From the IMG/VR virus record IMGVR_UViG_3300020021_000003, positions 1,877-65,876 of that record: a stretch of 64,000 nucleotides of DNA, one strand, 5' to 3'. Below the pieces are notes generated by a model. That model did no database searches. It had not been told where the DNA came from and saw only the letters and a list, made by a program, of their open reading frames with translations. The stretch is from a virus. Both the position numbers and the translations under genes were made by a program. This document shows positions 1-64,000 of the stretch, in pieces. Position 1 is the first letter of the stretch. The number at the start of each line of letters is the position of its first letter.

Positions 1-2399
1 AGAAGTTTATAACTTTCTCCTATAGGTAGAACAGAACTTAAAGATTTGTTGAGTCTCAAGAACTTGTTGTTATAGTCCTTATAGTAATAAGATCTACAAG
101 CATTAGCTGTTCCACCAGATTCCCATTTATAATCAGCAGAAGCAAAACCTCCATCAAAGTAACCATTGTAGGTTGGAGATTCTTCAACAAGAATAGAATC
201 TACATTGAAAGAGAATGTTCCAGCATTAACATAGTCCGGATACTTGACATATAGAAGGAAATGGTAGTCTTCTCCCATCTGTGGACCTACGGTAAATGTA
301 GACTGTAGTCTTACCCAATTACCGTCTACTCTGTCTGGGAAATTACTTCTCGTATTGTTAGAGCTTATATTAGAAACTCCCTTGAAGTTAGCATCCATAA
401 AGCTCATGGATATATCAGGACAAGTTCCATTAGGCTTTACCCATACAGATACGGTGTAGGTATGTCCTACCTTCAGTCCCTGGACTATGTTGAGATTACC
501 TGACCCACTGAGAGAAGTAGAAGTACGTACACCTAGTTGTGAAGTACTACCTCCGGTGAAGGAACCTGACGGAGGAACAAAACTCACCAGCATAGTTCCT
601 CCAGACTGGTAACCTCCAATAGCAGACCAGGAAGGTGTAACAGGTACAGGAGTTCCGGTGGTGTTGAGCGTAAAGGTTGTCCAGTATGTACTGGTGAGAG
701 CAGAGGAGTTGAATCCAGGATTCAATGCGTAGTTGACTCTGTCTGCCTTTACATTTATCTCCGCAGTTCTAGGATTGGAATACGTTGTATTCGTCTCTGT
801 GAAGTACAGGGATGCTCCGGTAATCGTGTGGTTGGAAGCGTATACAGTTTCCACCAGGGAACCAGAGGGAACAACAACTGCTGGAATCAGTCCTACGTAT
901 ACTGCGGAGGAAGGGATACCGGAAGTAATGGAAACACTTCCCGGCTGCCATACTCCACCACCAGGATGGGTATTCATATTAGTAATAGTCGCAGCAGAAT
1001 ACGTACTGGCTACCAGATTGTAATTGGCATCGTAGAATACGAAAGAGGCCAACCACTGTGTACCAGCTCTCTGTGTGGACAGAAGAACTGAACCGAACAG
1101 GGCTTCGGCAACACTGGAAGCATTGCGTCGGATCGGTACTAGAGAAGACAGTGCTGGTCGTGTCCAGTAACCCAAGGCTCCTGTTCCCAGTGTTCCCGCT
1201 GATCCGCTGCTTACTATCTTCCCGGAGTACTGTCCTGTGTAAGCGACATCAGTACTTCTGATAACAGTGGCTACTCCATTGCCCGGATTGTAAGGGCAAC
1301 TGCTGTTGTAGATGTAGGAATTCAGATTCAGTCTATTGGAAATACCAGTAGTCTGCTCTACCTGTGCATTGGTTACGAGAAGAGGATTATTGTTCGTACG
1401 GGCTGTCACAGCATTCTCTACGAGAGCATAGGCTGCTGGAGGCCAGTAGCTTCCGTCTCTGTACGTAGTAGGAACTGTGTAAGGATAGGCTCCTGTCTTC
1501 CATGTTCCCTGTACCAACGGATTGGCGTTGGTGAGTGCGAGTAGAGAATTTCCGAAACCTACACCCCATGAAGTAGACATTAGGGGATCTACAGCAGATG
1601 CCGCAGAGTAACTGAAGTCGGTAAGTCCGCCCTCGGGAGTTCCCAGTACAACACTGAAGCTTGCGCTAAGCCCTGCGGACGCGTGTGCGCGGCCAGAAAG
1701 TGAGTTGGGTGAGGATACCTCAACGACACCGTTTGCGGCTGCTGTAGCCCCCGTAGAACCGCTTAGAGCCAGTGTTGTGCCGGGTAGGTTGACTCGGGAG
1801 ATAGAAGCTCTGTTACCAGCGTCCTCAAGTCCCGTGAAACCTGCGAAGAACATGACTGTAATAGCTGTGGCGTCCCATGTGTATGGAACACTCCCCAGCT
1901 CTGTCCATGTAGATCCGTCAGGACTCACATCGAAGTGGAAGTACAGGGCATCGTCATTGCGCAAGCGCCAGTAGGCATGTGCTGTCGGATCGTACGCAGG
2001 CATAGCAGAAGCGGTTGTCACGACTGCTGTGTTGTTTACTGCGTACGCATTGAAGACTTCGTTGGGACCTACAGAGATCTCTACGTAGTTCTGGATATCG
2101 AACTTGATGATAAGGGCTGTCTGTACAGTTCCCAATCCGTTCGGAGCCGGAGTCACCTTGGCAAAGAAGGAGTTGTAGGTAGCGTCATAAAGCGCTGCTC
2201 CTACATAGCTGGGAGTACTGGTAGCTTCCACATAAGGAATGAGGGTTACAGGATCTACTCCGAATACTCCCGCGTTTGTATTCCATTGAGGATTGACCAG
2301 CTCTAACGCTCCACCATATTCCCCGTCTCCGTATCCGAATGCACCATAACCGTCAGGCAGAAAGATATCGATAAGAGTACTGATCTTTGGGTTTGCCAT
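1..2399 (-). CDS. Large tail fibre / receptor-binding protein, 3' end beyond window
   Basis: My translation from ATG 2399 (MANPKISTLIDIFLPDGYG...) stays open to position 1. It is S/T/G/V-rich with carbohydrate-binding-like segments and abuts the stop of the upstream tail gene. Confidence 0.8.
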   Translation of the reverse strand, partial: MANPKISTLIDIFLPDGYGAFGYGDGEYGGALELVNPQWNTNAGVFGVDPVTLIPYVEATSTPSYVGAALYDATYNSFFAKVTPAPNGLGTVQTALIIKFDIQNYVEISVGPNEVFNAYAVNNTAVVTTASAMPAYDPTAHAYWRLRNDDALYFHFDVSPDGSTWTELGSVPYTWDATAITVMFFAGFTGLEDAGNRASISRVNLPGTTLALSGSTGATAAANGVVEVSSPNSLSGRAHASAGLSASFSVVLGTPEGGLTDFSYSAASAVDPLMSTSWGVGFGNSLLALTNANPLVQGTWKTGAYPYTVPTTYRDGSYWPPAAYALVENAVTARTNNNPLLVTNAQVEQTTGISNRLNLNSYIYNSSCPYNPGNGVATVIRSTDVAYTGQYSGKIVSSGSAGTLGTGALGYWTRPALSSLVPIRRNASSVAEALFGSVLLSTQRAGTQWLASFVFYDANYNLVASTYSAATITNMNTHPGGGVWQPGSVSITSGIPSSAVYVGLIPAVVVPSGSLVETVYASNHTITGASLYFTETNTTYSNPRTAEINVKADRVNYALNPGFNSSALTSTYWTTFTLNTTGTPVPVTPSWSAIGGYQSGGTMLVSFVPPSGSFTGGSTSQLGVRTSTSLSGSGNLNIVQGLKVGHTYTVSVWVKPNGTCPDISMSFMDANFKGVSNISSNNTRSNFPDRVDGNWVRLQSTFTVGPQMGEDYHFLLYVKYPDYVNAGTFSFNVDSILVEESPTYNGYFDGGFASADYKWESGGTANACRSYYYKDYNNKFLRLNKSLSSVLPIGESYKL

Positions 2400-4778
2400 T
2401 TACAATGCTCCACTTGCTGAGTACTTTTGAATTAATCCTATGCTTCCCATATTAGCTGGTCCAGCTCCGAATGTAGCGATGTTAGTAGTATCGGCATTTC
2501 CTGTACGAAGGTACTTGCTGACAACTATCTGACTTGGTCCCACGTTCAGCAGAATACGATCTCCGTCTACCAGTCGTGTCCAAGAAGCTCGAACAGTTTC
2601 AACTCCAGCAGTTACCTGCCATAGAGTTGTACGGGTTGCATAGAAGAAGTTAGTAGAGTTCTGCCAGCCGAAGATAACTCCGTGAGTCTTGTGTGCGGCG
2701 TCTACGTAGTCGGAAGCAAAGGTGACTCCTAGGAATCCACTTGGCTGTCCTGTAGCCAGAAGACTGTACACATACGTAGTAGTTCCAGCTATTGTCTGAT
2801 TGGCCGAAGCCATTCCGTAACTGGTTCTCCACAGGTTGGCAGTCGCTGGTGTCGATGCCCAGGTTCCATTAGTGATAACAGAACTGGACACAGCATTGGC
2901 AAGACTGGGCTCACTACTTCCGGACAGGTCTGTGTAGTCGTTGATGAATCTTGCAGCCAGTCCCTGTGTTCCACTGATTGCTGAAGCTTCAACAATCTCG
3001 TTCCCGTTCACGTCATAGAAGATCATGGAACTTGTAATAGAGGAATTAGTAATAGATCCAGAGGCAAGTTCAGCCCAAGCAGCAGAAGTTACCACAGTCT
3101 CCTGTAGCACTGACAGGAACACCCAAGAGGAATTGGAATAGTAGTTACCGGAAGGAGACTGGTTGAGACTGGTCTGAGCAGCTTCGTAAAGGATGCCGAA
3201 TAGCTGGACCTGATCTCCTGGTAAGTAAGTGGTAACGGGATTCCAGGTCTCAATTTGTGTGAACGGAATAGCATCCTTTATAAGTTGAACAGGTACAGTA
3301 GCTGCTGGATCGTAATAGAACGCCTTCCAGAACAGGTTGTTTGCTCCAGGAGTAATTGCTCCGTAAGGAGTCCCTGGACCGGACGGCTTTACCGCACGGT
3401 AGTAATATCCATCAGCTCCGAGTACATAGTTGTTGATGATGTAATTGGTAGCGTTGGAGTAGGCAGGTGTAGCAATTGTAAGCTCGCCAGAGTACAGAGA
3501 ATACCCACCCGCTGTACTGAAGTGACTGGTCTGAACTGCTTCCAGAGCATTCCAGTTGTTTACTGTGCTGTCTGTAGGACTGGGAAGTCCTGTGAGAACT
3601 CCGGTGATACTTGTAACGCTCACGTTACTGATATGACCGATACTCCACGTTGTAAGAGCATTGGTCTTAGGATTGGCATTGACAGTAGTGTCAAGAATCT
3701 GTACCTGTACCTGCCACCATGTGTTGGAGCTGTTTGCTCCTGTTGGTGCCTGTGCTTGTCCTACAGCTTGTACCAGGCACTTGTAGTTGTAGCCGTTGTA
3801 CTGGATAAGATTGTTAACGAAGTACGTACTGTTGACGCTCCACGTATCGTACTTAGGATGAACGAAAGCAGTCTGGTCCGAAGTGTTGAACATATTAGGA
3901 CCGTAAGTGATAGCCGTGTCCCAGCCAGTCAGCTCAGCGATAAGGTTGTGGATACTTTGCCCGGTTCCCTTCAGACGGTAGTTGACTGTCGCGTTCTTTA
4001 CTCGCTGACGTCTCTGCTGAGGAGTAGACAGGTAATCCGTATCAAGTCCTAGCTGCTGTCCTAGGATATCCAGCCAAGTAGCTGAGACAGTGTCAGGGTT
4101 ATTGAGCTGAAGATAACTGTCGTAACTTCCCTTGATCGTGTCCAGACCGAACCCGAACAGGGATAGATAATTCTGTAATGCTATGTTGTCCACGCTTGTA
4201 TTAGTGAAAGTATCAGAGGTGACTATCTTGTACGGCTGCGGAGTGCGGTTATATAACAGCGCAGAGTAGCCTTGATTCTTAAGGGCTAGAGTCGCAGTGT
4301 TACCCGCTGGATACCATGTAGGAACATAACTGCTAGGAGACCAGAAGGCTGAGCCAGCAGCAGGTGTGTGATTGATGTTACCGTTGCCGATACTCGTGTA
4401 GTAGAAACCCTGGTAGAGAACCTGAGCGTTAGTGTTGTACGTCGTACCTGAGTCCCAGGTCGGAGCCTCTACTGTAATGAACATGGAGTAGTAGTAGATC
4501 GTACCCTGAGTAAGTCCCGTGTCATCGTATGATCTTGAGGGTGCTCCGGGCACGATCTCTGCTATCAGCACACCATCGATAGCTGATGACGGATAACCGT
4601 AGATACTTCGTACAAGGTGAAGCAGCTTCCATGAAGTGATGTTAGGAGAAGCCCAGGTCAGTGTGATCTCTCCGTAACCAGTCTGACTGGAGACGAATGG
4701 GGCCACACTGTAATCGGCTGGTTGTGAGTATCCGTAGAAATCGATACCGTACAGATCAACGCCGTAGCCATTGCTCAT
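2400..4778 (-). CDS. Baseplate/tail protein with P2 gpI-like segment and four CBM5/12-like repeats
   Basis: LDILGQQLG...RRQRVKNATVNYRLKGT motif. Repeats of W/Y-x4-Y-x3-4-V-x-Y-x-G-x-Y. Located downstream of baseplate J. Confidence 0.75.
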   Translation of the reverse strand: MSNGYGVDLYGIDFYGYSQPADYSVAPFVSSQTGYGEITLTWASPNITSWKLLHLVRSIYGYPSSAIDGVLIAEIVPGAPSRSYDDTGLTQGTIYYYSMFITVEAPTWDSGTTYNTNAQVLYQGFYYTSIGNGNINHTPAAGSAFWSPSSYVPTWYPAGNTATLALKNQGYSALLYNRTPQPYKIVTSDTFTNTSVDNIALQNYLSLFGFGLDTIKGSYDSYLQLNNPDTVSATWLDILGQQLGLDTDYLSTPQQRRQRVKNATVNYRLKGTGQSIHNLIAELTGWDTAITYGPNMFNTSDQTAFVHPKYDTWSVNSTYFVNNLIQYNGYNYKCLVQAVGQAQAPTGANSSNTWWQVQVQILDTTVNANPKTNALTTWSIGHISNVSVTSITGVLTGLPSPTDSTVNNWNALEAVQTSHFSTAGGYSLYSGELTIATPAYSNATNYIINNYVLGADGYYYRAVKPSGPGTPYGAITPGANNLFWKAFYYDPAATVPVQLIKDAIPFTQIETWNPVTTYLPGDQVQLFGILYEAAQTSLNQSPSGNYYSNSSWVFLSVLQETVVTSAAWAELASGSITNSSITSSMIFYDVNGNEIVEASAISGTQGLAARFINDYTDLSGSSEPSLANAVSSSVITNGTWASTPATANLWRTSYGMASANQTIAGTTTYVYSLLATGQPSGFLGVTFASDYVDAAHKTHGVIFGWQNSTNFFYATRTTLWQVTAGVETVRASWTRLVDGDRILLNVGPSQIVVSKYLRTGNADTTNIATFGAGPANMGSIGLIQKYSASGAL

Positions 4779-4790
4779 TCGTTCTCCTCG

Positions 4791-5468
4791 TTACAAGTTA
4801 TCCGTTGTCGGTGGGGCTCTGTGATAAGTGATAGAGCACAGAGCAGTAGCTGTAATTCCTGTAGTCAGACACTGCTGATCTACTGACATGGTTATAGCGT
4901 TACCCTTAGCCCATGGCAGAGTCATAGAAGCTGCCTGGTGATTGGCCTTCTGCCATCCCTGAGGGAAGTAACCACCTTGGTTTGTTATGTCAGTAGGTGT
5001 ATTAGTTGGTGTGAGTGCGATCTTCAACTGCCCGCCTCTGTTGAAAACAGGCTGCTGGTTGTCGTGGGGAAGGTTGTCTGCATGCCATCTGATATAGATG
5101 TCAAAGGTATAGACACCATCTCTAGGGCAGATGAGTTGAGTTCCTCCCTGCCAGATTCCGTGTGTGTCCCAACTCTTGTTGGTCCACTGCACTTGAGTGT
5201 TGGTCTCATAGGGAATCGTTATATTGTGAGCTGAGACATTGCAGTAAGGATTGGATACTCCTTCTCTCACCGCAGTTATTCTATTGCTTACAGTACTCCA
5301 CGTATCGACTGCTCCGTCAATCGTATCAGTATTAGGAAGTACTCCTAAGGTCTTCTGCGTTGCGCCGATCTCGTCGTACCCGACATTGACGTCAGCAGCT
5401 TCTACAAGCTCTGTATAGTCCTGTCGGTAAGCAAAGGTCTTTAACGCATTAGGGTAAACAGCTGTCAT
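4791..5468 (-). CDS. Minor tail protein (C1q/TNF-like beta fold suspected)
   Basis: 225-aa ORF in the tail operon with a CPRDGVYTF motif. Confidence 0.6.
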   Translation of the reverse strand: MTAVYPNALKTFAYRQDYTELVEAADVNVGYDEIGATQKTLGVLPNTDTIDGAVDTWSTVSNRITAVREGVSNPYCNVSAHNITIPYETNTQVQWTNKSWDTHGIWQGGTQLICPRDGVYTFDIYIRWHADNLPHDNQQPVFNRGGQLKIALTPTNTPTDITNQGGYFPQGWQKANHQAASMTLPWAKGNAITMSVDQQCLTTGITATALCSITYHRAPPTTDNL

Positions 5469-5477
5469 TTTATCTCC

Positions 5478-7007
5478 TTATGCTGATGCTGTTACGGTAA
5501 TTATGATATTACCAGCGGTTGGCAGTTCGTAGGAGCGCATGAGAATATCAGCAGCACCGGACTGTGTGGCGTCACTTCGGACGAACAGAGGAATGTTCAC
5601 GTACTGAACACCTGGAATATTGTACAGAGCTGAGAACACAGAACTAAGGGATACTCTTCCGGCCAGGGTTACATTGCTGGGCGCGAACAGATTCTGAATA
5701 GCCTGTGTGGCAAGGATCTGAATAGACGTAGGATTGTATCTGGAGCTGCATCCGATCAGTACAGGAGAACCTGTAGAACCCACATTGATAGGAACCAGCG
5801 TCGCTGCTGTCGTTGTCACTACTGTTCCCGCGAGAGACAGCGGCTGTAGGAAGGCTGTAACGCTGTCCAATGTCGCCTGGTTAGGAATAGTGTTTCCACT
5901 TCCTACCATGTAAACCGTGACATTGGTGTATGTATTGGCCACAGCATTAGCTTGTGAAACAACTGGAAGAGACATCGCAAGGCTGCCGTAGTCCGCAAGG
6001 GTTACGGCTCTTTGCTGTGTCGTGAATGCTCTCGGTGCATTGACTCTTATCTGATCGATAGTCTCAGCGTTTACTCCGCCTGTAGTAGCGGAAGATCCCA
6101 CAATGGTTGCCCCGACTATTGGTGAGGCTATATCGATAATAGAGTTGGCAGACAGATTGCCTATGACTCCGCCACCTACACGGTAGTTCGTATAGATCTG
6201 TAGTCCTGCTGCGGGAATAGCTCCATTGATATTGTCTCCGAAGTTAATCGTAACAATACCATTCGCATCCACACTCTCTGCCCAAGACAGACTGGAAGAG
6301 TTAGCCTGTTGAAGAGAAGCAACCTGTACCCAAGGAAGAATAGGGTCTACCCCAGAAGTACTAGGGTAGTTCGGATTCTGTACATAGACAGTGATAGATC
6401 CACTGACTACTGGATTGTTGGCTAGCTGGAACTCCTGTAACTGTGAACCGTCAGAGGTTCCCAGGAGTTCTGTAGTTATGGCAAACGGAGCAGCCGTAGA
6501 ATTGCCGATGGTGAATACAGCAGAGCCCTGTGTAATCCCCTGGACGATAGGAACAGTTACCATTCCACCAGTAGCTGGAACTGTAGAGGCTTGGGTAGTC
6601 TCAAAGATGATAGGACCATTGATGCTGCTGACATAGTCTGTGGTCACCTGAGTAGCCAGCGGAACTGGAATAGCTGCGCTGGCTGAGCTAGACTGGAGGG
6701 TCACTGTTCCTGTAGCAGCCAGTGCCTGTCCTGGTGTGTATCCGAGTAGTGCAGCAAGCTGGATTACAGAGGACAACTGAGTAGCTGTTCCTATGTAGGA
6801 TTCCCCAACGATACGGTCACCGTAGTAGGACAAGACGTCAAGCTCTCTGGACAGGGACTCCAAGAGCATGATTTCAAGACTCCCCGGATTCTGGTTGGTC
6901 CATTCCGGGAAAGCTGTTGTAGCGTAGGTGAGCATTGACTGGAGAAAGGCCGTGTAGTCCTTACTCGTATAGTCAATACTCGGAACTCCACTGTTAACTG
7001 TTGCCAT
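5478..7007 (-). CDS. Baseplate J-like wedge protein
   Basis: IDYTSKDY...PEWT...PG, YRVGGG..GN and RAVTLADY motifs. Confidence 0.9.
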   Translation of the reverse strand: MATVNSGVPSIDYTSKDYTAFLQSMLTYATTAFPEWTNQNPGSLEIMLLESLSRELDVLSYYGDRIVGESYIGTATQLSSVIQLAALLGYTPGQALAATGTVTLQSSSASAAIPVPLATQVTTDYVSSINGPIIFETTQASTVPATGGMVTVPIVQGITQGSAVFTIGNSTAAPFAITTELLGTSDGSQLQEFQLANNPVVSGSITVYVQNPNYPSTSGVDPILPWVQVASLQQANSSSLSWAESVDANGIVTINFGDNINGAIPAAGLQIYTNYRVGGGVIGNLSANSIIDIASPIVGATIVGSSATTGGVNAETIDQIRVNAPRAFTTQQRAVTLADYGSLAMSLPVVSQANAVANTYTNVTVYMVGSGNTIPNQATLDSVTAFLQPLSLAGTVVTTTAATLVPINVGSTGSPVLIGCSSRYNPTSIQILATQAIQNLFAPSNVTLAGRVSLSSVFSALYNIPGVQYVNIPLFVRSDATQSGAADILMRSYELPTAGNIIITVTASA

Positions 7008-7413
7008 TGACTGTGATTCCCTTCACTGTTCCGCCGACTTCGATTGTCACTACGTTAGCCACTGCGCTTGTTGTTGACGCTGCTAGGAGTGGTGAGTAGG
7101 TTACGTTGATTGCTGCTAGTCCGTTGTTGGACTCATTGGTGTTCTGAGTAACAGACAGCAACTGGATTCCTGGTTCGTAGATACTTAACTGAGTAGCTAC
7201 GAGAGTCTTCAACCGTGCGGCTACCAATGAGTTGTTAGGATCAAAGAGAAGCTGCGACAGAGGAAGACCCATCGTTGCGCGCATAGCTCTCTGTCCTATC
7301 TCAGTGGACACGATAGCGTTGACACGCTGTGCCACCTGGACATTCTGATCTGATTCCACAGATACCGCTCCGTTTTGCAGAACGGTAAATGGAATTGTCA
7401 TTTGAATTCCCAT
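6994..7413 (-). CDS. Baseplate wedge / sheath initiator (gp25/GPW-like)
   Basis: T.IG.R.MR.T.G motif, 139 aa, directly before baseplate J. Confidence 0.85.
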   Translation of the reverse strand: MGIQMTIPFTVLQNGAVSVESDQNVQVAQRVNAIVSTEIGQRAMRATMGLPLSQLLFDPNNSLVAARLKTLVATQLSIYEPGIQLLSVTQNTNESNNGLAAINVTYSPLLAASTTSAVANVVTIEVGGTVKGITVNGNS

Positions 7414-7430
7414 AATTGTTATTCCGTATT

Positions 7431-8066
7431 CTATAGAAAATAGCTTACACCATTAAAGGATACCCAAGGTGGCTGAATGGTTGTTGTGTTTGTTCCTACA
7501 ATCTGACAGACACCTGAGGAGTTAGTATCTAATTTCAGTGAACTGAGAAGGGAAGCACTCGTAGAACAAGGAGCTGTGCAGGAACGGATAGTAGAACTCG
7601 TCGGCCAAGCCAGAGAATTGATAGGGAGAGTAAACGGCTGTGCTGTATTAGCCAGGTTTCCCCCAGGATAGGTAAGGTTCAATCCTCCCTGCCACTGAAC
7701 CTGTCTAGTCCCCAGAATATCTACCACTCGATACATGACTGTTCCATTGGTATTCCCGTTCTCTGTATAACCAGAGGCAAGAACAGGAGTAGTCCAGTCC
7801 AGTATGACAGCTAGTTCTGGAATAGCTGGAAAGGCTGCCACACTGTTTGGAAAGTACATCGGCTTGGTAAGATCCCCACCATTGAATACTACATAGACGA
7901 TAGTATTCACTGCTGGTACCGGCTGCTGGGAATTGACAGAGGTAGCCCAGTTCAGTTCTGCCGCCGCTGAAATCTGGGGAACCTGTGCTCTGATTCTCTT
8001 GGAGTGAGTAGGATCACTGTTATTCGTGACTAATGCGGCATAGACACCTGTGTAGTTAGGTTGCAT
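7431..8066 (-). CDS. Baseplate spike protein (gp5/gpV N-terminal OB-fold)
   Basis: Y.A.VTNNSDP...RIRAQVP...P.V...VYV.F.GGD...P motif. Confidence 0.8.
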   Translation of the reverse strand: MQPNYTGVYAALVTNNSDPTHSKRIRAQVPQISAAAELNWATSVNSQQPVPAVNTIVYVVFNGGDLTKPMYFPNSVAAFPAIPELAVILDWTTPVLASGYTENGNTNGTVMYRVVDILGTRQVQWQGGLNLTYPGGNLANTAQPFTLPINSLAWPTSSTIRSCTAPCSTSASLLSSLKLDTNSSGVCQIVGTNTTTIQPPWVSFNGVSYFL

Positions 8067-9288
8067 AAGTCGTTGCTCCTAGATTGGAGGACTTCCATAC
8101 TCCGCCGACAAGCTTCGATGGAACAGACTGGACCACTGGTGCTGTCTCTGCTAGAGCACTTGTAACCGCAGTATAGATCTGGTCTCGTCCCAAGCAGGCA
8201 TCCATAGTGTATGTAGAAGCTACAGCACTTCCCATAGGAGCTGGCTTTGTCAACTCATGGGTAACTCCTTGGGTCAGCCAGATTCCCAGCTCATCATTAG
8301 GCAGAGCCGCACCGGTCAACTCCAATAGAGTATTGGGCTTTATTCTTGCGTCACCGTACAGAGTACTGTCTGCTGTATTCCAGTAGAGGTTTCTATTGGC
8401 GTCAGCAGTAACCTTCTGTGCTGCCTCGTAGTAAGAGGATGCTGGGGCTATGTTGTAGTACTTGGTGATAGTCGGAGCCACTGGAGTAGCGGAAGTAGCT
8501 GAAGTATTTACGTCAGCCAGGGAAGTAGCCTGGACCAATGTATTGGTATTAGGATTCAGACCAACCACATTTCTATTGGCTACTACTCCGCCGTCCGGTG
8601 TGATGGTTCCTACTATTGGAGTGAAGCTTCTTATCGTATCCCAGATCCCCGGATTGTTCATGGACCAGAACTGAGGGATATTTCTGATGTTGCTTCTATC
8701 CAGAATAAGCTGAGGGTTTACAAAGTACAGATCAGTATTGTCTATATAGAATCTGTAACCTATTTCATCTGCAAGCTGTGCCAAGAACTTGAAGTCACTG
8801 GTGTTCTGTAGACGGTAGTTGATAGCCGCAGGATAGCTGTGTATAACTCCACGGAAGCCGTTGTTCGTAGCAATCGTTGCAGCAATAGTAGAAGGACTAG
8901 TGTACTTCCACGCCACATTCTTGGTTGACTGCATGACCTGCGACGTACCTGTGATGGTGTACTGGACAGTTGTAGTAGTCAGGTTGTTGTATCCAGGATC
9001 ACTTCCTGTACGTATCAGCTTATAGGAAGCCACGTATCCGAGGAAAGGATAAACGAAATAAGGATTCATTCCGTAATTGATCTGGATAGGAGTCTGCTCC
9101 TTCAAGTACTGCCAACTGTTCTGCTTTACGTTGGCAATATTCTGTCCCACGTACACCACATCCAACAGAGCCACTGCATGAGCGTTGGTCTGTTGGATGA
9201 TCTTTACACACGGTGTGTACTGGGGAAGAGGTTCTGTTCCATTCGTCAGTACTTCAAAGTAGGGAATGGAAGGTACTGGATTAAGCAC
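8056..9288 (-). CDS. Baseplate hub (gp27/gpD-like)
   Basis: SDFKFLAQLADEIGYRFYI and GDARIKPNTLLEL motifs, in the expected gene order. Confidence 0.8.
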   Translation of the reverse strand: MLNPVPSIPYFEVLTNGTEPLPQYTPCVKIIQQTNAHAVALLDVVYVGQNIANVKQNSWQYLKEQTPIQINYGMNPYFVYPFLGYVASYKLIRTGSDPGYNNLTTTTVQYTITGTSQVMQSTKNVAWKYTSPSTIAATIATNNGFRGVIHSYPAAINYRLQNTSDFKFLAQLADEIGYRFYIDNTDLYFVNPQLILDRSNIRNIPQFWSMNNPGIWDTIRSFTPIVGTITPDGGVVANRNVVGLNPNTNTLVQATSLADVNTSATSATPVAPTITKYYNIAPASSYYEAAQKVTADANRNLYWNTADSTLYGDARIKPNTLLELTGAALPNDELGIWLTQGVTHELTKPAPMGSAVASTYTMDACLGRDQIYTAVTSALAETAPVVQSVPSKLVGGVWKSSNLGATTYAT

Positions 9289-9562
9289 TTGGCACCCTCA
9301 CTACTGTTCCCGGCTTTACGGAATCCCAGAACAAGATCTCTGGATTGGCATCCCCGATTCTCCACCACTGTGTCTCGTCGCCGTAGGCAGAGAAAGCCAA
9401 GTAATCTATCTGGTCCTCATGTGCCCAAGTGTAGTAGGAGACATTGTATGTAGCCGGTTCCTCTGGGGGCGTGATGATAATGGTAGATCGGGTAATACCA
9501 CCACGCCCCTGGATTGCTTGCACAGTATTGGAGGCATAGCGACTGAAGGCACTGATGGTCAT
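9281..9562 (-). CDS. Small baseplate protein (LysM/tail-X-like)
   Basis: ID.LA...YGDE..WW.I.DANP motif. Confidence 0.8.
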   Translation of the reverse strand: MTISAFSRYASNTVQAIQGRGGITRSTIIITPPEEPATYNVSYYTWAHEDQIDYLAFSAYGDETQWWRIGDANPEILFWDSVKPGTVVRVPSA

Positions 9563-9563
9563 A

Positions 9564-10337
9564 CTAACCTCCGATAAAGTAGTTGCTTGCTGTTGTTGGT
9601 AGAGCAGTAAAGGCTACGTCTACTTCAGCACGGACAGGAGTCATTGTCTGTGTGAAGTGAGACCAGGTGATGTCTATTTCCTGAACGAATCCATAGTAGG
9701 AAAGTGCTCCTGTGTTTTGTGCGCCGAAGTACAAATTACACGGAGCCATAAGCATTGGTCCCTGAGTAACAACATTCTGCTTTCCAGTCTGCCCCGGCTT
9801 AGGAACTACGACTGTAGGAACATTGGCCTTTAACTGGTTGATACCGAGAAGATTGTAGAACGCTTCGATATCAACACGACAACCGTACGTACCGGCTTGA
9901 GTTCCTATATAGGCGCTGTCCCAGACCTCGAAGGTTCTGTCGAATAGCAAAGTGAAGCTGATAGAAGTACTCAAACCGGTAATGTACTGACCAGGGTCTC
10001 CGATGTTGCGATAGGAAGACGGTAGTACTCCATTGTTCAGGTCGATCCCGCGTGACTCCGAGATGGTCGCCGGATTGTAGAGGAAGTTGACTATGTAGGT
10101 ATTGGAAGAGTTTGCTTGGGATACTCCCGGACCTGTTACCAGCATTCCTCTCTGCAAGTTCCCGCCCGGATTGAATCCAGCCTTGTCACTGATAGGAGGA
10201 CGGACTGCTGTATTGTTTCCACCGATATTCAGAATGTTCTTATGGAACGGAGGATTCTGATAGGTGATGGAACCAGGCTTGCCACTAAGGGTCGGATAGA
10301 ACACACCGCCAGAAATAGGTTCTGTAGAGACTGCCAT
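9564..10337 (-). CDS. Tail tube initiator-like protein
   Basis: FLYNPATI and ISFTLLFDRT motifs, immediately after the tape measure gene. Confidence 0.7.
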   Translation of the reverse strand: MAVSTEPISGGVFYPTLSGKPGSITYQNPPFHKNILNIGGNNTAVRPPISDKAGFNPGGNLQRGMLVTGPGVSQANSSNTYIVNFLYNPATISESRGIDLNNGVLPSSYRNIGDPGQYITGLSTSISFTLLFDRTFEVWDSAYIGTQAGTYGCRVDIEAFYNLLGINQLKANVPTVVVPKPGQTGKQNVVTQGPMLMAPCNLYFGAQNTGALSYYGFVQEIDITWSHFTQTMTPVRAEVDVAFTALPTTASNYFIGG

Positions 10338-13255
10338 TATTGTCCTATCTGTAGACCATTAAGTCGAAGCTGTTCCTTCATAGTATCAACAATTACCTTA
10401 CCTATCTGCTGGGTCTCACCAGTAGATCCTGAATATGTAGAAGGAAGATTTACGTTGATATCACCGAAGGAGATGCCACCCTTACTGGAAGAGTTCTTTG
10501 TGACATTGGGATTGAATGAATTGTTTAGAAGAGTCTGTCGGATAGTCTCAGCCTGCTGAGCAGGAATGATCATCTCGCCCTGGTGAACAGTTGCCTTCTG
10601 ATCCTTGTCAATAGACCAGGCACCGTCGGCATACCAGTTGTTCTTCTGGTGGAATGACCATGCCTTGTCCGGAGATCCATAGCGGTCCTTGATGTAACCC
10701 ATCATCCAGGCTAACTGAGTATCCCCGTTAGTCTTCCAATCCATTCCCGCAGAATTGTACTTGGAAGCAGGAAGGGCTTGAGCTAGTCCATAGGCACCTG
10801 AGGTTGGATTAGTAGCATGTGGATTCCAACCAGCTTCAGACATCTCCAGAGCATTGAACGAAGACCACTGTCCTGCCCAGCCGTACTTTGCAAGCAAAGC
10901 CTTGGCGTAGGACTGGAGAGCTGACTTGCTGTTGTTTCCATTGGCCTTAGGTGTAGCGCCTAGGGAAGAGGAGCTGGAAGTCCCTGCGGCAGAAGCAGAC
11001 TGGCCAGTCATAGGAAGACCTCCTAGACTTCCTGCTAGAGCAGAGGCAACGACATCAGCTTCACTTGTCCCGAAGTTCCCGATGTCTCCACCGGACAGAT
11101 TCTGCTGGTTGTTCAAGGTGTTCTGGTTAGGAGCACTGTTGTTTCCCAGAGAACCCATGTTTCCGACAGAGCCGACAATACGGGAAGCACTGTCGAACTC
11201 AGAAGGACTGAATGCACGGATACGTACCTTCTCTCCTGTGTGAGGAGCTTCGATAACCTTTCCGCCACCGACAGACATAACAACGTGGTGAGCAGGATTA
11301 CCGACGAACAGAAGGTCACCAGGTTGTGTGGCATTAGTAGCCACCTGCTTCCCTGTCTTCTGCTGAGCGGAAGCAACACGTGGAATCTTTACTCCGGCCT
11401 TTCCGTACGCCCACTGAGTAAGGCCGGAACAGTCCATAGCCTTACCAGGAGTTTCGCCACCCCACACATAAGGAACACCTAACTGAGTCTCCGCAAACTT
11501 GATAACAGAAGCGTCAGTAGCCCCACCAGAACTCTGGTTGTTTCCTGCCGTATTTCCTGCACCGTTGTTACCAGAACTTGCCTGTCCATATCCAGCAGGA
11601 ATATTCAAAGAGGCACGTTCAGCAGCAGTCTGTGACTTAGTAGCGTTCAGGTGCTGCATTCTCCAGGACAAGAACTTAGTTATCGCTGAGTTAGCAGGCT
11701 TGCTTGCCCAGTTCTTCGCACTCTGCTTAGCTTGGTTACCAGCGCCGATAGCTGCAATACCTGCTCCAAGAACTGGAAGTGCAGCAACAGAGGATGCAGT
11801 TCCTAGAGAAGTAATACCATATACGCCACCAGCTCCGGCTGTAGTAGCTGTTAGCCCTCCGCCGAGTGCTCCAGTAGAAGAAGCTGCCGCAGCTCCTCCA
11901 CCAAATCCACCAAAGCCTCCCAGTAGCCCTGTACCGCCTCCGAATAGGCGCGCAGCTCCCAGGATACCTGTAGCCATTCCGAAGCCGTTAGAGAGGCCAC
12001 CGAGCGCATTAGAGACAGGGCTAGCAACACCAGCAGCCCCACCGATAATTCTGTTAAGACCACTACTCTTCATCAAGTTGTCGATAGCAGTAGTAAGAGA
12101 GTTCACAGCATTGGTTGTCTTGGTGAAAGCAGTAGCCATACTCTCATTGATGTCTGCCTGGTTTCCCATGGTTACAGAGTTCAGGTTACGCTGGGCTTCA
12201 AATGCAGAGGTTCCTACACCTACCTTCTTCAACTGAGCCTGAGCATTCTTGTTACCAGAACCTGCTTGGTTAAGAAGATTGTAATAAGAAGTAGAACTCA
12301 TACCGTTGTTCTGTGCGGATACCTGTCCCTTGATGAGTCCCTGGTATTCCTGTTGAGTAGATTGGCTCCAGCCTAACTGATTACCCAAGTACTGGAGGTT
12401 GACAGCAAGGGAGCCACCTTGAGCTGTAGCAGCAGAGTATCCGGCAGCAGTGATCTTCTGCGCGCCGAATGTTCGTGTATAGATCTGTGAGGCAATAGAG
12501 CCCATGGAATTCTTGATTCCACCACGTGATGTAGGAGTGATGGTGTTGATACCCAGTGCCGCACCCATCAAAGCTGAACGAGAGGTATAGCTCTGCTGCA
12601 AGGCAGTAGCGGCAGCCTGTGAACCCATTGTCGGATTAGCATAACCTAGAGCATTGGACTGACGCTGACCAGCAACGAACAGAGGATTAGACTGACCGTT
12701 GAGAATAGCGTTTCCATAAGTGAACTGATTAATATACCCACCAGCAGCAGCATCGTTGACACTCAGTGCTCCGTAGTTGTTACGGAATACAGAGTTGATC
12801 GCTACATTGTTTCCGGCTGTTCCGCCACCACCAAGAGCTGCCTGAGTACCAAAGAAGTTCTCCTGCAACATGTTGGACATGTTCTTGTTGCCGTAGCTCG
12901 TAGCAGCAGAAGCCACAGAAGCACTAGCCGCTAGAGTAAATCCTAGCTTTCCACCGACCTGGCTTCCCAGACGGCTTCCGTAAGAAGCTCCTCCACCGTT
13001 TCCTCTACCATTGGAACCGAAGGTTGCAGAACTACTGAAGCCTCCTCCACCACCGTTACCTGAGTACCCTGTTCTATTTGACTGGGCATTCCAAGCGGAC
13101 CCAGCGGAGTTTCCGTTGGATCTACTTGTGCTTCCGGACAAACTGCTGACAGCGGAAGTCAGTTTGTTAACTTGTGTGGACAAAGAATCAACCGCCGACT
13201 GTAGACCATTGGTCCCAATCAAGCGGCTGGCTCCGATATTGTTTTCCTCAGCCAT
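10337..13255 (-). CDS. Tape measure protein with NlpC/P60 and lytic transglycosylase domains
   Basis: G/A/S-rich 972 aa. GVPYVWGG..DCSGLTQWAY..HHV (NlpC/P60) and EAGWNPHATNPTSGAYGLAQAL (SLT-like). Confidence 0.9.
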   Translation of the reverse strand: MAEENNIGASRLIGTNGLQSAVDSLSTQVNKLTSAVSSLSGSTSRSNGNSAGSAWNAQSNRTGYSGNGGGGGFSSSATFGSNGRGNGGGASYGSRLGSQVGGKLGFTLAASASVASAATSYGNKNMSNMLQENFFGTQAALGGGGTAGNNVAINSVFRNNYGALSVNDAAAGGYINQFTYGNAILNGQSNPLFVAGQRQSNALGYANPTMGSQAAATALQQSYTSRSALMGAALGINTITPTSRGGIKNSMGSIASQIYTRTFGAQKITAAGYSAATAQGGSLAVNLQYLGNQLGWSQSTQQEYQGLIKGQVSAQNNGMSSTSYYNLLNQAGSGNKNAQAQLKKVGVGTSAFEAQRNLNSVTMGNQADINESMATAFTKTTNAVNSLTTAIDNLMKSSGLNRIIGGAAGVASPVSNALGGLSNGFGMATGILGAARLFGGGTGLLGGFGGFGGGAAAASSTGALGGGLTATTAGAGGVYGITSLGTASSVAALPVLGAGIAAIGAGNQAKQSAKNWASKPANSAITKFLSWRMQHLNATKSQTAAERASLNIPAGYGQASSGNNGAGNTAGNNQSSGGATDASVIKFAETQLGVPYVWGGETPGKAMDCSGLTQWAYGKAGVKIPRVASAQQKTGKQVATNATQPGDLLFVGNPAHHVVMSVGGGKVIEAPHTGEKVRIRAFSPSEFDSASRIVGSVGNMGSLGNNSAPNQNTLNNQQNLSGGDIGNFGTSEADVVASALAGSLGGLPMTGQSASAAGTSSSSSLGATPKANGNNSKSALQSYAKALLAKYGWAGQWSSFNALEMSEAGWNPHATNPTSGAYGLAQALPASKYNSAGMDWKTNGDTQLAWMMGYIKDRYGSPDKAWSFHQKNNWYADGAWSIDKDQKATVHQGEMIIPAQQAETIRQTLLNNSFNPNVTKNSSSKGGISFGDINVNLPSTYSGSTGETQQIGKVIVDTMKEQLRLNGLQIGQ

Positions 13256-13290
13256 TTAGATTCCTTTGTAGAAGTTGTACTTTCATTATA

Positions 13291-13521
13291 TTACCTAAAC
13301 GGAATACCACTGAAAGCAGTTCCTTGCCCTACGGATCTCGTAATGGTCTGAGTTGCGTTATTCAATTGGTGCATTCTTTCGTATTCCTGTTCGAGCTTGT
13401 ACAGGTACCTCTTGACCCAGTGCTTGCGTTCCCTGTAGCTGAGCTTACGGGACTCTGACACGGACCAGTTGAATGCGTCTACTAACTGCTCATAGTCGTT
13501 GTAAAGACTCTTGTAATTAAA
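13291..13521 (-). CDS. Frameshift-dependent C-terminal extension of the tail assembly chaperone
   Basis: Open +1 frame FNYKSLYNDYEQLVDAFNWSVSESRKLSYRERKHWVKR...PFR* has no early start codon and overlaps CTT TAA of the upstream ORF. Confidence 0.75.
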   Translation of the reverse strand, partial: FNYKSLYNDYEQLVDAFNWSVSESRKLSYRERKHWVKRYLYKLEQEYERMHQLNNATQTITRSVGQGTAFSGIPFR

Positions 13522-14380
13522 GTTCGCGAAACAGAATACCCACGTTCAGCGGGACAAGAACCTCTCCTTCGCAAGAGTGGCAAGGTGCCACAACCTGGTC
13601 GTAACGTGGTCCGGGTTGATTGTTGAAGATGAACTTCTCCACAGTATTTCTATCCTGGATACCCATCTTCTTTACGTGAGCCAGACCATTGCAAGGGATC
13701 TCTGTTCCGTCTGCTTCAACGAAGGAAAGAATACATGCGGCCAGAGTAATGTGGTTCATCTCCGGCACAGTCATGACAGTCTTGTAGATCTCTGTCTGCA
13801 CAGCACCGTTAGGGAACTGGACTCTAGCCTGACGCCCCTTCTTTAGGGGAACAAGGAAGTCTCTGATCTCAGGATTGTCCAAGCTCTTGACAGGAATAGA
13901 ACTGAGATTCATCTCCATGTCATTGTGCTCGCCACAATGAGGACACTCGACATTGAATACTTCGAAGGTATCTCCGAAGGTTGCCTTTCTAATACCGAGC
14001 ATCAGTACGTCAAGGTCACCTTGTAGAAGGGAGTCCAGAACACTAGGAGTTGCTGGGGTATCTCCGATAGAGACTATCCCGCACTGGAGAATAGTATTGA
14101 TGTACTTGGCAGGGTTGTTCGTTATACGAGCCTTTTCAATCTTCTCTTCGTGCTCTCCGTTCAGCTCCTGGACCTCAGCCTCTAGGACTACCTTGCTGTC
14201 TACAATAATTCCAGCACAGAGCTTTACATAAGTGTCGGGCAGTTCTTCAATGACAGGGGTCGGATTCAGGGACTGGAGTACCTTCTTGGTGAGGGCATTC
14301 ATGTCTGTGTCCTGAGCTGTGTGTACCGACCCCTGATCATCGTCGAAAGACATAGAGTACTGGGGCAGTTCGTAATCCAT
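13517..14380 (-). CDS. Tail/baseplate assembly chaperone (T4 gp26/gp51-like, zinc-binding)
   Basis: LL.GD.D.LML.IRKATFG, CPHC and CHSC motifs, between tube and tape measure. Confidence 0.8.
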   Translation of the reverse strand: MDYELPQYSMSFDDDQGSVHTAQDTDMNALTKKVLQSLNPTPVIEELPDTYVKLCAGIIVDSKVVLEAEVQELNGEHEEKIEKARITNNPAKYINTILQCGIVSIGDTPATPSVLDSLLQGDLDVLMLGIRKATFGDTFEVFNVECPHCGEHNDMEMNLSSIPVKSLDNPEIRDFLVPLKKGRQARVQFPNGAVQTEIYKTVMTVPEMNHITLAACILSFVEADGTEIPCNGLAHVKKMGIQDRNTVEKFIFNNQPGPRYDQVVAPCHSCEGEVLVPLNVGILFREL

Positions 14381-14424
14381 TAAAACTCCAGTTGTTGATT
14401 CGTATTGGGTACTAGTAGTCTATC

Positions 14425-15021
14425 TTACTGACCAGAAGAATTGAAGGCTACTCCAGTAAGCCCGATCTTTGCGGCTAGCTTGTAGTCGAATCCTTCATGA
14501 GCTAGAGAGAGCTGCTGCATAAGAACTGCGTTTGCTCCGGCATCTAGATCGGAGAAGGCAATACTGGTAGGCCAAGCATTGTAGATTCTATAGACAGCCT
14601 TGACAGGAACTACTGGTGTAGTAACAGGGAAGTCAAGAACCATTACGTCTACAGTTGCACGGAAGTCCTGACCAGGTGCGCCAGTTCCTGTTCCCTGCAT
14701 TACTGTGAACAGTTCCTTCATCCATGCCCACATAGGTCCTGCACCAACTGCTACACCCTGACTTAACGTGATAGGTGCGAAGTCGCTCTGCCCAGGCATC
14801 TTCTGCGTAGTAGTATTCATACCACCTTCACGGTATGGGATAACTTCAGTAGTGATATTCAACCCACTGACAGTCATGAATCCCATAGACGCGAAGCCAC
14901 CAAGAGTGGGGTGCATGATATTCACATTGAAACGGAAGTTACGTAAAGGGTCTGTCGCAAGGTGAGCGATAGAGGGCTTTACAGTAACGGATGAGGCAGA
15001 AGCGGTTGTACTGTTTGCCAT
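14425..15021 (-). CDS. Tail tube protein (T4 gp19-like)
   Basis: DPLRNFRF, GF..VSGL...TEVIPYREGG and YNAWP motifs. Start placed at ATG 15021 behind an AGGAG RBS. Confidence 0.92.
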   Translation of the reverse strand: MANSTTASASSVTVKPSIAHLATDPLRNFRFNVNIMHPTLGGFASMGFMTVSGLNITTEVIPYREGGMNTTTQKMPGQSDFAPITLSQGVAVGAGPMWAWMKELFTVMQGTGTGAPGQDFRATVDVMVLDFPVTTPVVPVKAVYRIYNAWPTSIAFSDLDAGANAVLMQQLSLAHEGFDYKLAAKIGLTGVAFNSSGQ

Positions 15022-15031
15022 GGAGGACTCC

Positions 15032-16933
15032 TTATCCTGTTGTGGTTGCTGAAGCAGCCATCTGGTTGATGTCAATTACGACGAATTCCGCAGGACTGTT
15101 CAAGGCCACACCAACCTGCACATGAACTTCCCCAGCCGCAATGGATGTAGGAGTGTTGTTACCGGAGTCACACTCTACGAAGAATGCCTGATCCGCAGTA
15201 CTTCCCTGGAGAACGTTTGTCTGCCATAGGCTCTGTAGGTACTGAGAGACCACTGCATCTAGTCGTGACCATAGAGTTGAGTTGTTGTTCTCGAATACAG
15301 CGAACTGTGTAAGCTGTGTCAAGTTCAGAGTCAAGCTCATCAAGGTACGCTCGATAGAGACGTAACGGCTAGGAAGGTTAGGCATAAGAGTTCTTGCTCC
15401 CATGACACAGATACCGTAGCTGGATACGTTGCGGATGATGTTGACTCCGTTAGTATTCAGGACGTCTAGGTTGCTGTTCTGGAAAGCTATCTCGGTTGAA
15501 GCAATTCTCTGTAGAGGAATGGATACTCCAGCAGGAGACTTCTGTACACCAACCTGTGCATCTGTCTGTGAGTACAGACCTAGGACAGCTCCACCAGGTG
15601 GAAGGGAACGAGTAGCTCCCGGAACTGTAGAGATAGGGTCAGGAACTTCTAGCCATGGTCCGTACAGGGCTACGGAAGCTGCTGGAGTAATCTGGTTACT
15701 TCCGACAACCATTGCCAGGTATTCGTTTACAGTTGCGGCTTCATTAGGAGTAACTCCGTCTGATCCGATAATTGCCTGAGGTACATCTACTACTGCGAAT
15801 AGATTAGGCTGTGTTTCAATCCAAGAAAGAATTGGGTTGAGGGTAGCTGTAGAGCTTACGCCTGGCAGGTTTATATCCATGTTGGTCTGGATAGTAGACA
15901 GGGTCTGAGTAGCTGCTAGAAGACTTGGAGTAGCTGAACCGTCAGAACCAGCGGCTAGTGCAACAGCGCTCTGTGTCTGTGGAGTAATAGCAGCATTCCA
16001 AGTTGTGTAAGTTCCCAGGTCGATTGCGCGAATGTAACTGGAACCAAGCAGTGTGGAGTTGATCATAGCCACAGCGTAACGCTGGTCAGTTCTGTTCATG
16101 CTGACATCAAGGAACTGCTCTACGATGCTTGCGTTGTTTGTTCCGCCGTATCGTACAACGACATTGAATCTACCGGCTCCGGTTGTGCTGTCAGTGATAT
16201 CAATGTAGATCTGGTTCCCCCATACACCTACAGCAATGCAGGAAAGCTTAAGGATAGGTACAGGAGTTCCTGTTGTATTGAACATAGGAATTGGTGTAAG
16301 CGGTGTGAAGGTACCATCATCAGTAAAGGTGACAGTAGCCTGACCTGATACAGAACTCAGTAGAAGAGGAACAGCTAGAACTCCGCCAGTTGTCAGGTTA
16401 CGACGGTAGATAGAATAGCCAGTAGCAGCGGTTACAGCAGTCCAAGTAAGGACTACCTTGTTGGTAGAAGTCAATACCTGGTTAGCTACTGCGGTTACCG
16501 GAGTTCCTCCGTTGGTTTCCCCGGAAGCGTTCTTTGCTGTGACTGTGTACTCATAGGTATATGAAGGAGTTACAGTTCCCGCAGGAGCTGCACCTACTCC
16601 AGTTGGAGGAAGAATTCCACCAACACCTACTTCACGGTCATTCAAAGTCTCAGTAGCAGTAACTGCATCAGAAGCCGCAGCTCTTACTACATAGCACTGG
16701 TTTCCATTGTTGGCGAAGTACTGCCACACAGCGAATGGAAGGTAGTTGGCGATATTTCCGAATCCTCCGTAGAGGTTCATGAAGTTGTTCCAACTTGTTA
16801 CAAGAGTTGGCTGTGTAGGACCCTGAGTATGCACCCCTACAAATGCAGCCGTAGACTGTCCTGGACTGGTTGTCCCAGTAGACAGCGGAGTCAATGATGT
16901 GTTTACATACACACCAGGACGCTGGTAGGTCAT
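15032..16933 (-). CDS. Tail sheath protein
   Basis: YQRPGVYV N-terminus, YGPWL..PD, G..VMGART and FAVFE.N sheath motifs. Confidence 0.95.
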   Translation of the reverse strand: MTYQRPGVYVNTSLTPLSTGTTSPGQSTAAFVGVHTQGPTQPTLVTSWNNFMNLYGGFGNIANYLPFAVWQYFANNGNQCYVVRAAASDAVTATETLNDREVGVGGILPPTGVGAAPAGTVTPSYTYEYTVTAKNASGETNGGTPVTAVANQVLTSTNKVVLTWTAVTAATGYSIYRRNLTTGGVLAVPLLLSSVSGQATVTFTDDGTFTPLTPIPMFNTTGTPVPILKLSCIAVGVWGNQIYIDITDSTTGAGRFNVVVRYGGTNNASIVEQFLDVSMNRTDQRYAVAMINSTLLGSSYIRAIDLGTYTTWNAAITPQTQSAVALAAGSDGSATPSLLAATQTLSTIQTNMDINLPGVSSTATLNPILSWIETQPNLFAVVDVPQAIIGSDGVTPNEAATVNEYLAMVVGSNQITPAASVALYGPWLEVPDPISTVPGATRSLPPGGAVLGLYSQTDAQVGVQKSPAGVSIPLQRIASTEIAFQNSNLDVLNTNGVNIIRNVSSYGICVMGARTLMPNLPSRYVSIERTLMSLTLNLTQLTQFAVFENNNSTLWSRLDAVVSQYLQSLWQTNVLQGSTADQAFFVECDSGNNTPTSIAAGEVHVQVGVALNSPAEFVVIDINQMAASATTTG

Positions 16934-16966
16934 ATAAATCTCCTAGCTGAATAATTAAGTAGTGGC

Positions 16967-18343
16967 TTACGTGTGGTCTACAATAAACCATGCGACGGTA
17001 GAAGTATCTGTACCGCTAGTACTTGTGATAACAAAACTTGTACCAGCAGTAATAGTAGATACACGAAGTGCACCAGCAGTTCCACCAGTATTCTGTGCCG
17101 TCAAGAATATACGGCTATTAGCATTTACAGCGCTTGTTGCTACTGTAATTGTACCGGCTGTCATAGCACCAGTAATTCCCATCTTAGCATTAGAACCTTC
17201 TGCAACCTTCAGTCCTCTACCTGCGGTAACAATAGCTAAGTCAGTTGTAGTAAGACCAAACTGGTTGGCGGCTGTTCTACCGAAGGTTACGTCTCTTGCC
17301 AGTGCTCCGGTTCCAATGGTTGTGGTTCCGTCTGCTGTAGTTCTGTGGCGATCGAATGTGTCACCAGAGACCTGGATACCGATAGCTGTCGTACCAGCAG
17401 AAACAGCATTGACTTCGAACTGGCTGTCAGTCTGTAGGATACCTGTTCCACCACGGTAAAGGTTCGTATCAGTAGTAGATACTCCAAGACCCCAGTTGTG
17501 CCCACCATCAGCATTCATTTGGAATCTAGCAGTGGCATCTCCAGTAACTCTGGAAGTCACTACTCCTGTATTAGCTGTTGCGCCAGTGAAAGAGTTGGAC
17601 AGTGAGTTGGTTGCTCCGCTGAATGTCTTCACTCCAGCTATTGTCTGGTTGGTTGTCAGGTCAACGAAGTTCTGAGTCGTTGAAGCTGTTCCACCTTGGG
17701 CAATAGGAAGCGGAGCTGAAAGGTGGGTAACCAGAACAGTAGGGTTTGGGTACGTAGAACCTAGGTCTCCACCAGCGGAACCGTTAGGTGGAGAAGCTGG
17801 TGCCGCTTGCCAAGTAGCAGCAGTTCCAGAAGTGGCCACAAGTACTTGGTTAGCAGAAGGTGCAGCAGGAACGGATGTTCCATTGATCTTCGCTACGGTT
17901 GGTCCTGGGAAAGTTCCGGACAGGTCACCAGAAGGAGACTGCCATGTTGAAGCCGTTCCGCTGGTAGCAACTAAAGCCTGCCCCATTGTAGGAGTTGCGG
18001 GTACTGAAGTTCCGTTAACTTTAGCCACAGTAGGATTTGGATATGTACCAGAAAGATTTCCACCTGCGGCGCCAGTAGGAGAAGCTCCAGCAGTATTCCA
18101 TGCCGCAGCAGTTCCAGAGGTAGCTACAATGGTCTGCCCGGATGTAGGTGTTCCAGTTACTGCTACACCATTGACCTGCATAACAGCAGGGTTAGGATAA
18201 GTTCCCCCTAGATCCCCGCCTGCTGGACCAGTTGGAGCACCACCTACAGTGATGGAACTGATCTGGGCTTGTAGATTTGCCAGTGCCGTATTAAGGGCTA
18301 TGTCCCAGTTCAGGGATCCCTTTACAGGTAGAACGATTGCCAT
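16967..18343 (-). CDS. Neck/collar fibre protein with GDLxGTYPNP repeats
   Basis: Four to five AGGDLxGTYPNPTV-like repeats, positioned between neck genes and sheath. Confidence 0.65.
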   Translation of the reverse strand: MAIVLPVKGSLNWDIALNTALANLQAQISSITVGGAPTGPAGGDLGGTYPNPAVMQVNGVAVTGTPTSGQTIVATSGTAAAWNTAGASPTGAAGGNLSGTYPNPTVAKVNGTSVPATPTMGQALVATSGTASTWQSPSGDLSGTFPGPTVAKINGTSVPAAPSANQVLVATSGTAATWQAAPASPPNGSAGGDLGSTYPNPTVLVTHLSAPLPIAQGGTASTTQNFVDLTTNQTIAGVKTFSGATNSLSNSFTGATANTGVVTSRVTGDATARFQMNADGGHNWGLGVSTTDTNLYRGGTGILQTDSQFEVNAVSAGTTAIGIQVSGDTFDRHRTTADGTTTIGTGALARDVTFGRTAANQFGLTTTDLAIVTAGRGLKVAEGSNAKMGITGAMTAGTITVATSAVNANSRIFLTAQNTGGTAGALRVSTITAGTSFVITSTSGTDTSTVAWFIVDHT

Positions 18344-18373
18344 AGTTTCCTCAATGTCTTTTACTGGCGCGGG

Positions 18374-18988
18374 TTATTCGGGAAGAATCTCAAGGTCGTT
18401 GACAACTGTCTGTACCTTGTAATAGGTATCGATTTCAACAGGTAGTAGTTCAGTAGACACACGTACAGTGTAGACAGAATGGAATACTCTCTTGTCGTCA
18501 GCGTCATGGGTATTCTGACGTTCAGGACCAGCAGTAAGATCCAGTCTTCTTACTGTTCCGTCCTCTGGTATAGCGAGGTAACCATGTCGTACGCTCAAGT
18601 AGTCCTGCCCGGAAAGTACTGCCTGTAGGAATGTAGCGTGCTTATTATTTCGGGTAAGAACTTCTATCTGATAATCAATATTATACGGGATAGGAGTAAA
18701 CGCCCAATAGGGACTAGTAGTAACATCCTCGTTGGTATCAGACGCCCAAGTCTGAAAGTTCTCAGGAGTATAAGGAAGCTGAAACCATCCGGAAGCCGCA
18801 CGTTCGGCATCATAGGAAAGACCCGTATTGCAGATGACAATGGAAGGATAGGTGAGATTGGTAAGCTCAACATCAGAGTCCAACCAGATCACCTGTACGG
18901 GTCTTCCTGTATTGGGTGCATTGACATCCTGTACAACCAGGCCAGAGAACTTGTTCTTCATGGCGCGGTCTTCGTTGAAGATAAACAT
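18374..18988 (-). CDS. Tail terminator / sheath stabiliser-like protein
   Basis: YPSIVI and P.PYNIDYQI motifs, neck position. Confidence 0.6.
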   Translation of the reverse strand: MFIFNEDRAMKNKFSGLVVQDVNAPNTGRPVQVIWLDSDVELTNLTYPSIVICNTGLSYDAERAASGWFQLPYTPENFQTWASDTNEDVTTSPYWAFTPIPYNIDYQIEVLTRNNKHATFLQAVLSGQDYLSVRHGYLAIPEDGTVRRLDLTAGPERQNTHDADDKRVFHSVYTVRVSTELLPVEIDTYYKVQTVVNDLEILPE

Positions 18989-18996
18989 TGTTCTCC

Positions 18997-19701
18997 TTAT
19001 CCTGTTGGGAAGTCTTGAGGTGCTGCTGGTCCTCTTAGTGTAGGAATAACCTGTCTCAGTTCCTTGCTCATGGAATGCGGTGAAGTCTTACCTGTGTAGT
19101 CCAGTGGGTAGACTCCTCTTCCAGTGTCGTACGGATCGTAGACAGTATCGTTAAGGCTCCATCTCTGGCTGAACTGCTTGTCGTTCGGTGCCGCGTACTG
19201 TGCGAACTGGAGATCGTTAACCATCTCATCAGGCTTCACTTGAGTAGCATCGATGGAGACAATAATGTCTCGCTGCTGAATCTGTCCCATGACCTCCATA
19301 CGGGTAACACGGAAGACCTTAGTATCGTAGACAAAGCGATCCTTCAAGTAATTCTGAGTATTCAGGTCTACTCTGTCCAGACCCATACGCTTTATCTGGT
19401 CGAAGGACATTGTGATATGAGCTGTGTCGTTGTAGTAGAACCCGTCTACTCCATCGTCGTTGGCTCCCTCAGTGTGGAGTACGTGGAGAGCTGGGATCAG
19501 CATCGGTCCGTCATAGACACGGCCATTAGGAGAATCAGCTTCTCCGTACACCGGATCATTAGAGGACTGGTCATAGGCGAAACGGAAGTAGTAGAACTGA
19601 TCTCCAGTCCATCTCTGCCAATCACGAAGACCCCCGTAGATAGAGGCTGTTTCAAAATCGACAGAGAATCGGCCACCCTTCCAGCCAGCGCGGTCAATCA
19701 T
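18997..19701 (-). CDS. Neck / head-closure protein
   Basis: Long ORF in the neck region. Start placed at ATG 19701 behind GGTG, since the track start overlaps the upstream gene. Confidence 0.55.
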   Translation of the reverse strand: MIDRAGWKGGRFSVDFETASIYGGLRDWQRWTGDQFYYFRFAYDQSSNDPVYGEADSPNGRVYDGPMLIPALHVLHTEGANDDGVDGFYYNDTAHITMSFDQIKRMGLDRVDLNTQNYLKDRFVYDTKVFRVTRMEVMGQIQQRDIIVSIDATQVKPDEMVNDLQFAQYAAPNDKQFSQRWSLNDTVYDPYDTGRGVYPLDYTGKTSPHSMSKELRQVIPTLRGPAAPQDFPTG

Positions 19702-19735
19702 GTGAAACACCATCTTTCTACAGGGGTCCTCATTT

Positions 19736-20560
19736 TTACAAGCCCCACATTCCACCAAAAATTGGGGAATCCAGATTGGACTCGTCTTCGTCTCTTGCAT
19801 TGATCGGAGGAAGCTGACGACGTGGAAGCGTGTAGTCGTCGTACTCTCTGTCCTCGAAGATCGGTACCAGACGTCCAGTAGTAAGAGAGACTCTTCTGAT
19901 CTTGGACATCTCTATTGCATTCAGTCCGACATTCAGCATTGCACATAGCTGCTGGTATCTGTCGTACATTCCATCTATCTGTTCGCGCAACTGCTGATAT
20001 CTCTGGCTTCGTGGAACTGTAGTTCCGTCAGCGGAAGAGATATCGATATCAGTAGAAGCGTCAGTAGCCAGAGCCCACAGAGCATCTATAGTTGCACGGA
20101 GAGCTACTAGGGTTCCTTCTATGTCCGGAAGGTTGGACAGGTCCATCGGTACAGTGATGTACTTGATGAAGCCATTGGAGTCCTTGAATCGGGTCTTGAC
20201 AGTTCTACCGTTGACGTGTTGTAGAACCGCGTCATTGATGAAGTCTGTAAGCTCCTCATCAGAGAACATTCCACTCGCCTGCCCAGATACGATCAACGTA
20301 TCTCCTTGAGGCAGAGGAGCAGGCGCGCCTATAAGATAGACACGACCTTCCTGGTAATTCAAGCTGTAGTCGGTCTCTGCAACCAGAGGAACAGCTACCT
20401 GATTTCTGATCCACATAACTGAGACATTCCAGATATTGAAATCAGTCAGGTCATAGGAAGACAGCATTCCCGTTCCCAGGAAGGTGTCTGAGAAAGGTGC
20501 TCCGGTATCTCCCAGTTCAATACGGACTCTTCTTATGATGTCCTGTGTAGTGAAGGGCAT
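19736..20560 (-). CDS. Head-tail adaptor / head completion protein
   Basis: RRVRIELGD and FSDEELTDFI motifs, two genes after the capsid. Confidence 0.6.
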   Translation of the reverse strand: MPFTTQDIIRRVRIELGDTGAPFSDTFLGTGMLSSYDLTDFNIWNVSVMWIRNQVAVPLVAETDYSLNYQEGRVYLIGAPAPLPQGDTLIVSGQASGMFSDEELTDFINDAVLQHVNGRTVKTRFKDSNGFIKYITVPMDLSNLPDIEGTLVALRATIDALWALATDASTDIDISSADGTTVPRSQRYQQLREQIDGMYDRYQQLCAMLNVGLNAIEMSKIRRVSLTTGRLVPIFEDREYDDYTLPRRQLPPINARDEDESNLDSPIFGGMWGL

Positions 20561-20566
20561 GAGAAC

Positions 20567-21019
20567 CTACTGTTGTGTGAGGATTAGATTTGCTGCCTGG
20601 ATAATTATTGCTTGATTCTGTGCGGCGAGTACTGGGATATCCCATTGCCATACACTGATTACTTCTCCGGTTGTACCGCTAGCCGCAGTAACAAGTGCTC
20701 CGAAGGTTGTAGTGGTTCCCGAACCAGAAGCTCCTGTGAAGGGACCAAAGGTCAATAGGTTGTTATTGACAATCTGGCTAAGCCCGTTAGCAGGAGATGT
20801 AGATGACGCCCACGTTACTACCTGTCGTGCGTACCCTACTGCACTCAGCTCAGTCAACTCAGAAAGCTGAGGGTCAGTAGGGTTGGCAGCAGTTGTGCTT
20901 GGATCTGCAACAAGCAGAGCTATATATCCTGTTGTAGGAGGAGTCCAGCCACCGAGAGATGTACCAGTAATCCAGTTGAGAATAGCTCTATCCGTAGTAT
21001 CGGTTAGATTACCTGACAT
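20567..21019 (-). CDS. Virion structural protein
   Basis: YIALL.ADP...GYARQ.VTW...FG.FT pattern of small virion proteins. Confidence 0.55.
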   Translation of the reverse strand: MSGNLTDTTDRAILNWITGTSLGGWTPPTTGYIALLVADPSTTAANPTDPQLSELTELSAVGYARQVVTWASSTSPANGLSQIVNNNLLTFGPFTGASGSGTTTTFGALVTAASGTTGEVISVWQWDIPVLAAQNQAIIIQAANLILTQQ

Positions 21020-21029
21020 GTGTTAATCC

Positions 21030-21410
21030 TTAACGGTAGTTGTTGTTCTCCCAAAGGAGACCCTTACTGGACAAATGGCGAGCCAGTTCAAGAGGAACGA
21101 CGTACTTTCTACCCTCTTCGAAGGTATAGTGATTTCCAGAACCAAAGGTAACCTGCTCAAGATTAGTGATAGGGGTGATAGTACGAGTTGGGGATTCTAC
21201 TTGAATCTCTTCCTCAAACTTCAGCTCATCCTGCGGCACGGCAGAAATAGGTCCATTGGAATAATCAATAGGGATATCGTTCTCTTCTGCTTCAAGCTCA
21301 TTCATCATAGCGATCTCCAGGGCGCGCTTCTTAAGCTCCTCCTGGTTTTCCTTCTGAAGACGCTGAGTCTCAATACCTGTCAAATCTCCAACGCGCTTAC
21401 GTGGCGGCAT
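21030..21410 (-). CDS. Hypothetical capsid-associated protein
   Basis: 126 aa with RBS directly after the capsid gene, C-terminal Y.FEEGRKY.VP..LA.HL. Confidence 0.6.
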   Translation of the reverse strand: MPPRKRVGDLTGIETQRLQKENQEELKKRALEIAMMNELEAEENDIPIDYSNGPISAVPQDELKFEEEIQVESPTRTITPITNLEQVTFGSGNHYTFEEGRKYVVPLELARHLSSKGLLWENNNYR

Positions 21411-21462
21411 ACTGTTCTCCTAGTTTGTGTCTCGTTTATTACTTATATTGTACAACAAGGAA

Positions 21463-21489
21463 AAGCCCTGCCCGTAATAGGCAAGGCTT
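21463..21489 (-). terminator. Intrinsic terminator after capsid gene
   Basis: AAGCCTTGCC-loop-GGCAGGGCTT followed by T residues on the minus strand. Confidence 0.65.
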
Positions 21490-21503
21490 CTCATTTTTAA
21501 AGC

Positions 21504-22541
21504 TTAGTTAGTAGAGGCGATAACAACAGAGATATCTGTGATTAGTCCTAGGCCCCAGATCGCGTACCAAGCAAGTGCGTGCTCACGGCCGAAGTCCAGA
21601 ATACCACCATCACGAAGTTCAACAGGAAGTGAGATAGCGTGACCGAATGCATTGTCTCCGATAAAGATAGAGTCGTATCGGTTGGCTGTTCCGTTACCAG
21701 TTGTGATTCCATTAGTGGTTGTGTCTGTAGTCCAACCAGTTCCAGCTCCACCGACAACGTTTCTTACCTGAGTTGTCTCGATAAATACCACGTCATTCAA
21801 GCGCCCGATTTCTCCAAGCATGAAATTACCTGGAGCGGCATACTTAGTCATTTCGATGAACTGTGGATCGTTTCTCAACCAACGGGACTGGTGAGGGTGT
21901 ACGAAACATACGTAAGTCTCGCCCAAACGAGGTACATTCTTCGTAGCCAAAGTCTCGACTGCATCGTACACAGTCTGGGAGCTTAGGTTGAAGTCACCAG
22001 TCATAGAAGCATTGGATGTTCCAGGAGTACCGATGTTGTAGAAGACCTGGTTGTTGATAGCGCCAGTGTCCTTCTCGTAACCGAATAGCTGAGAGGAAGC
22101 CTGTAGAAGAGTGTTACGTGCACTGACATCTAGGTATGTTGCCATGTTACGGCCTAGTAGACGAGAAGCAGATGCCATAACATCGTCGAAGGAAGCGTTA
22201 AGAAGTAGCTCAGAAACGGCTACAGCGTATCCCTGCTCAGCAACTGTGATAGAGAACTGAGAAGCTGTTAGAGGGTTAGTCTGGATACGAATACCTTCAA
22301 CAAGCTGAGTAGCCTGTCCAAGGTTGTTGTAACGCATGAAGTTAATTGTCAATCCAGGTGTAACACCGAGCTCTGTCTTTTTTACAGCGAACTGCTCGAA
22401 GCGCAGGATTGGCATCGCCTGAAACAAGATCTCCTTTGACCATACGGTCTGGATTGCAGGAGAAAGCGCAGAGCTTCCACCTGGATAAGATGTTGGAGCA
22501 CCAGAGATATTCGGTGTGCCCGTAATTGCGGAACCAGCCAT
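21504..22541 (-). CDS. Major capsid protein (N4-gp56-like family)
   Basis: PG.TINF.RY, YVCFVHP.Q...LR.DP and GEIG.L..V.F motifs. Confidence 0.92.
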   Translation of the reverse strand: MAGSAITGTPNISGAPTSYPGGSSALSPAIQTVWSKEILFQAMPILRFEQFAVKKTELGVTPGLTINFMRYNNLGQATQLVEGIRIQTNPLTASQFSITVAEQGYAVAVSELLLNASFDDVMASASRLLGRNMATYLDVSARNTLLQASSQLFGYEKDTGAINNQVFYNIGTPGTSNASMTGDFNLSSQTVYDAVETLATKNVPRLGETYVCFVHPHQSRWLRNDPQFIEMTKYAAPGNFMLGEIGRLNDVVFIETTQVRNVVGGAGTGWTTDTTTNGITTGNGTANRYDSIFIGDNAFGHAISLPVELRDGGILDFGREHALAWYAIWGLGLITDISVVIASTN

Positions 22542-22603
22542 AGTTAGTCCTTATCGATTATGTGGGTTCGGGCACTAGCCGTACCCAGGTTATTAGTTAA
22601 AAC

Positions 22604-23401
22604 TTAGCCGAAGATTCCACGGCTTCTTGCCGCATCATTACCAGCAAGCCCAGATTCCTGTCGGAATACTGCATACTCAGCCATACTCATGTTATTGATA
22701 TCTGCCTGAGTGTAAGTCTTCTGTCCCATTGCGCCCTCCAGAGGACCCATAGAGGTGTAACCGGTTGGGGATACTCCACGCATCTGTGCCTGCTGCTGTG
22801 CTCTGGCCGTTGCCACTTCGTCATAGATGGATTGAGTCTGGACCTTAGCTTGTGCTATAGCGTTGTCGATTTGTTCCTTGGTCTCACCCATAATGAAGTT
22901 GTGGAACTGTGGAGCGATTTCATCCTTCTCGTCCTGTAGACGGGAGGCTCTGTAATCTACAAGCTCGTTGTATGCTCGCTCCTTGGCAAGGATTGCTCTA
23001 TCTGCTTCTCTTTCAGACTGAAGCTTGGTAAAGCGTTCTTCCCAATTATCGTTGGTCTCCTTCAGCTTCTGCTCTAGGAGCTGCTTTGCAGACATCTCCT
23101 CTTCCTTCTTGGCCTGAACAGTTGCTTCCTTCTCCTGCTGCTTGCGTGCTGCTTCTGCAAGTTCCTGTGCGCGCTGGTCTTCGATAGCCTTGATACTTGC
23201 TGTAAGTCTGTCGATTTCCGGATAGAGTTTGTCCTTCTCTTCCTTACGGATTCTCTCTAGGTCCGCTGCGGTGAAAGTTCTCTCACCATTGGCTCCATGA
23301 GCGAAAGCTACTGGGGAAGGATTGGGGCTCTGTGCGCCATTGTCTGTTGGGGTTGGAGACTCAATTGATGTCGCCAAACCTGGCTGTACTGGAACTGTCA
23401 T
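22604..23401 (-). CDS. Capsid scaffolding protein
   Basis: Charged coiled-coil between portal and capsid genes. Confidence 0.8.
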   Translation of the reverse strand: MTVPVQPGLATSIESPTPTDNGAQSPNPSPVAFAHGANGERTFTAADLERIRKEEKDKLYPEIDRLTASIKAIEDQRAQELAEAARKQQEKEATVQAKKEEEMSAKQLLEQKLKETNDNWEERFTKLQSEREADRAILAKERAYNELVDYRASRLQDEKDEIAPQFHNFIMGETKEQIDNAIAQAKVQTQSIYDEVATARAQQQAQMRGVSPTGYTSMGPLEGAMGQKTYTQADINNMSMAEYAVFRQESGLAGNDAARSRGIFG

Positions 23402-23472
23402 TTCTATTATCTCCTAGAGTTGGGCTGATTATTTTCCGAATATGTCCCGAGTATGTAAGCTGTTCTTATCTA

Positions 23473-25200
23473 CTAATTGTCATCTGTTGGTAGCTGTCGA
23501 GAACCTAGCTTGGTTCCGTAAGCATTGACGACTGCCTCACGCAAGGCATTCATTGATCCCGCACCATCGAGATCTTGGAGGTTCAGATCCTTTGAACCCA
23601 TTGGTCCTGGTCCCTTTGCGGGAGATGCCTTAGGGTTGCCCTCAGCATCACTAGGAGGAACTATGGACGGATCAGGAATGACACTGCCATCAGGCTGTGG
23701 AATCATTCCGGTGAGTTCTGTGATTACAGAATCGATCTGTGTTCTCAGCATACGTAGAGCACCATCACGAACAGCATCATCGTGCAGTTCATCGTAGATC
23801 TCTTGTAGCTTGTCATCTGGGAACTGCTCTCCCAGATCCTTGAGTGCGCCGCGACGGCTTTCCAGATCCATATTCATCATTCCCATGATCTCGTTGAGCT
23901 TGATCAAACGGTCAACAGGAAGTGGTGAAGGCCAGTCGATGTCACTGAAGTAAAGAAGAGGGTCAGAGGGATCAACCATGAACGGCTGACCTTCCTTGAT
24001 AATTCCCTCAGTATCAGGATTGTAAAGGGTTGCTTCAGGCTCAAAGATAAATAGAGTCTTAAGTGCTAGCTCATTTATCTTTTGTAGTCCCTTACCATAT
24101 TGTATCTTCTTTAGCTCAAACTTTTGCATTAGAGGTAAGAATTGAATAGAAAGAGCTACACCAGAAGTATTACTGATTGGCTGTGATTGTCCAAGAGCTG
24201 ACTCTGGAACACCAGTCATTTCATGCATAGCAACCTTGAGCATGTTGAGTGCGTCGAGCGGACCTTCTAGTTCCACACCATTTTCCAGGTTGTGGATATC
24301 TACGTCCTTGTTACCGATGGACCACACGCGGTTGGTTCCCTTCTCAAGCTGAGAAGGCTTTGCTCCGATAACAACGGTGATAGGAGCTGCATGGTAATTG
24401 ACTATGTCAGCAATATCTGTAGCAGTTTCATTATACTGTCTATTCAGTGTAATGAGGTTTTGTACATCTGATAATCCCCAAGGAGAACCAGAAGCCGGGT
24501 GATTTGCAATGTGGACGATAGGGATAACACCTAGCGCGTTAGGACGCTCATCGATCAGCTCATCGTTTACATACTCACGGATAATGTCTGATCGGATTAA
24601 TTCAGTATAGGTGTATACAGATCTGGTTCCCTCTGTGTTGGTTCCCCAGAAACGGTACTTCAACTTGAACTCAAGAAGTCTGTCACGGTCGTGTGGATGC
24701 CACGTAGGGAAGCAGTAGGCAGAGTTGAGAGGAAGGATACGAACTCTTCCTGCATGATTGTTTCCCGCGTCATCGATCCAAGAAGATTCGTAAGCTACCT
24801 TAACGAAACAATCTCCAGAGACACCGCCCTGCTGACCCATTTCCCAAGTGACGGCCTTCATGTTGTTGTCCTGTTGCCAAACTCTCTTGAGCAGGGCAGG
24901 GATAATGTGGTCGTACTCCTTGATGGTGTCAAAGGCGATGCCTCTGGAGAAACAGAAGTTATTGATATAGTCGGCGAATGCCTGGACATAGTTGAAGGTA
25001 AGCTGAGGATCTCCGAACTCGCGGCGAACTCCCCAGTGATGCCCTAAGTACCAAGCCCAGTATTCTGCGTAGCGATTTAGGCGGGGGCCGTGCATTTCAA
25101 ATTCTTCATCAGATAATTCAACTAGACCTAGCGGTGATACTGCTATCGCTAGGTCGGATGATGCGGCTCTCATTGATGGAGAGTAGAAAGTCATTGACAT
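23473..25200 (-). CDS. Portal protein (SPP1 gp6-like)
   Basis: NALG.IPIVHIAN.P..G..WG.SD..NL..L..QYN and SNTSGVAL motifs. Confidence 0.92.
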   Translation of the reverse strand: MSMTFYSPSMRAASSDLAIAVSPLGLVELSDEEFEMHGPRLNRYAEYWAWYLGHHWGVRREFGDPQLTFNYVQAFADYINNFCFSRGIAFDTIKEYDHIIPALLKRVWQQDNNMKAVTWEMGQQGGVSGDCFVKVAYESSWIDDAGNNHAGRVRILPLNSAYCFPTWHPHDRDRLLEFKLKYRFWGTNTEGTRSVYTYTELIRSDIIREYVNDELIDERPNALGVIPIVHIANHPASGSPWGLSDVQNLITLNRQYNETATDIADIVNYHAAPITVVIGAKPSQLEKGTNRVWSIGNKDVDIHNLENGVELEGPLDALNMLKVAMHEMTGVPESALGQSQPISNTSGVALSIQFLPLMQKFELKKIQYGKGLQKINELALKTLFIFEPEATLYNPDTEGIIKEGQPFMVDPSDPLLYFSDIDWPSPLPVDRLIKLNEIMGMMNMDLESRRGALKDLGEQFPDDKLQEIYDELHDDAVRDGALRMLRTQIDSVITELTGMIPQPDGSVIPDPSIVPPSDAEGNPKASPAKGPGPMGSKDLNLQDLDGAGSMNALREAVVNAYGTKLGSRQLPTDDN

Positions 25201-25253
25201 TAAATTACCTGATTCTTCGAATTAGTATCTCTGATCTATAGGTTACCACATAA

Positions 25254-25556
25254 TTAGGAAGCGTACACAGTAAAGGGAACTGCTGTATCAGAGATCAACA
25301 GCACACTTGTTCCACTTACCATTCTGGTAATAGGCTCCTGTGAAAGGATTCCATTAGGGAAAGTTATAGACTGGCCGGGTAGGACAGGATAGTTGTCATC
25401 TTCTAGAACTTCTGGTTCGATACCATCAGTACGTAGCCAAATTGTTCCAGTAGCTCCGCGATGCACAACAGTGATATAGGCAAAGTACTGAGGGAAGTTG
25501 ACAGGGTAAACCGTATCGACTATAAGCGTGTCTGAATGCGCTCTACTGGCTGCCAT
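25254..25556 (-). CDS. Small beta-rich virion-like protein
   Basis: 100-aa ORF in the head operon. Confidence 0.55.
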   Translation of the reverse strand: MAASRAHSDTLIVDTVYPVNFPQYFAYITVVHRGATGTIWLRTDGIEPEVLEDDNYPVLPGQSITFPNGILSQEPITRMVSGTSVLLISDTAVPFTVYAS

Positions 25557-25558
25557 AG

Positions 25559-25744
25559 TTACCTCATGTTCGTGACCGAAACGGTCTGGTCTAGTGGATA
25601 CTGCTTCTGGACGTCTTCTCTAGTGGGTAGTTCTCCACCACTGAGTCCTATGCTATTGAGACTGGAAGCACTAACAACAGCGTCATTAGTGCTTCCAGAC
25701 AGTTCATGCATGGCAGCCGTTCTTCTATCGTTGAAGACTGTCAC
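25559..25744 (-). CDS. Hypothetical protein
   Basis: 61-aa ORF tightly packed in the operon. Confidence 0.45.
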   Translation of the reverse strand: MTVFNDRRTAAMHELSGSTNDAVVSASSLNSIGLSGGELPTREDVQKQYPLDQTVSVTNMR

Positions 25745-25753
25745 GGTAAATCC

Positions 25754-26125
25754 TTAGCCGATAACTGCGAAAGTACCTGCACTGGTAGCTAGAGCAAGAA
25801 CTACTCCAGCAGTAGAAGCAGCAGCTACAGCACTGATAGGTGTGGTAGCTGTAAGTGCAGCAGGAACAGCAGCAGGATCGGTTGCCAGCGGTGTGGAGGT
25901 TGTAAGCTCTGGACGTGCAGAACGGTTACGCACATATGTAGTCGCACCAGCGGCACAGGAGATAGAGTCAACTCCTGTGGTCAGAGCAGTACCTGAAGTA
26001 GATACGAACACAGGACCAGCAGCACCACTGGGAACGGAGACAGCTACATAAGGTGCCCAAGAAGTAAGGGTAGTTGTTGCGGCTGTTGTAGCGGGAACAG
26101 TCACAGTGGTTGTGTAAACAGCCAT
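25754..26125 (-). CDS. Small Ala/Thr-rich virion-like protein
   Basis: 123 aa from ATG 26125, resembles the 25254 protein. Confidence 0.55.
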   Translation of the reverse strand: MAVYTTTVTVPATTAATTTLTSWAPYVAVSVPSGAAGPVFVSTSGTALTTGVDSISCAAGATTYVRNRSARPELTTSTPLATDPAAVPAALTATTPISAVAAASTAGVVLALATSAGTFAVIG

Positions 26126-26144
26126 AGTTAAATCCAATCAATAG

Positions 26145-26420
26145 TTACTTGGTGGCTGTCTTGTCTACGACAGTATCGACAACGTCTACAGCCTGGTCTA
26201 CTACGTCCACGTCGGATCGTAGAGTATCCGCAATAGCTTCTACTTTGGTAGCCGCGTCATGCAGGTTGGTTGCAACAGCTTCCTTTACCACGTCCTCTAG
26301 AGGAGCCTGGTGGATATGCTGAAATACAGCCTCCAGCTTTGTAACGAGAACCTTGAAGTCTCCCTCAAGACTGTTCTTCAACTGGTTCAACTTTGCTTCT
26401 GTATCGACTATTACATTCAT
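26145..26420 (-). CDS. Hypothetical helical protein
   Basis: 91-aa ORF with AAGGA RBS. Confidence 0.55.
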   Translation of the reverse strand: MNVIVDTEAKLNQLKNSLEGDFKVLVTKLEAVFQHIHQAPLEDVVKEAVATNLHDAATKVEAIADTLRSDVDVVDQAVDVVDTVVDKTATK

Positions 26421-26428
26421 AATTTTCC

Positions 26429-26635
26429 TTAGTTTCTAGCTACTGACGCATTAGCGGAGTAGACAACGCTTTCTAGATGTGTGATAGCAAGAGACTTGTC
26501 TCTGCCCTCAGGAAGTACTGTATTCAACCAGAGTGCATACTCTCTTGCCTTGCCGCGAATCTCTTCGTATAGAGCAGCCGTCTCTGGTGTAGACGCATGA
26601 AATGTAAATCGATTAGTAATGTCAGTGATATCCAT
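26429..26635 (-). CDS. Acb2/Tad1-like hairpin-domain protein (candidate signalling-nucleotide sponge)
   Basis: RFTFH...YEEIR..A...LP.GRDKSLAITHLE..VY.ANASVARN matches my recollection of this family. Confidence 0.6.
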   Translation of the reverse strand: MDITDITNRFTFHASTPETAALYEEIRGKAREYALWLNTVLPEGRDKSLAITHLESVVYSANASVARN

Positions 26636-26655
26636 TTAGTATTCCTTGTTAGTGA

Positions 26656-27093
26656 TTAGTCAGATACGATTGCTGAATGCAGTCTTTCGTAGCGTCCGCC
26701 AGAGCGATTGACCTGCTCGAAGCGACGGGTAGCATTGGTGTCTACATTCACGCCGTGCATGAACTCACCAGTCATGTCAACAGAGTCGAGCCATGCGGCA
26801 GAACCTGCGTGAGCACGCTGCTTCATTGTCTCTTCTGGAGACTTCTCGAATACATTCATGTTGTGGTTAGGGCGACCTGGTGCAGTTCTGTAGCCCTGCA
26901 TTGCTCCTAGAGTAAAGTCGCTAGGAACGTCAGTGTCAGTTGCAAGACCTTCCTCGAAACGAAGTGGTCCGCGACGCTCCGTGTTGGCTGCCATCTTACC
27001 CTCGTAATTGATAGCACCACGGTCTCTCTCTGCAAATCTTGGAGTTGGGGCCAGATTTACTGCGCGCCCAGCTTCCTGATACATATCAGCCAT
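26656..27093 (-). CDS. Conserved hypothetical protein downstream of terminase
   Basis: 145-aa ORF with GGAG RBS and RGPLRFEEG.ATDTDVP motif. Confidence 0.6.
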   Translation of the reverse strand: MADMYQEAGRAVNLAPTPRFAERDRGAINYEGKMAANTERRGPLRFEEGLATDTDVPSDFTLGAMQGYRTAPGRPNHNMNVFEKSPEETMKQRAHAGSAAWLDSVDMTGEFMHGVNVDTNATRRFEQVNRSGGRYERLHSAIVSD

Positions 27094-27136
27094 AGTGGCT
27101 CCTTAAGTTTATAGACTAGTCTACCTATATGATAGC

Positions 27137-28714
27137 TTAACTTCGTCTGCGATCGTAGAAAGGATTATTGCTCTGTTCTATTTCCTCGGTAACACTGACT
27201 GGAATAACACTCAGAGCAATAGCAAGAGAGTCACAATAGTCATCATGAGCGTTGGCTTCCTTAGGAGCTTCCGCTAACATATAGGGTCCTTCGAATTTCA
27301 CCTGAAGGTCTGACATCTGCTGAATGAAGTTTCTGTACGTACGCAGTGAACGTGTCTTAGCATGTGCTGGCCAGGTGAGCTTGGCTCGATCCAGCATTTC
27401 ACGAAGGTACTTCCAACGAGATGACTGCTCTGCTCTTTGGGAAGAGACATCAAGAATCTCTATATGCGGTAGAAGAACTCTGAGACGGGATATAACTACA
27501 TCTCCCACCCCACCTTCATCTACACCGATTGCCCATACATTATATCTGGATACGAACTCTACTATCCTGTGATACTGTTCTTCCCAGCCAAGACCCTGTA
27601 GATCCATCCAATTGAGAATACGAGTATCGTAGTAGCCGAATTCATCTCTGCGTTCCCAGTCCACGAATACAGCAGTGACAATAGTACTGTCGATCTTTCG
27701 TGCCGGGTCTATACCTATGACCACAGGAGTCATGTAGTAGTTCTTCTCTGTCTGCATCGTTCTGTCCCCGAGTTCCTCAAGACGCTCGGAGGTTGTGAAC
27801 ATTCCCTGTTCCAGAAGCCACATGAGACGGTAGGACAGCTTGAATTCATCAGAGTCATAGCCCATACGAAGCATGTCACCAGCTACGTGCTTCTCGTATC
27901 TCTTGTTCCACTTTCCTACCTCACGGTAGTCAGCTTCGAAGTGATTGGATCTAGCGCCGCGCTTTGTGGCATTTCTCTTGTTGTGCTGGATCTCTCGGTG
28001 GAATACACCCTTCTCGTAAGTAGGTGTACCTGTCATGACAAAGGTTCCACGAGTGGATGCGAGCATAGGACGGATGGACTTGTCCACTACTCGCTGGTCT
28101 GCCACCTGTGCTTCGTCAAGGAGGGCAATATGATATGTCTTACCTTCAATAGAAGCTCTGGGGTGAGCCGTCTGACGACGCACGATAGAACCGCACTTTT
28201 CCAGACGTAGTTCTGATCCTCTGCCCTTTACTCGTTCATCGATCTCAGGGTCAAGAAGGATAGCCTGTGCTCTCTCGCTGGTAATCATAGAGACGATACG
28301 GGAGAACAGAGTCTTTGCCATGTCGTCTACTGGTGCGAAAGCTCCAACCCATACGCCTTCCTTGAAATCGTCCAGCCATTCATTGAACGGTTCTACCTTG
28401 GCCAGACGGGGAAGCATGATCATCAGAGTGGCAACCGTGGCTGCCACTGTCTCAGTCTTACCGCTCTGACGGCTGAAGAGGGCTGTTATAGTGGCTCCGT
28501 CATTGATGATGACCGATTCCATCAACCGCGCCGCAAAGGGTCTCTGGTAGCCGTACAGCGGGTGTCCTGACAGCTTGTCCGCGAACATCAGCAAGCGTTC
28601 GACAATCGCATCAATGAATGCCTGTGAATGCGGGTCGATATCTATCTTGGTCGTAGCAAGAGCTTCCCGTTCCTCAGAACTCAGCTCATCTAAGTCTTCC
28701 TCATACATGTTCAT
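27137..28714 (-). CDS. Terminase large subunit
   Basis: Walker A FSRQSGKT, Walker B ALLDEAQ, TGTP, nuclease VVIGIDPA and HDDYCDS. Confidence 0.95.
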   Translation of the reverse strand: MNMYEEDLDELSSEEREALATTKIDIDPHSQAFIDAIVERLLMFADKLSGHPLYGYQRPFAARLMESVIINDGATITALFSRQSGKTETVAATVATLMIMLPRLAKVEPFNEWLDDFKEGVWVGAFAPVDDMAKTLFSRIVSMITSERAQAILLDPEIDERVKGRGSELRLEKCGSIVRRQTAHPRASIEGKTYHIALLDEAQVADQRVVDKSIRPMLASTRGTFVMTGTPTYEKGVFHREIQHNKRNATKRGARSNHFEADYREVGKWNKRYEKHVAGDMLRMGYDSDEFKLSYRLMWLLEQGMFTTSERLEELGDRTMQTEKNYYMTPVVIGIDPARKIDSTIVTAVFVDWERRDEFGYYDTRILNWMDLQGLGWEEQYHRIVEFVSRYNVWAIGVDEGGVGDVVISRLRVLLPHIEILDVSSQRAEQSSRWKYLREMLDRAKLTWPAHAKTRSLRTYRNFIQQMSDLQVKFEGPYMLAEAPKEANAHDDYCDSLAIALSVIPVSVTEEIEQSNNPFYDRRRS

Positions 28715-28758
28715 GTAGTTCTCCTAATTGGTATCTCATCAGTACTATTGTACCTAAG

Positions 28759-28788
28759 TTGACACGAGCTGACGTGGCGCGGTACGGT
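28759..28788 (+). promoter_or_regulatory. Sigma-70-type promoter for the lone plus-strand gene
   Basis: TTGACA-18 nt-TACGGT. Confidence 0.5.
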
Positions 28789-28817
28789 GGTACTCCGATA
28801 CTTACTAAGGAGAGACT

Positions 28818-29066
28818 ATGGACCAGGATATATTCGAGCAGATGAGACAGGACACCCATCCTTCTCATGCCAGAGAGTTTGCTCGCCCGATCATTGCTGC
28901 TGCTATCGGCGGTTACATCGGGCATAAGCTGGACCAGACACGTTTCGGCATCTGGTTCAATAACAACCGCGTTGTCAATTGGGTCTACGTGACTATCGCA
29001 CAGCTAGGTGTAAGTACAGTCATCGCTGGTGTACTCAACATCGCCTGGTACCTGTTTACTCACTAA
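28818..29066 (+). CDS. Small membrane protein, antisense to the late operon
   Basis: 82 aa, AAGGAGAG RBS, two hydrophobic segments. Confidence 0.65.
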   Translation: MDQDIFEQMRQDTHPSHAREFARPIIAAAIGGYIGHKLDQTRFGIWFNNNRVVNWVYVTIAQLGVSTVIAGVLNIAWYLFTH

Positions 29067-29310
29067 TACGTTCTTCCAACACCTGGAGAGCCGCGAGAAG
29101 TGATACTGCTCCACTACGTGTGTCCTGTAGGTATACAAGAGCCTGTTCCGGATTTCGGGGCAGGCTCTTTCTTATCTCCGAGATGTTCTTTCCTACTCCT
29201 GTATTGATGGTGTCCAGCCAGCGGATGAGATCTACGTCGTCTACTTTGCGCAGTCTTCTCAATAGCTTGCCCTTGATATTCTCGTCTGTCTTTCTATTGA
29301 ACAGTCTCAT
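29056..29310 (-). CDS. Hypothetical protein
   Basis: 84 aa, translationally coupled to the upstream ORF. Confidence 0.55.
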   Translation of the reverse strand: MRLFNRKTDENIKGKLLRRLRKVDDVDLIRWLDTINTGVGKNISEIRKSLPRNPEQALVYLQDTRSGAVSLLAALQVLEERISE

Positions 29311-29663
29311 TACAAATCCAATACGTCTACTAGTAGTTGCTGCTTATCCATAGGGATCTGCTTCCGAATCATAGTACGTCTTATGTGAACCTTCTCTGCT
29401 TCAGAGAATTCTAGGTCAGTCATCCTGCGGCCTTCCATGGCAGCTATAAGAGCCTGTTCCTCCGTTCGCTCAGTCTTGTGCCACCAACCCATGACAAGGC
29501 CGTATTCGGTACACGGAAGGCGGAGGATGAAGCTGTTAGCCCAACGGTAGGGTTCGTCTACTTCGTGTGTAGGGTAGCGATGGATGATGGAGGACTTCAG
29601 CTTGAGCTTGATCGGGTGCCAGAATAGTCTTCCGAGATCGTGTGTCGTATTGTTGATAGACAA
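29310..29663 (-). CDS. Hypothetical protein
   Basis: 117 aa with AAGGA RBS. Confidence 0.55.
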   Translation of the reverse strand: MSINNTTHDLGRLFWHPIKLKLKSSIIHRYPTHEVDEPYRWANSFILRLPCTEYGLVMGWWHKTERTEEQALIAAMEGRRMTDLEFSEAEKVHIRRTMIRKQIPMDKQQLLVDVLDL

Positions 29664-29671
29664 GATAGTCC

Positions 29672-30151
29672 TTACATGAGTCCATTGTTGTAGGGGAAGT
29701 TATTCAATGTGCTGTTTATGAATCTGCCCGGAGAATTGGTGCGCTGGAATCTGTACCAGACAGAAGGGGGAATATTGTAGTAGGTGTAGTACTCTCCGTC
29801 TCTGAACTTTATACGGAGAGTCTGGCTTCTCTCGTCATATCCTGCCGCAAGAGTTCTCGGGCGCTTAGGATCGATTGTAGCTGTCGGTTGATAAGGCAGT
29901 AAAGCCCTGTCATTTCCATTGACCGCTTGTGCTATCTCCTGCTCAGTACGCAGATCAGTTCTCTGTGCCGCCTGGATCTGCGTAGCATTCAAATCAAGAA
30001 ATGAACGTCCTGGGACATCTACTACAGGAGCCATTGTCTCTGGAGCAGTATATCTGTTCTGTCCAAGGAATTCTCTGTCCCACGCCGCGCCCGCTCTATT
30101 TCTCGTCGGTGCAATAGGTGGAACCCTATTGGTTACTTTTCTTCTCGCCAT
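29672..30151 (-). CDS. KTSC-domain protein
   Basis: C-terminal GYD...TLRIKFRDG..Y.YYNIP...W..F....SPGRFIN. Confidence 0.85.
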   Translation of the reverse strand: MARRKVTNRVPPIAPTRNRAGAAWDREFLGQNRYTAPETMAPVVDVPGRSFLDLNATQIQAAQRTDLRTEQEIAQAVNGNDRALLPYQPTATIDPKRPRTLAAGYDERSQTLRIKFRDGEYYTYYNIPPSVWYRFQRTNSPGRFINSTLNNFPYNNGLM

Positions 30152-30175
30152 TGTATCTCCTTACTTAAAACAAAA

Positions 30176-30212
30176 ATACCCCATCCTGTAATTATCCTAC
30201 AGGATGGGGTAT
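30176..30212 (-). terminator. Intrinsic terminator
   Basis: Perfect 15-bp inverted repeat ATACCCCATCCTGTA/TACAGGATGGGGTAT followed by a T run. Confidence 0.8.
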
Positions 30213-30221
30213 CTTAGTATA

Positions 30222-30674
30222 CTACTCGGAAAGTTCTTCCTCAGTATCTACAGGAACTTCCTCAACTACTGGAGAACCGTAGGGAGCAGGAACGTTGTGC
30301 AGGCTGTCCAAGATGTGTCCAGAAGCTGAACGTGGATACTCTAGTCCCTTGTCGCTTCCACCAACGTACTGGGAAACGTAGAACTCTCTTGGGTAGTCAC
30401 CAGGGCTGCTCTGGAAGGACTCCATAGTACCTGTGTTGTTGTAGACCTCTTCTGGAGTTCTACCAGTCTCTGTTCCTAGGAACTCAGGGCGTTCTGCATC
30501 AGAGAACTCTACCCACAGTCCGTGCTGGTTGCGGTACTGCTCTGGATTGATTCCAGATGTGCGCTGTACTTCAGGGTGAGGAAGCTGGTCCTCTGTGAAT
30601 GTCTGTCCAGGCATTCCTTCATCATGGACATAGCCATGTGTGGATTGTGCTGTCCAGCCGATATTACTGTTCAT
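30222..30674 (-). CDS. Acidic hypothetical protein
   Basis: 150-aa ORF with AAGGA RBS. Confidence 0.55.
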   Translation of the reverse strand: MNSNIGWTAQSTHGYVHDEGMPGQTFTEDQLPHPEVQRTSGINPEQYRNQHGLWVEFSDAERPEFLGTETGRTPEEVYNNTGTMESFQSSPGDYPREFYVSQYVGGSDKGLEYPRSASGHILDSLHNVPAPYGSPVVEEVPVDTEEELSE

Positions 30675-30682
30675 AGTTATCC

Positions 30683-30916
30683 TTACTTATCAAGCACGGT
30701 CCAACCGGGCTTTAATCCAGACTCGTCTAATCCATTATAGTGCGGACAGTGGTAACCACTTGCAACGTGCTGGCCATCTTCGTAGACACAGGTGGATACT
30801 GCCTGAGGGTGGAAGTACTCATAGGGTACATGTGTTCCACCATGAGCTGTCCAGCTCTCCTCTTGCCAGGCATCGTTGTCCTGATCCGCCGTGAAGTGAA
30901 AATCAATTCCAGTCAT
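30683..30916 (-). CDS. Hypothetical protein
   Basis: 77-aa ORF in the operon. Confidence 0.5.
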   Translation of the reverse strand: MTGIDFHFTADQDNDAWQEESWTAHGGTHVPYEYFHPQAVSTCVYEDGQHVASGYHCPHYNGLDESGLKPGWTVLDK

Positions 30917-31343
30917 AGAATACGTGTCCTAAATCAGGGGGAGTATACGTAGGAGGCTTAATAACCTTCCCATACTCATTGTAGTGCACTTGACCATCTG
31001 GCCACAACTTATCCATATTGGACTGGTGTACTGTATTGAATGCGGCTTCCAGATCCATGTTCAATTCTTCGCCACTGCCGTAGGTTACGTAGAGAAGGTC
31101 AGCAAATTCCTTTGCCAGATCTACCCAGGCATCTCCAAGCGTGTGGCAGGATACTGTGTCCTCATTCAGCATCAGGTGCATTACATAGTCCAGTTGGTCT
31201 ATTACCTCACCGTATTCTTCCTTGATGAGTTTACGTCTTTTCTGCAATAGGGAAATAGAAATAGCCCGCGCATGGCGGGCCTTTCCATCCCTATCGAACT
31301 TGTCGTGAAAATCCGTCAAGTCCTGCATAGGGTTATAAGTCAC
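30903..31343 (-). CDS. MazG-like nucleoside triphosphate pyrophosphohydrolase
   Basis: LIKEEYGE, KEFADLLYVTYG, VHQSNM.K and GKVIKP motifs. Confidence 0.85.
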   Translation of the reverse strand: MTYNPMQDLTDFHDKFDRDGKARHARAISISLLQKRRKLIKEEYGEVIDQLDYVMHLMLNEDTVSCHTLGDAWVDLAKEFADLLYVTYGSGEELNMDLEAAFNTVHQSNMDKLWPDGQVHYNEYGKVIKPPTYTPPDLGHVFYDWN

Positions 31344-31528
31344 TTAATTACCTTTCCGCACCATGTGCAGCTAATGTCTAGGCCAGGTGGCTCATCATGT
31401 AGGTTAAGCTTATGTCGCAATTTACGGGTCAGCACGTAAAATTTGAACCAGTATCTGTATCTCCTCGGTTCTGGATCAAATTCATCTCCTGACCATGGAC
31501 AAGGTATACAGAAAGCTGTAGGTCTCAT
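31340..31528 (-). CDS. Hypothetical protein
   Basis: 62 aa, coupled ATGA overlap, CxxC motifs. Confidence 0.45.
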   Translation of the reverse strand: MRPTAFCIPCPWSGDEFDPEPRRYRYWFKFYVLTRKLRHKLNLHDEPPGLDISCTWCGKVIK

Positions 31529-32626
31529 TTAGTACTCTACTCCGTCAACGCTAAAACAACCATCTTGGACAGTGATAAGACGCGGGTAAACTCGCTGACC
31601 GTACACCTCAAGGATACCGAATGCCTGCTGCCAGTTCGCCGCTACACCCTTCTTCTTAAGATAGTCAGCCTTGGACAGATCCATGAAGTGACCAACCTCA
31701 AGTCCAGTCAGAGTGTTGCGGGAAATACCGTTGTAGCCAGTACTCTCACTGGTCATACCTGCTCGGTGAGTATGGCCGCATACAGTGGATACTCCGAACT
31801 TGTTCTTAGCCAGACCGAATGCTGTCTTACCTGCGGAAGGGCTGAGAGAACCTTCGTCACCATGAGCCATAACCCAACCTGGTGCAAGCTCTACAACTGC
31901 ATCTCTCACGAACTCTACATGGTACTGATCGAATCCCAACTGGAATTCAATAGTATTGGACCGCAGTGTGGCAGCACCAGGTGAGCATCCCTGAATGTAG
32001 TTCTCAAGGCGATCATCGTGATTAGAGCGAACAATACGCATACGTCCAGAATAGACCTTACGGATCTCTTCAAGGATACTCATAGAAGTATCAAAGCCTG
32101 CCTGGAGGTCCCCAGCAAATTCTGGCTTCTTACCGCGCACCCAACGACTGATCTCAGTGGAGTCAGTGAAGTCACCAACCTGTGCAAGCTCAGTAGGCTG
32201 ATAATCGCCCAGGAACCGAATGAACTTCTCTACCAGTGCAACATCATGGAGAGGAGCCTGAACGTCAGGCATGACCACGATGGTCTTAGGCTTCTCCTTG
32301 AAGGGCTTGATGAATACCGTAGTACCTGTTGAGGGCATTGGAGCCGGATAGGTAGGTATAGTAATCGGAGGAAACATGGGAGCAGAAGGATTGTAATAGC
32401 TGTTGATGTAGGACATTCCCTTTGCAGCCGACTCAATTTCTACAGGCTCTACCTTGTTGTTCTCTCGATAGGTTCGAACCAGCTTCTCCGATACCTGCTC
32501 TCCGGTAATCCAGAGGATTCTATCTGCTGCTGACTTACGTCCCCGAGTCATGTCATTCAGGATATCGGATACTTCCTGGTTGACCTCAGCGAAGTTCTTA
32601 AGCTTGTCAATGGTGTCAATACGCAT
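31529..32626 (-). CDS. Calcineurin-like metallophosphoesterase with N-terminal extension
   Basis: PDVQ, GDFTD, SNHD, HGD and GHTH motifs. Confidence 0.88.
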   Translation of the reverse strand: MRIDTIDKLKNFAEVNQEVSDILNDMTRGRKSAADRILWITGEQVSEKLVRTYRENNKVEPVEIESAAKGMSYINSYYNPSAPMFPPITIPTYPAPMPSTGTTVFIKPFKEKPKTIVVMPDVQAPLHDVALVEKFIRFLGDYQPTELAQVGDFTDSTEISRWVRGKKPEFAGDLQAGFDTSMSILEEIRKVYSGRMRIVRSNHDDRLENYIQGCSPGAATLRSNTIEFQLGFDQYHVEFVRDAVVELAPGWVMAHGDEGSLSPSAGKTAFGLAKNKFGVSTVCGHTHRAGMTSESTGYNGISRNTLTGLEVGHFMDLSKADYLKKKGVAANWQQAFGILEVYGQRVYPRLITVQDGCFSVDGVEY

Positions 32627-32698
32627 TCTGCCTCCTCATAGAAAAATCTGCATGGTGTGGATATTGAGGTACATCCTACACCATACAGATCAACGTGT

Positions 32699-33133
32699 CT
32701 ACCGCTTGTTAACAAGAAGATCAACAACCGCTATAGCTATCGGGATCATTACAAGGGACACGAACCAACGGAACTGCTCCTTTTTCTCCTGTAGATAGCT
32801 GGTGTGCTGATCTTTTCTTTCATCAGTCTCGCGCTGTATAGCTGTCTCAAATCTAGCTCTTTCGGCCAAGATTTCTCTTCTGAGCAGCTCCAATGAATCT
32901 CTGAGTTCTCTTTTCAGTACATCGAGATCCTTTTCAGTATCGTGTACCTTCTCATTGATATTGTCTAGTCGTATCTCAGAAGAACGCTTATCGGCTTGAT
33001 ATTCTGTTAACGTCAGGAGCTTGTCCAGGCGATTGGTAAAATCCGCGAATCGAGTATCAACACTTCTCTGCAAAGCATCAAGTTCTCTCTGAACAGCCCC
33101 AGACCAGGCTGGACCGTCTGGTTGTGTAGTCAT
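32699..33133 (-). CDS. Coiled-coil protein with C-terminal transmembrane helix (holin-like)
   Basis: Long coiled coil ending in WFVSLVMIPIAIAVVDLLV. Confidence 0.55.
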   Translation of the reverse strand: MTTQPDGPAWSGAVQRELDALQRSVDTRFADFTNRLDKLLTLTEYQADKRSSEIRLDNINEKVHDTEKDLDVLKRELRDSLELLRREILAERARFETAIQRETDERKDQHTSYLQEKKEQFRWFVSLVMIPIAIAVVDLLVNKR

Positions 33134-33229
33134 AGTAACTCACTCGGGGCTAGGTCTGAATGGGACAAATAGACCAGACCAGAGTATCTATGTATTCTAC
33201 AAATGAGGTATCCCGAGGTAATGAGTGGG

Positions 33230-33271
33230 GAGGTCTAGTGCTATTACTTTATTAGGATAGCACTAGACCTC
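33230..33271. terminator. Strong hairpin, probable terminator
   Basis: Perfect 15-bp inverted repeat GAGGTCTAGTGCTAT/ATAGCACTAGACCTC. Confidence 0.7.
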
Positions 33272-33282
33272 TTTACTTTCTG

Positions 33283-34350
33283 TTACTGCTCCGCAGACGG
33301 ACGAACCAACTCCCACACCTTCTCTGAGATGCTCTTGTTATCCAGTAGGGAGAACATGAAACCCTGGTACTGCATTCCCTTTACCCTCTGTGCGAAATCC
33401 TTTCGAGTTCCACCATCAGGAAACTTCTCAGTGTTCTGCATGTCCCAGACTGCTAATTGGAAGTCGTGCTTGATGGCCTCAATCGTCATCATGTAGTCAT
33501 AAGCAATGGCACTGTATGTCTTACTCAACCAGGCATGCCACTCGTCCGGAACGATAGCGTAAAGCTCTGGAAGAGTCTTGCCGTCCTTCATGTTCTCCCA
33601 GATACGACGCTCTGTCAAGCCAGTCACGATCTTGTGCAGAAGCACGTAATCCCCTTGCTTGATCTTGATTCGGTAGTCCAACTCGGGGAAGTACACTACG
33701 AACCCCTCAGCATTGGTGCGTGGAGGGGCCTCCAATGCCTCTGTAAGCGTCTTGTAGGGGAAGGTAGTGGTCTTGGGACCATACCACTCCTCCACGTCCT
33801 TAGCGGCCCGTACAGCGCCTGTTACAGCATTACGTGCAGCCAGCAGCACAAGGTCTTCCCGATCCCCATAGTTCAGGACCACTCGGTTCCCAGGATAGAT
33901 GATCTCTACCAGGTAGGTCTCCTCATACCACAGATCAAGCTTGTAGTCCTTGTGCGGAGTGTGCAGGAAACTGGTTGCCCAGACTGCCTGATCGGAAGTA
34001 AAGGAACCGCGAGTCGCTACGTGCCATTCGCCCTCGTACTCAAAGACAATACCGAGTGAACCATCCATCTTGTCGGTAACCTCAACTGTATAATCCTTGA
34101 GGAATACGTCAGACTGGTTCTGGCCATAGTTCAGGAACTTGTCGAAAGGCCGCGCGACAATATTGAGCTTATTATCGATAATCAGATCTCGACACTGACG
34201 AGTTACCTCGTTCCACACGTTCTCGAACTGAGACTTTTCCGTATAATTGACAATAGAGATAGGCAGATTCGGGTGCTTGTTGACCCGAATATACTTCTCA
34301 AACAGCATCATCCGGTACAAGTCCATCGGCATAATATCCCATAGCTTCAC
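33283..34350 (-). CDS. RNA ligase (T4 Rnl1-like)
   Basis: NIVARPFDKFLN, motif I KMDGSLG, ATRGSF and motif IV EGFVV...IKIK. Confidence 0.92.
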   Translation of the reverse strand: MKLWDIMPMDLYRMMLFEKYIRVNKHPNLPISIVNYTEKSQFENVWNEVTRQCRDLIIDNKLNIVARPFDKFLNYGQNQSDVFLKDYTVEVTDKMDGSLGIVFEYEGEWHVATRGSFTSDQAVWATSFLHTPHKDYKLDLWYEETYLVEIIYPGNRVVLNYGDREDLVLLAARNAVTGAVRAAKDVEEWYGPKTTTFPYKTLTEALEAPPRTNAEGFVVYFPELDYRIKIKQGDYVLLHKIVTGLTERRIWENMKDGKTLPELYAIVPDEWHAWLSKTYSAIAYDYMMTIEAIKHDFQLAVWDMQNTEKFPDGGTRKDFAQRVKGMQYQGFMFSLLDNKSISEKVWELVRPSAEQ

Positions 34351-34534
34351 GCTCGTACTCCTTTTCTAATTCGATTACCTGAGCACAATTACACGTACAA
34401 TTGCCTTCCGGTGGTTCCAGTCCAGCATACTCATTGGACTCGACATCGTCCATACCCCACCAAGGATGGGGCTCTAGATTGTGGTATCCGAACTTACAGG
34501 ACCAACAAGTCACATAGCAAATGATAAGATCCAT
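34298..34534 (-). CDS. Small Cys-rich protein
   Basis: ATG 34534 with AAGGAGG RBS, CxxC...H...CxCxC. Confidence 0.5.
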   Translation of the reverse strand: MDLIICYVTCWSCKFGYHNLEPHPWWGMDDVESNEYAGLEPPEGNCTCNCAQVIELEKEYEREAMGYYADGLVPDDAV

Positions 34535-34633
34535 CAGGTAGCCTCCTTGGTCGGTATGTCGTGGTACGAGTCTACTGCATGAAAAACCCCTGTCAACCCA
34601 TCGAGCCAAAGCCGTAGATTAACAGGGGTTACG

Positions 34634-34716
34634 TGACAGTAGAGGGATTCGAACCCCCAAGTCCCGAAGAAATGAGATTTACAGTCTCAGGAGCCAGCCA
34701 ATTGCTCAATACTGCC
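34634..34716 (-). tRNA. tRNA-Tyr(GTA)
   Basis: Cloverleaf, anticodon loop CTGTAAA, long variable arm. Confidence 0.9.
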
Positions 34717-34822
34717 ATTAACATCACAGCCTATCCTTCGCCTTTCGTCTTCTAGGACGTCGCGCAAGGCATGTTATGTACTCCTGAGCGGAGGATTTTT
34801 TACTAATACTCAGGACCGTTCG

Positions 34823-34893
34823 AGGGAAGACGGAGAATCGAACTCCGATAACTGGGGCCACATCCCAGTGCTTTGCCGTTAAGCTATCAACCC
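34823..34893 (-). tRNA. tRNA-His(GTG)
   Basis: Loop ATGTGGC, two acceptor-stem mismatches. Confidence 0.75.
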
Positions 34894-34930
34894 AAAGACT
34901 AGTCTACACTAGCCGTCTTGCTTTGTAAAG

Positions 34931-35002
34931 TACGAACACCAGGAATTGAACTTAGAACTAGATTTTATCAGAATCTCGTGATAACCGTTTCACCATGCTC
35001 GC
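34931..35002 (-). tRNA. tRNA-Ile(GAT)
   Basis: Loop CTGATAA, weak T stem. Confidence 0.75.
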
Positions 35003-35065
35003 ATTAATACTAGTACCGGTTTTTGTCGACGTGTTGTTTGAGAACCGGGTACACAAAACTCAAGG

Positions 35066-35138
35066 TAGGACATGAAGGAATTGAACCTTCTATCGTCAGG
35101 ATATAAGCCTGCTGCATCGACCGTTATGCTAATGTCCC
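35066..35138 (-). tRNA. tRNA-Ile(TAT)
   Basis: Full cloverleaf, loop CTTATAT. Confidence 0.8.
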
Positions 35139-35247
35139 ATTAATGAGGTTGCTATTCCGGAGCCAAATACCTTTTACGCGCGATTAAGTATAAGACTCTT
35201 GCACGATATTACACCCATCCAACCCCCAATGGGAACACGTGACTAAG

Positions 35248-35331
35248 CGGAAAGTGTGGAGAATCGAACCCACTAGGGCATTAACCCCTACTACATTTCC
35301 AATGTAGCTGCTCACCGGTTGCATACTTTCC
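35248..35331 (-). tRNA. tRNA-Ser(GGA)
   Basis: Loop TTGGAAA, long variable arm. Confidence 0.88.
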
Positions 35332-35337
35332 ATAAGG

Positions 35338-35510
35338 CCCTTCCCATTTGAGCATCGCCGAGAGGCTTGGGAAGGGGTCGATTAAGCACTATACTAACAT
35401 CTCCAGAGCGTTCGTGCAACCGATCACTTCTCTGGTCTCAGACTAGCATTTTTCCTGAACATGGCAAAACCGGCTGCACGTGGTTGTCAGGCAGGCGAGT
35501 GAATCACCTG
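35338..35510 (-). ncRNA. Putative pseudoknotted ncRNA between Ser tRNAs
   Basis: 9-bp hairpin, plus a 10-bp helix pairing into the loop of a 6-bp hairpin. Confidence 0.4.
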
Positions 35511-35515
35511 TGCTG

Positions 35516-35600
35516 CGGATGATGTAGGATTTGAACCCACGGAGCTGTTACACTCTCCAGTTTTCAAGACTGGTGCAATCGGCCGCTCTGCCAATCATCC
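35516..35600 (-). tRNA. tRNA-Ser(TGA)
   Basis: Loop CTTGAAA, long variable arm. Confidence 0.92.
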
Positions 35601-35693
35601 ATGCCATACTAGCTTTGTTCTATGACGTCAGCCTATCAGCCGAAACTGGATTCTGGTCAAAAGCAGATCTACATATGGTTGAACTGCTCGGCG

Positions 35694-35780
35694 CGGAGAT
35701 AACAGGATTCGAACCTGCGGAGGTTTTACCCTCTCTTCATTAGCAGTGAAGTGCCTTAAGCCGTACTCAGCCACATCTCC
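35694..35780 (-). tRNA. tRNA-Ser(GCT)
   Basis: Loop CTGCTAA, long variable arm. Confidence 0.92.
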
Positions 35781-35792
35781 ATTATTACTACG

Positions 35793-35868
35793 AGCGCATA
35801 GTGGGAATCGAACCCCTTGTAACGGCTTTGCAGGCCATCTCCATCCCAGACGAATTAACTCTACGCGC
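35793..35868 (-). tRNA. tRNA-Cys(GCA)
   Basis: Loop CTGCAAA, U73, enlarged irregular D region. Confidence 0.75.
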
Positions 35869-35891
35869 ATAAAGGATTCTGTAGAATCCAG

Positions 35892-35971
35892 TGGAACTGC
35901 TGGGATTCGAACCCAGGTGCTGATAACTTCCGACTTGCGGTTTTTACTACCAGACGAAACCAACCAGCCCC
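35892..35971 (-). ncRNA. Mini-tmRNA (tRNA-like domain only)
   Basis: GGGGCTG-GTT-GGTTTCGTC 5' end, G3:U70 pair, no D stem, helix CTGGTAG/TTATCAG, canonical T arm and A73. Confidence 0.7.
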
Positions 35972-35972
35972 G

Positions 35973-36041
35973 CTATATTACACACAGGACAATTACCAGC
36001 AGAACTGCTAGTACAAGCCACAGTGCTTCAAGTGCGTTCAT
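35973..36041 (-). CDS. 22-aa hydrophobic peptide
   Basis: AAGGAGG RBS, MNALEALWLVLAVLLVIVLCVI. Confidence 0.5.
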   Translation of the reverse strand: MNALEALWLVLAVLLVIVLCVI

Positions 36042-36131
36042 ATTATCCTCCTTGTAGATGCAGGGTACCAAGCCTCCTGCTCCTGGGTCAACGAATAACG
36101 TTCCATCTCCGTAGAAATCCCAGCCCTTACG

Positions 36132-36202
36132 TACCCGCTGAGGGAATCGAACCCCCGTCTTTGGTGTGTAAAACCAAGGCCCTCCCATTAGACGAAGCGG
36201 GC
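36132..36202 (-). tRNA. tRNA-Val(TAC)
   Basis: Loop TTTACAC, cloverleaf. Confidence 0.88.
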
Positions 36203-36225
36203 AATACCCTTTCGGGCGATACTGC

Positions 36226-36411
36226 TTAAAACAATCCTGTACCTTTTAGCATATTAGCATATAGAATTTCTATTTCATTTGTATCTAGCCACTGGATCTT
36301 TACTATTCGTGATCCTTGCCAGTCGTACTCGTCTTCCAGCACACGAGCCTTGCGGTTACGTGGACCGAATGCTCCGTCACCTTCACGGAGAGGTGTACGT
36401 CTACCAAACAC
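36226..36411 (-). CDS. Small hypothetical protein
   Basis: GTG start behind AGGAG, 61 aa. Confidence 0.5.
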   Translation of the reverse strand: MFGRRTPLREGDGAFGPRNRKARVLEDEYDWQGSRIVKIQWLDTNEIEILYANMLKGTGLF

Positions 36412-36412
36412 A

Positions 36413-36559
36413 TTATCTCCTTGTAAGCTGTGCTTCAGTAAATAATCTGCCATTGACTTTGTACTTGCATAGTCCATGCATGCATTCACGAGCAGTTATC
36501 TTACCTTCACCACCCTGATAGGAAACATGGTCTCCGATATTGAATTTATATCTGGACAC
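36413..36559 (-). CDS. Small SH3/KOW-like protein
   Basis: GTG start behind AGGAGG, KFNIGDHV motif. Confidence 0.5.
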   Translation of the reverse strand: MSRYKFNIGDHVSYQGGEGKITARECMHGLCKYKVNGRLFTEAQLTRR

Positions 36560-36747
36560 TATACCTCCTGAGTAGTTTGGTGGTATCCCCTGAATTTGAA
36601 TCAGGAACTTCGTGCTTATGGCCCGATCGGTTAATAGATCTACTGACAATCTACCCAACTAGTACACAAACCTTCACTGTCGCTACCACGGCCGATCCAC
36701 GACGGTTCGTCAGTTTATGCTTTTCACAGCTTACCTACAGAATACCG

Positions 36748-36820
36748 TACCCCTGACTGGATTCGAACCAGCAATTTTCGGCTTAGAAGGCCGTTGAGTT
36801 GTCCCTTACTCTACAGAGGC
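36748..36820 (-). tRNA. tRNA-Arg(TCT)
   Basis: Loop CTTCTAA, cloverleaf. Confidence 0.88.
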
Positions 36821-36907
36821 ATACGTAACAGACCTATTGTATCCGCTTCTCCTTCAGTCTGCTACTTCCAATTCGGGGAAGGAGCTGACGGCCCCAAATT
36901 TAAAACT

Positions 36908-37345
36908 TTAATCCCACCAGCCGTACCAATCGTACTTGGAGTCAGTATAGATGTCAACTTCTTCCCAGTCTCCGTCCAGCAAAGCTTCTCTGATCTGCTG
37001 TCTCACTTTAGAGCGGATAGCTCCGTTTGTCAACTGCTTGATATCCTTGTTGCTTCGGATGTTCGGGTAGTACTCAAGCCAGTGACAGCAGTGCTTATCG
37101 TCTCGGTATCTTGAATCGTTAGGACTTTCGGGAAGGTCCAGAGTACAGTCTACATACTCAGACCAGCTATTGTAAATACCAGCCATGTACCAGACTACTT
37201 CGTTGCCGTAGCCGTCCTTACGCATGATAGGCTCTTCACCGATTCGTTCCCTATGGGTAACCAAGTGATGATGGTACGCATATCGGTCCATCTTAGGATC
37301 ATTCTTGAGAACCCAATAAGGACGGTCCTTGAGTGTGCGAGACAT
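36908..37345 (-). CDS. Hypothetical protein
   Basis: 145 aa, GGAGG RBS, MSRT.K.RPYWV start. Confidence 0.65.
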   Translation of the reverse strand: MSRTLKDRPYWVLKNDPKMDRYAYHHHLVTHRERIGEEPIMRKDGYGNEVVWYMAGIYNSWSEYVDCTLDLPESPNDSRYRDDKHCCHWLEYYPNIRSNKDIKQLTNGAIRSKVRQQIREALLDGDWEEVDIYTDSKYDWYGWWD

Positions 37346-37377
37346 ACAAACCTCCGATAGTGCTAGGAGTTCTTACG

Positions 37378-37413
37378 TGTCGGTAGAGGGATTCGAACCC
37401 CCGACTTCCTCAC
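37378..37413 (-). pseudogene. 3' half of split tRNA-Arg(ACG)
   Basis: GTGAG-GAAGTC-T arm-TACCGAC-A. Acceptor strand is perfectly complementary to GTCGGTA at 37979. Confidence 0.8.
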
Positions 37414-37436
37414 CAACTGAGTAGACGCTTTTAACG

Positions 37437-37512
37437 TACCCCTGACTGGATTCGAACCAGCATGTGTCCATTAACCTTTCAACGCGTTCGTAGCGCGAGG
37501 GTATACAGAGGC
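37437..37512 (-). tRNA. D-armless tRNA-Arg(ACG)-like element
   Basis: Acceptor GCCTCTG/CAGGGGT, anticodon arm CGCG-CTACGAA-CGCG, canonical T arm, no D stem. Confidence 0.55.
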
Positions 37513-37935
37513 AGGACCAGTCCACCATCCAAACTGCTCAAAGGTCTTTCTCCTGTGACAGTTTGCACATAGTACCTGGCATTTATCAATCTCAGCTTGA
37601 ACAGTCTCAATCTTAGAGACATTCTTGGCTGCTTCACTAATGTTGAACGATTTGATAGAAGGATCTAGATGATCAAACTCTAGCATACGTGGATCAGTTT
37701 CACCACAGTGAACACAAGGATGATCAAGTAAGTAGCTCCAGACGTACTCTCGTATTATCTGTATATATCTTAGATCGTTCTTTCTAGCCTTGTCAAGATA
37801 GACTTGCTTGTTAGCTGTGTAATGATCCCTGTTGTATTGGTTGTGGCAGGGCTTACACATTGAGCTTTTCGAAGCAAACTCACTTAATGGCTTTTCGATA
37901 CTGCACTTGCTACATGTCTTCATGCTATTAATCAT
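37471..37935 (-). CDS. HNH homing endonuclease
   Basis: N-terminal CxxC...CxxC, then CVHCGE..LEFDH...CQVLCANCHRRKT. Confidence 0.9.
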   Translation of the reverse strand: MINSMKTCSKCSIEKPLSEFASKSSMCKPCHNQYNRDHYTANKQVYLDKARKNDLRYIQIIREYVWSYLLDHPCVHCGETDPRMLEFDHLDPSIKSFNISEAAKNVSKIETVQAEIDKCQVLCANCHRRKTFEQFGWWTGPASVYPRATNALKG

Positions 37936-37941
37936 AGCACG

Positions 37942-37979
37942 TTCGTAGGCAAGTGCTCTATCCGCTGAGCTATACCGAC
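37942..37979 (-). pseudogene. 5' half of split tRNA-Arg(ACG)
   Basis: Exactly positions 1-38: GTCGGTA TA GCTC AGCGGATA GAGC A CTTGC CTACGAA. Confidence 0.85.
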
Positions 37980-38001
37980 AGAGCCCCGAAGGGCTTGATA
38001 C

Positions 38002-38286
38002 TTAGTATTGAATTTGTTCTCCGTTGATATAGAGAACATATCCCTTGGGAAGCCCAATGTCAACTCGTCCAGCCCGTTGCTTTACAGTGACGCCACCAGC
38101 CTGAGTAATGCTGATGCTGCTGTTGTCACTGAATACATTATTGTAACTTCCAGCCCCAGCAGTACGATTACCCGTTCCTCTTACCTTAACACTACTATTT
38201 GTTCCAATAGCGTTGCCAGTGATATTCCCACCAGCTTGAACGATCGTGCTGTTCTTGCCGCCACGAGCCCTCTGAAAAATCTGCAC
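38002..38286 (-). CDS. Gly-rich hypothetical protein
   Basis: 94-aa ORF, likely beta-solenoid-like. Confidence 0.6.
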   Translation of the reverse strand: MQIFQRARGGKNSTIVQAGGNITGNAIGTNSSVKVRGTGNRTAGAGSYNNVFSDNSSISITQAGGVTVKQRAGRVDIGLPKGYVLYINGEQIQY

Positions 38287-38293
38287 TGTGCTC

Positions 38294-38779
38294 CTATTCA
38301 GTGAACGGAATCAACTGTCCTGGTGTTACTAGGCTTGGCAGTCTGTCATCAGTGAAGAGATGAACACCGGCCATGCTGTACACGTAGTCCACAATCTGAG
38401 AACAGATCATGTGCTTTGATTTCACTACTCTAGCAGTCAAGAAGGGCACTGGCAAGTGGAACCTCTTGGCCGCAATAGCAAAGTAGTCCAGGAAGCTGTA
38501 TGGGACGCCCTTGAGAGCTGCTGCGTAGTCTATGATGTCCTTGCGCTGTTCGATCGCCAGGGGCACCGTAGAGACCCGTACAGAGGCATACTTGGAGGCA
38601 TCAGAGACGATCGCACCACCAGGCATAGCTTCAAGGATCTTTCCGTTGTACATGTAGATGAAAGCGTGCTCATAGTTCTTGAAGCCGTCTCCGTTAAGCC
38701 ATTGGCCTAATCGGATGAGAAAGCCTACTCCACCAGGAATACTTGTTAAGCCGAAATCTCCTGGCTGGGCGTCTCTCAT
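38294..38779 (-). CDS. Permuted papain-like NlpC/P60 (YiiX/YaeF-like) protein
   Basis: PGD..L, YEHAFIY, G.PYSF and ICSQIV motifs. Confidence 0.8.
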   Translation of the reverse strand: MRDAQPGDFGLTSIPGGVGFLIRLGQWLNGDGFKNYEHAFIYMYNGKILEAMPGGAIVSDASKYASVRVSTVPLAIEQRKDIIDYAAALKGVPYSFLDYFAIAAKRFHLPVPFLTARVVKSKHMICSQIVDYVYSMAGVHLFTDDRLPSLVTPGQLIPFTE

Positions 38780-38796
38780 ATCTCTCCTCGTTAAAG

Positions 38797-38869
38797 TGCT
38801 GGCAGCAGGGATCGAACCCGCAGAATTTCGATTAAAAGTCGAATACCGTAGCCATTTGGTTATACCAGC
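38797..38869 (-). tRNA. tRNA-Lys(TTT)
   Basis: Loop CTTTTAA. Confidence 0.88.
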
Positions 38870-38895
38870 ATACAGCCCTTTCGGGCCGGTCGAAC

Positions 38896-39369
38896 TTACT
38901 TGCCTGTACCAGCCTGTGCAGTGATGGTAGGAACGCCACCCTGTCCATCAGGGACATAGATAACAGTGTTGTTCTTTCCAGACTGTGCAATAGCCTGTAG
39001 CGCCTGAATCTGCTCCCATTGAAGATACATGGGGGTCAGGGTCTTGGCAATCTCATCCTGTGCCCTACGGACACCTACAGCCTGCTGGAAACGAATGTCA
39101 GCCTGCTGTTCAGTAACCTGAAGCTGTTGCTTCTGGTTGGAAATTTCGATCTCAGTCACTTGGACCTTGTTGTTCGCGGCGATAATCGCGTTCTTAGCAG
39201 CGTTGTTTGCCTTGATGGTAGCATTCTGTGCATTAGTATTCGCATTCTTAGTACTCTGTGAACGGTTGAAATCACTGCAACCAGCAACACCACCAGTCAA
39301 AATACCACCTGCAACCACAACGACGACTAGCCAACTAGCAGCAACAGCAAGGGGATTGGACTGTGCCAT
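38896..39369 (-). CDS. Membrane-anchored coiled-coil protein with SPFH-like C-terminus
   Basis: N-terminal TM helix, I...LTP.YLQWE.I.AL...NNTVIYVP. Confidence 0.6.
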   Translation of the reverse strand: MAQSNPLAVAASWLVVVVVAGGILTGGVAGCSDFNRSQSTKNANTNAQNATIKANNAAKNAIIAANNKVQVTEIEISNQKQQLQVTEQQADIRFQQAVGVRRAQDEIAKTLTPMYLQWEQIQALQAIAQSGKNNTVIYVPDGQGGVPTITAQAGTGK

Positions 39370-39406
39370 ATTCTTTTTGCCTCCGAATTAGTACTCCGTT
39401 ATAACG

Positions 39407-39477
39407 AGCCTCACCAGGGAATCGGACCCTGTTCCACGCCTTACGAAAGCGTTATTCTACCAGTGAACTAATGAGGC
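39407..39477 (-). tRNA. tRNA-Thr(CGT)
   Basis: Loop TTCGTAA. Confidence 0.85.
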
Positions 39478-39523
39478 AGAGCCGGGCGGGTACCATGCCT
39501 GGTATGCATTCCCTAACCCAACG

Positions 39524-39596
39524 AGCCTTATCTCGGAGTCGAACCGAGTCTCTCTCCGTACCAAGGAGAAGTGCTAACCATAGTCACTAATAAGGC
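39524..39596 (-). tRNA. tRNA-Thr(GGT)
   Basis: Loop TTGGTAC. Confidence 0.88.
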
Positions 39597-39609
39597 ATTA
39601 CTACTTACG

Positions 39610-39680
39610 TACTCCTCCGGGGTATCGAACCCCGTTCCGCTGGGTAAGAGCCAGCTACATCACCTTAATGCTTGAGGAGC
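39610..39680 (-). tRNA. tRNA-Lys(CTT)
   Basis: Loop CTCTTAC. Confidence 0.88.
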
Positions 39681-39712
39681 ATAAGCCTTACTGTTTTAGT
39701 AAGGCTGCCAAA

Positions 39713-39958
39713 CTATGAGAATCCTTTACCGTTCATGTGCTTATCGCAGAAGGAGTTACCCTCAGAAGCTTCGTCCTTACATGTCCGCTTCTCACAGATG
39801 TAAGGAGTAGAACCAGCAGTCCACTTCTCCCGATCTTCCGCAGTCCAGCCCTTTGGATCAGGAGGACCAAGTTTGATGCCGTGAATATTTGTCTTTGACT
39901 TCCCCGGCTTAGCAGGTGGCTCTGCACCTGCTGGGTACTTCGGTGTCCAGAATCCCAT
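39713..39958 (-). CDS. Hypothetical protein with C-terminal Cys/His motif
   Basis: 81 aa, GGAGG RBS, C-x4-C-x10-C-x2-H. Confidence 0.55.
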   Translation of the reverse strand: MGFWTPKYPAGAEPPAKPGKSKTNIHGIKLGPPDPKGWTAEDREKWTAGSTPYICEKRTCKDEASEGNSFCDKHMNGKGFS

Positions 39959-39989
39959 AGTTTTGCCTCCTATGTCAATGAATAAAACG

Positions 39990-40059
39990 TGGAGCTAGTC
40001 GGAATCGAACCGACTGCAACGACTTTGCAAAAGTAGTCCGCTACCTCAGCGTTAGCCCC
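39990..40059 (-). tRNA. tRNA-Ala(TGC)
   Basis: G3:U70, loop TTTGCAA, short D loop. Confidence 0.8.
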
Positions 40060-40061
40060 AT

Positions 40062-40175
40062 TGTAGGTGGTGTCCCCGTTATCACTGCACGACGACTCCA
40101 AGATAAGCATTAGCCCAGTGATACTCAGCATATCTTATCCCAGAAGGCATCCACATACTCGTTGCCCTTCGGTGT
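40062..40175 (-). ncRNA. Putative pseudoknotted ncRNA with its own promoter
   Basis: TTGACT-18-TAAGAT upstream. TATCACTG in a hairpin loop is complementary to downstream CAGTGATA. Confidence 0.4.
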
Positions 40176-40276
40176 TCTTATATCTTAGCAGATCAACTAG
40201 TGGCTAGTCAACCTGTGGTACGTTATAAGGGTAAAAATAATCTCCACCAGTATTTCTACGGTGGAGAGGATTAAGG

Positions 40277-40348
40277 CTCCCACAGCTGGATTCGAACCAA
40301 CAACCTTGGAGTTAACAGCTCCCTGCTCTGCCATTGAGCTATGCGGGA
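40277..40348 (-). tRNA. tRNA-Asn(GTT)
   Basis: Loop CTGTTAA, G73. Confidence 0.92.
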
Positions 40349-40432
40349 AAAACCTGAACCACAAGGGAACAGGTGGGTTATAACTTACTACTTAACATGA
40401 TACTCGAAGTTGTTTTCTCATGTCAAGCAAAG

Positions 40433-40503
40433 CACGCCCCGTAGGAATCGAACCCACGCTTAGAGGTTTGGAATCTCTAGTACTACCATTATACGAGAGG
40501 CAT
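40433..40503 (-). tRNA. tRNA-Trp(CCA)
   Basis: Loop TTCCAAA. Confidence 0.85.
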
Positions 40504-40547
40504 AAGTTGGTTCCGTTGTTCATGCCCAACGGTTTCCTAAAAGCTCG

Positions 40548-40621
40548 TACGGGTGGAGGGACTCGAACCCCCGACGCATGGTTTCTAAGACCACGTCCTC
40601 TAGCCACTGGGATACACCCGC
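40548..40621 (-). tRNA. tRNA-Leu(TAG), short variable loop
   Basis: Loop CTTAGAA. Confidence 0.85.
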
Positions 40622-40686
40622 ATACTGGACTACCTACGATTAAGTTGTATACCTGGAGCTTATCACACGTTACAACGGTTGTCCAG

Positions 40687-40759
40687 TAGTTCTAGTCGGA
40701 CTCGAACCGACACTGTTTCGATTTTAAGTCGAATGCCTCTGCCATTGGGCTATAGAACC
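40687..40759 (-). tRNA. tRNA-Leu(TAA), short variable loop
   Basis: Loop CTTAAAA. Confidence 0.88.
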
Positions 40760-40811
40760 ATAGATCTACTAGGAGTGTTCTAGTTCTGTGTTTATACTTC
40801 CGTTCAATACG

Positions 40812-40885
40812 TACTCCAGGTCGGACTTGAACCGACACTAGCACAGTTTTTGAGACTGTGTCCTCTGCCATTGGGATACTGGAGC
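40812..40885 (-). tRNA. tRNA-Leu(CAA), short variable loop
   Basis: Loop CTCAAAA. Confidence 0.88.
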
Positions 40886-40889
40886 ATAA

Positions 40890-41120
40890 GGTGAGGGTCT
40901 GGAACCATTGTCCAGTCTCACCACACAGGTCTTTAGCTTTTAGTCGGGTCAACGCTTTCCACTTACTGTACCCCGGAAGTACCATCCACGTCAAGCTGTC
41001 CGTGCCAGGAGTTACTGTGCAGAACCTAAAAACTATTCGATGGGAAAGCACGTTCGTAGCATATTACAGGGGCGGTAAAACCGATTACAATCGCTAGCAG
41101 ATTACCCAGACCATCGAATA
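40890..41120 (-). ncRNA. Putative structured ncRNA
   Basis: Perfect 10-bp helix 41034-43/41111-20 plus further hairpins, and no credible ORF. Confidence 0.4.
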
Positions 41121-41123
41121 AAG

Positions 41124-41198
41124 AGCCCCATGTCGGATTCGAACCGACGACCTGCGCTTTACAAGAGCGCTGCTCTGACCGGACTGAGCTAACAGGGC
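41124..41198 (-). tRNA. tRNA-Thr(TGT)
   Basis: Loop CTTGTAA. Confidence 0.93.
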
Positions 41199-41263
41199 AA
41201 TCCCACTATATCCTATTACCCAGCGCAAGTGGTCAACGCCAGAACCCGTATTAGGGGGTTATA

Positions 41264-41566
41264 TTAGGCAGTACCAGTTGCGGTAATTGCCCAGTCTGTG
41301 TTCAGGTTGACTGTGAAGTCAGTTGGTAGGTTGTAAACGCTACTGTTGTTCAACTGGAATGTTACCAGACCATCTCCAGCGCCGGTACCAGGTGGTAGAG
41401 GAGCTGCGAAGATTGCACGAACAGTAGTAGGATAACCTACACCAGAACCAGAAGCAGGAGTTGGGTAAACGTACCCGTGTCCGTCAGCACAAAGGACACC
41501 TACGACCTGAGTACCCACTGCTGGAGTTGTAGCTGTGAACTTAGCTACAGAATATGTAAAAGCCAT
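41264..41566 (-). CDS. Small beta-rich virion-like protein
   Basis: 100 aa, AGGAG RBS, T/G/P-rich. Confidence 0.6.
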   Translation of the reverse strand: MAFTYSVAKFTATTPAVGTQVVGVLCADGHGYVYPTPASGSGVGYPTTVRAIFAAPLPPGTGAGDGLVTFQLNNSSVYNLPTDFTVNLNTDWAITATGTA

Positions 41567-41643
41567 TTGTTCTCCTAGGAGTTTAGAAATTGCCGCTATA
41601 GCAACTTAATTCTACCACCCTTAGAAGATATTAAATTGTGGAG

Positions 41644-41715
41644 CACCCCCAGTGAGAATTGAACTCACTCCTCAGGCTTGAAAGGCCAGTGTACTAACCA
41701 ATATACTATGGGGAC
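41644..41715 (-). tRNA. tRNA-Glu(TTC)
   Basis: Loop CTTTCAA. Confidence 0.88.
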
Positions 41716-41917
41716 AAAAGCCCTGCCAGTTCCTGAGAACGACAGGGAGCAATCTCAGGTAGCGAGCCTGAGTATAAAACAGTCCTTGGGGCTATCCATC
41801 CCTTAACTGCACTGAAAAGTCGAACATAGGCAGCGTATTCCAATTTTCGCTAACACAACCCACTACAACCCCTCCAGGGCATGGCCATTGCTTTGGAACC
41901 TATGCAGATAGCTAACG

Positions 41918-41991
41918 TACTCCAGACGGGATTCGAACCCGCAATCTTCACCTTGAGAGGGTGACGAGATAACCGCTTACTCTACTGGAGC
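41918..41991 (-). tRNA. tRNA-Glu(CTC)
   Basis: Loop CTCTCAA. Confidence 0.9.
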
Positions 41992-42109
41992 ATACACCAG
42001 GGCCGTTTCCATGGCAACCCTGGTTTCACCTGTGCTCCCCGTTAGGATAGGCTAGGGTCTTCCCGCCCTAGTAGGTATCACAGCATCCATGGCGCTATGA
42101 GATTCAAGT

Positions 42110-42250
42110 CTAGAATTTCTTGGGACGCTTTTCCATTTCAGCCCGAATCTTCTTTAGTTCGAGCTTAGCTTGTAGCTTGGCTTTCACTCGGGAAATGGGA
42201 CTATCTAGGATAGCCTGCCATTTCTTCTCGTAAATCTTCAGATCACTCAT
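42110..42250 (-). CDS. 46-aa basic peptide
   Basis: My translation is MSDLKIYEKKWQAILDSPISRVKAKLQAKLELKKIRAEMEKRPKKF, with no clear RBS. Confidence 0.35.
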   Translation of the reverse strand: MSDLKIYEKKWQAILDSPISRVKAKLQAKLELKKIRAEMEKRPKKF

Positions 42251-42272
42251 GGGTTTGTATGTGTAGTCCACG

Positions 42273-42344
42273 TCAACCCAACGGGAGTCGAACCCGCTCT
42301 AACACCGTGACAGGGTGTCGTGCGCACCGGTACACTATGGATCG
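42273..42344 (-). tRNA. tRNA-Asp(GTC)
   Basis: Loop CTGTCAC. Confidence 0.85.
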
Positions 42345-42379
42345 AATACGAGAAGTTTACCTGCTCTCGCTCAGGATGT

Positions 42380-42691
42380 CTAGTACTTAGGCCACACAAC
42401 ATCTGGTGTTACTGAAGTAACCGTACCATTCTTGATGACTGCTCGCTCGACGTCCAAGCTGTCCTCACCTTCACGCTCGATTACCAAGTAGTTGTCTGGA
42501 TAGAGCGTAGCAAGGTCTTGAAGGTCTGTCAACCAGTAATACCACTTGGTAGCGTCATAACCCTGGATACCATTACCGTAGTCTTCCCAACCAGGATGAC
42601 CCCAGTCCTTCTCATCTCCTAAATCATTTAAGACATTGAGAATATCGGGAATATCAGTATCGATAACTTCGAATGTTGAATAGTAACCCAT
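42380..42691 (-). CDS. Acidic hypothetical protein
   Basis: GGAGG RBS, MGYYSTF...KWY motif typical of small phage proteins. Confidence 0.65.
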   Translation of the reverse strand: MGYYSTFEVIDTDIPDILNVLNDLGDEKDWGHPGWEDYGNGIQGYDATKWYYWLTDLQDLATLYPDNYLVIEREGEDSLDVERAVIKNGTVTSVTPDVVWPKY

Positions 42692-42716
42692 AGTTGCCTC
42701 CATAGATTGTAGGATT

Positions 42717-42809
42717 TTCGTAGAGTGGGACTTGAACCCACATCCGTTACTACCCAGTCGGGTGCACCTTTACTAGAAGGTCTCGTCTGCCAATTGCTAA
42801 TATCTACGA
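42717..42809 (-). tRNA. Atypical tRNA-like element, possible CTA anticodon
   Basis: Perfect acceptor TCGTAGA/TCTACGA and T arm, but a 6- or 8-nt anticodon loop around CTAGTA and an enlarged variable region. Confidence 0.4.
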
Positions 42810-42814
42810 AAAAG

Positions 42815-42887
42815 CTGGAGATGTAGGATTCGAACCTACACTTTCCTGATTCAAAGTCAGGTGGGCTGCCAATTACCCCAATCTCCA
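42815..42887 (-). tRNA. tRNA-Gln(TTG)
   Basis: Loop CTTTGAA. Confidence 0.92.
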
Positions 42888-43118
42888 ATTAATTACTTAG
42901 TTTACACAGGTGCGGTCGGGTTTACCCCGATCCACCGGCCTTCATCCACATCCTCCGTAGTCTGCGACTACTCCTCAACTAAGCAAGTGTTTGACGTGTG
43001 TGGCTCTACCTTAAAGGGTAGCCCCAGCTCTTTCCTTATCTTATCGCCACTTTCCACACTTTTACGTACGTTATTATGTGTGTTCCATATTGACTACTTC
43101 CGGAATTCTGTACGTCAG

Positions 43119-43189
43119 CTCCCCGACCTGGATTCGAACCAAGTCTAGCGGCTTCAGAGACCGCTGTGCTGCCGTTACACCATCGGGGA
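43119..43189 (-). tRNA. tRNA-Gln(CTG)
   Basis: Loop CTCTGAA. Confidence 0.92.
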
Positions 43190-43246
43190 ATAAAGCGGTA
43201 TTTATTTGGTTTTTCACCAAGAGGCGAACCGCAGAACCTCATTGCG

Positions 43247-43317
43247 TACCGTATGCCGGAATCGGACCGGCGAACTCTGTTTGGAAGACAGATATGTTAC
43301 CTCTACATCAATACGGC
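43247..43317 (-). tRNA. tRNA-Gly(TCC)
   Basis: Loop CTTCCAA. Confidence 0.88.
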
Positions 43318-43402
43318 ATTGGGAAGGGCTAACCTAACTTCACATTAGGCTCTTTTACTTTACGCACCCAACGATAACGCAAAACCCCAAAAGGGTAGGT
43401 GG

Positions 43403-43436
43403 GAGCAGGAAATCGGACTCGCACCGACAATCTCTG
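43403..43436 (-). pseudogene. 3' remnant of split initiator-type tRNA-Met
   Basis: CAG-AGATT-GTCGG-TGCGAGT-CCGAT-TTCCTGC. Its TCCTGC complements GCAGGA at 44166. Confidence 0.6.
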
Positions 43437-43442
43437 CCTCAG

Positions 43443-43515
43443 TGGCCCATTCCGCACTCGCAGCGGACGATCTCAAGCTTATGAGGCTTGCGAGACACTA
43501 TTTCTCTATATGGGC
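43443..43515 (-). tRNA. Atypical tRNA(CAT)
   Basis: CAAGC-CTCATAA-GCTTG arm, T loop TGCGAGT, irregular acceptor register. Confidence 0.65.
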
Positions 43516-43521
43516 ATGAAT

Positions 43522-43550
43522 TGCAGACCTAAGACTCGATCTGATACAAT
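43522..43550 (+). promoter_or_regulatory. Promoter for a leaderless HNH transcript
   Basis: TTGCAG-18-TACAAT (extended TG), with ATG 6 nt downstream. Confidence 0.55.
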
Positions 43551-43556
43551 TAAAAC

Positions 43557-44147
43557 ATGATTATACTAACCTGTCAAGCCTGCAACCTTGACTTTCAGCG
43601 CAAGACCAGCCAGCATAATAGTAATCTAAAGAGAGGAAGAAAACTTATAGCCTGCTCACGTGATTGTCTAACAATACTACAAACAAAACCTAAAGTCGAA
43701 TATCACTGTGAGGAATGTAACACTATATTTTCTAGAAAGAAAAGTAATAAAGATTTTTGTAGATTTTGTTCAACATCATGTTCTGCTAAATATACTACTA
43801 GAATACGATTTAAGGATTATGTATCTACAGCTAAATCATATGTAAAGAAACCTAAGTCGATTAATACCACTACATTACAAGATTTAAAAGATAAGTATTC
43901 AATATCTCAATATCATGCAAAAATTAGAGGTTGGTCTAGACAAGTGTACAAAGATTCGGGTAGACCATTATGCTGTTATAACTGCGGCTATGATCTACAC
44001 GTAGATATTTGTCATATACAGGACGTCAAGAGTTTTCCTATGACTACTCTAGTATCTGTTGTTAATGCCCCAGATAATTTAATAGCTCTAGATAAAAGGT
44101 GCCACTGGGAATTTGACAATGGATATCTTGAGTTGAGCCCAGTGTAG
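43557..44147 (+). CDS. HNH homing endonuclease, antisense to the tRNA operon
   Basis: Several N-terminal CxxC motifs, then CYNCGY...ICHI...NAPDNLIALDKRCHWEFD. Markedly AT-rich. Confidence 0.88.
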   Translation: MIILTCQACNLDFQRKTSQHNSNLKRGRKLIACSRDCLTILQTKPKVEYHCEECNTIFSRKKSNKDFCRFCSTSCSAKYTTRIRFKDYVSTAKSYVKKPKSINTTTLQDLKDKYSISQYHAKIRGWSRQVYKDSGRPLCCYNCGYDLHVDICHIQDVKSFPMTTLVSVVNAPDNLIALDKRCHWEFDNGYLELSPV

Positions 44148-44167
44148 AAGCATTCTACCATCCTGCG
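44134..44167 (-). pseudogene. 5' remnant of split initiator-type tRNA-Met
   Basis: CGCAGGA TG GTAG-loop-CTAC A CTGGG CTCA, with fMet-type C1 and GGG29-31, broken inside the anticodon. Confidence 0.6.
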
Positions 44168-44169
44168 AG

Positions 44170-44241
44170 TAGTGCATGGGGGAATCGAACCACCGACGAA
44201 GAGGATATGAATCTCTCGTTCTACCACTGAACTAATGCACC
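44170..44241 (-). tRNA. tRNA-Met/Ile2(CAT)
   Basis: Loop TTCATAT, cloverleaf. Confidence 0.82.
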
Positions 44242-44388
44242 ATTAATATTGCGGGCAGGATTCGTACCTGCGAACACCTTCGCTCTTGGCTAGTATGCAT
44301 TGATACGCATCACCGCAATTGTGGTCGGTCCTGAATCTAATCAAAGATTCCAACACCCCAATGGATCAGAAAGGGATTTACGGACCAG

Positions 44389-44461
44389 TGGCTCCCCCCG
44401 GATTTGAACCGAGATACATCGGGCTTCAACCGATTGCTCTACCAAGTTGAGCTAAAGAGCC
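44389..44461 (-). tRNA. tRNA-Phe(GAA)
   Basis: Loop TTGAAGC. Confidence 0.9.
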
Positions 44462-44537
44462 AGTGAGTTACTTACTTGTATTTAGCATCGTATCTATTAT
44501 GTGATTTGGTGATGTCTATACATTGATCATAACTCTA

Positions 44538-44611
44538 GTCTAATGCCGGGGTAACGCTCCCCGTGTCTTCGGTTTCCAAAACCGACGGATTACTTTCTTC
44601 CTCGCACTAGA
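44538..44611 (-). tRNA. tRNA-Pro(TGG), non-canonical T loop
   Basis: Loop TTTGGAA, T loop AGCGTTA. Confidence 0.65.
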
Positions 44612-44622
44612 TTAATACTACG

Positions 44623-44693
44623 TCGGGATAGGGAGAATCGAACTCCCGCTGCTAGTTCCCAAAACTAGCGCGCTACCATTACGCGATATCCCG
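44623..44693 (-). tRNA. tRNA-Pro(TGG)
   Basis: Loop TTTGGGA. Confidence 0.9.
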
Positions 44694-44743
44694 TCAGTTA
44701 CAGAGTCTGGTTAGAGTCCCTGTAACTTTTGGAGGCAAGTCCT

Positions 44744-44772
44744 ATTCTAGCAGCTTGCCAGGTGTAAGTCAA
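44744..44772 (-). promoter_or_regulatory. Promoter at the head of the tRNA array
   Basis: TTGACT-17-TAGAAT. Confidence 0.75.
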
Positions 44773-44908
44773 TATTTATGGTCCTTACCACCAGGACCAT
44801 AATTACGTGCATGTTCTGTACAGACCCAGATGAGCTTACCACGGTACTGGATCTGTACGCTAGCTGGTTTCTTGCATCTCGACTTCCAGCACCGGTTCTG
44901 CATAGGGT

Positions 44909-45133
44909 CTACAGTACCACGGTTACTTCATCTCCGTCAACCTTTGCTATCAGTACTTCACCAGAGCGAACTGAGACCTTCAAACCTACCAAGTCCTTGA
45001 GAGGCTCTGTGTGCTCCCAGACTATGTTGTAGTGACCCAGATGGTCAAGTAGGTCTTCTGTGACCTCCAGAGAGCCTCCTAGCCTGTGTAGAGCAGCTAC
45101 CAGGAGCCTAGCCAATGTCTGTTCCTGAGTCAA
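44909..45133 (-). CDS. Hypothetical protein
   Basis: 74 aa, TTG start behind GGAAGG. Confidence 0.5.
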   Translation of the reverse strand: MTQEQTLARLLVAALHRLGGSLEVTEDLLDHLGHYNIVWEHTEPLKDLVGLKVSVRSGEVLIAKVDGDEVTVVL

Positions 45134-45136
45134 GGT

Positions 45137-45331
45137 CTAACCTTCCTTGGTAAGTCGATGTATGGTCTCCTGTAAATGGATATTAGCTTCCTCAAGATCA
45201 GAGACATACTCGTTAAATACACCGGAGGTAAGAACAGCTATCTCTTGGATAAACCTTAATTCATCTGCATTACTGGGGTTTATCTTATCTGTTAGAGCTT
45301 TCTCTACAAGAAGGAATATATTCTCTACCAT
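45137..45331 (-). CDS. Hypothetical protein
   Basis: 64 aa, coupled to the upstream gene. Confidence 0.5.
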   Translation of the reverse strand: MVENIFLLVEKALTDKINPSNADELRFIQEIAVLTSGVFNEYVSDLEEANIHLQETIHRLTKEG

Positions 45332-45513
45332 TAGACCTCTTGGTTCTCAGTAGTCAGTTCTTCATTGAGAATATTCTCTACTAGAGATTCTAATACTCTT
45401 CTGATATAAACAGTAATTCCTAGATTCTGTATATCTGCTTGGTTCTTAAGAACAGTTAGAGTCTCTCTCTTTAACCTAAGACTACGTGAAACCATAGCTT
45501 TGTTGTCTTCCAT
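45331..45513 (-). CDS. Ribbon-helix-helix-like DNA-binding protein
   Basis: VSRSLRL beta ribbon followed by two helices, AAGGAG RBS. Confidence 0.65.
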   Translation of the reverse strand: MEDNKAMVSRSLRLKRETLTVLKNQADIQNLGITVYIRRVLESLVENILNEELTTENQEV

Positions 45514-45550
45514 GTATGTTCTCCTTGTTATAAGTTCTTTCTTCTTAAGG

Positions 45551-45580
45551 AGTATACATGAGACTGTACCACCTGGTCAA
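45551..45580 (-). promoter_or_regulatory. Leftward promoter containing operator GTGGTACAGTCTC
   Basis: TTGACC-18-TATACT. Confidence 0.7.
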
Positions 45581-45743
45581 CTCTTCAACCAAGTCTTCGA
45601 AGACTTCGTTAGAAGTCTAGACTTTAACTAACAGAAGATATATAGTCTTACCAACAAGCTTTTTCATGCTTTCGATCGGTAGTGCTTCGATCATACACCA
45701 TCCCACCAAACAATACAACTCCTTTCCTCTGGTGCTCTCTAGG

Positions 45744-45773
45744 TTGACTCAGTGGTACAGTCTCTGGTAGAGT
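45744..45773 (+). promoter_or_regulatory. Rightward promoter containing operator GTGGTACAGTCTC
   Basis: TTGACT-18-TAGAGT. Confidence 0.7.
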
Positions 45774-45998
45774 AGCTGATGCAGGGGGAAACGGTGGGGG
45801 TACTACCAAAAAGAAGGTCAGAACTATGGCGTACAAGTCTATAAACGATATCAAGGACAAAGGTCCATGTCTAGTCCCTGGTGAATCTCACAAGGGTATT
45901 CACCGCTTGGAGCTGGCATGTTGGACTTCTATCCGGAGATATCTATTCGACCACACATTCCAGGAATTCCTGGAGGAATCTAGAAAGAAGTAGAGGTT

Positions 45999-46406
45999 AT
46001 GGGACGGAAGAATGAGGGTTCCTACTATTCCAAACCCTTGGCACAGATCCACGCTTACTTCAATGGGATCTGTGCCTTGTGCGGTAAGTATGTGGAGCTT
46101 GATGATGCGTCCCGTGACCACATAGTACCAAGGGCTGCCGGTGGTGGGAACGAGAAGTCGAATATCCAGTTGACCCACAAGAAGTGCAACAACCTGAAGA
46201 GTGACAGTACCTATCCTCCGGACTGGAAGGAACGGATCGAGATAGGAATCAATATCCCCGAGGGTTACCGGTGCATGTACTGCAACTTGCAGATAACTGT
46301 TCAGCACAAGGATTTTCAATACGTCGATTACATTATCTACAAGAGAAATGTCATGGCCCTGCACACTTGGTGCAATGAGGAGAGAATAGCTTATGGAAAG
46401 TTTTAG
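45999..46406 (+). CDS. HNH endonuclease-domain protein
   Basis: CALC...SRDHIVPRAAGGGNEKSNIQLTHKKCNNLKSD. Confidence 0.85.
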   Translation: MGRKNEGSYYSKPLAQIHAYFNGICALCGKYVELDDASRDHIVPRAAGGGNEKSNIQLTHKKCNNLKSDSTYPPDWKERIEIGINIPEGYRCMYCNLQITVQHKDFQYVDYIIYKRNVMALHTWCNEERIAYGKF

Positions 46407-46644
46407 TTATGCTTTCAATACGAGGTTCGAGCCTATTATCAAGCATGAACTACTGGTGTACCAGAAGGAGCCGTACGGTTCTATTGCTGACGTATGCTCG
46501 GTCTGTAGTGATCCGGATAAGGGTATATGGGTTCCGGTAAGTTTCTGTCCAGAGGCTAAGGCTGATGCGGATAAGTACTATAAGCAGATTAATAAGGACT
46601 ATCTGGAACTACTGATAGAAAGAGGTAAGCGTGGGAAGGGATGA
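46393..46644 (+). CDS. Hypothetical protein
   Basis: 83 aa, overlapping operon arrangement. Confidence 0.55.
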   Translation: MESFSYAFNTRFEPIIKHELLVYQKEPYGSIADVCSVCSDPDKGIWVPVSFCPEAKADADKYYKQINKDYLELLIERGKRGKG

Positions 46645-47068
46645 GGACATGGTCTACTTCTGGTCCGATGGCTGTTATGCGACTAAGAGATATAAAGACA
46701 GTTATCTAAGAGACCAGATAATCCAGATAGAGCTACATAAAGAGCGTGTACGTCTGGAAGAGACAGATCGTAGGGCTAACCAGTCCAGAAGAGATAAGAT
46801 CCTCACTCATCCCGGTATTGACTGCTGTGACAGTTGTTACGGCGAGTACATAGATAACTACATGGGTGGCGGAGTAATGATGGACGGTTACTGCTGTTGT
46901 CTCGATAACCATATAAGCGGTATCGTCTATCCGTTGGACGACGCCCGGTACAGACCTATGTATCCGCCAGTCAACGGTAAGGTTCCCGAGATATTCGATA
47001 AGTGGGGACCGAAGACACAAGAGCGCTATCTTAAGCGATTTAAGGATGAACTAAGTGCTGACTCCTGA
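46631..47068 (+). CDS. Hypothetical Cys-rich protein
   Basis: 145 aa, CCxxC and CCC motifs. Confidence 0.55.
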   Translation: MGRDEDMVYFWSDGCYATKRYKDSYLRDQIIQIELHKERVRLEETDRRANQSRRDKILTHPGIDCCDSCYGEYIDNYMGGGVMMDGYCCCLDNHISGIVYPLDDARYRPMYPPVNGKVPEIFDKWGPKTQERYLKRFKDELSADS

Positions 47069-47231
47069 ACAGAGAATCAATAACTATCTCAATAACGGCA
47101 GAACTGTTCTTACTTACAAGCAGGGCAGACGTTATACCCAGAAGTGGCGCAAGTTCATGCAGTGCGCCGATGAAGATGCTTATTACGAAATATGGAAAGA
47201 ATCCGTCAGCAAGTACTGGTATGGAGAATAG
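47055..47231 (+). CDS. Small hypothetical protein
   Basis: My translation gives 58 aa from GTG behind AAGGA. Confidence 0.45.
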   Translation: MLTPEQRINNYLNNGRTVLTYKQGRRYTQKWRKFMQCADEDAYYEIWKESVSKYWYGE

Positions 47232-47233
47232 TA

Positions 47234-47746
47234 ATGTGCGGGATGCACTATCGTCGTTGGAGAGTCAATGGTGATCCTCAAATAGTACGAGTTATACGAG
47301 AAAATCCTGAAGCTGCCTTTTGGAGCAAGGTTACCAAAGATCCTGAATCGGGGTGTTGGTTGTGGACTGGTGCGACTAACCACAACGGTTATGGCAAAAT
47401 ACAGCGTGAGGGTACTACTCAAGCAGCACATATCTGGGCTTATAAGACTTTCGTAGGTGAAATTCCAGAGGGATACCAGATAGATCATGTAAAAAGTGTG
47501 GGTTGTTTACACCGTAACTGTGTAAACTATGAAAATCATCTTGAAGCAGTGACTTCTGAAGAGAATTTTCTTAGAAGTCATGGAATTGCCCGAGTTAATA
47601 AAGATAAGACGCATTGTAAAAATGGGCATGAGTTCACTGAAGAGAACACCATAGTAAAAATTAATTCACGAACGGGTAAGCCGTTCCGAAACTGCCGGGA
47701 GTGTAGAAATGCAAGTCAAAGAAAGTCAGGTGTTGCCCACGTCTAG
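47234..47746 (+). CDS. HNH homing endonuclease (HNH_3 type)
   Basis: FWSKV...CWLWTG...GYG...AH...Y...G.IP...IDH...C.N..HLE.VT..EN, then KTHCKNGHEF. Confidence 0.9.
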   Translation: MCGMHYRRWRVNGDPQIVRVIRENPEAAFWSKVTKDPESGCWLWTGATNHNGYGKIQREGTTQAAHIWAYKTFVGEIPEGYQIDHVKSVGCLHRNCVNYENHLEAVTSEENFLRSHGIARVNKDKTHCKNGHEFTEENTIVKINSRTGKPFRNCRECRNASQRKSGVAHV

Positions 47747-48283
47747 GCCAGTAATTCTCCTAGACGTAGATTAGGTGGGCCACTGAACCCTTATGCGGCC
47801 AAGGCTACGAAGCGTCCAGAGGGCTATCTGACGCACCGAATGAAGCCGCAGGGGTTCGAGCACACAAACGGGCTCAGAGTCTGGCTGAACCCCCTTCACG
47901 GCCCGTCTCTGATGGCTCTGGAGGCAGACCTGGTGTGGGCAACCATGTGGGAAGCAGACGCCAACAAGTTTATCGGCCCCGAAATCGGGCTTCCAGAGCT
48001 TCCTTTCATCGATTTCAAGGGTAATCAGACAGTTATTTACGCTACTGAGAACATGGATTCGATAAAGACCTACTTCAAGACCCCCAGAATCGCCTTCAAG
48101 ATGCTCAAGCACTTCCCTGGAGTCCCGTTTCTGTGGATTGACGACGAATGCACGCAGATTGATGAAGACTTTCTCAAGGAAGCCTGCGGAGTAGAGGTAA
48201 AAGCCTACTATGTAGACCCGAGAATAGGTTTGACGGACGAAGATTTCGAAAATATCGCTGAATGGATAAAGGAGAACAGCTAA
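47730..48283 (+). pseudogene. HAD-family phosphatase (RNA-repair type) disrupted at the DxD motif
   Basis: RPVILLDVD (frame of 47745) and GPLNPYAAK (frame of 47777) are separated by an extra TAGGT. WATMW and WIDD motifs lie downstream. Confidence 0.75.
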
Positions 48284-48302
48284 TGGAAAGGGATTATAGA
48301 TA

Positions 48303-48479
48303 ATGGGACTACTAGGAGACAACCTTCCTCCCGGTTATGAGATCCGGGAGACAGCTAGAGACGACGGAAATACCGAGTATACGATCTGGCGTCAGAACCA
48401 GAAGACCTACTACACTACTTTCAAGAGAAAGCTGGCTGTAACAAAGGCCAAGGAGATGTACCGTGTTCAGGGAAGGTAA
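48303..48479 (+). CDS. Small hypothetical protein
   Basis: My translation gives 58 aa from ATG 48303. Confidence 0.4.
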   Translation: MGLLGDNLPPGYEIRETARDDGNTEYTIWRQNQKTYYTTFKRKLAVTKAKEMYRVQGR

Positions 48480-48615
48480 CTTCGACTACCAGGGCTGGGA
48501 AGCAGAAAAGATTATTGTAAAAGAAGTCTGGCGGGCCACCAAGGGAACCAGAACTATTACAGCAGGAGACCGAAGAACACTCATCAACAAGATAGACAAG
48601 GTGGAAGACAAGTAA

Positions 48616-49287
48616 ATGAAATATTGGTACGATACAGAATTCATTGACGACGGATATACTATCGAGTTGTTAAGCATCGGTATTGTCGCAGAGGACGGTA
48701 GGGAGTACTATGCTGTCGTCAAGGACATCTACACAATGCGCAGGGCATGGGATATGAAGTCGGGAAATGAATTCTGGCTCCGCAAGAACGTTATGAACAG
48801 CCTTCCCTTCCTCCCTTCCGGCAACTGGGACGAAAACCATTTCGACTACACGAACCTGAAGACCAGAGCAGAGATAGCAAGGGAAGTAGAGGATTTCTTC
48901 CTGGACATAGAGCATAGGGACCGTACACAGATGCTTCCGCATGTAGAACTGTGGGCATGGTTCGCAGCTTACGACCATGTAGCACTGAGCCAGCTTTTCG
49001 GGCGCATGCTGGACCTTCCTGAAGGTATACCGATGTACACCAACGACATCAAGCAGGAGCACCACAGACTAGGCTTCCCACGTGTCCCACAGCAGGCTCA
49101 AGGGGCTCACAACGCCCTGGAAGACGCACGATGGAACAAGACTGCCTATGAGTACTTAGCGTCCCTTGACGGGCCTATTGCGCGCTCTGAGGACGGTACG
49201 CTACTCTACATGCAGACAGGCTTCGACGGATCGGTCTACGCACAAGCAGTTCCTACAGCAAACCCGAAGCGTACACGCGTCTGGTAA
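48616..49287 (+). CDS. 3'-5' exoribonuclease (DEDDh, RNase AS-like)
   Basis: YWYDTEFIDDG.TIELLSIGIVAEDGREYYAV, AYDHV and HNALEDARW. Confidence 0.88.
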   Translation: MKYWYDTEFIDDGYTIELLSIGIVAEDGREYYAVVKDIYTMRRAWDMKSGNEFWLRKNVMNSLPFLPSGNWDENHFDYTNLKTRAEIAREVEDFFLDIEHRDRTQMLPHVELWAWFAAYDHVALSQLFGRMLDLPEGIPMYTNDIKQEHHRLGFPRVPQQAQGAHNALEDARWNKTAYEYLASLDGPIARSEDGTLLYMQTGFDGSVYAQAVPTANPKRTRVW

Positions 49288-49296
49288 GGAGAGGAC

Positions 49297-49476
49297 ATGG
49301 GCAAGAAGCCCCATCCGGATGAGAACAGACCAGCACACATGAAGGGGCACGCTCCAACGGAAGATGTCAAGTCAACCTGCGGGGCGTGCCTGAGAAGGGA
49401 CCACAAGAGCTGCAACGGCTGGTCCACAAGAGGTAAGGTCAAGTGCCTCTGCGCTTGGCTCAAGCACACTGACTAG
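49297..49476 (+). CDS. Small zinc-finger-like protein
   Basis: AAGGAGAGG RBS, CxxCxxxxHxxC...CxC. Confidence 0.55.
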   Translation: MGKKPHPDENRPAHMKGHAPTEDVKSTCGACLRRDHKSCNGWSTRGKVKCLCAWLKHTD

Positions 49477-49510
49477 AAGGATTACAAGTAATGAGAGGAG
49501 ATTACAAGTA

Positions 49511-49675
49511 ATGGCAAGGTTTTTCGGAAAGGAACGCCCAAAGGCATGGATCTGCAACAACTGTAATAAGGGAAAGCACGACAAGTGTTCAGGTACCCGG
49601 TTGATATCCAATCACGATAATCTCGGGCACAAACAAGCATGCTCCTGCTATGTAGTAATCCACGACAAGGACTGA
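49511..49675 (+). CDS. Small zinc-finger-like protein
   Basis: GAGGAG RBS, CxxCxxxxHxxC...CxC. Confidence 0.55.
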   Translation: MARFFGKERPKAWICNNCNKGKHDKCSGTRLISNHDNLGHKQACSCYVVIHDKD

Positions 49676-49684
49676 GGAATTCCC

Positions 49685-49828
49685 ATGGGACAGATGGTAA
49701 ACGGCTGGCTGATCGAAGAGAAGAACGGATTCTTCACAGCCACGAATGCTGCGGGGAGAGTAGGAGTTACTTCCACCAGCGAATCCAAGGTAATGACCTG
49801 GGCACTATCCCACCGAGCAGACAGGTAG
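49685..49828 (+). CDS. Small hypothetical protein
   Basis: 47 aa from ATG behind GAGGA. Confidence 0.45.
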   Translation: MGQMVNGWLIEEKNGFFTATNAAGRVGVTSTSESKVMTWALSHRADR

Positions 49829-49836
49829 GAGTATCC

Positions 49837-50004
49837 GTGAAGGAAAGAATAGGGGATACTCTCCCAGAGGTAGTAAACGGCTGGACCATATCCCAGAAGA
49901 CCCTTTTCAACGGGGGCAACTGGCAAGCTGTTAAAAACGGAGTAATAGGTATCAAGCACAAAGACTACCTGTACGTAGTAGCTTGGGCAAGAACCAACCG
50001 ATAA
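49837..50004 (+). CDS. Small hypothetical protein
   Basis: 55 aa from GTG behind AGGAG. Confidence 0.45.
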   Translation: MKERIGDTLPEVVNGWTISQKTLFNGGNWQAVKNGVIGIKHKDYLYVVAWARTNR

Positions 50005-50016
50005 GGAGGCTGTACC

Positions 50017-50217
50017 GTGGCTCCGTTCAAGAAGGACCAGATACCAGTAGAGTCTTTCGCAACAGCAGATGAAGCCTGGTATGCAGTTTCACACAAGTAC
50101 CAGAACCTTCTGAATTCCCCGAAATTTCGGGAAGCAAAACGACTAGGGTACTCCATAGGAGTAGCAGAGTCCAAGAGAAGGTACTGGGTGGTGGTCAATC
50201 CTCCTGGGATCAACTAA
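50017..50217 (+). CDS. Small hypothetical protein
   Basis: 66 aa, AAGGAGG RBS. Confidence 0.55.
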   Translation: MAPFKKDQIPVESFATADEAWYAVSHKYQNLLNSPKFREAKRLGYSIGVAESKRRYWVVVNPPGIN

Positions 50218-50220
50218 TAG

Positions 50221-50260
50221 AAAGAACCTCCTTCCCTTTACTGGGTTGGAGGTTCTTTTA
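50221..50260 (+). terminator. Intrinsic terminator
   Basis: AAAGAACCTCC/GGAGGTTCTTT stem plus T run. Confidence 0.75.
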
Positions 50261-51337
50261 TTACTCTGTGTAGCTAGTGTACCCCATTATTTTTACTAAA
50301 CCTGGTCTTTTTTCGATCGAGTCTCATATACTGAGATGAGTGTAGTTACACTAAGTAATAAAATAGCTAGAACTGGTACTGTATAGATCTCCTGATACTG
50401 TCATATTCGAATAACTGAAACCATATTCGGATTACCAGGCACCCCTTCCCCATGATCAACTCTTTTAAGGGTACCCCCTTCGCCCTCTAACTATCGAGTG
50501 GAATGGCTATTGAATGGCGCTGTAAGGGGCTGAATAGACGACCTACGTTCGTGAATAGGGGGATTCAATCGGGGCATAGGCTATCTCTGGCCACAGGTAT
50601 TGCTGTAGGGGCGTGGATAGGGCACGAATGGCTATTCTCATAGGCTCGAATGGGTATTGCTATATAGATAAACATCGATACTGCGATCAATTCCCTTGTG
50701 AATAGGAGGAGTTGTGTCCTAGTAATTGGCTGTCCACTCATTCACCCTAGTTGGTACTCTATCCGTTGAGAGGGTGAATGAGAGGATTCATGTCCTAGAA
50801 AAGAGGGTATAACCATTCGGTGTCAGTTAGTAGTCATAGAAATGAGTACCAGGGGGCTTGACAGGGGAGTTAGTTATGTGCTCCGTAATAACGGACATAT
50901 AGTAGGGTTTGGTGTCTCCCGGGCATGTACGTATAGGGATGAGCCTGTGACCAGCACATATGATGGTCTGTCAGTACCGTGGTCCATGTCTAGACCAGTC
51001 TACGGAGAGTGAAAATCGTCTGTACGGGCCCGGGAGAGGTGAGCTGGACAGAGGGGACCATCAGCATGATCAACAGGCGTGAGAGGGGCCTCTGAGTGGT
51101 TCTCTCTCTATACTTGTCAGTAGTCTTGACAGGATGATTTTGTTCTGCCTCCGGCGGCCCGAAATTATTTTAAAATGGACATATACGGATGGAGTGACCT
51201 TGATCCAGTCTCAGTGTGGTAACGATGTGGTGTCTTTTCGCGTTCGCGCTTGCGCGGCACATGGTCTGACGTGCAGTCTTCTCCCATGCCCACGCACGCC
51301 AGTGCACATAAAGGGGCGCACGGACAAGGGAGACGAC

Positions 51338-51502
51338 ATGATCCTCGCGGAGATCACTCAGGCGATGCGTTCGGCCATCCTGACCATGGCTGCACAGGAG
51401 ATGGACCGTATGCGCGACGCTGACATGAACGCTTGGCTTACCCCTGAGTATGTGGAGCTGGAGAACCTCGCCTACGCGCTCACTGTCGCCGCTGCTGAGT
51501 AG
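51338..51502 (+). CDS. Small early-region protein
   Basis: 54 aa from ATG behind GGAG. Confidence 0.55.
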   Translation: MILAEITQAMRSAILTMAAQEMDRMRDADMNAWLTPEYVELENLAYALTVAAAE

Positions 51503-51599
51503 CTGTCTGACCTAGACCCGAAACGCTCTCTATGGAGCGTCTGTCCCTAGTGGAGGGGCACTGACGATGGGTCGTCAGAGACAAGAGGAGTACCGGGAC

Positions 51600-52808
51600 A
51601 TGGCAGCCACTCAGTACATGATTACCACGAACGGCGTTGACTACGGCCCCCGCTACACGAGCAAGGGGCGCGCGGTGAGTGAGGCGGAGACCATCGGCAA
51701 GGTTGCCACGGAGCGCGCACACGGTGATGTCGTCACGGTGCAGACGGTCAAGACTGCCAAGGTTGTGTGGAGGGAGATCTACTACACGCACAACGAGGGA
51801 TTGAAGTTCGGTCCCGTGCATGTCGAGATCACCGGAGACACCGACGTTCCGGCGTGCCTCACCACGGCTGACGGACCGGTGGAGACGCTGACGGATGACC
51901 AGTGGGAGATTGAGCACGCTGCCTATGTGGAGTCGCTGAGGAGTGACCCTGAGGTGGCGCGCATGATGGCTGACTATGACGCTCACGTGGCCTCTCAGCC
52001 CGTGGTGGCGTATGTGGGCATCCGGCAGGGTCCGGCGGGATACGTCGCCGTGGAACACGTCCATGCGGCCGGTTGCGCGGACATCGCGCGCACTGAGGGC
52101 AAGTACAAGGGTGGCAGTGACGCGTACGCGTACATGTCCGACATGACCATTGCTGAGATCCTGTCGTCTAACTACGGCGACATTGCCAGTGATGAGAACG
52201 AGACGGACACCCCGGAGTGGTGGGCATCGATCATGGACAACGCCAACGACAACGGAAGGGACGGACACTCCGGTATCCGCATCCTGCCGTGCGCACGTAA
52301 GACCATTGAGGACGGAACGGTATGCGGGATGCCGCTACTGACGTCCGGTGACGTGTTCCGTGTGAATTACGTGCCTGCCGTAGACGGTCCCATGACGGGA
52401 CAGTTTGACGATTACGACTACGCACAGGATGAGGTCAAGTTCGCTGCCATGGACGCCGGTACCGCCACCATGTGCACCCATGGCAACGTCGTGGCTATCC
52501 AGGACGGACAGACCTACGTGTGTGGCGATTGCGAGACTGGCACGGTGGCCAGTGAGACGACAGAGATGGTCATGGGTTACGACGTGCCCATGAATGACAC
52601 CATGTCTCAGCCGCTCATGGTTGACGCGCTCCTGAGTGTGACGGTGGACGGTATCAAGATCAGTCTTGGATGGCACACGTTCACCATTCCGGTTGGTTGC
52701 GAGACGTCCATTGCTACCCTGTACGGGCAGGCTCGCGGCGAGTGGAACCGTGCCACGGTGGCCGATTGGGACAGCATCATCACGGTTGAGGACAGCGAGA
52801 CCTACTAG
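51600..52808 (+). CDS. Large acidic hypothetical protein, probably multi-module
   Basis: 402 aa, GAGGAG RBS, strong third-position G/C bias. Confidence 0.7.
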   Translation: MAATQYMITTNGVDYGPRYTSKGRAVSEAETIGKVATERAHGDVVTVQTVKTAKVVWREIYYTHNEGLKFGPVHVEITGDTDVPACLTTADGPVETLTDDQWEIEHAAYVESLRSDPEVARMMADYDAHVASQPVVAYVGIRQGPAGYVAVEHVHAAGCADIARTEGKYKGGSDAYAYMSDMTIAEILSSNYGDIASDENETDTPEWWASIMDNANDNGRDGHSGIRILPCARKTIEDGTVCGMPLLTSGDVFRVNYVPAVDGPMTGQFDDYDYAQDEVKFAAMDAGTATMCTHGNVVAIQDGQTYVCGDCETGTVASETTEMVMGYDVPMNDTMSQPLMVDALLSVTVDGIKISLGWHTFTIPVGCETSIATLYGQARGEWNRATVADWDSIITVEDSETY

Positions 52809-53016
52809 GACACCCTGAGTGCCACTCTCCGCCCCTTTGAGTGTGTGAGTGGCACTCTTCCCCACCTAGGCTATTTGATCTTGCTACAGGGCCGATTCTG
52901 TCCCTTGTGCGGATCATGGTATGTGGTCACAACTCGATAACAATCATGTGGTATCCGCTTGACACTCCTCACGTGCCTATTGGAGCGTGGCCAGTGGCAG
53001 GCATCAACGAAGGGAA

Positions 53017-54798
53017 ATGATCATGGTCAAGATCGGTTCACGGCTGCATGGTGCGGTCGCTCACGTCATCACTCGCACGGGCGACGTGTCCGCGTGCGGT
53101 CGGATGGTGATCCCTGGCAAGGGTGAGAGTAAGCGCATGTGCCGCACGTGTGTCCGTGTGAACGGGGACGCGCGGAAGGTGAACGACACTCGCCGCAAGA
53201 GTGCGCGTGAGTCCGTGATCATGCCTAAGGCTTCCGCCATGACCAGTGAGACCACTGGTGAGCAATACGTGTCTTGGGAGTACGCTCTCAGCCGCTTTGA
53301 GCTTGACGTCACCATGGAGAAAATCGCCAAGATCAATGAGCGCTGCGCTAAGCGCGGCATTCCCGGCGGACTTTCCGTGGAGTTCACAGAGCGCATTGTC
53401 AAGGAAAAGAATGATCTCGGAATCGAGATAGAAAAGCTTTTCTATGACACGCACATCACGGGAATTGCTCCCCAGCTCCCTGGTTGGGAGTTCATCGGGA
53501 TAATCGACTTTGACCAGCACGCGGGATTGATTGTCCGTGGCTACCCCGGTGCCGCTCAGATTGACCGTGCGTCCATTCGTGACGGTTGGTGCGATCACTG
53601 CCAGACGAATCGGTACCGCACGTCCACCATGGTTGTCCGCAACGTCAATACCGGAATGCAAATTCAGGTCGGCTCATCCTGCATTAAGGACTTCACCGGA
53701 TGGACCGCTCTCCCGTACACCTTTGACCGTATGTCCAAGGATGTTGAGGACATGTGCGAAGGGTTCGGCGGAGGAGCGCGTGACGTGACCACAGAAACCG
53801 TTCTAGGGGTCGCATGGGCGTGTGTGCAGACTTGGGGCTTCGTTCGCTCCAATGAGGCGGGAGCAACCGTCCACATGGTGCGTGACGTCATCAATCCGCC
53901 TAAGGCCAACAGCCGCAATGCCGACTACCGCGCCGAACTGGCACGGGTGCGGGATCTCTCCGGAGAGATGACGGAGAGGGCAATTGCACTACGCGAATGG
54001 ATTGCGTCGGATGAGTTCTCCGGTCACTCGGACTACGTCCTCAATCTCAAGTCCATTGCTGCGGCGCACATGGTGAGTGATCGGAATTATGGCATCCTCG
54101 CTTCCGCTCCTCAGGCATGGGCACGCTTTCTTGAGAAGTCCCTCATTCGCAAGATTGAGGCTGACACCCGAGTGAGTGAGCACGTCGGCGAAATCGGAGA
54201 GCGTTGGGCATTGCTGGTGACCGTGGAAAGTGAGCGGTATATTGAAACCGCTTATGGTTCCTCCACCCTTTACAAGATGCGTGACGATAAGGGAAATCTC
54301 TTCTCTTGGTTCGCATCGAATGACATTCTGTCCGATTCCATTGGGGAAAAGGTTTCTCTCTCCGCTGGTATCAAGCGTCACGCCGAATACAAGGGAGTGT
54401 TTGAAACTCAGCTCACCCGAGTGAAGGTGATTGACGCTATCGAGACTGCCGGAATGCTTAAGGCAGCCCCGATTAAGGTCAAGGATGAAATGCGCCTCTC
54501 TGATTTGACCGTGAATCAGAATGACGTGTTCTACGTCGGTGGCACTTACTACCGGATTCGCGTTACCAAGGGAACGGCATACGCGGTCAAGTTCACTGAC
54601 AACGGGTGGGAGTACTCTCCCAAGGCAATTCACACGCTCACCGTGACTGACGTCGTGTCGGCAGAGGATGCGGCACGGTTCGGCAAGCTGTACAGCCGTT
54701 GCGTCTACTGCGGTAAAGGACTGACTGACGACCGGTCCGCCAAGGTTGGCTATGGGGAGACCTGTGCACACACCCATGGGCTTCCCTGGGGAGAGTAG
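53017..54798 (+). CDS. Large protein with OB-fold-like segment and C-terminal DUF6011-like zinc motif
   Basis: CxxC...CxxC, HVGEIGER...F.WF...Y.GV.ETQLTRVK and RCVYCGKGLTD..S...GYG..CA. Confidence 0.7.
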   Translation: MIMVKIGSRLHGAVAHVITRTGDVSACGRMVIPGKGESKRMCRTCVRVNGDARKVNDTRRKSARESVIMPKASAMTSETTGEQYVSWEYALSRFELDVTMEKIAKINERCAKRGIPGGLSVEFTERIVKEKNDLGIEIEKLFYDTHITGIAPQLPGWEFIGIIDFDQHAGLIVRGYPGAAQIDRASIRDGWCDHCQTNRYRTSTMVVRNVNTGMQIQVGSSCIKDFTGWTALPYTFDRMSKDVEDMCEGFGGGARDVTTETVLGVAWACVQTWGFVRSNEAGATVHMVRDVINPPKANSRNADYRAELARVRDLSGEMTERAIALREWIASDEFSGHSDYVLNLKSIAAAHMVSDRNYGILASAPQAWARFLEKSLIRKIEADTRVSEHVGEIGERWALLVTVESERYIETAYGSSTLYKMRDDKGNLFSWFASNDILSDSIGEKVSLSAGIKRHAEYKGVFETQLTRVKVIDAIETAGMLKAAPIKVKDEMRLSDLTVNQNDVFYVGGTYYRIRVTKGTAYAVKFTDNGWEYSPKAIHTLTVTDVVSAEDAARFGKLYSRCVYCGKGLTDDRSAKVGYGETCAHTHGLPWGE

Positions 54799-54875
54799 TA
54801 CCGAGAGAGGGTCTAGGGGGCGTCCTGCGGACGTCGGAGGGTGTCCCCTAGCCCATCAGTCCACCACACCTGAAC

Positions 54876-54890
54876 GATCTTGTTAGAGAG
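54876..54890 (+). repeat. GATCTTGTTAGAGAG intergenic motif, copy 1
   Basis: Exact copies at 56606-56620 (+) and 63793-63807 (-). Confidence 0.75.
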
Positions 54891-55015
54891 GCACACAGGC
54901 CATGCGCACGCTTCGCAACATCATCACTGGACTGACGTTCCGTCCCGCTGTTCCCGAGTGGAATGGTATTCCGGATGAGATTTGGTCCAAGCATTTGAAG
55001 AATAGGGGAAAGTAA

Positions 55016-55153
55016 ATGCGATTCCATGTATTTCACAAATGGACTCCATGGCGTTTTATCAGCAATGAATCGGGGTGGGGACATGTAAGGCATTGTCGAG
55101 TCTGCTACACATGTAGGCTCAAGCTCCCTGGGAGGTTCTCCGTACGGATTTGA
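55016..55153 (+). CDS. 45-aa His/Cys peptide
   Basis: My translation gives HKWTPW...RHCRVC behind GGGGAAAG. Confidence 0.4.
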   Translation: MRFHVFHKWTPWRFISNESGWGHVRHCRVCYTCRLKLPGRFSVRI

Positions 55154-55178
55154 CAGAGACTTTGAAGTTTGGTAGAGT
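55150..55178 (+). promoter_or_regulatory. Strong sigma-70-type promoter
   Basis: TTGACA-17-TAGAGT. Confidence 0.75.
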
Positions 55179-55184
55179 CCTGTA

Positions 55185-55385
55185 CGTCGAAGCGCTACCG
55201 TAAATCATGTGTTTACGATGTCTTGACCAGACTTTGTTTATATCATCTATAAGCAGGTCTGGTCAAGACAGAGTCTCAACTGATAACAGAATGGTCTCAA
55301 CCTTCGGTTTCGACTGATTCTGAATATGGTTAGCCATAGATTCTAGATAGAAATCTAGGATTTATAGTTATCCGTATTAGATAGG
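55185..55385 (+). ncRNA. Putative structured RNA / long leader
   Basis: 14-bp perfect inverted repeat 55219-32/55257-70, a UUCG hairpin and a 13-bp hairpin. No ORF. Confidence 0.4.
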
Positions 55386-55393
55386 AAAAACAG

Positions 55394-55498
55394 ATGAGAG
55401 AATTCGGGAGAATAGTTCTTCTGGTCATCCCTGTTTATATAGTTGTGTGTTATCTGCTATTCGTCATCTATTCGGTTATGCCTCACTTCTGGAGATAA
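55394..55498 (+). CDS. 34-aa membrane peptide
   Basis: AGGA RBS, one hydrophobic helix. Confidence 0.45.
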   Translation: MREFGRIVLLVIPVYIVVCYLLFVIYSVMPHFWR

Positions 55499-55864
55499 AT
55501 GGAAATCGTATTGGCAGCAGGCATCTCTCTGGGATATCTTTATGTCTCTGCTCTGGTGGCGAAGCATCGTTACAGCTATACCAGAGCTAAAGAACTTGAC
55601 TTGAGTACGAAAAGTCATCCTAATCTAGGTATTGAGTACCATGTCGGATCTTTCAATACGTATTACAAGGGAATGTATGTACTCTCTGCCTGGTGCTTTG
55701 GTCTGTTCTTTCCCTTGACTGTTTTGGCTAGTCTTGTTGGTAGGTTCCTGGTTGACTTCACGTCAGCTGACCCTGTACTCTCTCAAGCAGAGCATGAGGC
55801 ACGGTACCTTGCCTGTCTCAAGAGGATTGACGAACTGGAGAAAGTCAATGAGCAAGCTAGGTGA
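55499..55864 (+). CDS. Membrane protein
   Basis: 121 aa, two hydrophobic segments, basic/acidic C-terminal helix. Confidence 0.65.
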   Translation: MEIVLAAGISLGYLYVSALVAKHRYSYTRAKELDLSTKSHPNLGIEYHVGSFNTYYKGMYVLSAWCFGLFFPLTVLASLVGRFLVDFTSADPVLSQAEHEARYLACLKRIDELEKVNEQAR

Positions 55865-56153
55865 TATGCCTGTTCCTCTGGTATTGACCAGGGACCAGGT
55901 TCGTACCATTCGAGGGGCTCTCTCTGTTATCTCAGAGTTCTCCCCTGAGTGGTCCATTGGTCCTGTAGACATCCAGCCTGTTCTAGACCTCTTGGACAGT
56001 GCAGAGACACAGGCTACGATAGTCCATGCCTCTAAGAAGCCTGAAAATGTCCCTCACTGGCGTTGTGGTACCGTTCATGGTCCCTCTGGTTGTCCCCGTG
56101 GTGGAGGCAATGACGGATGGCATATCTCTGATGGGGAATGGGAGAGTCACTGA
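55848..56153 (+). CDS. Hypothetical protein
   Basis: 101 aa from ATG behind GGAG. Confidence 0.55.
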   Translation: MSKLGDMPVPLVLTRDQVRTIRGALSVISEFSPEWSIGPVDIQPVLDLLDSAETQATIVHASKKPENVPHWRCGTVHGPSGCPRGGGNDGWHISDGEWESH

Positions 56154-56446
56154 TGGCTAACGAATACGTGAATCAGGCTTACACGCTTGAAGATCTTCGG
56201 CTGATTCAGGCAATGTGCCGAACTGCCTGCCCGTATCAGGAAGTTGAGGAGATGTTTCCGGCATTCCGGGAGGTCTATCTCACCACCACCAATCTCATTC
56301 GCAATATGGAGCAGGCTGCTAAGGCTATGCCGTATTCGGATGAGGACATGGAGCACGACGAGTACGAGTGCATGCACTATGACGATGGCTGTCGATGCCT
56401 GTGCCTGCCCTGTCGCGCTGGTAAGGGGGTGGAGACTTCTCCATGA
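56153..56446 (+). CDS. Hypothetical protein, Cys-rich C-terminus
   Basis: Coupled TGATG start. Confidence 0.55.
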   Translation: MANEYVNQAYTLEDLRLIQAMCRTACPYQEVEEMFPAFREVYLTTTNLIRNMEQAAKAMPYSDEDMEHDEYECMHYDDGCRCLCLPCRAGKGVETSP

Positions 56447-56538
56447 TCATCCGTTGGTGGTGGATGTTCCGGCGTAGGCACCACAGACCCAAGCTAGACA
56501 GTGCAGGTTACTGCGTTCGCTGCGACTAGCACCATACA

Positions 56539-56570
56539 AGCCCCTGAGACAGCCTCTCAGGGGTTTTGGT
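56539..56570 (+). terminator. Intrinsic terminator
   Basis: AAGCCCCTGAGA/TCTCAGGGGTTT stem plus T run. Confidence 0.7.
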
Positions 56571-56605
56571 GTGTCTGGTGGACTCCTGGACCACCCTAGC
56601 TAGTT

Positions 56606-56620
56606 GATCTTGTTAGAGAG
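56606..56620 (+). repeat. GATCTTGTTAGAGAG intergenic motif, copy 2
   Basis: Lies between a terminator and a TTGACA promoter. Confidence 0.75.
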
Positions 56621-56646
56621 CCCTTCAATCCGTTTCAGACCAGGGC

Positions 56647-56675
56647 TTGACACGGATCATCAGAGCTACTAGATT
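56647..56675 (+). promoter_or_regulatory. Sigma-70-type promoter
   Basis: TTGACA-17-TAGATT. Confidence 0.7.
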
Positions 56676-56734
56676 CATGTTTGTCAGCACGACGCAGACA
56701 CCCGACTGAGGGTCAACGCAACGGAGAGCAGACA

Positions 56735-56962
56735 ATGACTGAGAAGATGCAGAGTTGCCGATCGGATGAGGGAAAGATCGTCGGATTGGTTGATGCCTGC
56801 ATTGGCATTCACCGGTTCTTGGCAGAGTCTGATTTGAGCCTGCCCGATGTGCAGGAAGCACTAGCCGACATGTTCATGGACCCTGATTTCCTCAAGATCC
56901 AAGAGGCAGGCATGCACGCTGTGCAGATGGTTGCGGCAAGAAAGGCAAAGCAATGCCAATAG
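56735..56962 (+). CDS. Hypothetical protein
   Basis: 75 aa, GGAG RBS. Confidence 0.55.
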   Translation: MTEKMQSCRSDEGKIVGLVDACIGIHRFLAESDLSLPDVQEALADMFMDPDFLKIQEAGMHAVQMVAARKAKQCQ

Positions 56963-57195
56963 GTGTAGGATCAAAGGCTACCGTGTGGCATGAGGATGAT
57001 AAGACCTCAGAGATCAAGGGTCTCACCACTTCCGAACTTGCTCTACTCGTGGTAGGTTTGGGAGCGCTCGTTGAGTATGAGAGCATCAGTGCTACGGCTG
57101 CGATAGAGGCTCTTGATCTTCGGGAGGCTTTGGCCGAAGCAATGGATCTGAAATTGGGTCTCCCACCCCGCTTGACGGAGTCGCAGACGACTTGA
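56953..57195 (+). CDS. Hypothetical protein
   Basis: 80 aa, overlapping the upstream gene. Confidence 0.5.
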   Translation: MPIGVGSKATVWHEDDKTSEIKGLTTSELALLVVGLGALVEYESISATAAIEALDLREALAEAMDLKLGLPPRLTESQTT

Positions 57196-57482
57196 CACGC
57201 TAGACAGCAAGTGCAAGGATAGGCGCAGCAGGACAGCACAAAGCCCCAAACAGAGGGTCAGGGAAACTTGACACCGTGCGGGGAGCATGAAAGGGTACAC
57301 AGTACGGGAATGGTCGTTCAGCAGGTAAGAAACCTGAGATGTCCGCATAAAACATGCGGGATAAGCTGTAACATCAGGGTTCACCATTCCGCCTAGTGGT
57401 TGCTTACCTTCTACAGGGATCGAATAATATCTCTCTGTAGCGGGTAAGGAACTACTAGACGCGCAGCACAATAGGAGTAGTA

Positions 57483-57878
57483 ATGTGCATTGCAGGGGAC
57501 GCGCCTTGTCCCAACGCTTGTCGGTGTGGTTGTAACTCTGGCGAATACGAATGTGCTTGTGAGGCTGCAATGCAGATCGTCTATCAGAACCGTGTGCCGC
57601 ATGCTTCGCAAGAGGTCATTGACTCTGAGGTGTGGTCATGGCAGGATGGCACTGTGGACCACATCGGAGACAGTGTGGCACAGGCGATTGCGGCACAGTG
57701 GCACTCGCCTGGATCTCCGAACAGTACGGCACTGAGCACAATGGGTGCCGTTACGTGGGATATGCGCATTGAGGACTTTGCGAGTGATGTGGAGTACCTG
57801 TTGGCTGGGCAAGAGGACCGCTGGGCACTTGATGCCCTTGAGACCTACATTCAGGCTGCACAAGAGGGAGAGCTGTAA
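57483..57878 (+). CDS. Hypothetical protein, Cys-rich N-terminus
   Basis: 131 aa, AGGAG RBS. Confidence 0.65.
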   Translation: MCIAGDAPCPNACRCGCNSGEYECACEAAMQIVYQNRVPHASQEVIDSEVWSWQDGTVDHIGDSVAQAIAAQWHSPGSPNSTALSTMGAVTWDMRIEDFASDVEYLLAGQEDRWALDALETYIQAAQEGEL

Positions 57879-58085
57879 ATGATGACTCGCCAGGATTTCG
57901 AGAAGTTCGCCATTGTCATTCGTGACCAGGTGAACAGTGTTCCTGATGGACTCAGTCCGTTTGAAAGGCATTTGATTGCGGCAACTCTCATCGAAATTGC
58001 CTCTGATCTCGCCGACGTGATGGAGGGTTCGAATTCTCTGTTTGACCGGAGTCGTTTCCTCAAGGCTTGTGGAGTGCCGGAGTAG
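57879..58085 (+). CDS. Small protein with FDRxRFLKACG tail
   Basis: 68 aa. MTRQDFE.FA...N..FD..RF..ACG pattern is common in phage early proteins. Confidence 0.65.
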   Translation: MMTRQDFEKFAIVIRDQVNSVPDGLSPFERHLIAATLIEIASDLADVMEGSNSLFDRSRFLKACGVPE

Positions 58086-58194
58086 TTCGCTTAGCTTTCT
58101 CTAGGAAATACACGTAAGGGTTGTGCCCTTATAGTTCCTAGGGATTACTAGCCGAATTACACAGGGTAATCGACTTAACGTGAAGGGTAGTCTC

Positions 58195-58593
58195 ATGACT
58201 GCAATTACTGTCGCCGCTTTCTTCCCGGACAACGACGGTGAGATCGTTCGGGTGCACGATGCCTCTTGCACGCATACGCTGCGAGACTGGCGCGCCTATG
58301 GTGCTCCTGTCATGCTGTACGTGGAGACCGGTAAGGCCATCGTTCGACAGCTCAGCAAGAACGGTATTCGCTTCAAGGGTGTGCGCGTGATGCCCTGTGC
58401 ACGGATTCCTGAAGGGTACTGGAGCCACACTCCGACCGGTGAGCGTATGAAGCTCCACCACACTCGTATCGGCGCTCTCAACGCCACTCACCGTATCCGC
58501 AAGATCGATGCGGAGTCGGGCCACTTCAACACCCCTGAGCTTGCGCCGTACATGAGCGTGCGCTACGGTTTCAAGTACACCAACGCCAAGTAA
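58195..58593 (+). CDS. Hypothetical protein
   Basis: 132 aa, VHDASC motif. Confidence 0.6.
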   Translation: MTAITVAAFFPDNDGEIVRVHDASCTHTLRDWRAYGAPVMLYVETGKAIVRQLSKNGIRFKGVRVMPCARIPEGYWSHTPTGERMKLHHTRIGALNATHRIRKIDAESGHFNTPELAPYMSVRYGFKYTNAK

Positions 58594-58672
58594 TCCAGCG
58601 AATATCATTCCCGTTACGGCGGGATTGGTATTGACCGGATTAAAGGGTAATTCGGGCAACGAGAGGACTGTC

Positions 58673-59059
58673 ATGTCAAGGGTTATCGATGTTCCCGAAA
58701 CTGTTGCACTTGTTGACGCTGCGATTGAGTTGCGTGGACGCAAGTACGTCTATCCGCGTCCCCAGGGTGCTGGCTGCCAATACGTGACCAACCTGGGCAC
58801 GCCTGAGCAGGAGCCTGGTTGCATTATTGGAGCGGCTCTGATCAATGGTGGAGTAGTAGAGCCTGAGTTCTTTTTGGGAGAGAATAACGCGGGTGAGTAC
58901 AATCACCTGATCATCAATGCTATCTACGAAAGCATTCCTGGAGTGGAGTTCACTAGTCAAGCCATGTCTTACATGTCCATAGTTCAGGCACGACAGGATT
59001 GCGGTGAATCCTGGGGAGCCTCTGTTGACTACGCCAAGAGCAAGCTCGATATCAACTAG
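58673..59059 (+). CDS. Hypothetical protein
   Basis: 128 aa, GAGG RBS, CQY...P.CIIG.AL...Q..QD.G..WG pattern. Confidence 0.65.
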   Translation: MSRVIDVPETVALVDAAIELRGRKYVYPRPQGAGCQYVTNLGTPEQEPGCIIGAALINGGVVEPEFFLGENNAGEYNHLIINAIYESIPGVEFTSQAMSYMSIVQARQDCGESWGASVDYAKSKLDIN

Positions 59060-59070
59060 GGAGAAACAAT

Positions 59071-59268
59071 ATGGATAAGACTGCTCTTGCTAAGCTTGGA
59101 TTTGCTATGGTCTGTTCCGTTCTACTTGGCGGAATGGTTCTGATGTTCGCGGCGCCGTTTGTTGGCCTGTCTTTCGGGTATTGGGCTGGAGTACTGATCT
59201 GCTATGCGATTGAGGGTATGATCGGCGCAGGTGTGATGTTCGGTATTCAGGCAGCCCAGGATGTTTAG
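59071..59268 (+). CDS. Small membrane protein
   Basis: 65 aa, two hydrophobic helices. Confidence 0.6.
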   Translation: MDKTALAKLGFAMVCSVLLGGMVLMFAAPFVGLSFGYWAGVLICYAIEGMIGAGVMFGIQAAQDV

Positions 59269-59298
59269 GCTTCCAAGTAACTTCTATGATTGGATGCT

Positions 59299-59436
59299 AT
59301 GAAGAAATTTAGGTATTTCGTTTGGGGATTTTCCTCCGCGTGGTTCCTTAGTTTGGCTCTAGTCGGTAGTATTTACGGCATGGTTGGACTAGTTCTGATT
59401 GTTGCTATTCTTGTTATTGACTATCTCTCTAGTTGA
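59299..59436 (+). CDS. Small membrane peptide
   Basis: My translation gives 45 aa, basic N-terminus then hydrophobic. Confidence 0.4.
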   Translation: MKKFRYFVWGFSSAWFLSLALVGSIYGMVGLVLIVAILVIDYLSS

Positions 59437-59526
59437 TTGAGCTTCCCGCTATTCATACACGTTCTCTTTGTGAGGGAATAGGAATAGCGGGTTACTGAAC
59501 CAATTAAAAGATCTTGAGGTCAGGTA

Positions 59527-59555
59527 TTGACTCAGGCTGGCTAGGAGGCTAGGTT
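59527..59555 (+). promoter_or_regulatory. Sigma-70-type promoter
   Basis: TTGACT-17-TAGGTT. Confidence 0.65.
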
Positions 59556-59561
59556 GAAGGC

Positions 59562-59876
59562 ATGACAAAGACGATGGATCTTGCGGCACTGCTGTCCATG
59601 GACTCCAACGATGCACGGTGCATGGGACTCCGCAAGGTACGGGACATCATGAGTGTGAAGCGCAAGGATGCCGGATACCTGCGTCTGTGCGACTCGATCA
59701 GGAGCGAGGGTATCTCTTCCCCCATCCTGATCTGCCGTAGCCGTAGGGGACGTCCTGTAGTCTTCAACGGGCATCACAGGATCGCTGCCGCTATCGAATG
59801 CGGCATCACAGAGCTTCCGGTCACGGAAGATTTCATGCTGAGCGAAGATGAGAAGTGGACGGAAGAATGCGCGTAA
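59562..59876 (+). CDS. ParB/Srx-like nuclease-domain protein
   Basis: L..SI..EG...PI...V.NGHHRIAAA..CG...LPV. Confidence 0.8.
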   Translation: MTKTMDLAALLSMDSNDARCMGLRKVRDIMSVKRKDAGYLRLCDSIRSEGISSPILICRSRRGRPVVFNGHHRIAAAIECGITELPVTEDFMLSEDEKWTEECA

Positions 59877-60262
59877 CTGAGGATGACTTTAACCGGCTGG
59901 TGACTCAGGTTGCAGTCTATGATCCGAAGTGGTATTTCGAAGACTACAACGAGGGTGTTACGGATCATGTAGTCCATCGCGTGTACCCGTTCCGCTACAT
60001 CAACGAGCTGGACAGCTCTTACAGCTCAGTCCTGTTCGCCCGAGAGTTCTTGGAGCGCCAAGACATCGCCTATACGGTCGTCTACGACGCCGGAGACATG
60101 AATTGGTGCATCCTGTCCGACTACGCTCCTCCGCACTGGGTTGAGGCTGTAGAGCGCTCCAAGGCTTGGAATGATCAACTGACACTCCAGAACTTGCAGC
60201 CCCGGGAGCTTGACAAGCCTTTCGCCCCTGCACTAGGTTGGAACCAACAGCCCAGCGAATAA
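59867..60262 (+). CDS. Hypothetical protein
   Basis: 131 aa. Confidence 0.6.
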   Translation: MRVTEDDFNRLVTQVAVYDPKWYFEDYNEGVTDHVVHRVYPFRYINELDSSYSSVLFAREFLERQDIAYTVVYDAGDMNWCILSDYAPPHWVEAVERSKAWNDQLTLQNLQPRELDKPFAPALGWNQQPSE

Positions 60263-60270
60263 GGGAAGTT

Positions 60271-60576
60271 ATGGAAACGGCAGTCAAGGAATATCGCGTA
60301 TGGCTGGAGACTGGTGATCTGCTAGGTCTGGTCTGCGTCTACAAGCGGCGTGCATGGTGGACGGTTGAGAACGAACAGCCGTTCTATATCAGTGAGCGTC
60401 CGAAGCCCAAGGGTTTCCGCAGTGAGCAGGATGCTTACGACTACGCCATGGGCGAGGCAGAACGTTACATGTCTCAGGCCATGGAATGGGAAGAGGCAGA
60501 GACCGAACGTCAGGGTTACGCATGGGATGCGGAGTTCTCCGATTCCTATCACATTCAAGTGACGGAGGCAGAATGA
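60271..60576 (+). CDS. Hypothetical protein
   Basis: 101 aa. Confidence 0.55.
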   Translation: METAVKEYRVWLETGDLLGLVCVYKRRAWWTVENEQPFYISERPKPKGFRSEQDAYDYAMGEAERYMSQAMEWEEAETERQGYAWDAEFSDSYHIQVTEAE

Positions 60577-60806
60577 CCAGCACCAATGAGCAGGTTGCAC
60601 AGGATTTCTTCAAGAACTTCCCGGATAAGCCTGGTGCGCGAGTCGGCGACAAGGTAGTCTTCCTGATGGTAGAGAACGACAGCATCCTCCGCTATCAGGG
60701 TACGCTGTGGCAGACACGGTCAGATGGTGCGGGTACCATCCTTGTAGGCAACCTGTTCAAGACTACCACCATGACCTACGTTCGCAAGGCACAGACGGAT
60801 AGCTGA
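60573..60806 (+). CDS. Hypothetical SH3-like protein
   Basis: 77 aa, ATGA overlap, GGAGG RBS. Confidence 0.55.
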   Translation: MTSTNEQVAQDFFKNFPDKPGARVGDKVVFLMVENDSILRYQGTLWQTRSDGAGTILVGNLFKTTTMTYVRKAQTDS

Positions 60807-60888
60807 GTTTTTCACTGCATAGGGCTTGCGTTCTGTGCGGTGAGATGGTTAGCTAGCACCAGCAACCAACCGGACGAGAGGCTACACC

Positions 60889-61146
60889 ATGACTGAGCTT
60901 GAGATGATGGCGCGAGTTGCTGTCAACCCGCTCGTACAGCAGTACCGCAAGGTTGTGCAGGAGTATCGTAACCGCATGGTCGCTGCGTATGGTCCCGACT
61001 TCGATGCCGAGTGGACGAACGATGCTGACCTTGACCCGCGCGGCTTCAAGATCATGACGGACCGTGAGCGTGAGAAGTACAATGCTCTGCACATCCGGAT
61101 GAACGTGGTCCGGAAGATGGTCCGGGAAAGTCTTCAGAACCGCTAG
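60889..61146 (+). CDS. Hypothetical protein
   Basis: 85 aa, GAGG RBS. Confidence 0.6.
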   Translation: MTELEMMARVAVNPLVQQYRKVVQEYRNRMVAAYGPDFDAEWTNDADLDPRGFKIMTDREREKYNALHIRMNVVRKMVRESLQNR

Positions 61147-61224
61147 ACAGCGTAGCTAGTAGGGTATAGAGTTACACCAACAAGCCAAACAGAGCCAAAC
61201 GGCTCAAGGACAAAGGATTACACC

Positions 61225-61428
61225 ATGAACGCTCTGCTCCGGAAGCTCGTTTCGTACACCACCATCAGCGGCGAGACCGTCAAGGGCAAGATCATTGCGG
61301 CCGGTCGGGACAAGTACGGCCCGCTGTACGTCGTCAAGGTCACCACTGCGGATGTGCGTGCGTATGCCAAGGGTTCGACCTTCGCTGTCTCCGCTGAGAA
61401 CTTCGGCAGTGTCCTGGTCCTGCGGTGA
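61225..61428 (+). CDS. Small SH3-like protein
   Basis: 67 aa, AAGGA RBS. Confidence 0.6.
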   Translation: MNALLRKLVSYTTISGETVKGKIIAAGRDKYGPLYVVKVTTADVRAYAKGSTFAVSAENFGSVLVLR

Positions 61429-61631
61429 GAATCGCAATCATTGAGTGGACCGTGAACATTGGAAACGGTCCCAGGACAATGACACATGCGATTGTCGAGA
61501 GGACAGGACAAGATTTGGAAAGTGCCGCATCTCGTTGGGCATACATGTCCCTGTCCGAAAAGGCTTACGAGAACTGCACCATTACGGTGTGCAATACCGA
61601 TCCCGCGAGCATGGAAGTTATTCGTGGATAA
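61425..61631 (+). CDS. Hypothetical protein
   Basis: 68 aa, GTGA overlap. Confidence 0.45.
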   Translation: MRIAIIEWTVNIGNGPRTMTHAIVERTGQDLESAASRWAYMSLSEKAYENCTITVCNTDPASMEVIRG

Positions 61632-61794
61632 TCTGATCTCAACCGTAGGGGAATTGCGAAAGAGGCTCGCAGGAATGCCGGACGATTGGCCGGTGGCTGT
61701 GTTCGTTGATGACAATTGCGGTTGCTGTTCTACCGGTGGCGGATGGGAGCAACTGCAAGTTGAGCTTACGGACGGAATGGTTAAGATTCGGTAA
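61624..61794 (+). CDS. Small protein (TVGEL...L..MPDD.PV family)
   Basis: 56 aa from GTG 61624. Confidence 0.5.
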   Translation: MDNLISTVGELRKRLAGMPDDWPVAVFVDDNCGCCSTGGGWEQLQVELTDGMVKIR

Positions 61795-61949
61795 TGGACT
61801 ACTCAGATGCATATCCGCAGACTACGGGAGAACTGATTAAGTTTCTTCAGGAACTCCCCGCAGACACTCCGGTGTATATCAGTGCGCACGATGGTGGTTG
61901 GGAAGCTGTAGAGGCTTTCTTTGAGGATGGAATAGCTTACCTGAGCTAG
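61794..61949 (+). CDS. Small protein, paralog-like of the preceding ORF
   Basis: My translation TTGELIKFLQELPADTPVY parallels TVGELRKRLAGMPDDWPVA. Confidence 0.5.
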   Translation: MDYSDAYPQTTGELIKFLQELPADTPVYISAHDGGWEAVEAFFEDGIAYLS

Positions 61950-62011
61950 TTCTCTTGTGGGATTCAGAATGCAGAGTTTCTGAGTCCTACTGGACCACTA
62001 GAGGAGAGAAC

Positions 62012-62353
62012 ATGGCTGACACGTCGATCGACTCTGACACGCTTGCCTACGTAGCAGCAGGAGCCAAGTATCTCGACGAAACATCGCCCGATTGGGCGCT
62101 GTACATGAATTCGCGAGAGCTGGACATGTCGGACGGAGAGTACTGCGTCCTCGGGCAATACCATGGAGACTATTTCACGGGTCTGAATGTTCGTAAGTTG
62201 TCGCATGATGACGCTCACGACTACGGTTTCAGTGTGCTGACGGCTGCTGGTTTTGAGGGTTCTGAGTATTGGGACACCTACGATGAGTGGACACAGCTCA
62301 CCTACATGTGGCGTGATGAGATCGCCAAGCGTCTTGCCGTACATGTGCTCTAG
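62012..62353 (+). CDS. Hypothetical protein
   Basis: 113 aa, GAGGAG RBS, GA..LD...PDW...LDM....CVLGQ.HG pattern. Confidence 0.65.
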   Translation: MADTSIDSDTLAYVAAGAKYLDETSPDWALYMNSRELDMSDGEYCVLGQYHGDYFTGLNVRKLSHDDAHDYGFSVLTAAGFEGSEYWDTYDEWTQLTYMWRDEIAKRLAVHVL

Positions 62354-62357
62354 TGGC

Positions 62358-62387
62358 TTGACAGGATGGAGCTTGCTCCGGTAAGTT
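62358..62387 (+). promoter_or_regulatory. Sigma-70-type promoter
   Basis: TTGACA-18-TAAGTT. Confidence 0.65.
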
Positions 62388-62430
62388 CCTTCCTATCAGG
62401 TTCCTAAGCGGTAGGAATCGGAAACAGGAG

Positions 62431-63210
62431 ATGAAAATGTCTGTTGATCTTGTGGCCTTGTTCGTCACGCTGGAGCAGTACGAGAGCACTGAGGAGAATA
62501 CCACCAGCATTGGTGACATCATTCAGGAGTTTCCCGGCGTGTCGGAGACAGAGCTGTTTGAGGCTCTTGAGAAGCTTGCTGACGTGAAGCTGGTGGACGC
62601 TCTCGGACGCGGACTGACTGCTGAGTGGTTCATCGACGTCCCGGACGTCAACAGTGACAATGCGGAGAGTGTGGCAGAATCCGCTCTCAAGAGTGTTGAG
62701 CCGAAGCCTGAACCGCGCAAGCGTCGCACTGCTGCTGAGATGGCAGAGGCCAAGCGTCAGGAGCGCGAGCGTACGGAGTACAACGCCAAGGCTGCTGAGA
62801 GTCAGGATGCTGTGATGAGCCAGGGTGAGAACGTGGACTACAGTGATCTTGCTGAGGATGAGCTTCCCAGTGCTGTGCTGGAGATTCTGGAGGAGGCTCC
62901 GGCTACTCCGCTTGACGTTGCTCAGGCCATGGCTGTTCATCCGGCTACGCTGGTCACCGTTCCGAAGCCTTTCGTTTCGGTCGAGCATGAGAGCGACATT
63001 GAGAAGAACGGGCTTGCACTCGATGAGCCGGAGTTCATCCCTGAGCTTCCCGAGGGTGTCAACGGCAATACCTGGTACATGGCGCACGCTGCCATCACTC
63101 AGACTGCGCGTGACTGGTGGATGGGCAAGGCAGCAGAGCAGCGCAACGCTTTCATCCTGGCCAATCCTGGTACGTCGATCACTGAGCAGGAACTTGCTGC
63201 GCGTCTCTAG
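62431..63210 (+). CDS. Acidic protein with possible N-terminal winged helix
   Basis: 259 aa, AGGAG RBS, IGDIIQEFPGVSETELFEAL..L...L. Confidence 0.65.
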   Translation: MKMSVDLVALFVTLEQYESTEENTTSIGDIIQEFPGVSETELFEALEKLADVKLVDALGRGLTAEWFIDVPDVNSDNAESVAESALKSVEPKPEPRKRRTAAEMAEAKRQERERTEYNAKAAESQDAVMSQGENVDYSDLAEDELPSAVLEILEEAPATPLDVAQAMAVHPATLVTVPKPFVSVEHESDIEKNGLALDEPEFIPELPEGVNGNTWYMAHAAITQTARDWWMGKAAEQRNAFILANPGTSITEQELAARL

Positions 63211-63274
63211 TGTGTGATAGGGATTGGGAATCATAAGATTCCCTTTCTCTATGACCTACTAGGAAGGGTTAGTA

Positions 63275-63481
63275 ATGGAAAGCCTTTTTGGTCCTGAGTT
63301 TTGGGCAATCGTGGAAAGCAAGATGCGCGAGGGGCAGAGGAAGGGACAAGCGATTGTCAATCTGACCTGTGAGATGTTTCCGGAGGCACGACAGCTCGAC
63401 GGTACTCTCTGGGATTGCTTCTACCGCGATTCCCTGATCAGTGACTACCTAGAGCGTTTGGTGGATCTTCTCACTAAGTAA
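63275..63481 (+). CDS. Hypothetical protein
   Basis: 68 aa, R.GQA..N...P...DCFY.D motif. Confidence 0.6.
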   Translation: MESLFGPEFWAIVESKMREGQRKGQAIVNLTCEMFPEARQLDGTLWDCFYRDSLISDYLERLVDLLTK

Positions 63482-63490
63482 GGAAAGGTA

Positions 63491-63676
63491 ATGGCTAAAC
63501 GCTTTCGAAAGGGACAGAGAATCATTCACCAGCGGCGTGCTTGTGAGAATGTCAGGAAAGCATACAATGCCACTCCTGCCGATGCTCACCGCTGGTTTGT
63601 TCTCAACGGAATTCCCATCATGGAATTGAGTGAAATGTCCCGCAAGAGGATCAATCGTCTGATGTATCAGAAGTAG
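63491..63676 (+). CDS. Small basic protein
   Basis: 61 aa, AAGG RBS. Confidence 0.55.
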   Translation: MAKRFRKGQRIIHQRRACENVRKAYNATPADAHRWFVLNGIPIMELSEMSRKRINRLMYQK

Positions 63677-63687
63677 CTGACACAGAG

Positions 63688-63726
63688 AAACCCCCTGGCC
63701 TACTCAAAGGCTTAGGGGGTTTCTTT
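63688..63726 (+). terminator. Intrinsic terminator
   Basis: GAAACCCCCT/AGGGGGTTTC stem plus TTT. Confidence 0.75.
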
Positions 63727-63792
63727 ATGCGGTTGACTTGACGTGTCCTCGCTAGAGTCTGTGCCGACACAGGAGCGGGAAGCTCTCAGAGC

Positions 63793-63807
63793 CTCTCTAA
63801 CAAGATC
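63793..63807 (-). repeat. GATCTTGTTAGAGAG intergenic motif, copy 3 (inverted)
   Basis: ctctctaacaagatc on the plus strand. Confidence 0.75.
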
Positions 63808-64000
63808 CAATAGGGAGGGTGGACTCAGGGACCACCTAAGGGGTCAGAGGCTCTGAGAGAGCCCTACAGAGCCGTTGTGAGGCTACTTGTGGGCAGAGGC
63901 ACCATGGCCGAACTCGCTAGCAGCAATCGCACGGCGTTGACGCTCGGCCATTTGACGTGTCTGTGGTTTCTTGCTATAAGTCTTGCCTGTATCCTTGTTC

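Follow-up and report, generated by a model that had tools for sequence, protein, structure and literature searches.

The 80-nt stretch at 35892-35971 on the minus strand of the window (the whole 64,000-nt stretch of DNA that was analysed) is a genuine and conserved gene for a tmRNA that consists of the tRNA-like domain only (TLD-only), of the type found in Mycobacterium phage DS6A. Nothing that tmRNAs conserve outside the coding and pseudoknot region has been lost from it, and purifying selection maintains it across a clade of ~110-kb Streptomyces-type phages as well as in many unrelated phages. New with respect to published accounts are its fixation throughout the BRock-like phages, five of them cultured, and the family-wide selection on alanine identity. 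While one phage TLD-only tmRNA, that of DS6A, had been in print as a curiosity, genes of the same kind are now seen throughout a clade; the class occurs widely and is hardly ever annotated. Bacteria rescue ribosomes and tag proteins mainly by trans-translation, and to our knowledge the handling of this pathway by phages has barely been studied. By analogy with a published experiment, we consider it on balance probable that the gene provides a functional tag-less tmRNA which competes with the host tmRNA, so that SsrA tagging is suppressed.

Structure and classification of the 80-nt element

Read on the minus strand, the sequence is as it had been quoted in the original prediction; it starts with G1 (35971) and runs to the discriminator A (35892). 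The acceptor stem is formed by the 5′ strand GGGGCUG (35965-35971) and the 3′ strand CAGUUCC (35893-35899), which shares the 3′-terminal segment 35892-35899 with the discriminator A. Its 7 pairs join positions 1-7 to positions 73-79, the discriminator being position 80. The stem carries the alanine determinant G3:U70 (G3 at 35969, U70 at 35895), as predicted, and next to it a second wobble pair, G4:U69. A 3-nt linker and a tmRNA-type D-loop analogue (GUU GGUUUCG U, 35954-35964), which was aligned to the Rfam consensus GGaUUCGA and has no D stem, lead into the 5′ strand of helix 2 (P2a; CUGGUAGU, 35946-35953). This strand pairs with 35920-35927. The 3′ side of the helix lies in 35917-35929, which comprises AA, the helix 2 3′ strand (GUUAUCAG) and the junction CAC. 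Between the two strands there is an A-rich internal loop (AAAAA) and a cap hairpin, CCG-CAAGU-CGG (35930-35945). The T arm, CUGGG-UUCGAAU-CCCAG (35900-35916), precedes the acceptor 3′ strand. The cap stem, the 3′ strand of helix 2, the T arm and the acceptor 3′ strand are supported by covariation, as detailed below. Single-sequence minimum free energy folds mis-fold the window copy and are uninformative; comparative analysis was used in their place.

The 5′ signature, the D region and the T arm had thus been parsed correctly. The helix-2a-like stem is present, but it has 8 bp (positions 19-26 with 45-52, C19-G52 to U26-G45) and not the 6 bp that had been assumed. The middle of the molecule had been described as only about 20 nt long, and these nucleotides are the A-rich internal loop and the 3-bp hairpin. 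An A-run followed by GCA had been taken to resemble a resume context. As had also been stated, no stop codon follows, and reading on from GCA reaches the 3′ end. The resume interpretation has to be given up, however, since the stretch is the conserved internal loop of helix 2 together with the cap hairpin, the stem of which covaries.

In a search of the whole window, the Rfam model for tmRNA (RF00023) matches 35889-35971 on the minus strand with 48.4 bits (E 4.5e-16), which passes the gathering score of 47 only marginally. The match spans model positions 1-374, with 296 of these replaced by 8 nt, and in this alignment the mRNA-like domain (resume codon, tag frame and stop) is absent from 35892-35971. 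Compared to the one-piece tmRNA (SsrA) that this model describes, the element shares the tRNA-like domain, the helix 2a/2b junction and the alanine identity, while it is devoid of the resume codon, the tag frame, the stop and the four pseudoknots (PK1-PK4). Only the capped 3-bp hairpin separates both strands of helix 2; it stands, with the internal loop, where pseudoknot 1, the tag template and pseudoknots 2-4 would be. Of helix 2, segment 2a and its internal loop have been kept as well as the beginning of 2b; the acceptor with G3:U70 and the A, the D analogue and the T arm are retained too. A tmRNA model search had been named as a check of the original prediction, and its result supports the central claim of a phage-borne tRNA-like domain without mRNA-like domain and pseudoknots.

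CCA is not encoded at the 3′ end of the element. As only 1 of the 30 tRNA genes of the window phage has CCA in the last 9 nt examined, addition of CCA by the host is the rule for this phage.

Neither ARAGORN, applied to the window, nor the Rfam tRNA model calls anything at 35892-35971. The absence of such calls bears on the reading as an unusual decoding tRNA-Ala, which we regard as extremely improbable. The element does have alanine identity elements, and the phage tRNA-Ala(UGC) weakly matches our own covariance model R1 (29.6 bits), which was built from nine clade members with a hand-set structure. However, there is no anticodon arm; the central loop has 4-5 nt, is variable, and sits on a stem of 8 bp that is interrupted by an internal loop. 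In addition, the phage already has a tRNA-Ala (39989-40059).

Two-piece (permuted) tmRNA was also considered and rejected. Its acceptor piece (RF04321), which occurs in marine phages such as Melnitz (PMC9004378), is likewise a short phage RNA with tRNA-like elements. In the window element, in contrast, the strands follow each other in standard order and the acceptor strands are joined by a closed hairpin. RF04321 gives a truncated match of 21.1 bits (cut-off 47), and a coding piece of a two-piece tmRNA was not found.

The closest known counterpart comes from Mycobacterium phage DS6A, which is listed as a "TLD only" tmRNA in a survey by Hudson, Lau and Williams (2014, PMC4131195; tmID 11587). 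The entry is repeated in a 2025 tmRNA database paper, which adds ~65-bp plastid and jakobid mitochondrial forms (PMC11915505). The original prediction cited only the mitochondrial tag-less forms and overstated its novelty, as the DS6A RNA has the same architecture. We located the DS6A element at 28478-28560 (Rfam 43.2 bits), with hypothetical genes on one side and a gene for DNA polymerase III on the other. When both are aligned end to end under R1, the window element scores 78.0 bits and the DS6A element 61.5 bits. Both are phage-encoded RNAs of ~80 nt with a G3:U70 acceptor, a discriminator A, a D analogue and a T arm, in unpermuted order, and in both helix 2 is closed by an A-rich loop and a short cap hairpin (CCGCACGCGG, CCGCAyGCGG-type). 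A tag frame and pseudoknots are missing from both, the hosts are actinobacterial, and the phages have no SmpB. The two differ in their D analogue and junction (GGUGGUCGAC...GCAC in DS6A, GGUUUCGUC...GCAC in the window) and in their genomic setting. DS6A is a 60-kb Hnatkovirus in which the copy stands alone among protein genes, whereas the window phage is a BRock-like phage of ~110 kb in which it belongs to an array of 30 tRNAs.

The tag-less organellar tmRNAs (jakobid mitochondria and ~65-bp plastid genes of Mallomonadaceae) have also kept the tRNA-like domain alone and, according to the database paper, are assumed to act together with SmpB but not to tag (PMC11915505). They are, however, vertically inherited and replace the only tmRNA of the organelle, while the host of the phage keeps its full-length tmRNA.

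Conservation in BRock-like phages and the surrounding tRNA array

The window belongs to a 101-kb IMG/VR virus record that is about 90% complete. The DNA runs that hold most of the locus are soil metagenomes only, and these probably represent the source sample; among the runs listed, no RNA run holds the locus. The TerL protein is 78-79% identical to those of the Streptomyces phages BRock (Borockvirus), Alone3, LuckySocke, pSt2308 and GiJojo, and the order of the tRNA genes matches that of GiJojo and LuckySocke. A Streptomyces-like actinobacterium is therefore the most likely host.

Homologues of the same length, which the original prediction had proposed to look for, were found as copies of 80-84 nt in all of the relatives checked, namely 12 IMG/VR genomes and 5 cultured Streptomyces phages, and none of these 17 relatives has a full-length form. 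The prediction had itself raised the case of an assembly deletion of a full tmRNA. This is excluded, since the 17 relatives have been sequenced independently and all are short. In the cultured phages, the Rfam tmRNA matches have a length of 80-81 nt and score 57.4, 57.1, 64.5, 61.0 and 36.8 bits. Ten of the 12 related IMG/VR records match Rfam at E <=1e-10, and the remaining two match R1 at 83.7 and 57.7 bits. With 48.4 bits, the window copy is among the weaker Rfam scorers (8 of the 12 IMG/VR relatives score 47-66 bits).

A motif scan of IMG/VR revealed that a relative with a complete genome of 111 kb (G001) has a copy in syntenic position, and this copy differs from that of the window by compensatory changes. 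One pair of the T stem is changed from U-A to G-C, and two pairs of helix 2 swap between A-U and G-U. In the acceptor, G4:U69 is replaced by G4:C69 while G3:U70 is retained.

The element has escaped annotation in BRock, LuckySocke, Alone3 and DS6A, where no annotated feature lies under or beside it. In GiJojo, gene 44 ("hypothetical protein"; L133 1499-1741; PP725410.1 17023-17265) starts 2 nt upstream and runs across the mini-tmRNA, and is probably a mis-call over the RNA gene.

According to ARAGORN, the tRNA array of the window phage extends from 34.6 to 44.7 kb and contains 30 tRNAs, all on the minus strand. The upstream neighbour of the mini-tmRNA is tRNA-Val(UAC) (36131-36202, minus strand), which was called by ARAGORN. 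An atypical tRNA-Cys(GCA) follows 23 nt downstream (35794-35868, minus strand). The order Val, mini-tmRNA, (Cys), Ser(GCU) is the same in G001, GiJojo and LuckySocke, the three relatives for which neighbours were examined. The tRNA-Cys(GCA), which adds Cys to the tRNA set of the window phage, was recognized by its cloverleaf fold and by its G001 homologue, which ARAGORN calls as tRNA-Cys. Its D stem is long and its acceptor extended, and it is missed by both ARAGORN and the Rfam tRNA model, its best Rfam match being tRNA-Sec with 27.5 bits. An unannotated copy of this tRNA exists in GiJojo.

Just upstream of the mini-tmRNA there is an ORF of 22 codons (35973-36041, minus strand), which codes for a hydrophobic peptide (MNALEALWLVLAVLLVIVLCVI). 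An AAGGAGG Shine-Dalgarno sequence is found 5 nt before it, with a weak match to a promoter (36071-36042) further upstream, and the TAG stop of the ORF lies about 1-2 nt before G1 of the mini-tmRNA. No counterpart of this ORF is visible in the ~120 nt upstream of the G001 mini-tmRNA. About 280 nt past the last tRNA of the array, the window codes for a T4 Rnl1-type RNA ligase (33283-34350, minus strand; PF09511, 56.3 bits), which suggests repair of tRNAs against anticodon nucleases.

A wider family of mini-tmRNAs and its origin

A looser motif, which fixed nothing but the D analogue, the T loop and the GGGG at the 5′ end, with a spacing of 20-50 nt, matched at least 120 IMG/VR contigs; the matches listed contain 98 distinct sequences. 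The pattern demanded neither closure of the acceptor nor G3:U70, the discriminator A or CCA. Among the matches listed, 94 of the 98 distinct sequences form an acceptor stem of 6 or 7 bp at the distance expected, and of these 94, again among the matches listed, 93 have G3:U70, all have the discriminator A and 37 encode CCA. The length to the discriminator ranges from 62 to 92 nt among these 94 listed sequences, with a mode of 79-80. The alanine identity (G3:U70, A73) is under strong selection across the family.

MAFFT alignments misplace indels in the linker and the loop, and the sequences were realigned with R1. The resulting alignment has 93 rows (91 mini-tmRNAs and two tRNA-Ala). Shuffled alignments have 65.2% of their cells paired, this alignment 94.7%; its covariation score of 0.667 (0.13 when shuffled) was reached in none of 500 shuffles. 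Pairing drops to 45-54% when the partners are slid by one to three columns. Covariation is seen in each of the four helices. The acceptor is paired to 97.4% over the 93 rows, with double changes in 4 of 7 pairs; helix 2 is paired to 91.4%, with all 8 pairs covarying; the cap stem is paired to 86.8% (double changes in 3 of 3 pairs) and the T stem to 99.6% (4 of 5 pairs). Within the acceptor, pairs 4-7 take four to six pair types, while 92 rows have G-U at pair 3:70 and a single row has G-C, so that the predicted alanine determinant is kept almost throughout the family. The GG and UCG of the D analogue are near-invariant, and a cap motif, AAAgCCGCAyG(u)CGG, is common to DS6A and most phage copies. 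Because the R1 alignment is fitted to the structure, 16 sequences were also aligned by MAFFT without such fitting and given to RNAalifold, which found the same four helices, with compensatory changes in 13 of 18 pairs.

The base that follows UUCG covaries with the second base of the 3′ junction (G-X-C ... G-Y-A-C). This was ambiguous on the fitted alignment, and the counts were obtained by direct parsing of the pattern: X/Y is A/G in 59 sequences, U/C in 7, to which type the window belongs, and C/U in 3. The covariation points to a tertiary or non-canonical pair that is conserved within this domain of the RNA, the tRNA-like one.

When ARAGORN was applied to the 94 sequences among the matches listed, one was called as tmRNA and three others as tRNAs. 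Standard phage annotation therefore misses the class. In a full-text literature search we found no published description of a widespread class of phage mini-tmRNAs.

The genomic surroundings vary. A tRNA is found within 500 nt of the copy at only 15 of 94 loci, and no protein family is common to the neighbourhood of more than 6 of 94 loci (both among the matches listed). The RNA is thus a self-contained unit without a dedicated phage protein partner. The top neighbour families with a Pfam match are DnaB, capsid, portal, terminase and protease. An attP fragment was considered as well and rejected, as no integrase is among the top neighbour families that were checked.

Other blastn leads in cultured phages of Pseudomonas, Synechococcus, Gordonia and Caulobacter are partial and reach only 23-31 bits on R1. 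They resemble other tmRNA forms and were excluded from the mini-tmRNA count. Several of them, from Pseudomonas phage SM1 (L275 236-334), Synechococcus phages S-CAM1 and S-SSM7 (L276, L277) and Gordonia phage GodonK (L279), score 26-31 bits and represent unannotated stretches with a T arm like that of tmRNA and an acceptor 3′ strand at their end. In the alignment of SM1, this end reads ...CUCCACCA, and a matching 5′ GGGG strand is missing. These stretches may be pieces of permuted tmRNAs or belong to another form.

The distribution of the cap motif bears on the origin of the class. One Streptomyces genome carries a mini-tmRNA in addition to a full-length tmRNA of 387 nt, and the full-length RNA does not have the AAAGCCGCAUG cap motif, which is common to phage minis from hosts of many phyla. 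A recent deletion of the host ssrA gene was rejected as origin on this ground, and the class looks like an old mobile family rather than the result of repeated recent ssrA deletions.

The same observations leave little room for a non-functional remnant of a full-length phage tmRNA, which we consider very improbable, as we do the loss of the central region by an assembly deletion. The Rfam score of the window copy is barely above the threshold, ARAGORN is silent at the site, and full-length tmRNAs do exist in other actinophages, an example being the tmRNA feature of 280 nt in the annotation of Streptomyces phage Wakanda. A remnant would, however, not be expected to be uniformly short in independently sequenced relatives and to have compensatory changes in all helices, and the missing cap motif in the Streptomyces full-length tmRNA speaks against a recent deletion in the host gene.

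TLD-only tmRNAs are not restricted to phages. About 25 species-level genomes of Candidatus Poribacteria have a conserved TLD-only tmRNA of 82-83 nt in addition to a full-length tmRNA, as in chromosomes G014 (4004650-4004735; L264 1501-1586) and G015 (4711312-4711396; L265), with about 25 further Poribacteria loci among L200-L258. The Rfam scores are 70.1 and 64.6 bits for the mini-tmRNAs and 184.7 and 177.3 bits for the full-length tmRNAs. In two species, the mini-tmRNA is located between a Na/Ca-exchanger gene and the gene for a PLP-dependent decarboxylase. Given these common flanks, it looks chromosomal and vertically inherited rather than prophage-borne. The cap hairpin differs from that of the phage class. 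This chromosomal copy is new relative to the published tmRNA papers (PMC4131195, PMC11915505).

Probable competition with host tmRNA and alternative roles

A TLD-only molecule has been reported to strongly inhibit tmRNA in Escherichia coli (Mao et al. 2009, as described in PMC4131195 and PMC11915505). Titration of SmpB is offered there as a mechanism, with a "perhaps", and according to PMC4131195 the inhibition did not need charging with alanine. Competition with the host tmRNA agrees with this experiment, the only one in print, and appears to be the best-supported consequence of the mini-tmRNA gene.

In such a scenario, the mini-tmRNA would be transcribed together with the tRNA array and trimmed by the tRNA-processing enzymes of the host, which would also add CCA as it must for the tRNAs of the phage. 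Host AlaRS would then charge the RNA with alanine, and SmpB and EF-Tu of the host would bind it. An SmpB gene is absent from the window phage as well as from G001, GiJojo, LuckySocke and DS6A, and therefore any SmpB that is involved must be that of the host. The mini-tmRNA would compete with the full-length tmRNA of the host for SmpB and for stalled ribosomes, and SsrA tagging would be suppressed during infection. Proteins made from broken or cleaved messages, including those of the phage, may thereby escape tag-directed degradation. That the phage benefits from a block of tagging is our inference only.

Two features of the window copy count against this explanation, namely its rather low Rfam score and the second wobble pair G4:U69 beside G3:U70, which may affect charging by AlaRS. 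In addition, a simple titration of SmpB does not account for the strictness with which G3:U70 and A73 have been retained, because the published inhibition needed no charging. The family-wide conservation of these two elements is a concrete clue that charging matters, and the published titration model leaves it unexplained.

For this reason we give substantial weight to a more active role, even though it seems the less probable one. Mini-tmRNAs charged with alanine would, together with SmpB and EF-Tu, enter stalled ribosomes, take over the nascent chain and add a single alanine. The chain might then be released by a stop-independent hydrolase or by drop-off, so that ribosomes are recycled and the protein remains unmarked, as has been proposed for the jakobid mitochondrial tmRNA. 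This would account for the conservation of G3:U70 (92 of 93 aligned rows), of A73 (94 of 94 among the matches listed) and of the acceptor and T helices beyond what titration of SmpB needs, and the database paper describes tag-less organellar forms which co-occur with SmpB (PMC11915505). The phage invests heavily in translation, with 30 tRNAs and the Rnl1-type RNA ligase, and G001, its closest relative, has an ArfB-like GGQ gene within the same tRNA array. However, a search of the window genome and of 16 other genomes of the clade did not find this GGQ gene. A peptidyl-tRNA hydrolase (Pth) gene was not found in the window phage, G001, GiJojo, BRock and DS6A, and there is no known route to release a peptidyl-TLD without a tag frame. 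Furthermore, the sole printed experiment reports inhibition.

The GGQ gene of G001 (L274 1354-1698, minus strand, corresponding to ~80.3-80.6 kb of G001:C1) lies between tRNA-Leu genes. It codes for a protein of 114 aa with an RF-1 domain (PF00472, 58.5 bits), which resembles the peptidyl-tRNA hydrolases ArfB/ICT1. No GGQ/RF-1 gene outside G001 was detected in this set of genomes.

If the reading as a productive rescue RNA were to hold, which we can only put forward tentatively, the mini-tmRNAs would be a large overlooked class of phage RNAs, with the Poribacteria gene as chromosomal counterpart, that are charged, enter stalled ribosomes with SmpB of the host and end translation with a single alanine. 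The strict conservation of the alanine identity would then mean that the ribosome is their site of action. Phage proteins would be protected and ribosomes recycled when host RNases or anticodon nucleases cut messages. The RNA would then be a phage counter-measure against the ribosome-rescue pathway and not a passive sponge for SmpB. For either this reading or competition with the host tmRNA, the cultured phages BRock, GiJojo, LuckySocke, Alone3 and pSt2308 provide tractable systems for studying how a phage blocks or redirects SsrA tagging.

Roles outside trans-translation, such as punctuation of the transcript for RNase P and RNase Z or a decoy for nucleases or defence proteins that recognise the shapes of tRNA or tmRNA, seem unlikely to us, if less so than a remnant. 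The element does lie inside a tRNA array, directly behind the small ORF and shortly before the next tRNA, and there are predicted defence systems that contain SmpB-like domains (PMC11090510). The low number of copies with a tRNA nearby (15 of 94 among the matches listed) also indicates units that function on their own. For punctuation, however, there is no need for G3:U70, A73, a tmRNA-specific D analogue and the junction motif of helix 2, and ordinary tRNAs already serve this purpose in the array.

An antisense partner was considered too and rejected, as the longest match of the mini-tmRNA core elsewhere in the phage genome has 11 nt, which is typical of shuffled controls. A further RNA element of the array is an abiF motif (RF03085, 39.6 bits; cut-off 37), which is located between two tRNA-Ser genes (window 35339-35374, minus strand).

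Follow-up and report, generated by a model that had tools for sequence, protein, structure and literature searches.

Homing endonucleases that reside among phage tRNA genes are already known. The F-Tfl HNH nickases of phage T5 are free-standing homing endonucleases located in tRNA regions, and SegB of T4/T6, a GIY-YIG enzyme, is reportedly the subject of work by Brok-Volchanskaya et al. As at the locus described here, the nuclease gene in these systems lies among phage tRNA genes and moves or rearranges together with an adjacent tRNA, and microhomology between nuclease gene and tRNA drives the rearrangements. Specifically, the SegB–tRNA units of T-even phages rearrange via microhomology (PMC13096335). 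However, the SegB and F-Tfl genes are found between tRNA genes, and splitting of one has not been reported, whereas the present gene, an HNH endonuclease of the phrog_2255 family, lies inside an anticodon loop and is accompanied by a complete substitute isoacceptor. In Aeromonas phage Aeh1, insertion of mobE, also an HNH gene, splits nrdA into two genes. The Aeh1 arrangement resembles the present one in that a free-standing HNH homing gene sits within a conserved gene and leaves two collinear pieces; T4 mobE is treated in PMC2790892. The Aeh1 pieces reassemble and function is kept; in contrast, the split tRNA described here cannot reassemble without ligation, and a substitute gene is supplied. 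Group I introns occupy the anticodon loops of several bacterial tRNAs, including cyanobacterial tRNA-Leu(UAA) and tRNA-fMet, Agrobacterium tRNA-Arg and Azoarcus tRNA-Ile. These are likewise anticodon-loop insertions that can carry a homing endonuclease ORF, but the insert studied here has no detected intron core, its 5′ exon ends in A and not in U, and its noncoding space is a tRNA gene.

Integrative elements that target tRNA genes are described as bringing a replacement part and leaving tRNA gene fragments behind (PMC9897764). There, as here, a tRNA gene is interrupted, function is kept by the sequence brought in and an orphan fragment is left; those elements use an integrase and restore the same gene by a duplicated 3′ part, whereas the present insert has no integrase, carries a whole different tRNA gene and orphans both halves. 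Nanoarchaeum equitans has split tRNA genes, and some mitochondrial tRNAs have no D arm (PMC12221289, PMC2797822, PMC4394434). The Nanoarchaeum halves are split after position 37/38, as here, but their leaders are complementary and a bulge-helix-bulge serves the splicing endonuclease; neither feature is seen at this locus. The mitochondrial D-armless tRNAs share a missing D arm with the RNA described below but are shortened, while the latter is full length (76–78 nt) and bears a D-loop-like strand after the anticodon arm. We found no description in the literature of a nuclease family that lands in anticodon loops together with its own isoacceptor, and none in the searchable literature of the D-armless scaffold. 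Such a nuclease family would explain orphan tRNA halves, duplicated isoacceptors that flank HNH genes and the reshuffling of tRNA arrays between unrelated phages.

The window, the 64,000-nucleotide stretch of DNA analyzed here, is a section of a 101-kb IMG/VR viral contig from a soil phage. The portal protein encoded there shares 77% identity with its counterparts in the Streptomyces phages BRock, GiJojo, Alone3, LuckySocke and pSt2308; the window phage is a BRock-like, Streptomyces-type phage. The minus strand carries an array of 30 canonical tRNA genes in the same order as in these relatives. The features of the interrupted locus and its surroundings are as follows.

33283..34350, minus strand: T4 Rnl1-like RNA ligase gene beside the array (Pfam RNA_lig_T4_1, E 5.5e-15)
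36747..36820, minus strand: resident tRNA-Arg(UCU), with ends identical to those of the noncanonical tRNA
37378..37413, minus strand: 3′ half, positions 39–74, of the resident tRNA-Arg(ACG) (from the sequence, ARAGORN and orthologue alignment)
37414..37436, minus strand: 23-nt linker between the noncanonical tRNA and the 3′ half (from the sequence; conserved in contigs of two other metagenomes)
37437..37512, minus strand: noncanonical D-armless tRNA-Arg(ACG), 76 nt (member of a 45-sequence family; 90.8 bits with the family covariance model)
37471..37935, minus strand: intact HNH endonuclease ORF (phrog_2255, E 3.7e-40; Pfam HNH, E 9e-4)
37940..37948, minus strand: left-junction sequence CTACGAACG, whose 9 nt recur as a direct repeat in the anticodon-loop region of the noncanonical tRNA (37485-37493)
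37942..37979, minus strand: 5′ half, positions 1–38, of the resident tRNA-Arg(ACG) (from the sequence, ARAGORN on the joined and native DNA, and alignment with six intact orthologues)

The initial annotation had described a tRNA-Arg(ACG) in two halves with perfectly complementary acceptor strands, separated by 528 nt that hold an HNH gene and a second tRNA-like gene with the same CTACGAA loop, and this description holds in every part. The 5′ half (37979-37942) comprises the acceptor strand GTCGGTA, the D arm, the anticodon-stem strand CTTGC and the loop CTACGAA, and the 3′ half (37413-37378) the anticodon-stem strand GTGAG, the variable loop, the T arm, the acceptor strand TACCGAC and the discriminator A; Watson-Crick pairing of all seven acceptor positions (7/7) at given positions has a chance probability of ~6e-5. 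Both components of the insert are present, and joining A38 to G39 restores a cloverleaf, the 74-mer being called tRNA-Arg(ACG) by ARAGORN, which in intron mode also reports a tRNA-Arg(ACG) with a 528-nt intron in the native DNA. The intron-mode run places the cut at 37/38, and 38/39 fits equally well because of the A/G ambiguity at the ends. Within the resident tRNA-Arg(ACG), the insert separates position 38 from position 39, where the anticodon loop ends on its 3′ side. The 23-nt linker and the first bases of the 3′ half together read as a D-arm-like CTCAGTTGGTGAG. No other Arg(ACG) gene is present in the whole 101-kb genome.

An uninterrupted allele, which the initial annotation had proposed to seek in related phages, exists: an intact, syntenic tRNA-Arg(ACG) is present in six relatives, namely BRock, Alone3, GiJojo, LuckySocke, pSt2308 and one IMG/VR contig (L069, genome G001). 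The joined 74-nt sequence of the window aligns end to end with the intact orthologues, with nothing lost. In the relatives the intact gene is followed downstream by a conserved small ORF and by tRNA-Arg(TCT); once the insert is removed, the distance to tRNA-Arg(TCT) is 631 bp in the window versus 698–757 bp in the relatives. The HNH gene is absent from the locus in the five named phages, and in L069 it is present and differently arranged. Thus, the HNH gene shows both a presence/absence and a positional polymorphism at the tRNA-Arg(ACG) locus.

Misassembly does not explain the split. One Logan contig of the source sample covers the whole split stretch, and contigs from two other studies, spanning 37368-37508 (5 differences) and 37405-37644 (12 differences), contain the right-hand junction at 3–5% divergence; these independent contigs over the junction rule out a chimera. 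Apparent joints among metagenome contigs proved to be intact tRNA genes of other organisms and not a spliced or empty allele. Among public runs, the locus is found whole in the source sample only and is present in no RNA run, and exact-pattern scans of IMG/VR and JGI metagenomes for the 3′ half and the right junction gave no more copies.

The HNH ORF encodes 154 aa counted from the first ATG. The true start is probably the second ATG, at 37923, because homologues begin with MKTC. Its Pfam HNH score is slightly below the gathering score; the translation displays a CxxC...DH...N...CxxCH pattern with intact catalytic and zinc-binding residues, and the stop codon falls within the 76-nt tRNA gene 3′ of the ORF. 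A tblastn search with the protein returned 636 phage records, many of them annotated as HNH endonucleases within tRNA arrays, while a sequence search of the PDB gave no meaningful match and a near-identity DNA search of phage records gave none. The nearest homologue, 77% identical in amino acid sequence, is that of L069 at the same locus. There an intact canonical tRNA-Arg(ACG) follows immediately 3′ of the HNH gene, the DNA is identical as far as the first tRNA base, no halves are present, and the same CTACGAA precedes the same HNH start region. Pattern scans for the HNH start motif found the L069 contig only, and a scan of JGI metagenomes for the 3′ end of the gene found no copies.

HNH homologues in other phages also occur at remnants of tRNA anticodon loops. 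In 15 loci the HNH start was compared with the flanking tRNA, and a free-standing copy of its anticodon-loop heptamer, at most ~35 nt from the start, was exact in 7/15 and matched at 6/7 bases in 5 more; a match by chance is estimated at ~0.007 per locus. The association of this HNH family with anticodon loops is therefore a property of the family. CTACGAA itself is found ahead of the HNH start in L069, A3Wally and Spilled, and in Wofford (Met) and at a further phage locus, L032 (Phe), the heptamer terminates a whole stranded 5′ half. At L032 the T arm, acceptor strand and CCA come after the HNH stop codon; ARAGORN in intron mode did not join these tRNA-Phe halves, and the locus had no group I intron match at E ≤ 10 and nothing relevant among other Rfam families. 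Paradiddles and Naboo retain a decayed 3′ piece of tRNA-Thr after the HNH gene. Two isoacceptors flank the HNH gene in JimJam, Wofford, Forrest and A3Wally, with layouts such as Pro-HNH-Pro and Met-HNH-Met, and in A3Wally (ACG) and in TunaTartare and Mildred21 (UCG) a more distant homologue lies directly 5′ of a D-armless scaffold. In several loci the heptamer forms the 5′ arm of a perfect hairpin and could be a repair scar, an operator or a terminator. T-arm fragments are scattered in other arrays, for example that of TunaTartare.

The RNA gene that accompanies the HNH gene belongs to a family of its own. ARAGORN and the Rfam model RF00005 made no tRNA call at 37437-37512, and a distant DNA search returned only tRNA-sized matches, at unannotated array spots in Streptomyces phage Mildred21 and Microbacterium phage A3Wally; pattern scans of IMG/VR added dozens more members. 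The family comprises 45 distinct phage sequences of 76–78 nt, aligned over 78 columns. Its fold begins with a 7-bp acceptor stem, UA plus one base, a 3-bp helix and an internal loop of CU opposite UUGAAA, continues apically with a 4-bp stem (5 bp with a U-U pair) and a 7-nt loop CU-NNN-AA, and ends with a linker of ~14 nt (UAA.UGGA..CAUG) and a normal T arm. The window copy has the same parts, with a 4–5-bp anticodon stem, the loop CUACGAA and, between anticodon arm and T arm, the D-loop-like linker UAAUGGACACAUG; it has no encoded CCA, which is present in 28/44 of its relatives. Across the family 99.4% of cells are paired and 14/19 pairs show double (compensatory) changes; none of 500 shuffles paired as well (0/500) and no slid register came close. 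Covariation thus supports a three-way junction in place of a four-arm cloverleaf, and the covariance model separates members (88–96 bits) from canonical tRNAs (≤27 bits). The T stem of the scaffold nevertheless has 5 bp and is capped by a TTCGAAT-type loop, the anticodon loop has 7 nt including U33 and a purine at 37, and the acceptor stem has 7 bp. In our reading, the scaffold is a tRNA of full length but without a D arm, whose anticodon arm would be extended by a D-stem-like helix and followed by a D-loop-like strand.

All scaffold members lie within phage tRNA arrays, on the array strand, and most have no adjacent HNH gene, so that the linkage between HNH gene and scaffold is not obligate. 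Among ~185,000 prokaryote species genomes there is one match, an ACG form on a MAG contig. The window genome has exactly one member, and the covariance model found none in the arrays of BRock, Alone3 and G001. Absence from the relatives' arrays, together with wide distribution in other phages, argues that the scaffold was imported, the accompanying RNA gene being foreign to the lineage of the window phage. At the same time, the window copy has a resident component: it shares with tRNA-Arg(UCU), 600 bp downstream, the identical first 9 nt plus 1 upstream nt and the last 28 nt, with 14/14 acceptor positions alike. The conserved central module is thus flanked by arms like those of the resident tRNA-Arg(UCU), which suggests that tRNA genes have recombined.

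Several features are consistent with a decoding function. Variation in the apical loop, C32 U33 NNN A37 A38, is limited to the three anticodon positions, which read ACG, UCG or UCU (Arg), UAU (Ile) or CAU; GAU occurs once, at a locus truncated at its end. In sequence the linker is similar to the D loop of the corresponding isotype, with ..CUGGAUA.. in Arg forms, where GGA is like G18 G19 A20 of tRNA-Arg, and ..GUUGGUU.. in Ile forms. In addition, in 10 of ~22 arrays versus ~3.6 expected by chance, the canonical tRNA that the acceptor stem of an Arg-type member matches best is a tRNA-Arg from its own phage. The identity elements of ArgRS are C35, G/U36 and A20; the window copy has C35 and G36, and the GGA of its linker could replace G18 G19 A20. 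Loop and anticodons, GGA linker, acceptor matches and encoded CCA together support an Arg identity, and we infer that the scaffold would be charged with arginine and used in decoding.

The initial annotation had also claimed that the layout recurs independently at 43403-44167, and a second interrupted gene is indeed found there.

43403..43436, minus strand: 3′ fragment of the second tRNA-Met, with the anticodon-stem end, variable region, T arm with loop TGCGAGT and acceptor strand (from the sequence and alignment)
43442..43516, minus strand: complete, diverged tRNA-Met(CAT), nested in the split gene (ARAGORN; Rfam tRNA, 32.1 bits; homologous to the relatives' second tRNA-Met)
43557..44147, plus strand: HNH_2-type ORF of 196 aa, antisense to the array (Pfam HNH_2, E 2.8e-4, 21.1 bits against a cut-off of 21)
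44134..44167, minus strand: 5′ fragment of the resident, initiator-like second tRNA-Met, with acceptor strand, D arm, CTGGG and CTCA (alignment with the intact Alone3, BRock and G001 genes)

A tRNA-Met is thus split around an HNH_2 ORF, which had no match in a PHROG search, and a complete tRNA-Met, as claimed. The likeness ends at the junction, which is imprecise: the tRNA is broken after ...CTCA (44134) and resumes at ~43436 with ~5 nt missing, and ARAGORN cannot rejoin it. The second site may reflect the same kind of event on the second tRNA-Met, with a different HNH gene as the driver.

Collectively, we consider it probable, if by a long way not certain, that a homing-type cassette of HNH gene plus tRNA entered the resident gene, killed it and provided a substitute. 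The mobile unit would be a free-standing HNH homing endonuclease gene with a tRNA gene directly 3′ of it. Intact tRNA-Arg(ACG) genes would be cleaved by the enzyme close to where the anticodon loop ends on its 3′ side, and a donor with CTACGAA, the HNH gene and the tRNA would serve as template for repair of the break. The left join could form via CTACGAA microhomology; the right join would fall downstream of the donor tRNA because the D-armless scaffold has no homology to the 3′ half of the target, which would strand both target halves. A donor tRNA resembling the target would instead replace the 3′ half, as may have happened in Wofford and L069. CGN decoding would thereby move to the imported noncanonical tRNA-Arg(ACG), a gene that would later have acquired, or have been built on, the acceptor and T arms of tRNA-Arg(UCU). 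We infer both the cleavage specificity and the repair route, and the putative target of the enzyme is read from the position of its gene. The initial annotation had likewise offered a selfish homing cassette that supplies a substitute. The intact alleles, the 77% identical HNH homologue placed elsewhere at the locus, the foreign RNA and the remnant sites fit the homing part; the substitute must be recast, as it is not a normal tRNA and has no D arm. Several observations count against homing. The insertion is exact, with no base lost, which is cleaner than microhomology repair predicts and more intron-like. The halves are undecayed although relatives that are 3–5% divergent, in two metagenomes, share the right junction. 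CTACGAA stands at the left edge of the cassette in three contexts and could be an operator or part of a recognition site instead. Finally, the window scaffold copy has no encoded CCA, and the usual absence of a neighboring HNH gene from other scaffold members speaks against a fixed link between the two.

The exact insertion, its classical anticodon-loop position and the two perfect halves are also what an intron would leave. The initial annotation had named as its alternative a protein-spliced intron resealed by the phage RNA ligase: the 528 nt would be a ribozyme-less intron whose borders are cut by a protein (HNH or a host/phage RNase) and whose exons are joined by a phage Rnl1-type ligase, giving a working tRNA-Arg(ACG). 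An Rnl1-like ligase gene does adjoin the array, and related HNH genes recur after position 38 of different tRNAs; nothing else supports splicing. The initial annotation had seen no group I or II core, and Rfam agrees, with no match to either at E ≤ 1 in 36500-45000 on both strands and nothing relevant to the insert from all other families in the window; L032 has no such core either. The last base of exon 1 is A with a cut at 37/38 or 38/39, where a group I intron has a 5′ exon ending in U and a P1 U-G pair, and the insert ends in G only with the 38/39 cut. The minimum free energy fold of the 602-nt transcript, together with inspection by eye, gave no bulge-helix-bulge at the borders, no 3-4-3 motif and no complementary leaders; in that fold the anticodon-stem strand pairs with the HNH start region (GCACTTGC with GCAAGTGC). 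Moreover, RNase P and RNase Z would excise the embedded tRNA, and the ends would be imprecise: exon 1 would still bear a 465-nt tail and exon 2 a 23-nt leader. Elsewhere the matching halves are absent (Wofford, L069), unjoinable (L032 and the second site) or decayed (Paradiddles), as dead genes would be. We therefore regard splicing at this locus as very improbable, and give as little credence to its general form, in which phrog_2255-type HNH genes are protein-only tRNA introns after position 38 and the D-armless tRNA is a processing handle or back-up. The split tRNA-Arg(ACG) appears to be a dead gene.

Two other explanations concern the HNH gene and the RNA separately. The split might stem from illegitimate recombination of the ordinary kind between array tRNA genes that resemble one another, with the HNH gene as a passenger that does not target tRNA-Arg. 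That recombination between tRNA genes happens here is shown by the noncanonical tRNA, a chimera with tRNA-Arg(UCU) arms, and the T-arm fragments in arrays such as that of TunaTartare fit as well. However, the same architecture appears twice in the window genome, each time with an HNH gene, and unrelated phages show it again around homologous HNH genes, in every case at the remnant of an anticodon loop and far above chance, so that we find a mere passenger decidedly unlikely. The D-armless RNA, for its part, might be a tRNA mimic, such as a decoy for an anticodon nuclease or TadA, or a signal for RNase P/Z, in a phage that has lost its own Arg(ACG) decoding. Even between very dissimilar phages, its anticodon arm and the adjoining sequence are extremely well conserved, which resembles a module that binds a protein; it is rejected by standard tRNA models; and we know of no D-armless tRNA in bacteria that has been shown to be charged and used by ribosomes. 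Nevertheless, a mimic would not readily account for a loop that varies only at the anticodon positions to give ACG, UCG, UCU, UAU and CAU, for linkers that imitate the D loop of the matching isotype, for acceptor stems that match tRNA-Arg of the same phage, for the CCA encoded in most relatives or for large arrays that have the scaffold and no canonical Arg(ACG). We hold such a role to be unlikely, while granting it some weight.

Should the scaffold prove to be charged and to serve bacterial ribosomes, bacterial-type tRNAs would gain a new structural class. ARAGORN and Rfam miss it and one member is misannotated in Mildred21; therefore, phage tRNA repertoires are incomplete, and arguments on codon usage and on escape from anticodon nucleases that are built on them are likewise incomplete. 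The misannotated member is gene 169 of Mildred21, annotated as tRNA-Phe(gaa), which is the UCG form of the scaffold. The annotation implies that UUGAAAG is the anticodon loop; we reject this assignment, as UUGAAAG is invariant in the family, whereas variation in the apical loop is confined to the three anticodon positions.

Among the sequences examined, a full-length tRNA scaffold lacking the D arm is almost restricted to phages. In this architecture, a 3-bp helix lengthens the anticodon arm and is followed by a D-loop-like linker. Strong covariation supports the fold in alignment A1, the alignment of scaffold family members, which takes in about 40 IMG/VR loci as well as the copies below, and in which the anticodons are ACG, UCG, UCU, UAU, and CAU. 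The scaffold was not detected by ARAGORN or the Rfam tRNA model, and no account of it was found in the literature searched.

37437-37512, minus strand: window copy
1500-1576: copy in comparison locus L001
1495-1571: copy in A3Wally (L002)
1139-1214: copy in TunaTartare (L008)
940-1015: copy in Mildred21 (L073)

Public annotation of two of these phages contains one error each. Mildred21 gene 169 (940-1015), annotated as "tRNA-Phe(gaa)", is actually a non-canonical tRNA-Arg(UCG), and the tRNA names of A3Wally genes 157-168 treat the anticodon as if it were the codon, such that "Thr(acg)" should read Arg(ACG), and "Pro(ccg)" should read Arg(CCG).

Homologous HNH genes break further tRNA genes, again at the anticodon loop, in four comparison loci.

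L032, 325-838: 5′ half of tRNA-Phe, then the HNH gene, then the T arm, acceptor strand, and CCA
Wofford (L091), 279-314: 5′ half of tRNA-Met, the sole remnant
Paradiddles and Naboo (L088, L093): decayed 3′ fragment of tRNA-Thr, located 3′ of the HNH gene

Perfect hairpins lie immediately 5′ of the HNH starts in seven loci; the 5′ arm of each is tRNA anticodon-loop sequence and the 3′ arm is its complement. These hairpins may represent a repair scar, an operator, or a terminator.

L090, 305-337
L092, 317-345
L089, 310-337
L009, 650-685
L088, 322-350
L073, 459-491
L008, 632-672

Within the window transcript, 37951-37962 can pair with 37900-37912 (minus strand), joining GCACTTGC-C-TAC of the tRNA 5′ half to GTA-GCAAGTGC, which falls within the opening codons of the HNH reading frame, and enclosing both candidate start codons. 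The pairing, which may reflect translational control or chance, is absent from L069, the metagenomic relative carrying the nearest homologue of the window HNH.

Other genes adjoin the window tRNA array or, for the last two, lie past it.

33283-34350, minus strand: T4 Rnl1-like RNA ligase, adjoining the array
47192-47746, plus strand: third HNH ORF (HNH_3)
48616-49287, plus strand: Rv2179c-like 3′-5′ exoribonuclease

Two other phages carry odd tRNA-like stretches. In TunaTartare, three orphan T-arm-like fragments follow one another (1355-1490), 3′ of the non-canonical tRNA and of the HNH gene; they resemble additional debris from recombination. In A3Wally, a stretch of ~95 nt 3′ of the non-canonical tRNA (1575-1666) received no tRNA call from ARAGORN; it contains acceptor-like pairing (GAAGGT/ACCTTC), a hairpin resembling a D arm, and a loop with the sequence TTCAACT. 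This stretch could be either a further unusual tRNA or the remnant of one.

What the first reader, a model, noticed from the sequence alone, without database searches (positions are those of the whole stretch)
37437..37512. D-armless chimeric tRNA-Arg whose D-loop-like sequence lies after the anticodon arm
Seen: acceptor, TATACCCT, anticodon arm (ACG), then TGAAAGGTTAATGGACACAT, then T arm. Its 3' 28 nt (37435-62) and 5' 10 nt (37504-13) are identical to the neighbouring tRNA-Arg(TCT) (36746-73, 36812-21), while its loop matches the split gene. The HNH reading frame ends inside it. Inference: a topologically rearranged tRNA in which the downstream GG-containing segment replaces the D loop. Bacterial-type D-armless tRNAs would be unusual.
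Basis: partly seen in the sequence, partly recalled or inferred. Interest (0 to 1): 0.65.

Follow-up and report, generated by a model that had tools for sequence, protein, structure and literature searches.

The report
Phage tRNA-Arg with rewired core
This 76-base gene is a real but unannotated kind of phage tRNA in which the D-loop and one D-stem strand come after the anticodon arm. Here it sits, with a homing-endonuclease gene, inside an ordinary tRNA-Arg gene that the insertion has split in two.

Summary

- **The gene.** Window 37437-37512 (-) is missed by ARAGORN and by the Rfam tRNA model. It belongs to a family of at least 195 distinct sequences in phage tRNA arrays.
- **Shared layout.** Acceptor strand, UAU, a 3-nt strand, the anticodon arm, UNGAAA, the pairing 3-nt strand, a D-loop-like segment (UARYYGG...), CAY, T arm, acceptor strand.
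- **Evidence for the fold.** All four helices covary, including the long-range "D stem" that encloses the anticodon arm (nine pair combinations). Three classic tertiary pairs also covary: G19:C56, G18:psi55 and R15:Y48.
- **Evidence for tRNA function.** Only Arg and Ile/CAT anticodons occur. The position-20 equivalent is A in 80/80 Arg forms and U in 111/112 Ile/CAT forms.
- **So it is not D-armless.** Nucleotides 10-21 are moved into the variable region.
- **This copy.** It shares its acceptor stem and T arm (10 + 28 nt) with the neighbouring tRNA-Arg(UCU).
- **Its setting.** It lies in a 528-nt insert (leader, HNH gene, this tRNA) that splits a canonical tRNA-Arg(ACG) gene exactly between nt 38 and 39.

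I found no paper describing this. An earlier agent of this scan noted the same family on other DNA. Function is inferred, not shown.

The parts
37437..37512 (-). Rewired-core tRNA-Arg(ACG), 76 nt. Acceptor 37512-37506 / 37444-37438; discriminator A 37437.
   Evidence: Own covariance model R1: 88.2 bits, full length; family members seen score 76-96, canonical tRNAs 29 or less. 99.5% of helix cells are paired across 99 sequences.
37498..37505 (-). 5' linker UAUACCCU: U8 and A9 equivalents, a spacer, then ACC (37502-37500), the D-stem strand equivalent to nt 23-25.
   Evidence: ACC pairs with GGU at 37476-37474. Family combinations: ACC/GGU, CUC/GAG, CCC/GGG, CGG/CCG, CCG/CGG, UCC/GGA, CGC/GCG, GCC/GGC, CUC/GGG.
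37483..37497 (-). Anticodon arm: 4-bp stem CGCG/CGCG flanked by a conserved U.U, and loop CUACGAA with anticodon ACG at 37491-37489.
   Evidence: All four stem pairs covary. The loop has U33 and A37, like tRNA-Arg(ACG).
37462..37482 (-). UUGAAA connector, GGU(U) D-stem strand (nt 10-13 equivalents), then A14-A15-U-G18-G19-A20-C-A and C-A-U48.
   Evidence: G18G19 (37469-37468) covary with T-loop positions 55-56. A20 is invariant in Arg forms. R15:Y48-like covariation has Fisher p 5e-15.
37445..37461 (-). T arm GCUGG-UUCGAAU-CCAGU.
   Evidence: 4 of 5 pairs covary in the family. The sequence is identical to the T arm of tRNA-Arg(TCT).
37471..37935 (-). HNH endonuclease ORF. The start conserved in relatives is the ATG at 37923. 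The last 14 codons lie inside the tRNA gene.
   Evidence: Pfam HNH at 19.8 bits, below the 21.4 cut-off. Homologues sit directly upstream of family members in L142 (54% aa identity), Mildred21 and A3Wally, where they are annotated as HNH endonuclease.
37942..37979 (-). 5' half (nt 1-38) of a canonical tRNA-Arg(ACG) gene.
   Evidence: Rfam partial tRNA match. The D-arm, anticodon-stem and loop part is nearly identical in relative L142 (acceptors differ) and matches the intact tRNA-Arg(ACG) of L292. Joined to 37413-37378 it gives an ARAGORN tRNA-Arg(acg).
37378..37413 (-). 3' half (nt 39-76) of the same canonical tRNA-Arg(ACG) gene.
   Evidence: Its acceptor strand UACCGAC is the perfect complement of GUCGGUA at 37979-37973. 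The in-silico join folds as a 74-nt cloverleaf.
37414..37436 (-). 23-nt right end of the insert (CGUUAAAAGCGUCUACUCAGUUG), resembling the start of another tRNA (acceptor strand plus D-loop motif).
   Evidence: Read directly from the sequence. The 5' flank and acceptor of several family members read UAAAAGCGUCU. Origin unresolved.
37924..37941 (-). Leader between the split point and the conserved HNH start codon.
   Evidence: Predicted to form a hairpin holding the AUG, enclosed by a helix between the old anticodon-stem strand and HNH codons 5-7. Kept in L142 through one-sided changes only, from two sequences.
36747..36820 (-). Canonical tRNA-Arg(TCT), partner in the acceptor and T-arm sequence exchange.
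   Evidence: ARAGORN and Rfam at 59.8 bits. Alignment A2.

Best explanation
The element is a working tRNA-Arg(ACG) gene of a phage-specific structural class.

Architecture. The chain order of the tRNA core is rewired. After U8-A9 the chain goes straight into the strand that normally forms nt 23-25 of the D stem, then the anticodon arm, then a UNGAAA connector. Only then come the other D-stem strand and the D loop (nt 10-21 equivalents), followed by CAY48 and the T arm. The two D-stem strands pair around the anticodon arm. The D-loop GG still docks on the T loop, and R15 still pairs with Y48. The molecule should therefore keep the normal L shape, and be cut out of the array transcript, given CCA, charged by ArgRS (via the A20 equivalent, C35 and G36) and used on the ribosome like its neighbours.

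Setting in this phage. The gene arrived, or is maintained, as part of a 528-nt cassette of leader, HNH homing endonuclease and this tRNA. The cassette sits exactly between nt 38 and 39 of a canonical tRNA-Arg(ACG) gene. The rewired tRNA replaces the gene that the cassette destroyed.

The chimeric ends. Its acceptor stem and T arm were later exchanged with the neighbouring tRNA-Arg(UCU) by gene conversion.

Shown: sequence, family, covariation, gene context, and the exact split. Inferred: processing, charging, decoding, homing, and the direction of the conversion.
For: Family size.
- At least 195 distinct members were collected by motif scans of IMG/VR, phage records and MAG contigs.
- The covariance model separates members seen (76-96 bits) from canonical tRNAs (29 or less).

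Secondary structure.
- 99.5% of cells are paired against 68.7% in shuffles; 15 of 19 pairs change on both sides.
- The long-range helix appears in nine pair combinations, and 194/195 members are fully paired.

Tertiary pairs.
- G18G19 against T-loop 55-56: 181 GG/UC, 11 GA/UU, 3 AG/GC, none discordant.
- R15:Y48-like: A:U 165, G:C 16, discordant 10.

Identity elements.
- The position-20 equivalent is A in 80/80 Arg forms and U in 111/112 Ile/CAT forms.
- The discriminator is A in 112/112 Ile/CAT forms.

Context in tRNA arrays.
- Same strand as the nearest canonical tRNA in 135/135 cases, at a median 102 nt.
- Encoded CCA follows the habit of the co-resident tRNAs in 130/135.
- A canonical tRNA with the same anticodon is almost never in the same locus (ACG: 1/59).
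- The window has 30 canonical tRNAs but no intact canonical tRNA-Arg(ACG).

This copy.
- It scores 88.2 bits at full length, with all invariant positions intact.

The split gene.
- The joined halves give a perfect 74-nt tRNA-Arg(acg).
- The same 5' half + HNH + rewired tRNA module occurs in the syntenic relative L142.
- The anticodon-loop heptamer of the cognate tRNA lies just upstream of the HNH gene in A3Wally (CUACGAA) and Mildred21 (CUUCGAA).
- An HNH gene sits directly upstream of 7/114 rewired tRNAs against 10/1193 canonical ones, p 3e-4.
Against: - No expression, processing or charging data exist for any member.
- The anticodon stem has only 4 Watson-Crick pairs, closed by a conserved U.U.
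- The D-stem equivalent has only 3 pairs.
- The single-sequence fold is no more stable than shuffles (z -0.82).
- The HNH frame overlaps the gene by 42 nt, so 5' processing of the tRNA would cut the HNH message.
- Most family members (about 94%) have no adjacent HNH gene, so the cassette story does not explain the architecture as such.
- The restriction to Arg and Ile/CAT anticodons is unexplained.
- The covariation counts are not corrected for shared ancestry.
Confidence: 0.8

Rival explanations
1. A tRNA-like RNA that is made and processed but does not serve in translation. It could be a decoy for anticodon nucleases or other tRNA-targeting defences, or for anticodon-loop modification enzymes such as TadA or TilS.
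For: The architecture departs from every tRNA known to work in bacterial translation. The anticodon stem is short and closed by U.U. Only Arg and Ile/CAT loops occur, which could reflect particular enzymes that attack or modify those tRNAs. Phage tRNAs that counter tRNA-cleaving defences are documented (PMC11555353 and PMC11464382, listed).
Against: A decoy for loop-recognising enzymes would not need A20 or U20 to match the synthetase rules, an A73 in all Ile forms, the CCA habit of its neighbours, or a preserved elbow and Levitt pair. The family also fills the missing isoacceptor slot in arrays.
Confidence: 0.11
2. The sequence matters mainly at the DNA or mRNA level for the HNH element: as its 3' end or terminator, a homology arm, or an immunity site. 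It is tRNA-like only because it derives from the target gene.
For: The HNH frame ends inside it here and in L142, L074 and L087. The cassette interrupts a tRNA gene with the same anticodon. HNH adjacency is about 8-fold enriched.
Against: 107 of 114 members have no HNH gene upstream. Selection acts on RNA pairing, with compensatory changes in four helices and three tertiary pairs. HNH frames run into canonical tRNA genes as well.
Confidence: 0.05
3. A dead recombination scar: a chimera of tRNA-Arg(TCT) ends and a scrambled tRNA-Arg(ACG) middle, produced when the HNH gene landed in the tRNA gene.
For: The ends are identical to tRNA-Arg(TCT). The region holds other tRNA fragments at 37979-37942, 37436-37414 and 37413-37378.
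Against: The middle is not scrambled. It matches a family consensus found in at least 195 distinct sequences from unrelated phages. The acceptor exchange kept all 7 pairs.
Confidence: 0.03

Closest known systems
Canonical bacterial/phage tRNA-Arg(ACG) (Rfam RF00005)
   Same: 7-bp acceptor stem plus discriminator. T arm with a GUUCGAAUC-type loop. 7-nt anticodon loop CUACGAA. U8 and A14. G18G19 paired to psi55 and C56. R15:Y48. A20. Overall length 76 nt. Position in a tRNA array.
   Different: Nucleotides 10-21 (one D-stem strand and the D loop) lie after the anticodon arm instead of before it, so the D stem encloses the anticodon arm. There are 4 + 3 base pairs in place of 5 + 4. Standard tRNA finders do not detect it.
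D-armless mitochondrial tRNAs, e.g. metazoan mt-tRNA-Ser(AGY) (reviews PMC7609411, PMC4013460)
   Same: Only a short linker separates the acceptor stem from the anticodon stem.
   Different: Those tRNAs have lost the D arm and, by my recollection rather than anything read here, usually the D/T-loop elbow contacts too. This RNA keeps a D-stem equivalent, a full D-loop sequence and the covarying elbow pairs. It is not organellar.
Circularly permuted tRNA genes of Cyanidioschyzon merolae (from my own knowledge: Soma et al. 2007)
   Same: The order of tRNA segments in the gene differs from the canonical order.
   Different: In that case the whole gene is permuted and processing restores a canonical mature tRNA. 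Here the 5' and 3' ends are normal, the rearrangement is internal, and it presumably stays in the mature RNA.
Free-standing homing endonucleases in phage tRNA clusters: T4 SegB (PMC2330249)
   Same: An endonuclease gene sits among phage tRNA genes. SegB cuts inside tRNA genes of related phages and drags neighbouring tRNA genes along.
   Different: SegB is a GIY-YIG enzyme and lies between intact genes. Here an HNH gene sits inside a tRNA gene, at 38/39, together with a replacement tRNA for the same codons. Cleavage was not tested.
Group I introns in bacterial tRNA anticodon loops
   Same: A precise interruption of a tRNA gene at the anticodon loop by an insert that carries an endonuclease ORF.
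   Different: No ribozyme: no Rfam intron family matches at E up to 10 in 36000-39000, and only about 75 nt of the insert lie outside the ORF. Relative L142 has no 3' half at all.

Membership tests
Canonical tRNA (Rfam RF00005 / ARAGORN cloverleaf) | Local D arm (stem 10-13/22-25 and loop) between nt 9 and nt 26 | tested here: not met
   Only 8 nt separate the acceptor stem from the anticodon stem. The RF00005 model gives no match to this gene at E up to 10. ARAGORN finds nothing even at -ps80 or in -mt mode.
Canonical tRNA (Rfam RF00005 / ARAGORN cloverleaf) | 7-bp acceptor stem, 5-bp T stem with a 7-nt T loop, 7-nt anticodon loop with U33 and a purine at 37 | tested here: met
   7/7 and 5/5 pairs here, both helices covary in the family, and the loop is CUACGAA.
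Canonical tRNA (Rfam RF00005 / ARAGORN cloverleaf) | Elbow and core tertiary pairs G18:psi55, G19:C56, R15:Y48, U8:A14 | tested here: met
   Covariation: 181/11/3 with none discordant. A:U 165 and G:C 16 against 10 discordant. U8 and the A14 equivalent are invariant. These are inferred contacts, not a solved structure.
Canonical tRNA (Rfam RF00005 / ARAGORN cloverleaf) | Aminoacylation and use in translation | not testable with these tools
   Indirect support only: A20/U20 and A73 follow the anticodon class, and the family fills the missing isoacceptor slot.
Rewired-core phage tRNA family (defined here by model R1) | Order: acceptor, UAN, 3-nt strand, NU, 4-bp stem with 7-nt loop, UNGAAA, complementary 3-nt strand, UA, R, Y(1-3), GG, N(3-5), CAY, T arm, acceptor | tested here: met
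   88.2 bits at full length against R1. All 23 invariant columns are present.
D-armless mitochondrial-type tRNA | No D stem and no D-loop equivalent | tested here: not met
   A covarying ACC/GGU helix and a GG segment covarying with the T loop are both present.
Group I intron in a tRNA gene | Ribozyme core (P3-P8) flanking or enclosing the ORF | tested here: not met
   No intron family among the Rfam matches at E up to 10. The non-coding part of the insert is about 75 nt, most of it the rewired tRNA.
Homing-endonuclease cassette | Endonuclease ORF of a homing family | tested here: inconclusive
   Pfam HNH at 19.8 bits, just under the 21.4 cut-off. Homologues at 41-54% identity are annotated as HNH endonuclease in A3Wally and Mildred21.
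Homing-endonuclease cassette | Precise insertion in a conserved target, with insert-free alleles in other genomes | tested here: inconclusive
   The split is exact. An uninterrupted tRNA-Arg(ACG) with a closely similar D-arm and anticodon-stem region exists in L292, but L292 is not a close relative. No insert-free close relative was found.
Homing-endonuclease cassette | Site-specific cleavage of the insert-free allele, and homing in crosses | not testable with these tools
   Needs enzyme assays and co-infection crosses.

The most novel reading that the evidence does not exclude
The leader + HNH + rewired-tRNA unit is a mobile, non-splicing "intron substitute". The endonuclease cuts canonical tRNA-Arg(ACG) genes near nt 38/39 and the unit is copied into the break. 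The host phage survives because the unit brings a replacement tRNA whose rearranged gene no longer contains the enzyme's target site. On this reading, the rewired tRNA architecture spread through phage tRNA arrays because it makes tRNA genes immune to endonucleases that target tRNA genes.
Probability: 0.25. Interest if true: 0.92.

Novelty: new variant of a known kind. Interest (0 to 1): 0.85.

Why it matters
The cloverleaf chain order is among the most conserved features in biology. Known exceptions lose arms or change helix lengths; they do not re-thread the chain while keeping the arms and their contacts. If these RNAs are charged and decode, four things follow.
1. The L shape can be built from a different strand topology, and ArgRS, IleRS, RNase P, the CCA-adding enzyme, EF-Tu and the ribosome all tolerate it.
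2. Phage tRNA repertoires are systematically under-counted. At least 195 distinct genes here are missed, or mis-named as tRNA-Phe(gaa) or tRNA-OTHER.
3. tRNA finders and Rfam need a new model.
4. The scaffold is a natural candidate for engineered tRNAs.

The setting in this window adds a testable idea about conflict between homing endonucleases and tRNA genes.

Tried and rejected
- **Ordinary tRNA with an alternative cloverleaf.** ARAGORN at relaxed thresholds and in mitochondrial mode finds nothing. RF00005 gives no match.
- **RNAalifold's register for the long-range helix (CCU/AGG).** Rejected because variants with CCG/CGG and CUC/GAG pair only in the ACC/GGU register.
- **Group I intron.** No Rfam match, and the insert is too small.
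- **Spliced or trans-assembled split tRNA.** No ribozyme is present, relative L142 lacks the 3' half, and the rewired tRNA covers the same anticodon.
- **Reading 37436-37378 as one decayed tRNA with a deleted anticodon arm.** The exact join with the 5' half explains 37413-37378 better. The 23 nt at 37436-37414 remain unexplained.
- **HNH as a constant partner of the family.** It is upstream in only 7/114 cases, and HNH genes abut canonical tRNAs too.
- **Acceptor and T-arm sharing with a co-resident tRNA-Arg as a family rule.** It is unique to this window among 99 members.
- **Cellular origin.** There are only 11 motif hits in 185,579 species genomes. Nine are real, and all lie on MAG contigs with dense tRNA arrays.
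- **Literature.** Six full-text searches, including the sequence motifs themselves, and one review of non-canonical tRNAs found no description. The library lacks most subscription journals.
- **Single-sequence thermodynamics.** Uninformative (z -0.82).

Full report
**1. What is in the sequence**

The window carries a minus-strand array of 30 canonical tRNA genes at 34.6-44.7 kb (ARAGORN). It belongs to a 101-kb IMG/VR virus record.

Read on the minus strand, 37512-37437 is:
- GCCUCUG (acceptor strand)
- UAUACCCU
- CGCG-CUACGAA-CGCG (anticodon arm)
- UUGAAAGGUUAAUGGACACAU
- GCUGG-UUCGAAU-CCAGU (T arm)
- CAGGGGU (acceptor strand), then A

- The 10 nt at the 5' end and the 28 nt at the 3' end are identical to the neighbouring tRNA-Arg(TCT).
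- The anticodon loop equals that of a split canonical tRNA-Arg(ACG).
- The 154-codon HNH frame (37935-37471) stops at the UAA inside GGUUAA.
- ARAGORN does not call the gene at any threshold tried.
- Rfam offers only tRNA-Sec at 18.6 bits, E 2.9.

**2. It is one member of a large family**

A BLASTN search of phage records matched the middle of the element. The hits fell on unannotated DNA in the tRNA arrays of Streptomyces phages (Mildred21 and relatives) and Microbacterium phage A3Wally. These copies have different acceptor, anticodon and T stems that still pair.

Motif scans of IMG/VR, phage records and species genomes, filtered for well-formed acceptor and T arms, gave 195 distinct sequences. 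A covariance model built on 99 of them scores the members seen at 76-96 bits and canonical tRNAs at 29 bits or less. The window copy scores 88.2 bits and is the only copy in its genome.

In 185,579 species genomes the core motif occurs 11 times. Nine are genuine members. All nine lie on MAG contigs beside 2-23 canonical tRNAs within 8 kb, the pattern of phage arrays.

**3. Structure from comparison**

Secondary structure:
- On the 99-sequence alignment, 99.5% of helix cells are standard pairs, against 68.7% after shuffling and 33-49% when partners are slid.
- 15 of 19 pairs show changes on both sides.

The long-range helix is the fourth helix, and it is the informative one.
- Three nucleotides of the 5' linker (ACC here) pair with the three nucleotides after GAAA (GGU here). 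This helix therefore encloses the anticodon arm.
- It is invariant in the first alignment, because the search motif fixed it.
- Looser scans found ACC/GGU 109, CUC/GAG 39, CCC/GGG 26, CGG/CCG 9, CCG/CGG 3, UCC/GGA 3, CGC/GCG 2, GCC/GGC 2 and CUC/GGG 1, with one imperfect case.
- RNAalifold's alternative register (CCU/AGG) fails on these variants.

Tertiary contacts:
- The GG in the segment after this helix behaves as G18G19.
- It is GG when the T loop reads UUC (181 cases).
- It is GA when the loop reads UUU (11 cases, in ACG and TCT forms with several different acceptor stems).
- It is AG when the loop reads UGC (3 cases). There are no exceptions.
- The base two positions after the helix (R15-like) and the base just before the T stem (Y48-like) are A:U in 165 and G:C in 16. 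Ten are discordant A:C or G:U cases and four are other combinations. The G:C cases are spread over five anticodon classes (Fisher p 5e-15, uncorrected for ancestry).
- The U8 and A14 equivalents are invariant.

In effect, GGUU-A-R-Y-Y-G-G is colinear with canonical positions 10-19.

The simplest description is that nt 10-21 have been moved from their place between nt 9 and 22 into the variable region, between roughly nt 45 and 46.

From the established yeast tRNA-Phe structure (my own knowledge), the base triples are 9-12-23, 45-10-25, 46-13-22 and 8-14-21. The three new chain junctions (9->23, 45->10, 21->46) therefore join nucleotides that already touch in the canonical fold. This makes an unchanged L shape sterically reasonable. 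It is an inference; no 3D model was made.

**4. Evidence that these are real tRNAs**

- Anticodons are TAT 69, ACG 64, GAT 35, TCT 14, CAT 8, TCG 3 and CCT 2. That is only Arg, Ile and CAT, where CAT means Ile2 or Met.
- The base after GG is A in 80/80 Arg forms and U in 111/112 Ile/CAT forms. This matches the D loops of canonical tRNA-Arg and tRNA-Ile. A20 is a major ArgRS identity element in E. coli (established knowledge; the review PMC9976931 turned up but I did not read it).
- The discriminator is A in 112/112 Ile/CAT forms.
- Members lie on the same strand as the nearest canonical tRNA in 135/135 cases, at a median of 102 nt.
- They carry or lack an encoded CCA in step with their neighbours in 130/135 cases.
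- They rarely coexist with a canonical tRNA of the same anticodon: ACG 1/59, GAT 3/32, TAT 2/25, TCT 0/8.
- The window and its syntenic relative L142 each have near-complete tRNA sets but no intact canonical tRNA-Arg(ACG).

None of this shows charging or decoding. Those remain inferred.

**5. The setting in this window**

Upstream of the HNH gene, 37979-37942 is nt 1-38 of a canonical tRNA-Arg(ACG): acceptor strand, D arm, anticodon-stem strand and loop. Downstream, 37413-37378 is nt 39-76, and its acceptor strand is the exact complement of the upstream one. Joined in silico, the two give a 74-nt tRNA-Arg(acg) by ARAGORN.

The canonical gene is therefore interrupted exactly between nt 38 and 39 by 528 nt:
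- an 18-nt leader
- the HNH ORF
- the rewired tRNA
- 23 nt that look like the beginning of yet another tRNA

There is no ribozyme.

Relative L142 has the same tRNA order. It has the same 5' half, leader, HNH gene (54% amino-acid identity) and rewired tRNA, but no 3' half. In that comparison the D-arm, anticodon-stem and leader stretch and the tRNA core are nearly invariant, while the HNH coding DNA has diverged much further and the 5' acceptor strands differ.

This fits co-conversion next to a homing site with recipient-specific distal sequence. It also fits selection on a leader structure: the old anticodon-stem strand is predicted to pair with HNH codons 5-7 and to enclose a hairpin that holds the start codon. 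That prediction rests on two sequences and one-sided changes only.

In A3Wally and Mildred21 the homologous HNH genes are preceded by the anticodon-loop heptamer of the cognate tRNA: CUACGAA before an ACG form, CUUCGAA before a TCG form.

An HNH-family ORF ends within 60 nt of the gene start for 7/114 rewired tRNAs against 10/1193 canonical tRNAs in the same loci (odds ratio 7.7, p 3e-4). HNH frames run into canonical tRNA genes too, so the overlap itself is not special.

The closest precedent is T4 SegB. It is a free-standing endonuclease in the T4 tRNA cluster that cuts inside tRNA genes of related phages and promotes inheritance of itself and the flanking tRNA genes (PMC2330249).

My reading is that the cassette entered a canonical tRNA-Arg(ACG) gene and that the rewired tRNA covers the loss. 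Whether it moves by homing is untested.

**6. The chimeric ends**

Among 99 members, only the window copy shares a long exact stretch with another gene in its locus: 26 nt within the element, 28 with the flank, against at most 18 nt elsewhere. Both acceptor strands and the T arm match tRNA-Arg(TCT), so pairing is kept. This looks like patchy gene conversion between two neighbouring genes 690 nt apart.

The shared acceptor begins GCC, as does L142's tRNA-Arg(TCT). L142's rewired tRNA begins GCG. This weakly suggests that TCT was the donor.

**7. Comparison with what is known, and novelty**

- It works like a tRNA and keeps most tRNA hallmarks, but it fails the defining local D arm.
- It is not a D-armless mitochondrial-type tRNA, because D-stem and D-loop equivalents are present.
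- It is not a permuted gene of the Cyanidioschyzon kind, because its termini are normal.
- It is not a tRNA gene carrying an intron.

The 2020 review of non-canonical tRNAs does not mention phage or permuted forms. Six full-text searches found nothing, including searches for the motifs themselves.

Annotators have met members without recognising the class. Mildred21 lists a TCG form as tRNA-Phe(gaa) and a diverged TCT-like form as tRNA-OTHER, and leaves the ACG form unannotated.

An earlier agent of this scan reached the same structural reading on another genome (note e1-5643835). I re-derived it independently here, and I do not count that note as evidence.

**8. Verdict**

- a long-range D stem exists
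- this is a family, not a one-off chimera

I put 0.8 on this being a functional rewired-core tRNA-Arg(ACG). I put about 0.25 on the stronger idea that the HNH + tRNA unit is a mobile cassette whose tRNA gene is immune to the endonuclease.

Still unexplained:
- why only Arg and Ile/CAT anticodons occur
- the roles of the invariant UNGAAA connector and the U.U closing pair
- the origin of the 23 nt at 37436-37414

Noticed in passing
window 35889-35971 (-): An 83-nt RNA gene matches only the tRNA-like domain of tmRNA (Rfam tmRNA 39.9 bits, E 5e-15, with 8 nt in place of the roughly 296-nt mRNA-like part). Its acceptor stem has G3:U70, the alanine identity pair. It is about 95% conserved in relative L142, where ARAGORN calls it tRNA-Cys(gca). 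The window has no tRNA-Cys call. It may be a 'mini-tmRNA' or an odd Ala/Cys tRNA.
   Followed up: partly
window 37885-37979 (-) and L142:3231-3327 (-): The 5' half of the split tRNA and the HNH leader are far better conserved than the HNH coding DNA. They are predicted to fold so that GCACUUGC (the old D/anticodon-stem strand) pairs with HNH codons 5-7 and the start codon sits in an inner hairpin. This may be translational control of the endonuclease.
   Followed up: partly
Streptomyces phage Mildred21, MF155946.1 91367-91442 and 86379-86453: GenBank annotates a rewired tRNA-Arg(TCG) as tRNA-Phe(gaa), directly after an HNH endonuclease gene. It annotates a diverged relative (36 bits, TCT loop) as tRNA-OTHER. 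The ACG form at about 94857-94933 is not annotated.
   Followed up: yes
loci L096, L101, L112, L129 and others: HNH-family ORFs in phage tRNA arrays often end 7-53 nt inside the next canonical tRNA gene. 5' processing of the tRNA would then remove the stop codon from the endonuclease message.
   Followed up: no
window about 36575-36650 (-): The sequence ends in a T-arm-like CCUGA-UUCAAAU-UCAGG followed by GGAUACC-A-CCA. It looks like the 3' part of a tRNA with encoded CCA. No proper 5' half is visible, there is no Rfam or ARAGORN call, and it overlaps an 81-codon ORF.
   Followed up: no
L005:89-170 (-), L006:3297-3371 (-), L010:1888-1953 (+): These are more distant or damaged relatives of the family. 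One is a TCT form with a 4-bp GCCC/GGGU long-range helix and an 11-nt connector (35 bits). One is a TCG form one nucleotide shorter, with a 2-bp GC/GC helix (59.5 bits). One copy lacks a 3' acceptor strand. The family is therefore wider than the motifs used here.
   Followed up: partly
L002 (A3Wally) 1572-1665: About 95 nt after the rewired tRNA lies a decayed tRNA 3'-half-like stretch (GGGUUCAACUCCCC...CGCCA). This fits a cassette that once sat inside a tRNA gene there as well.
   Followed up: no
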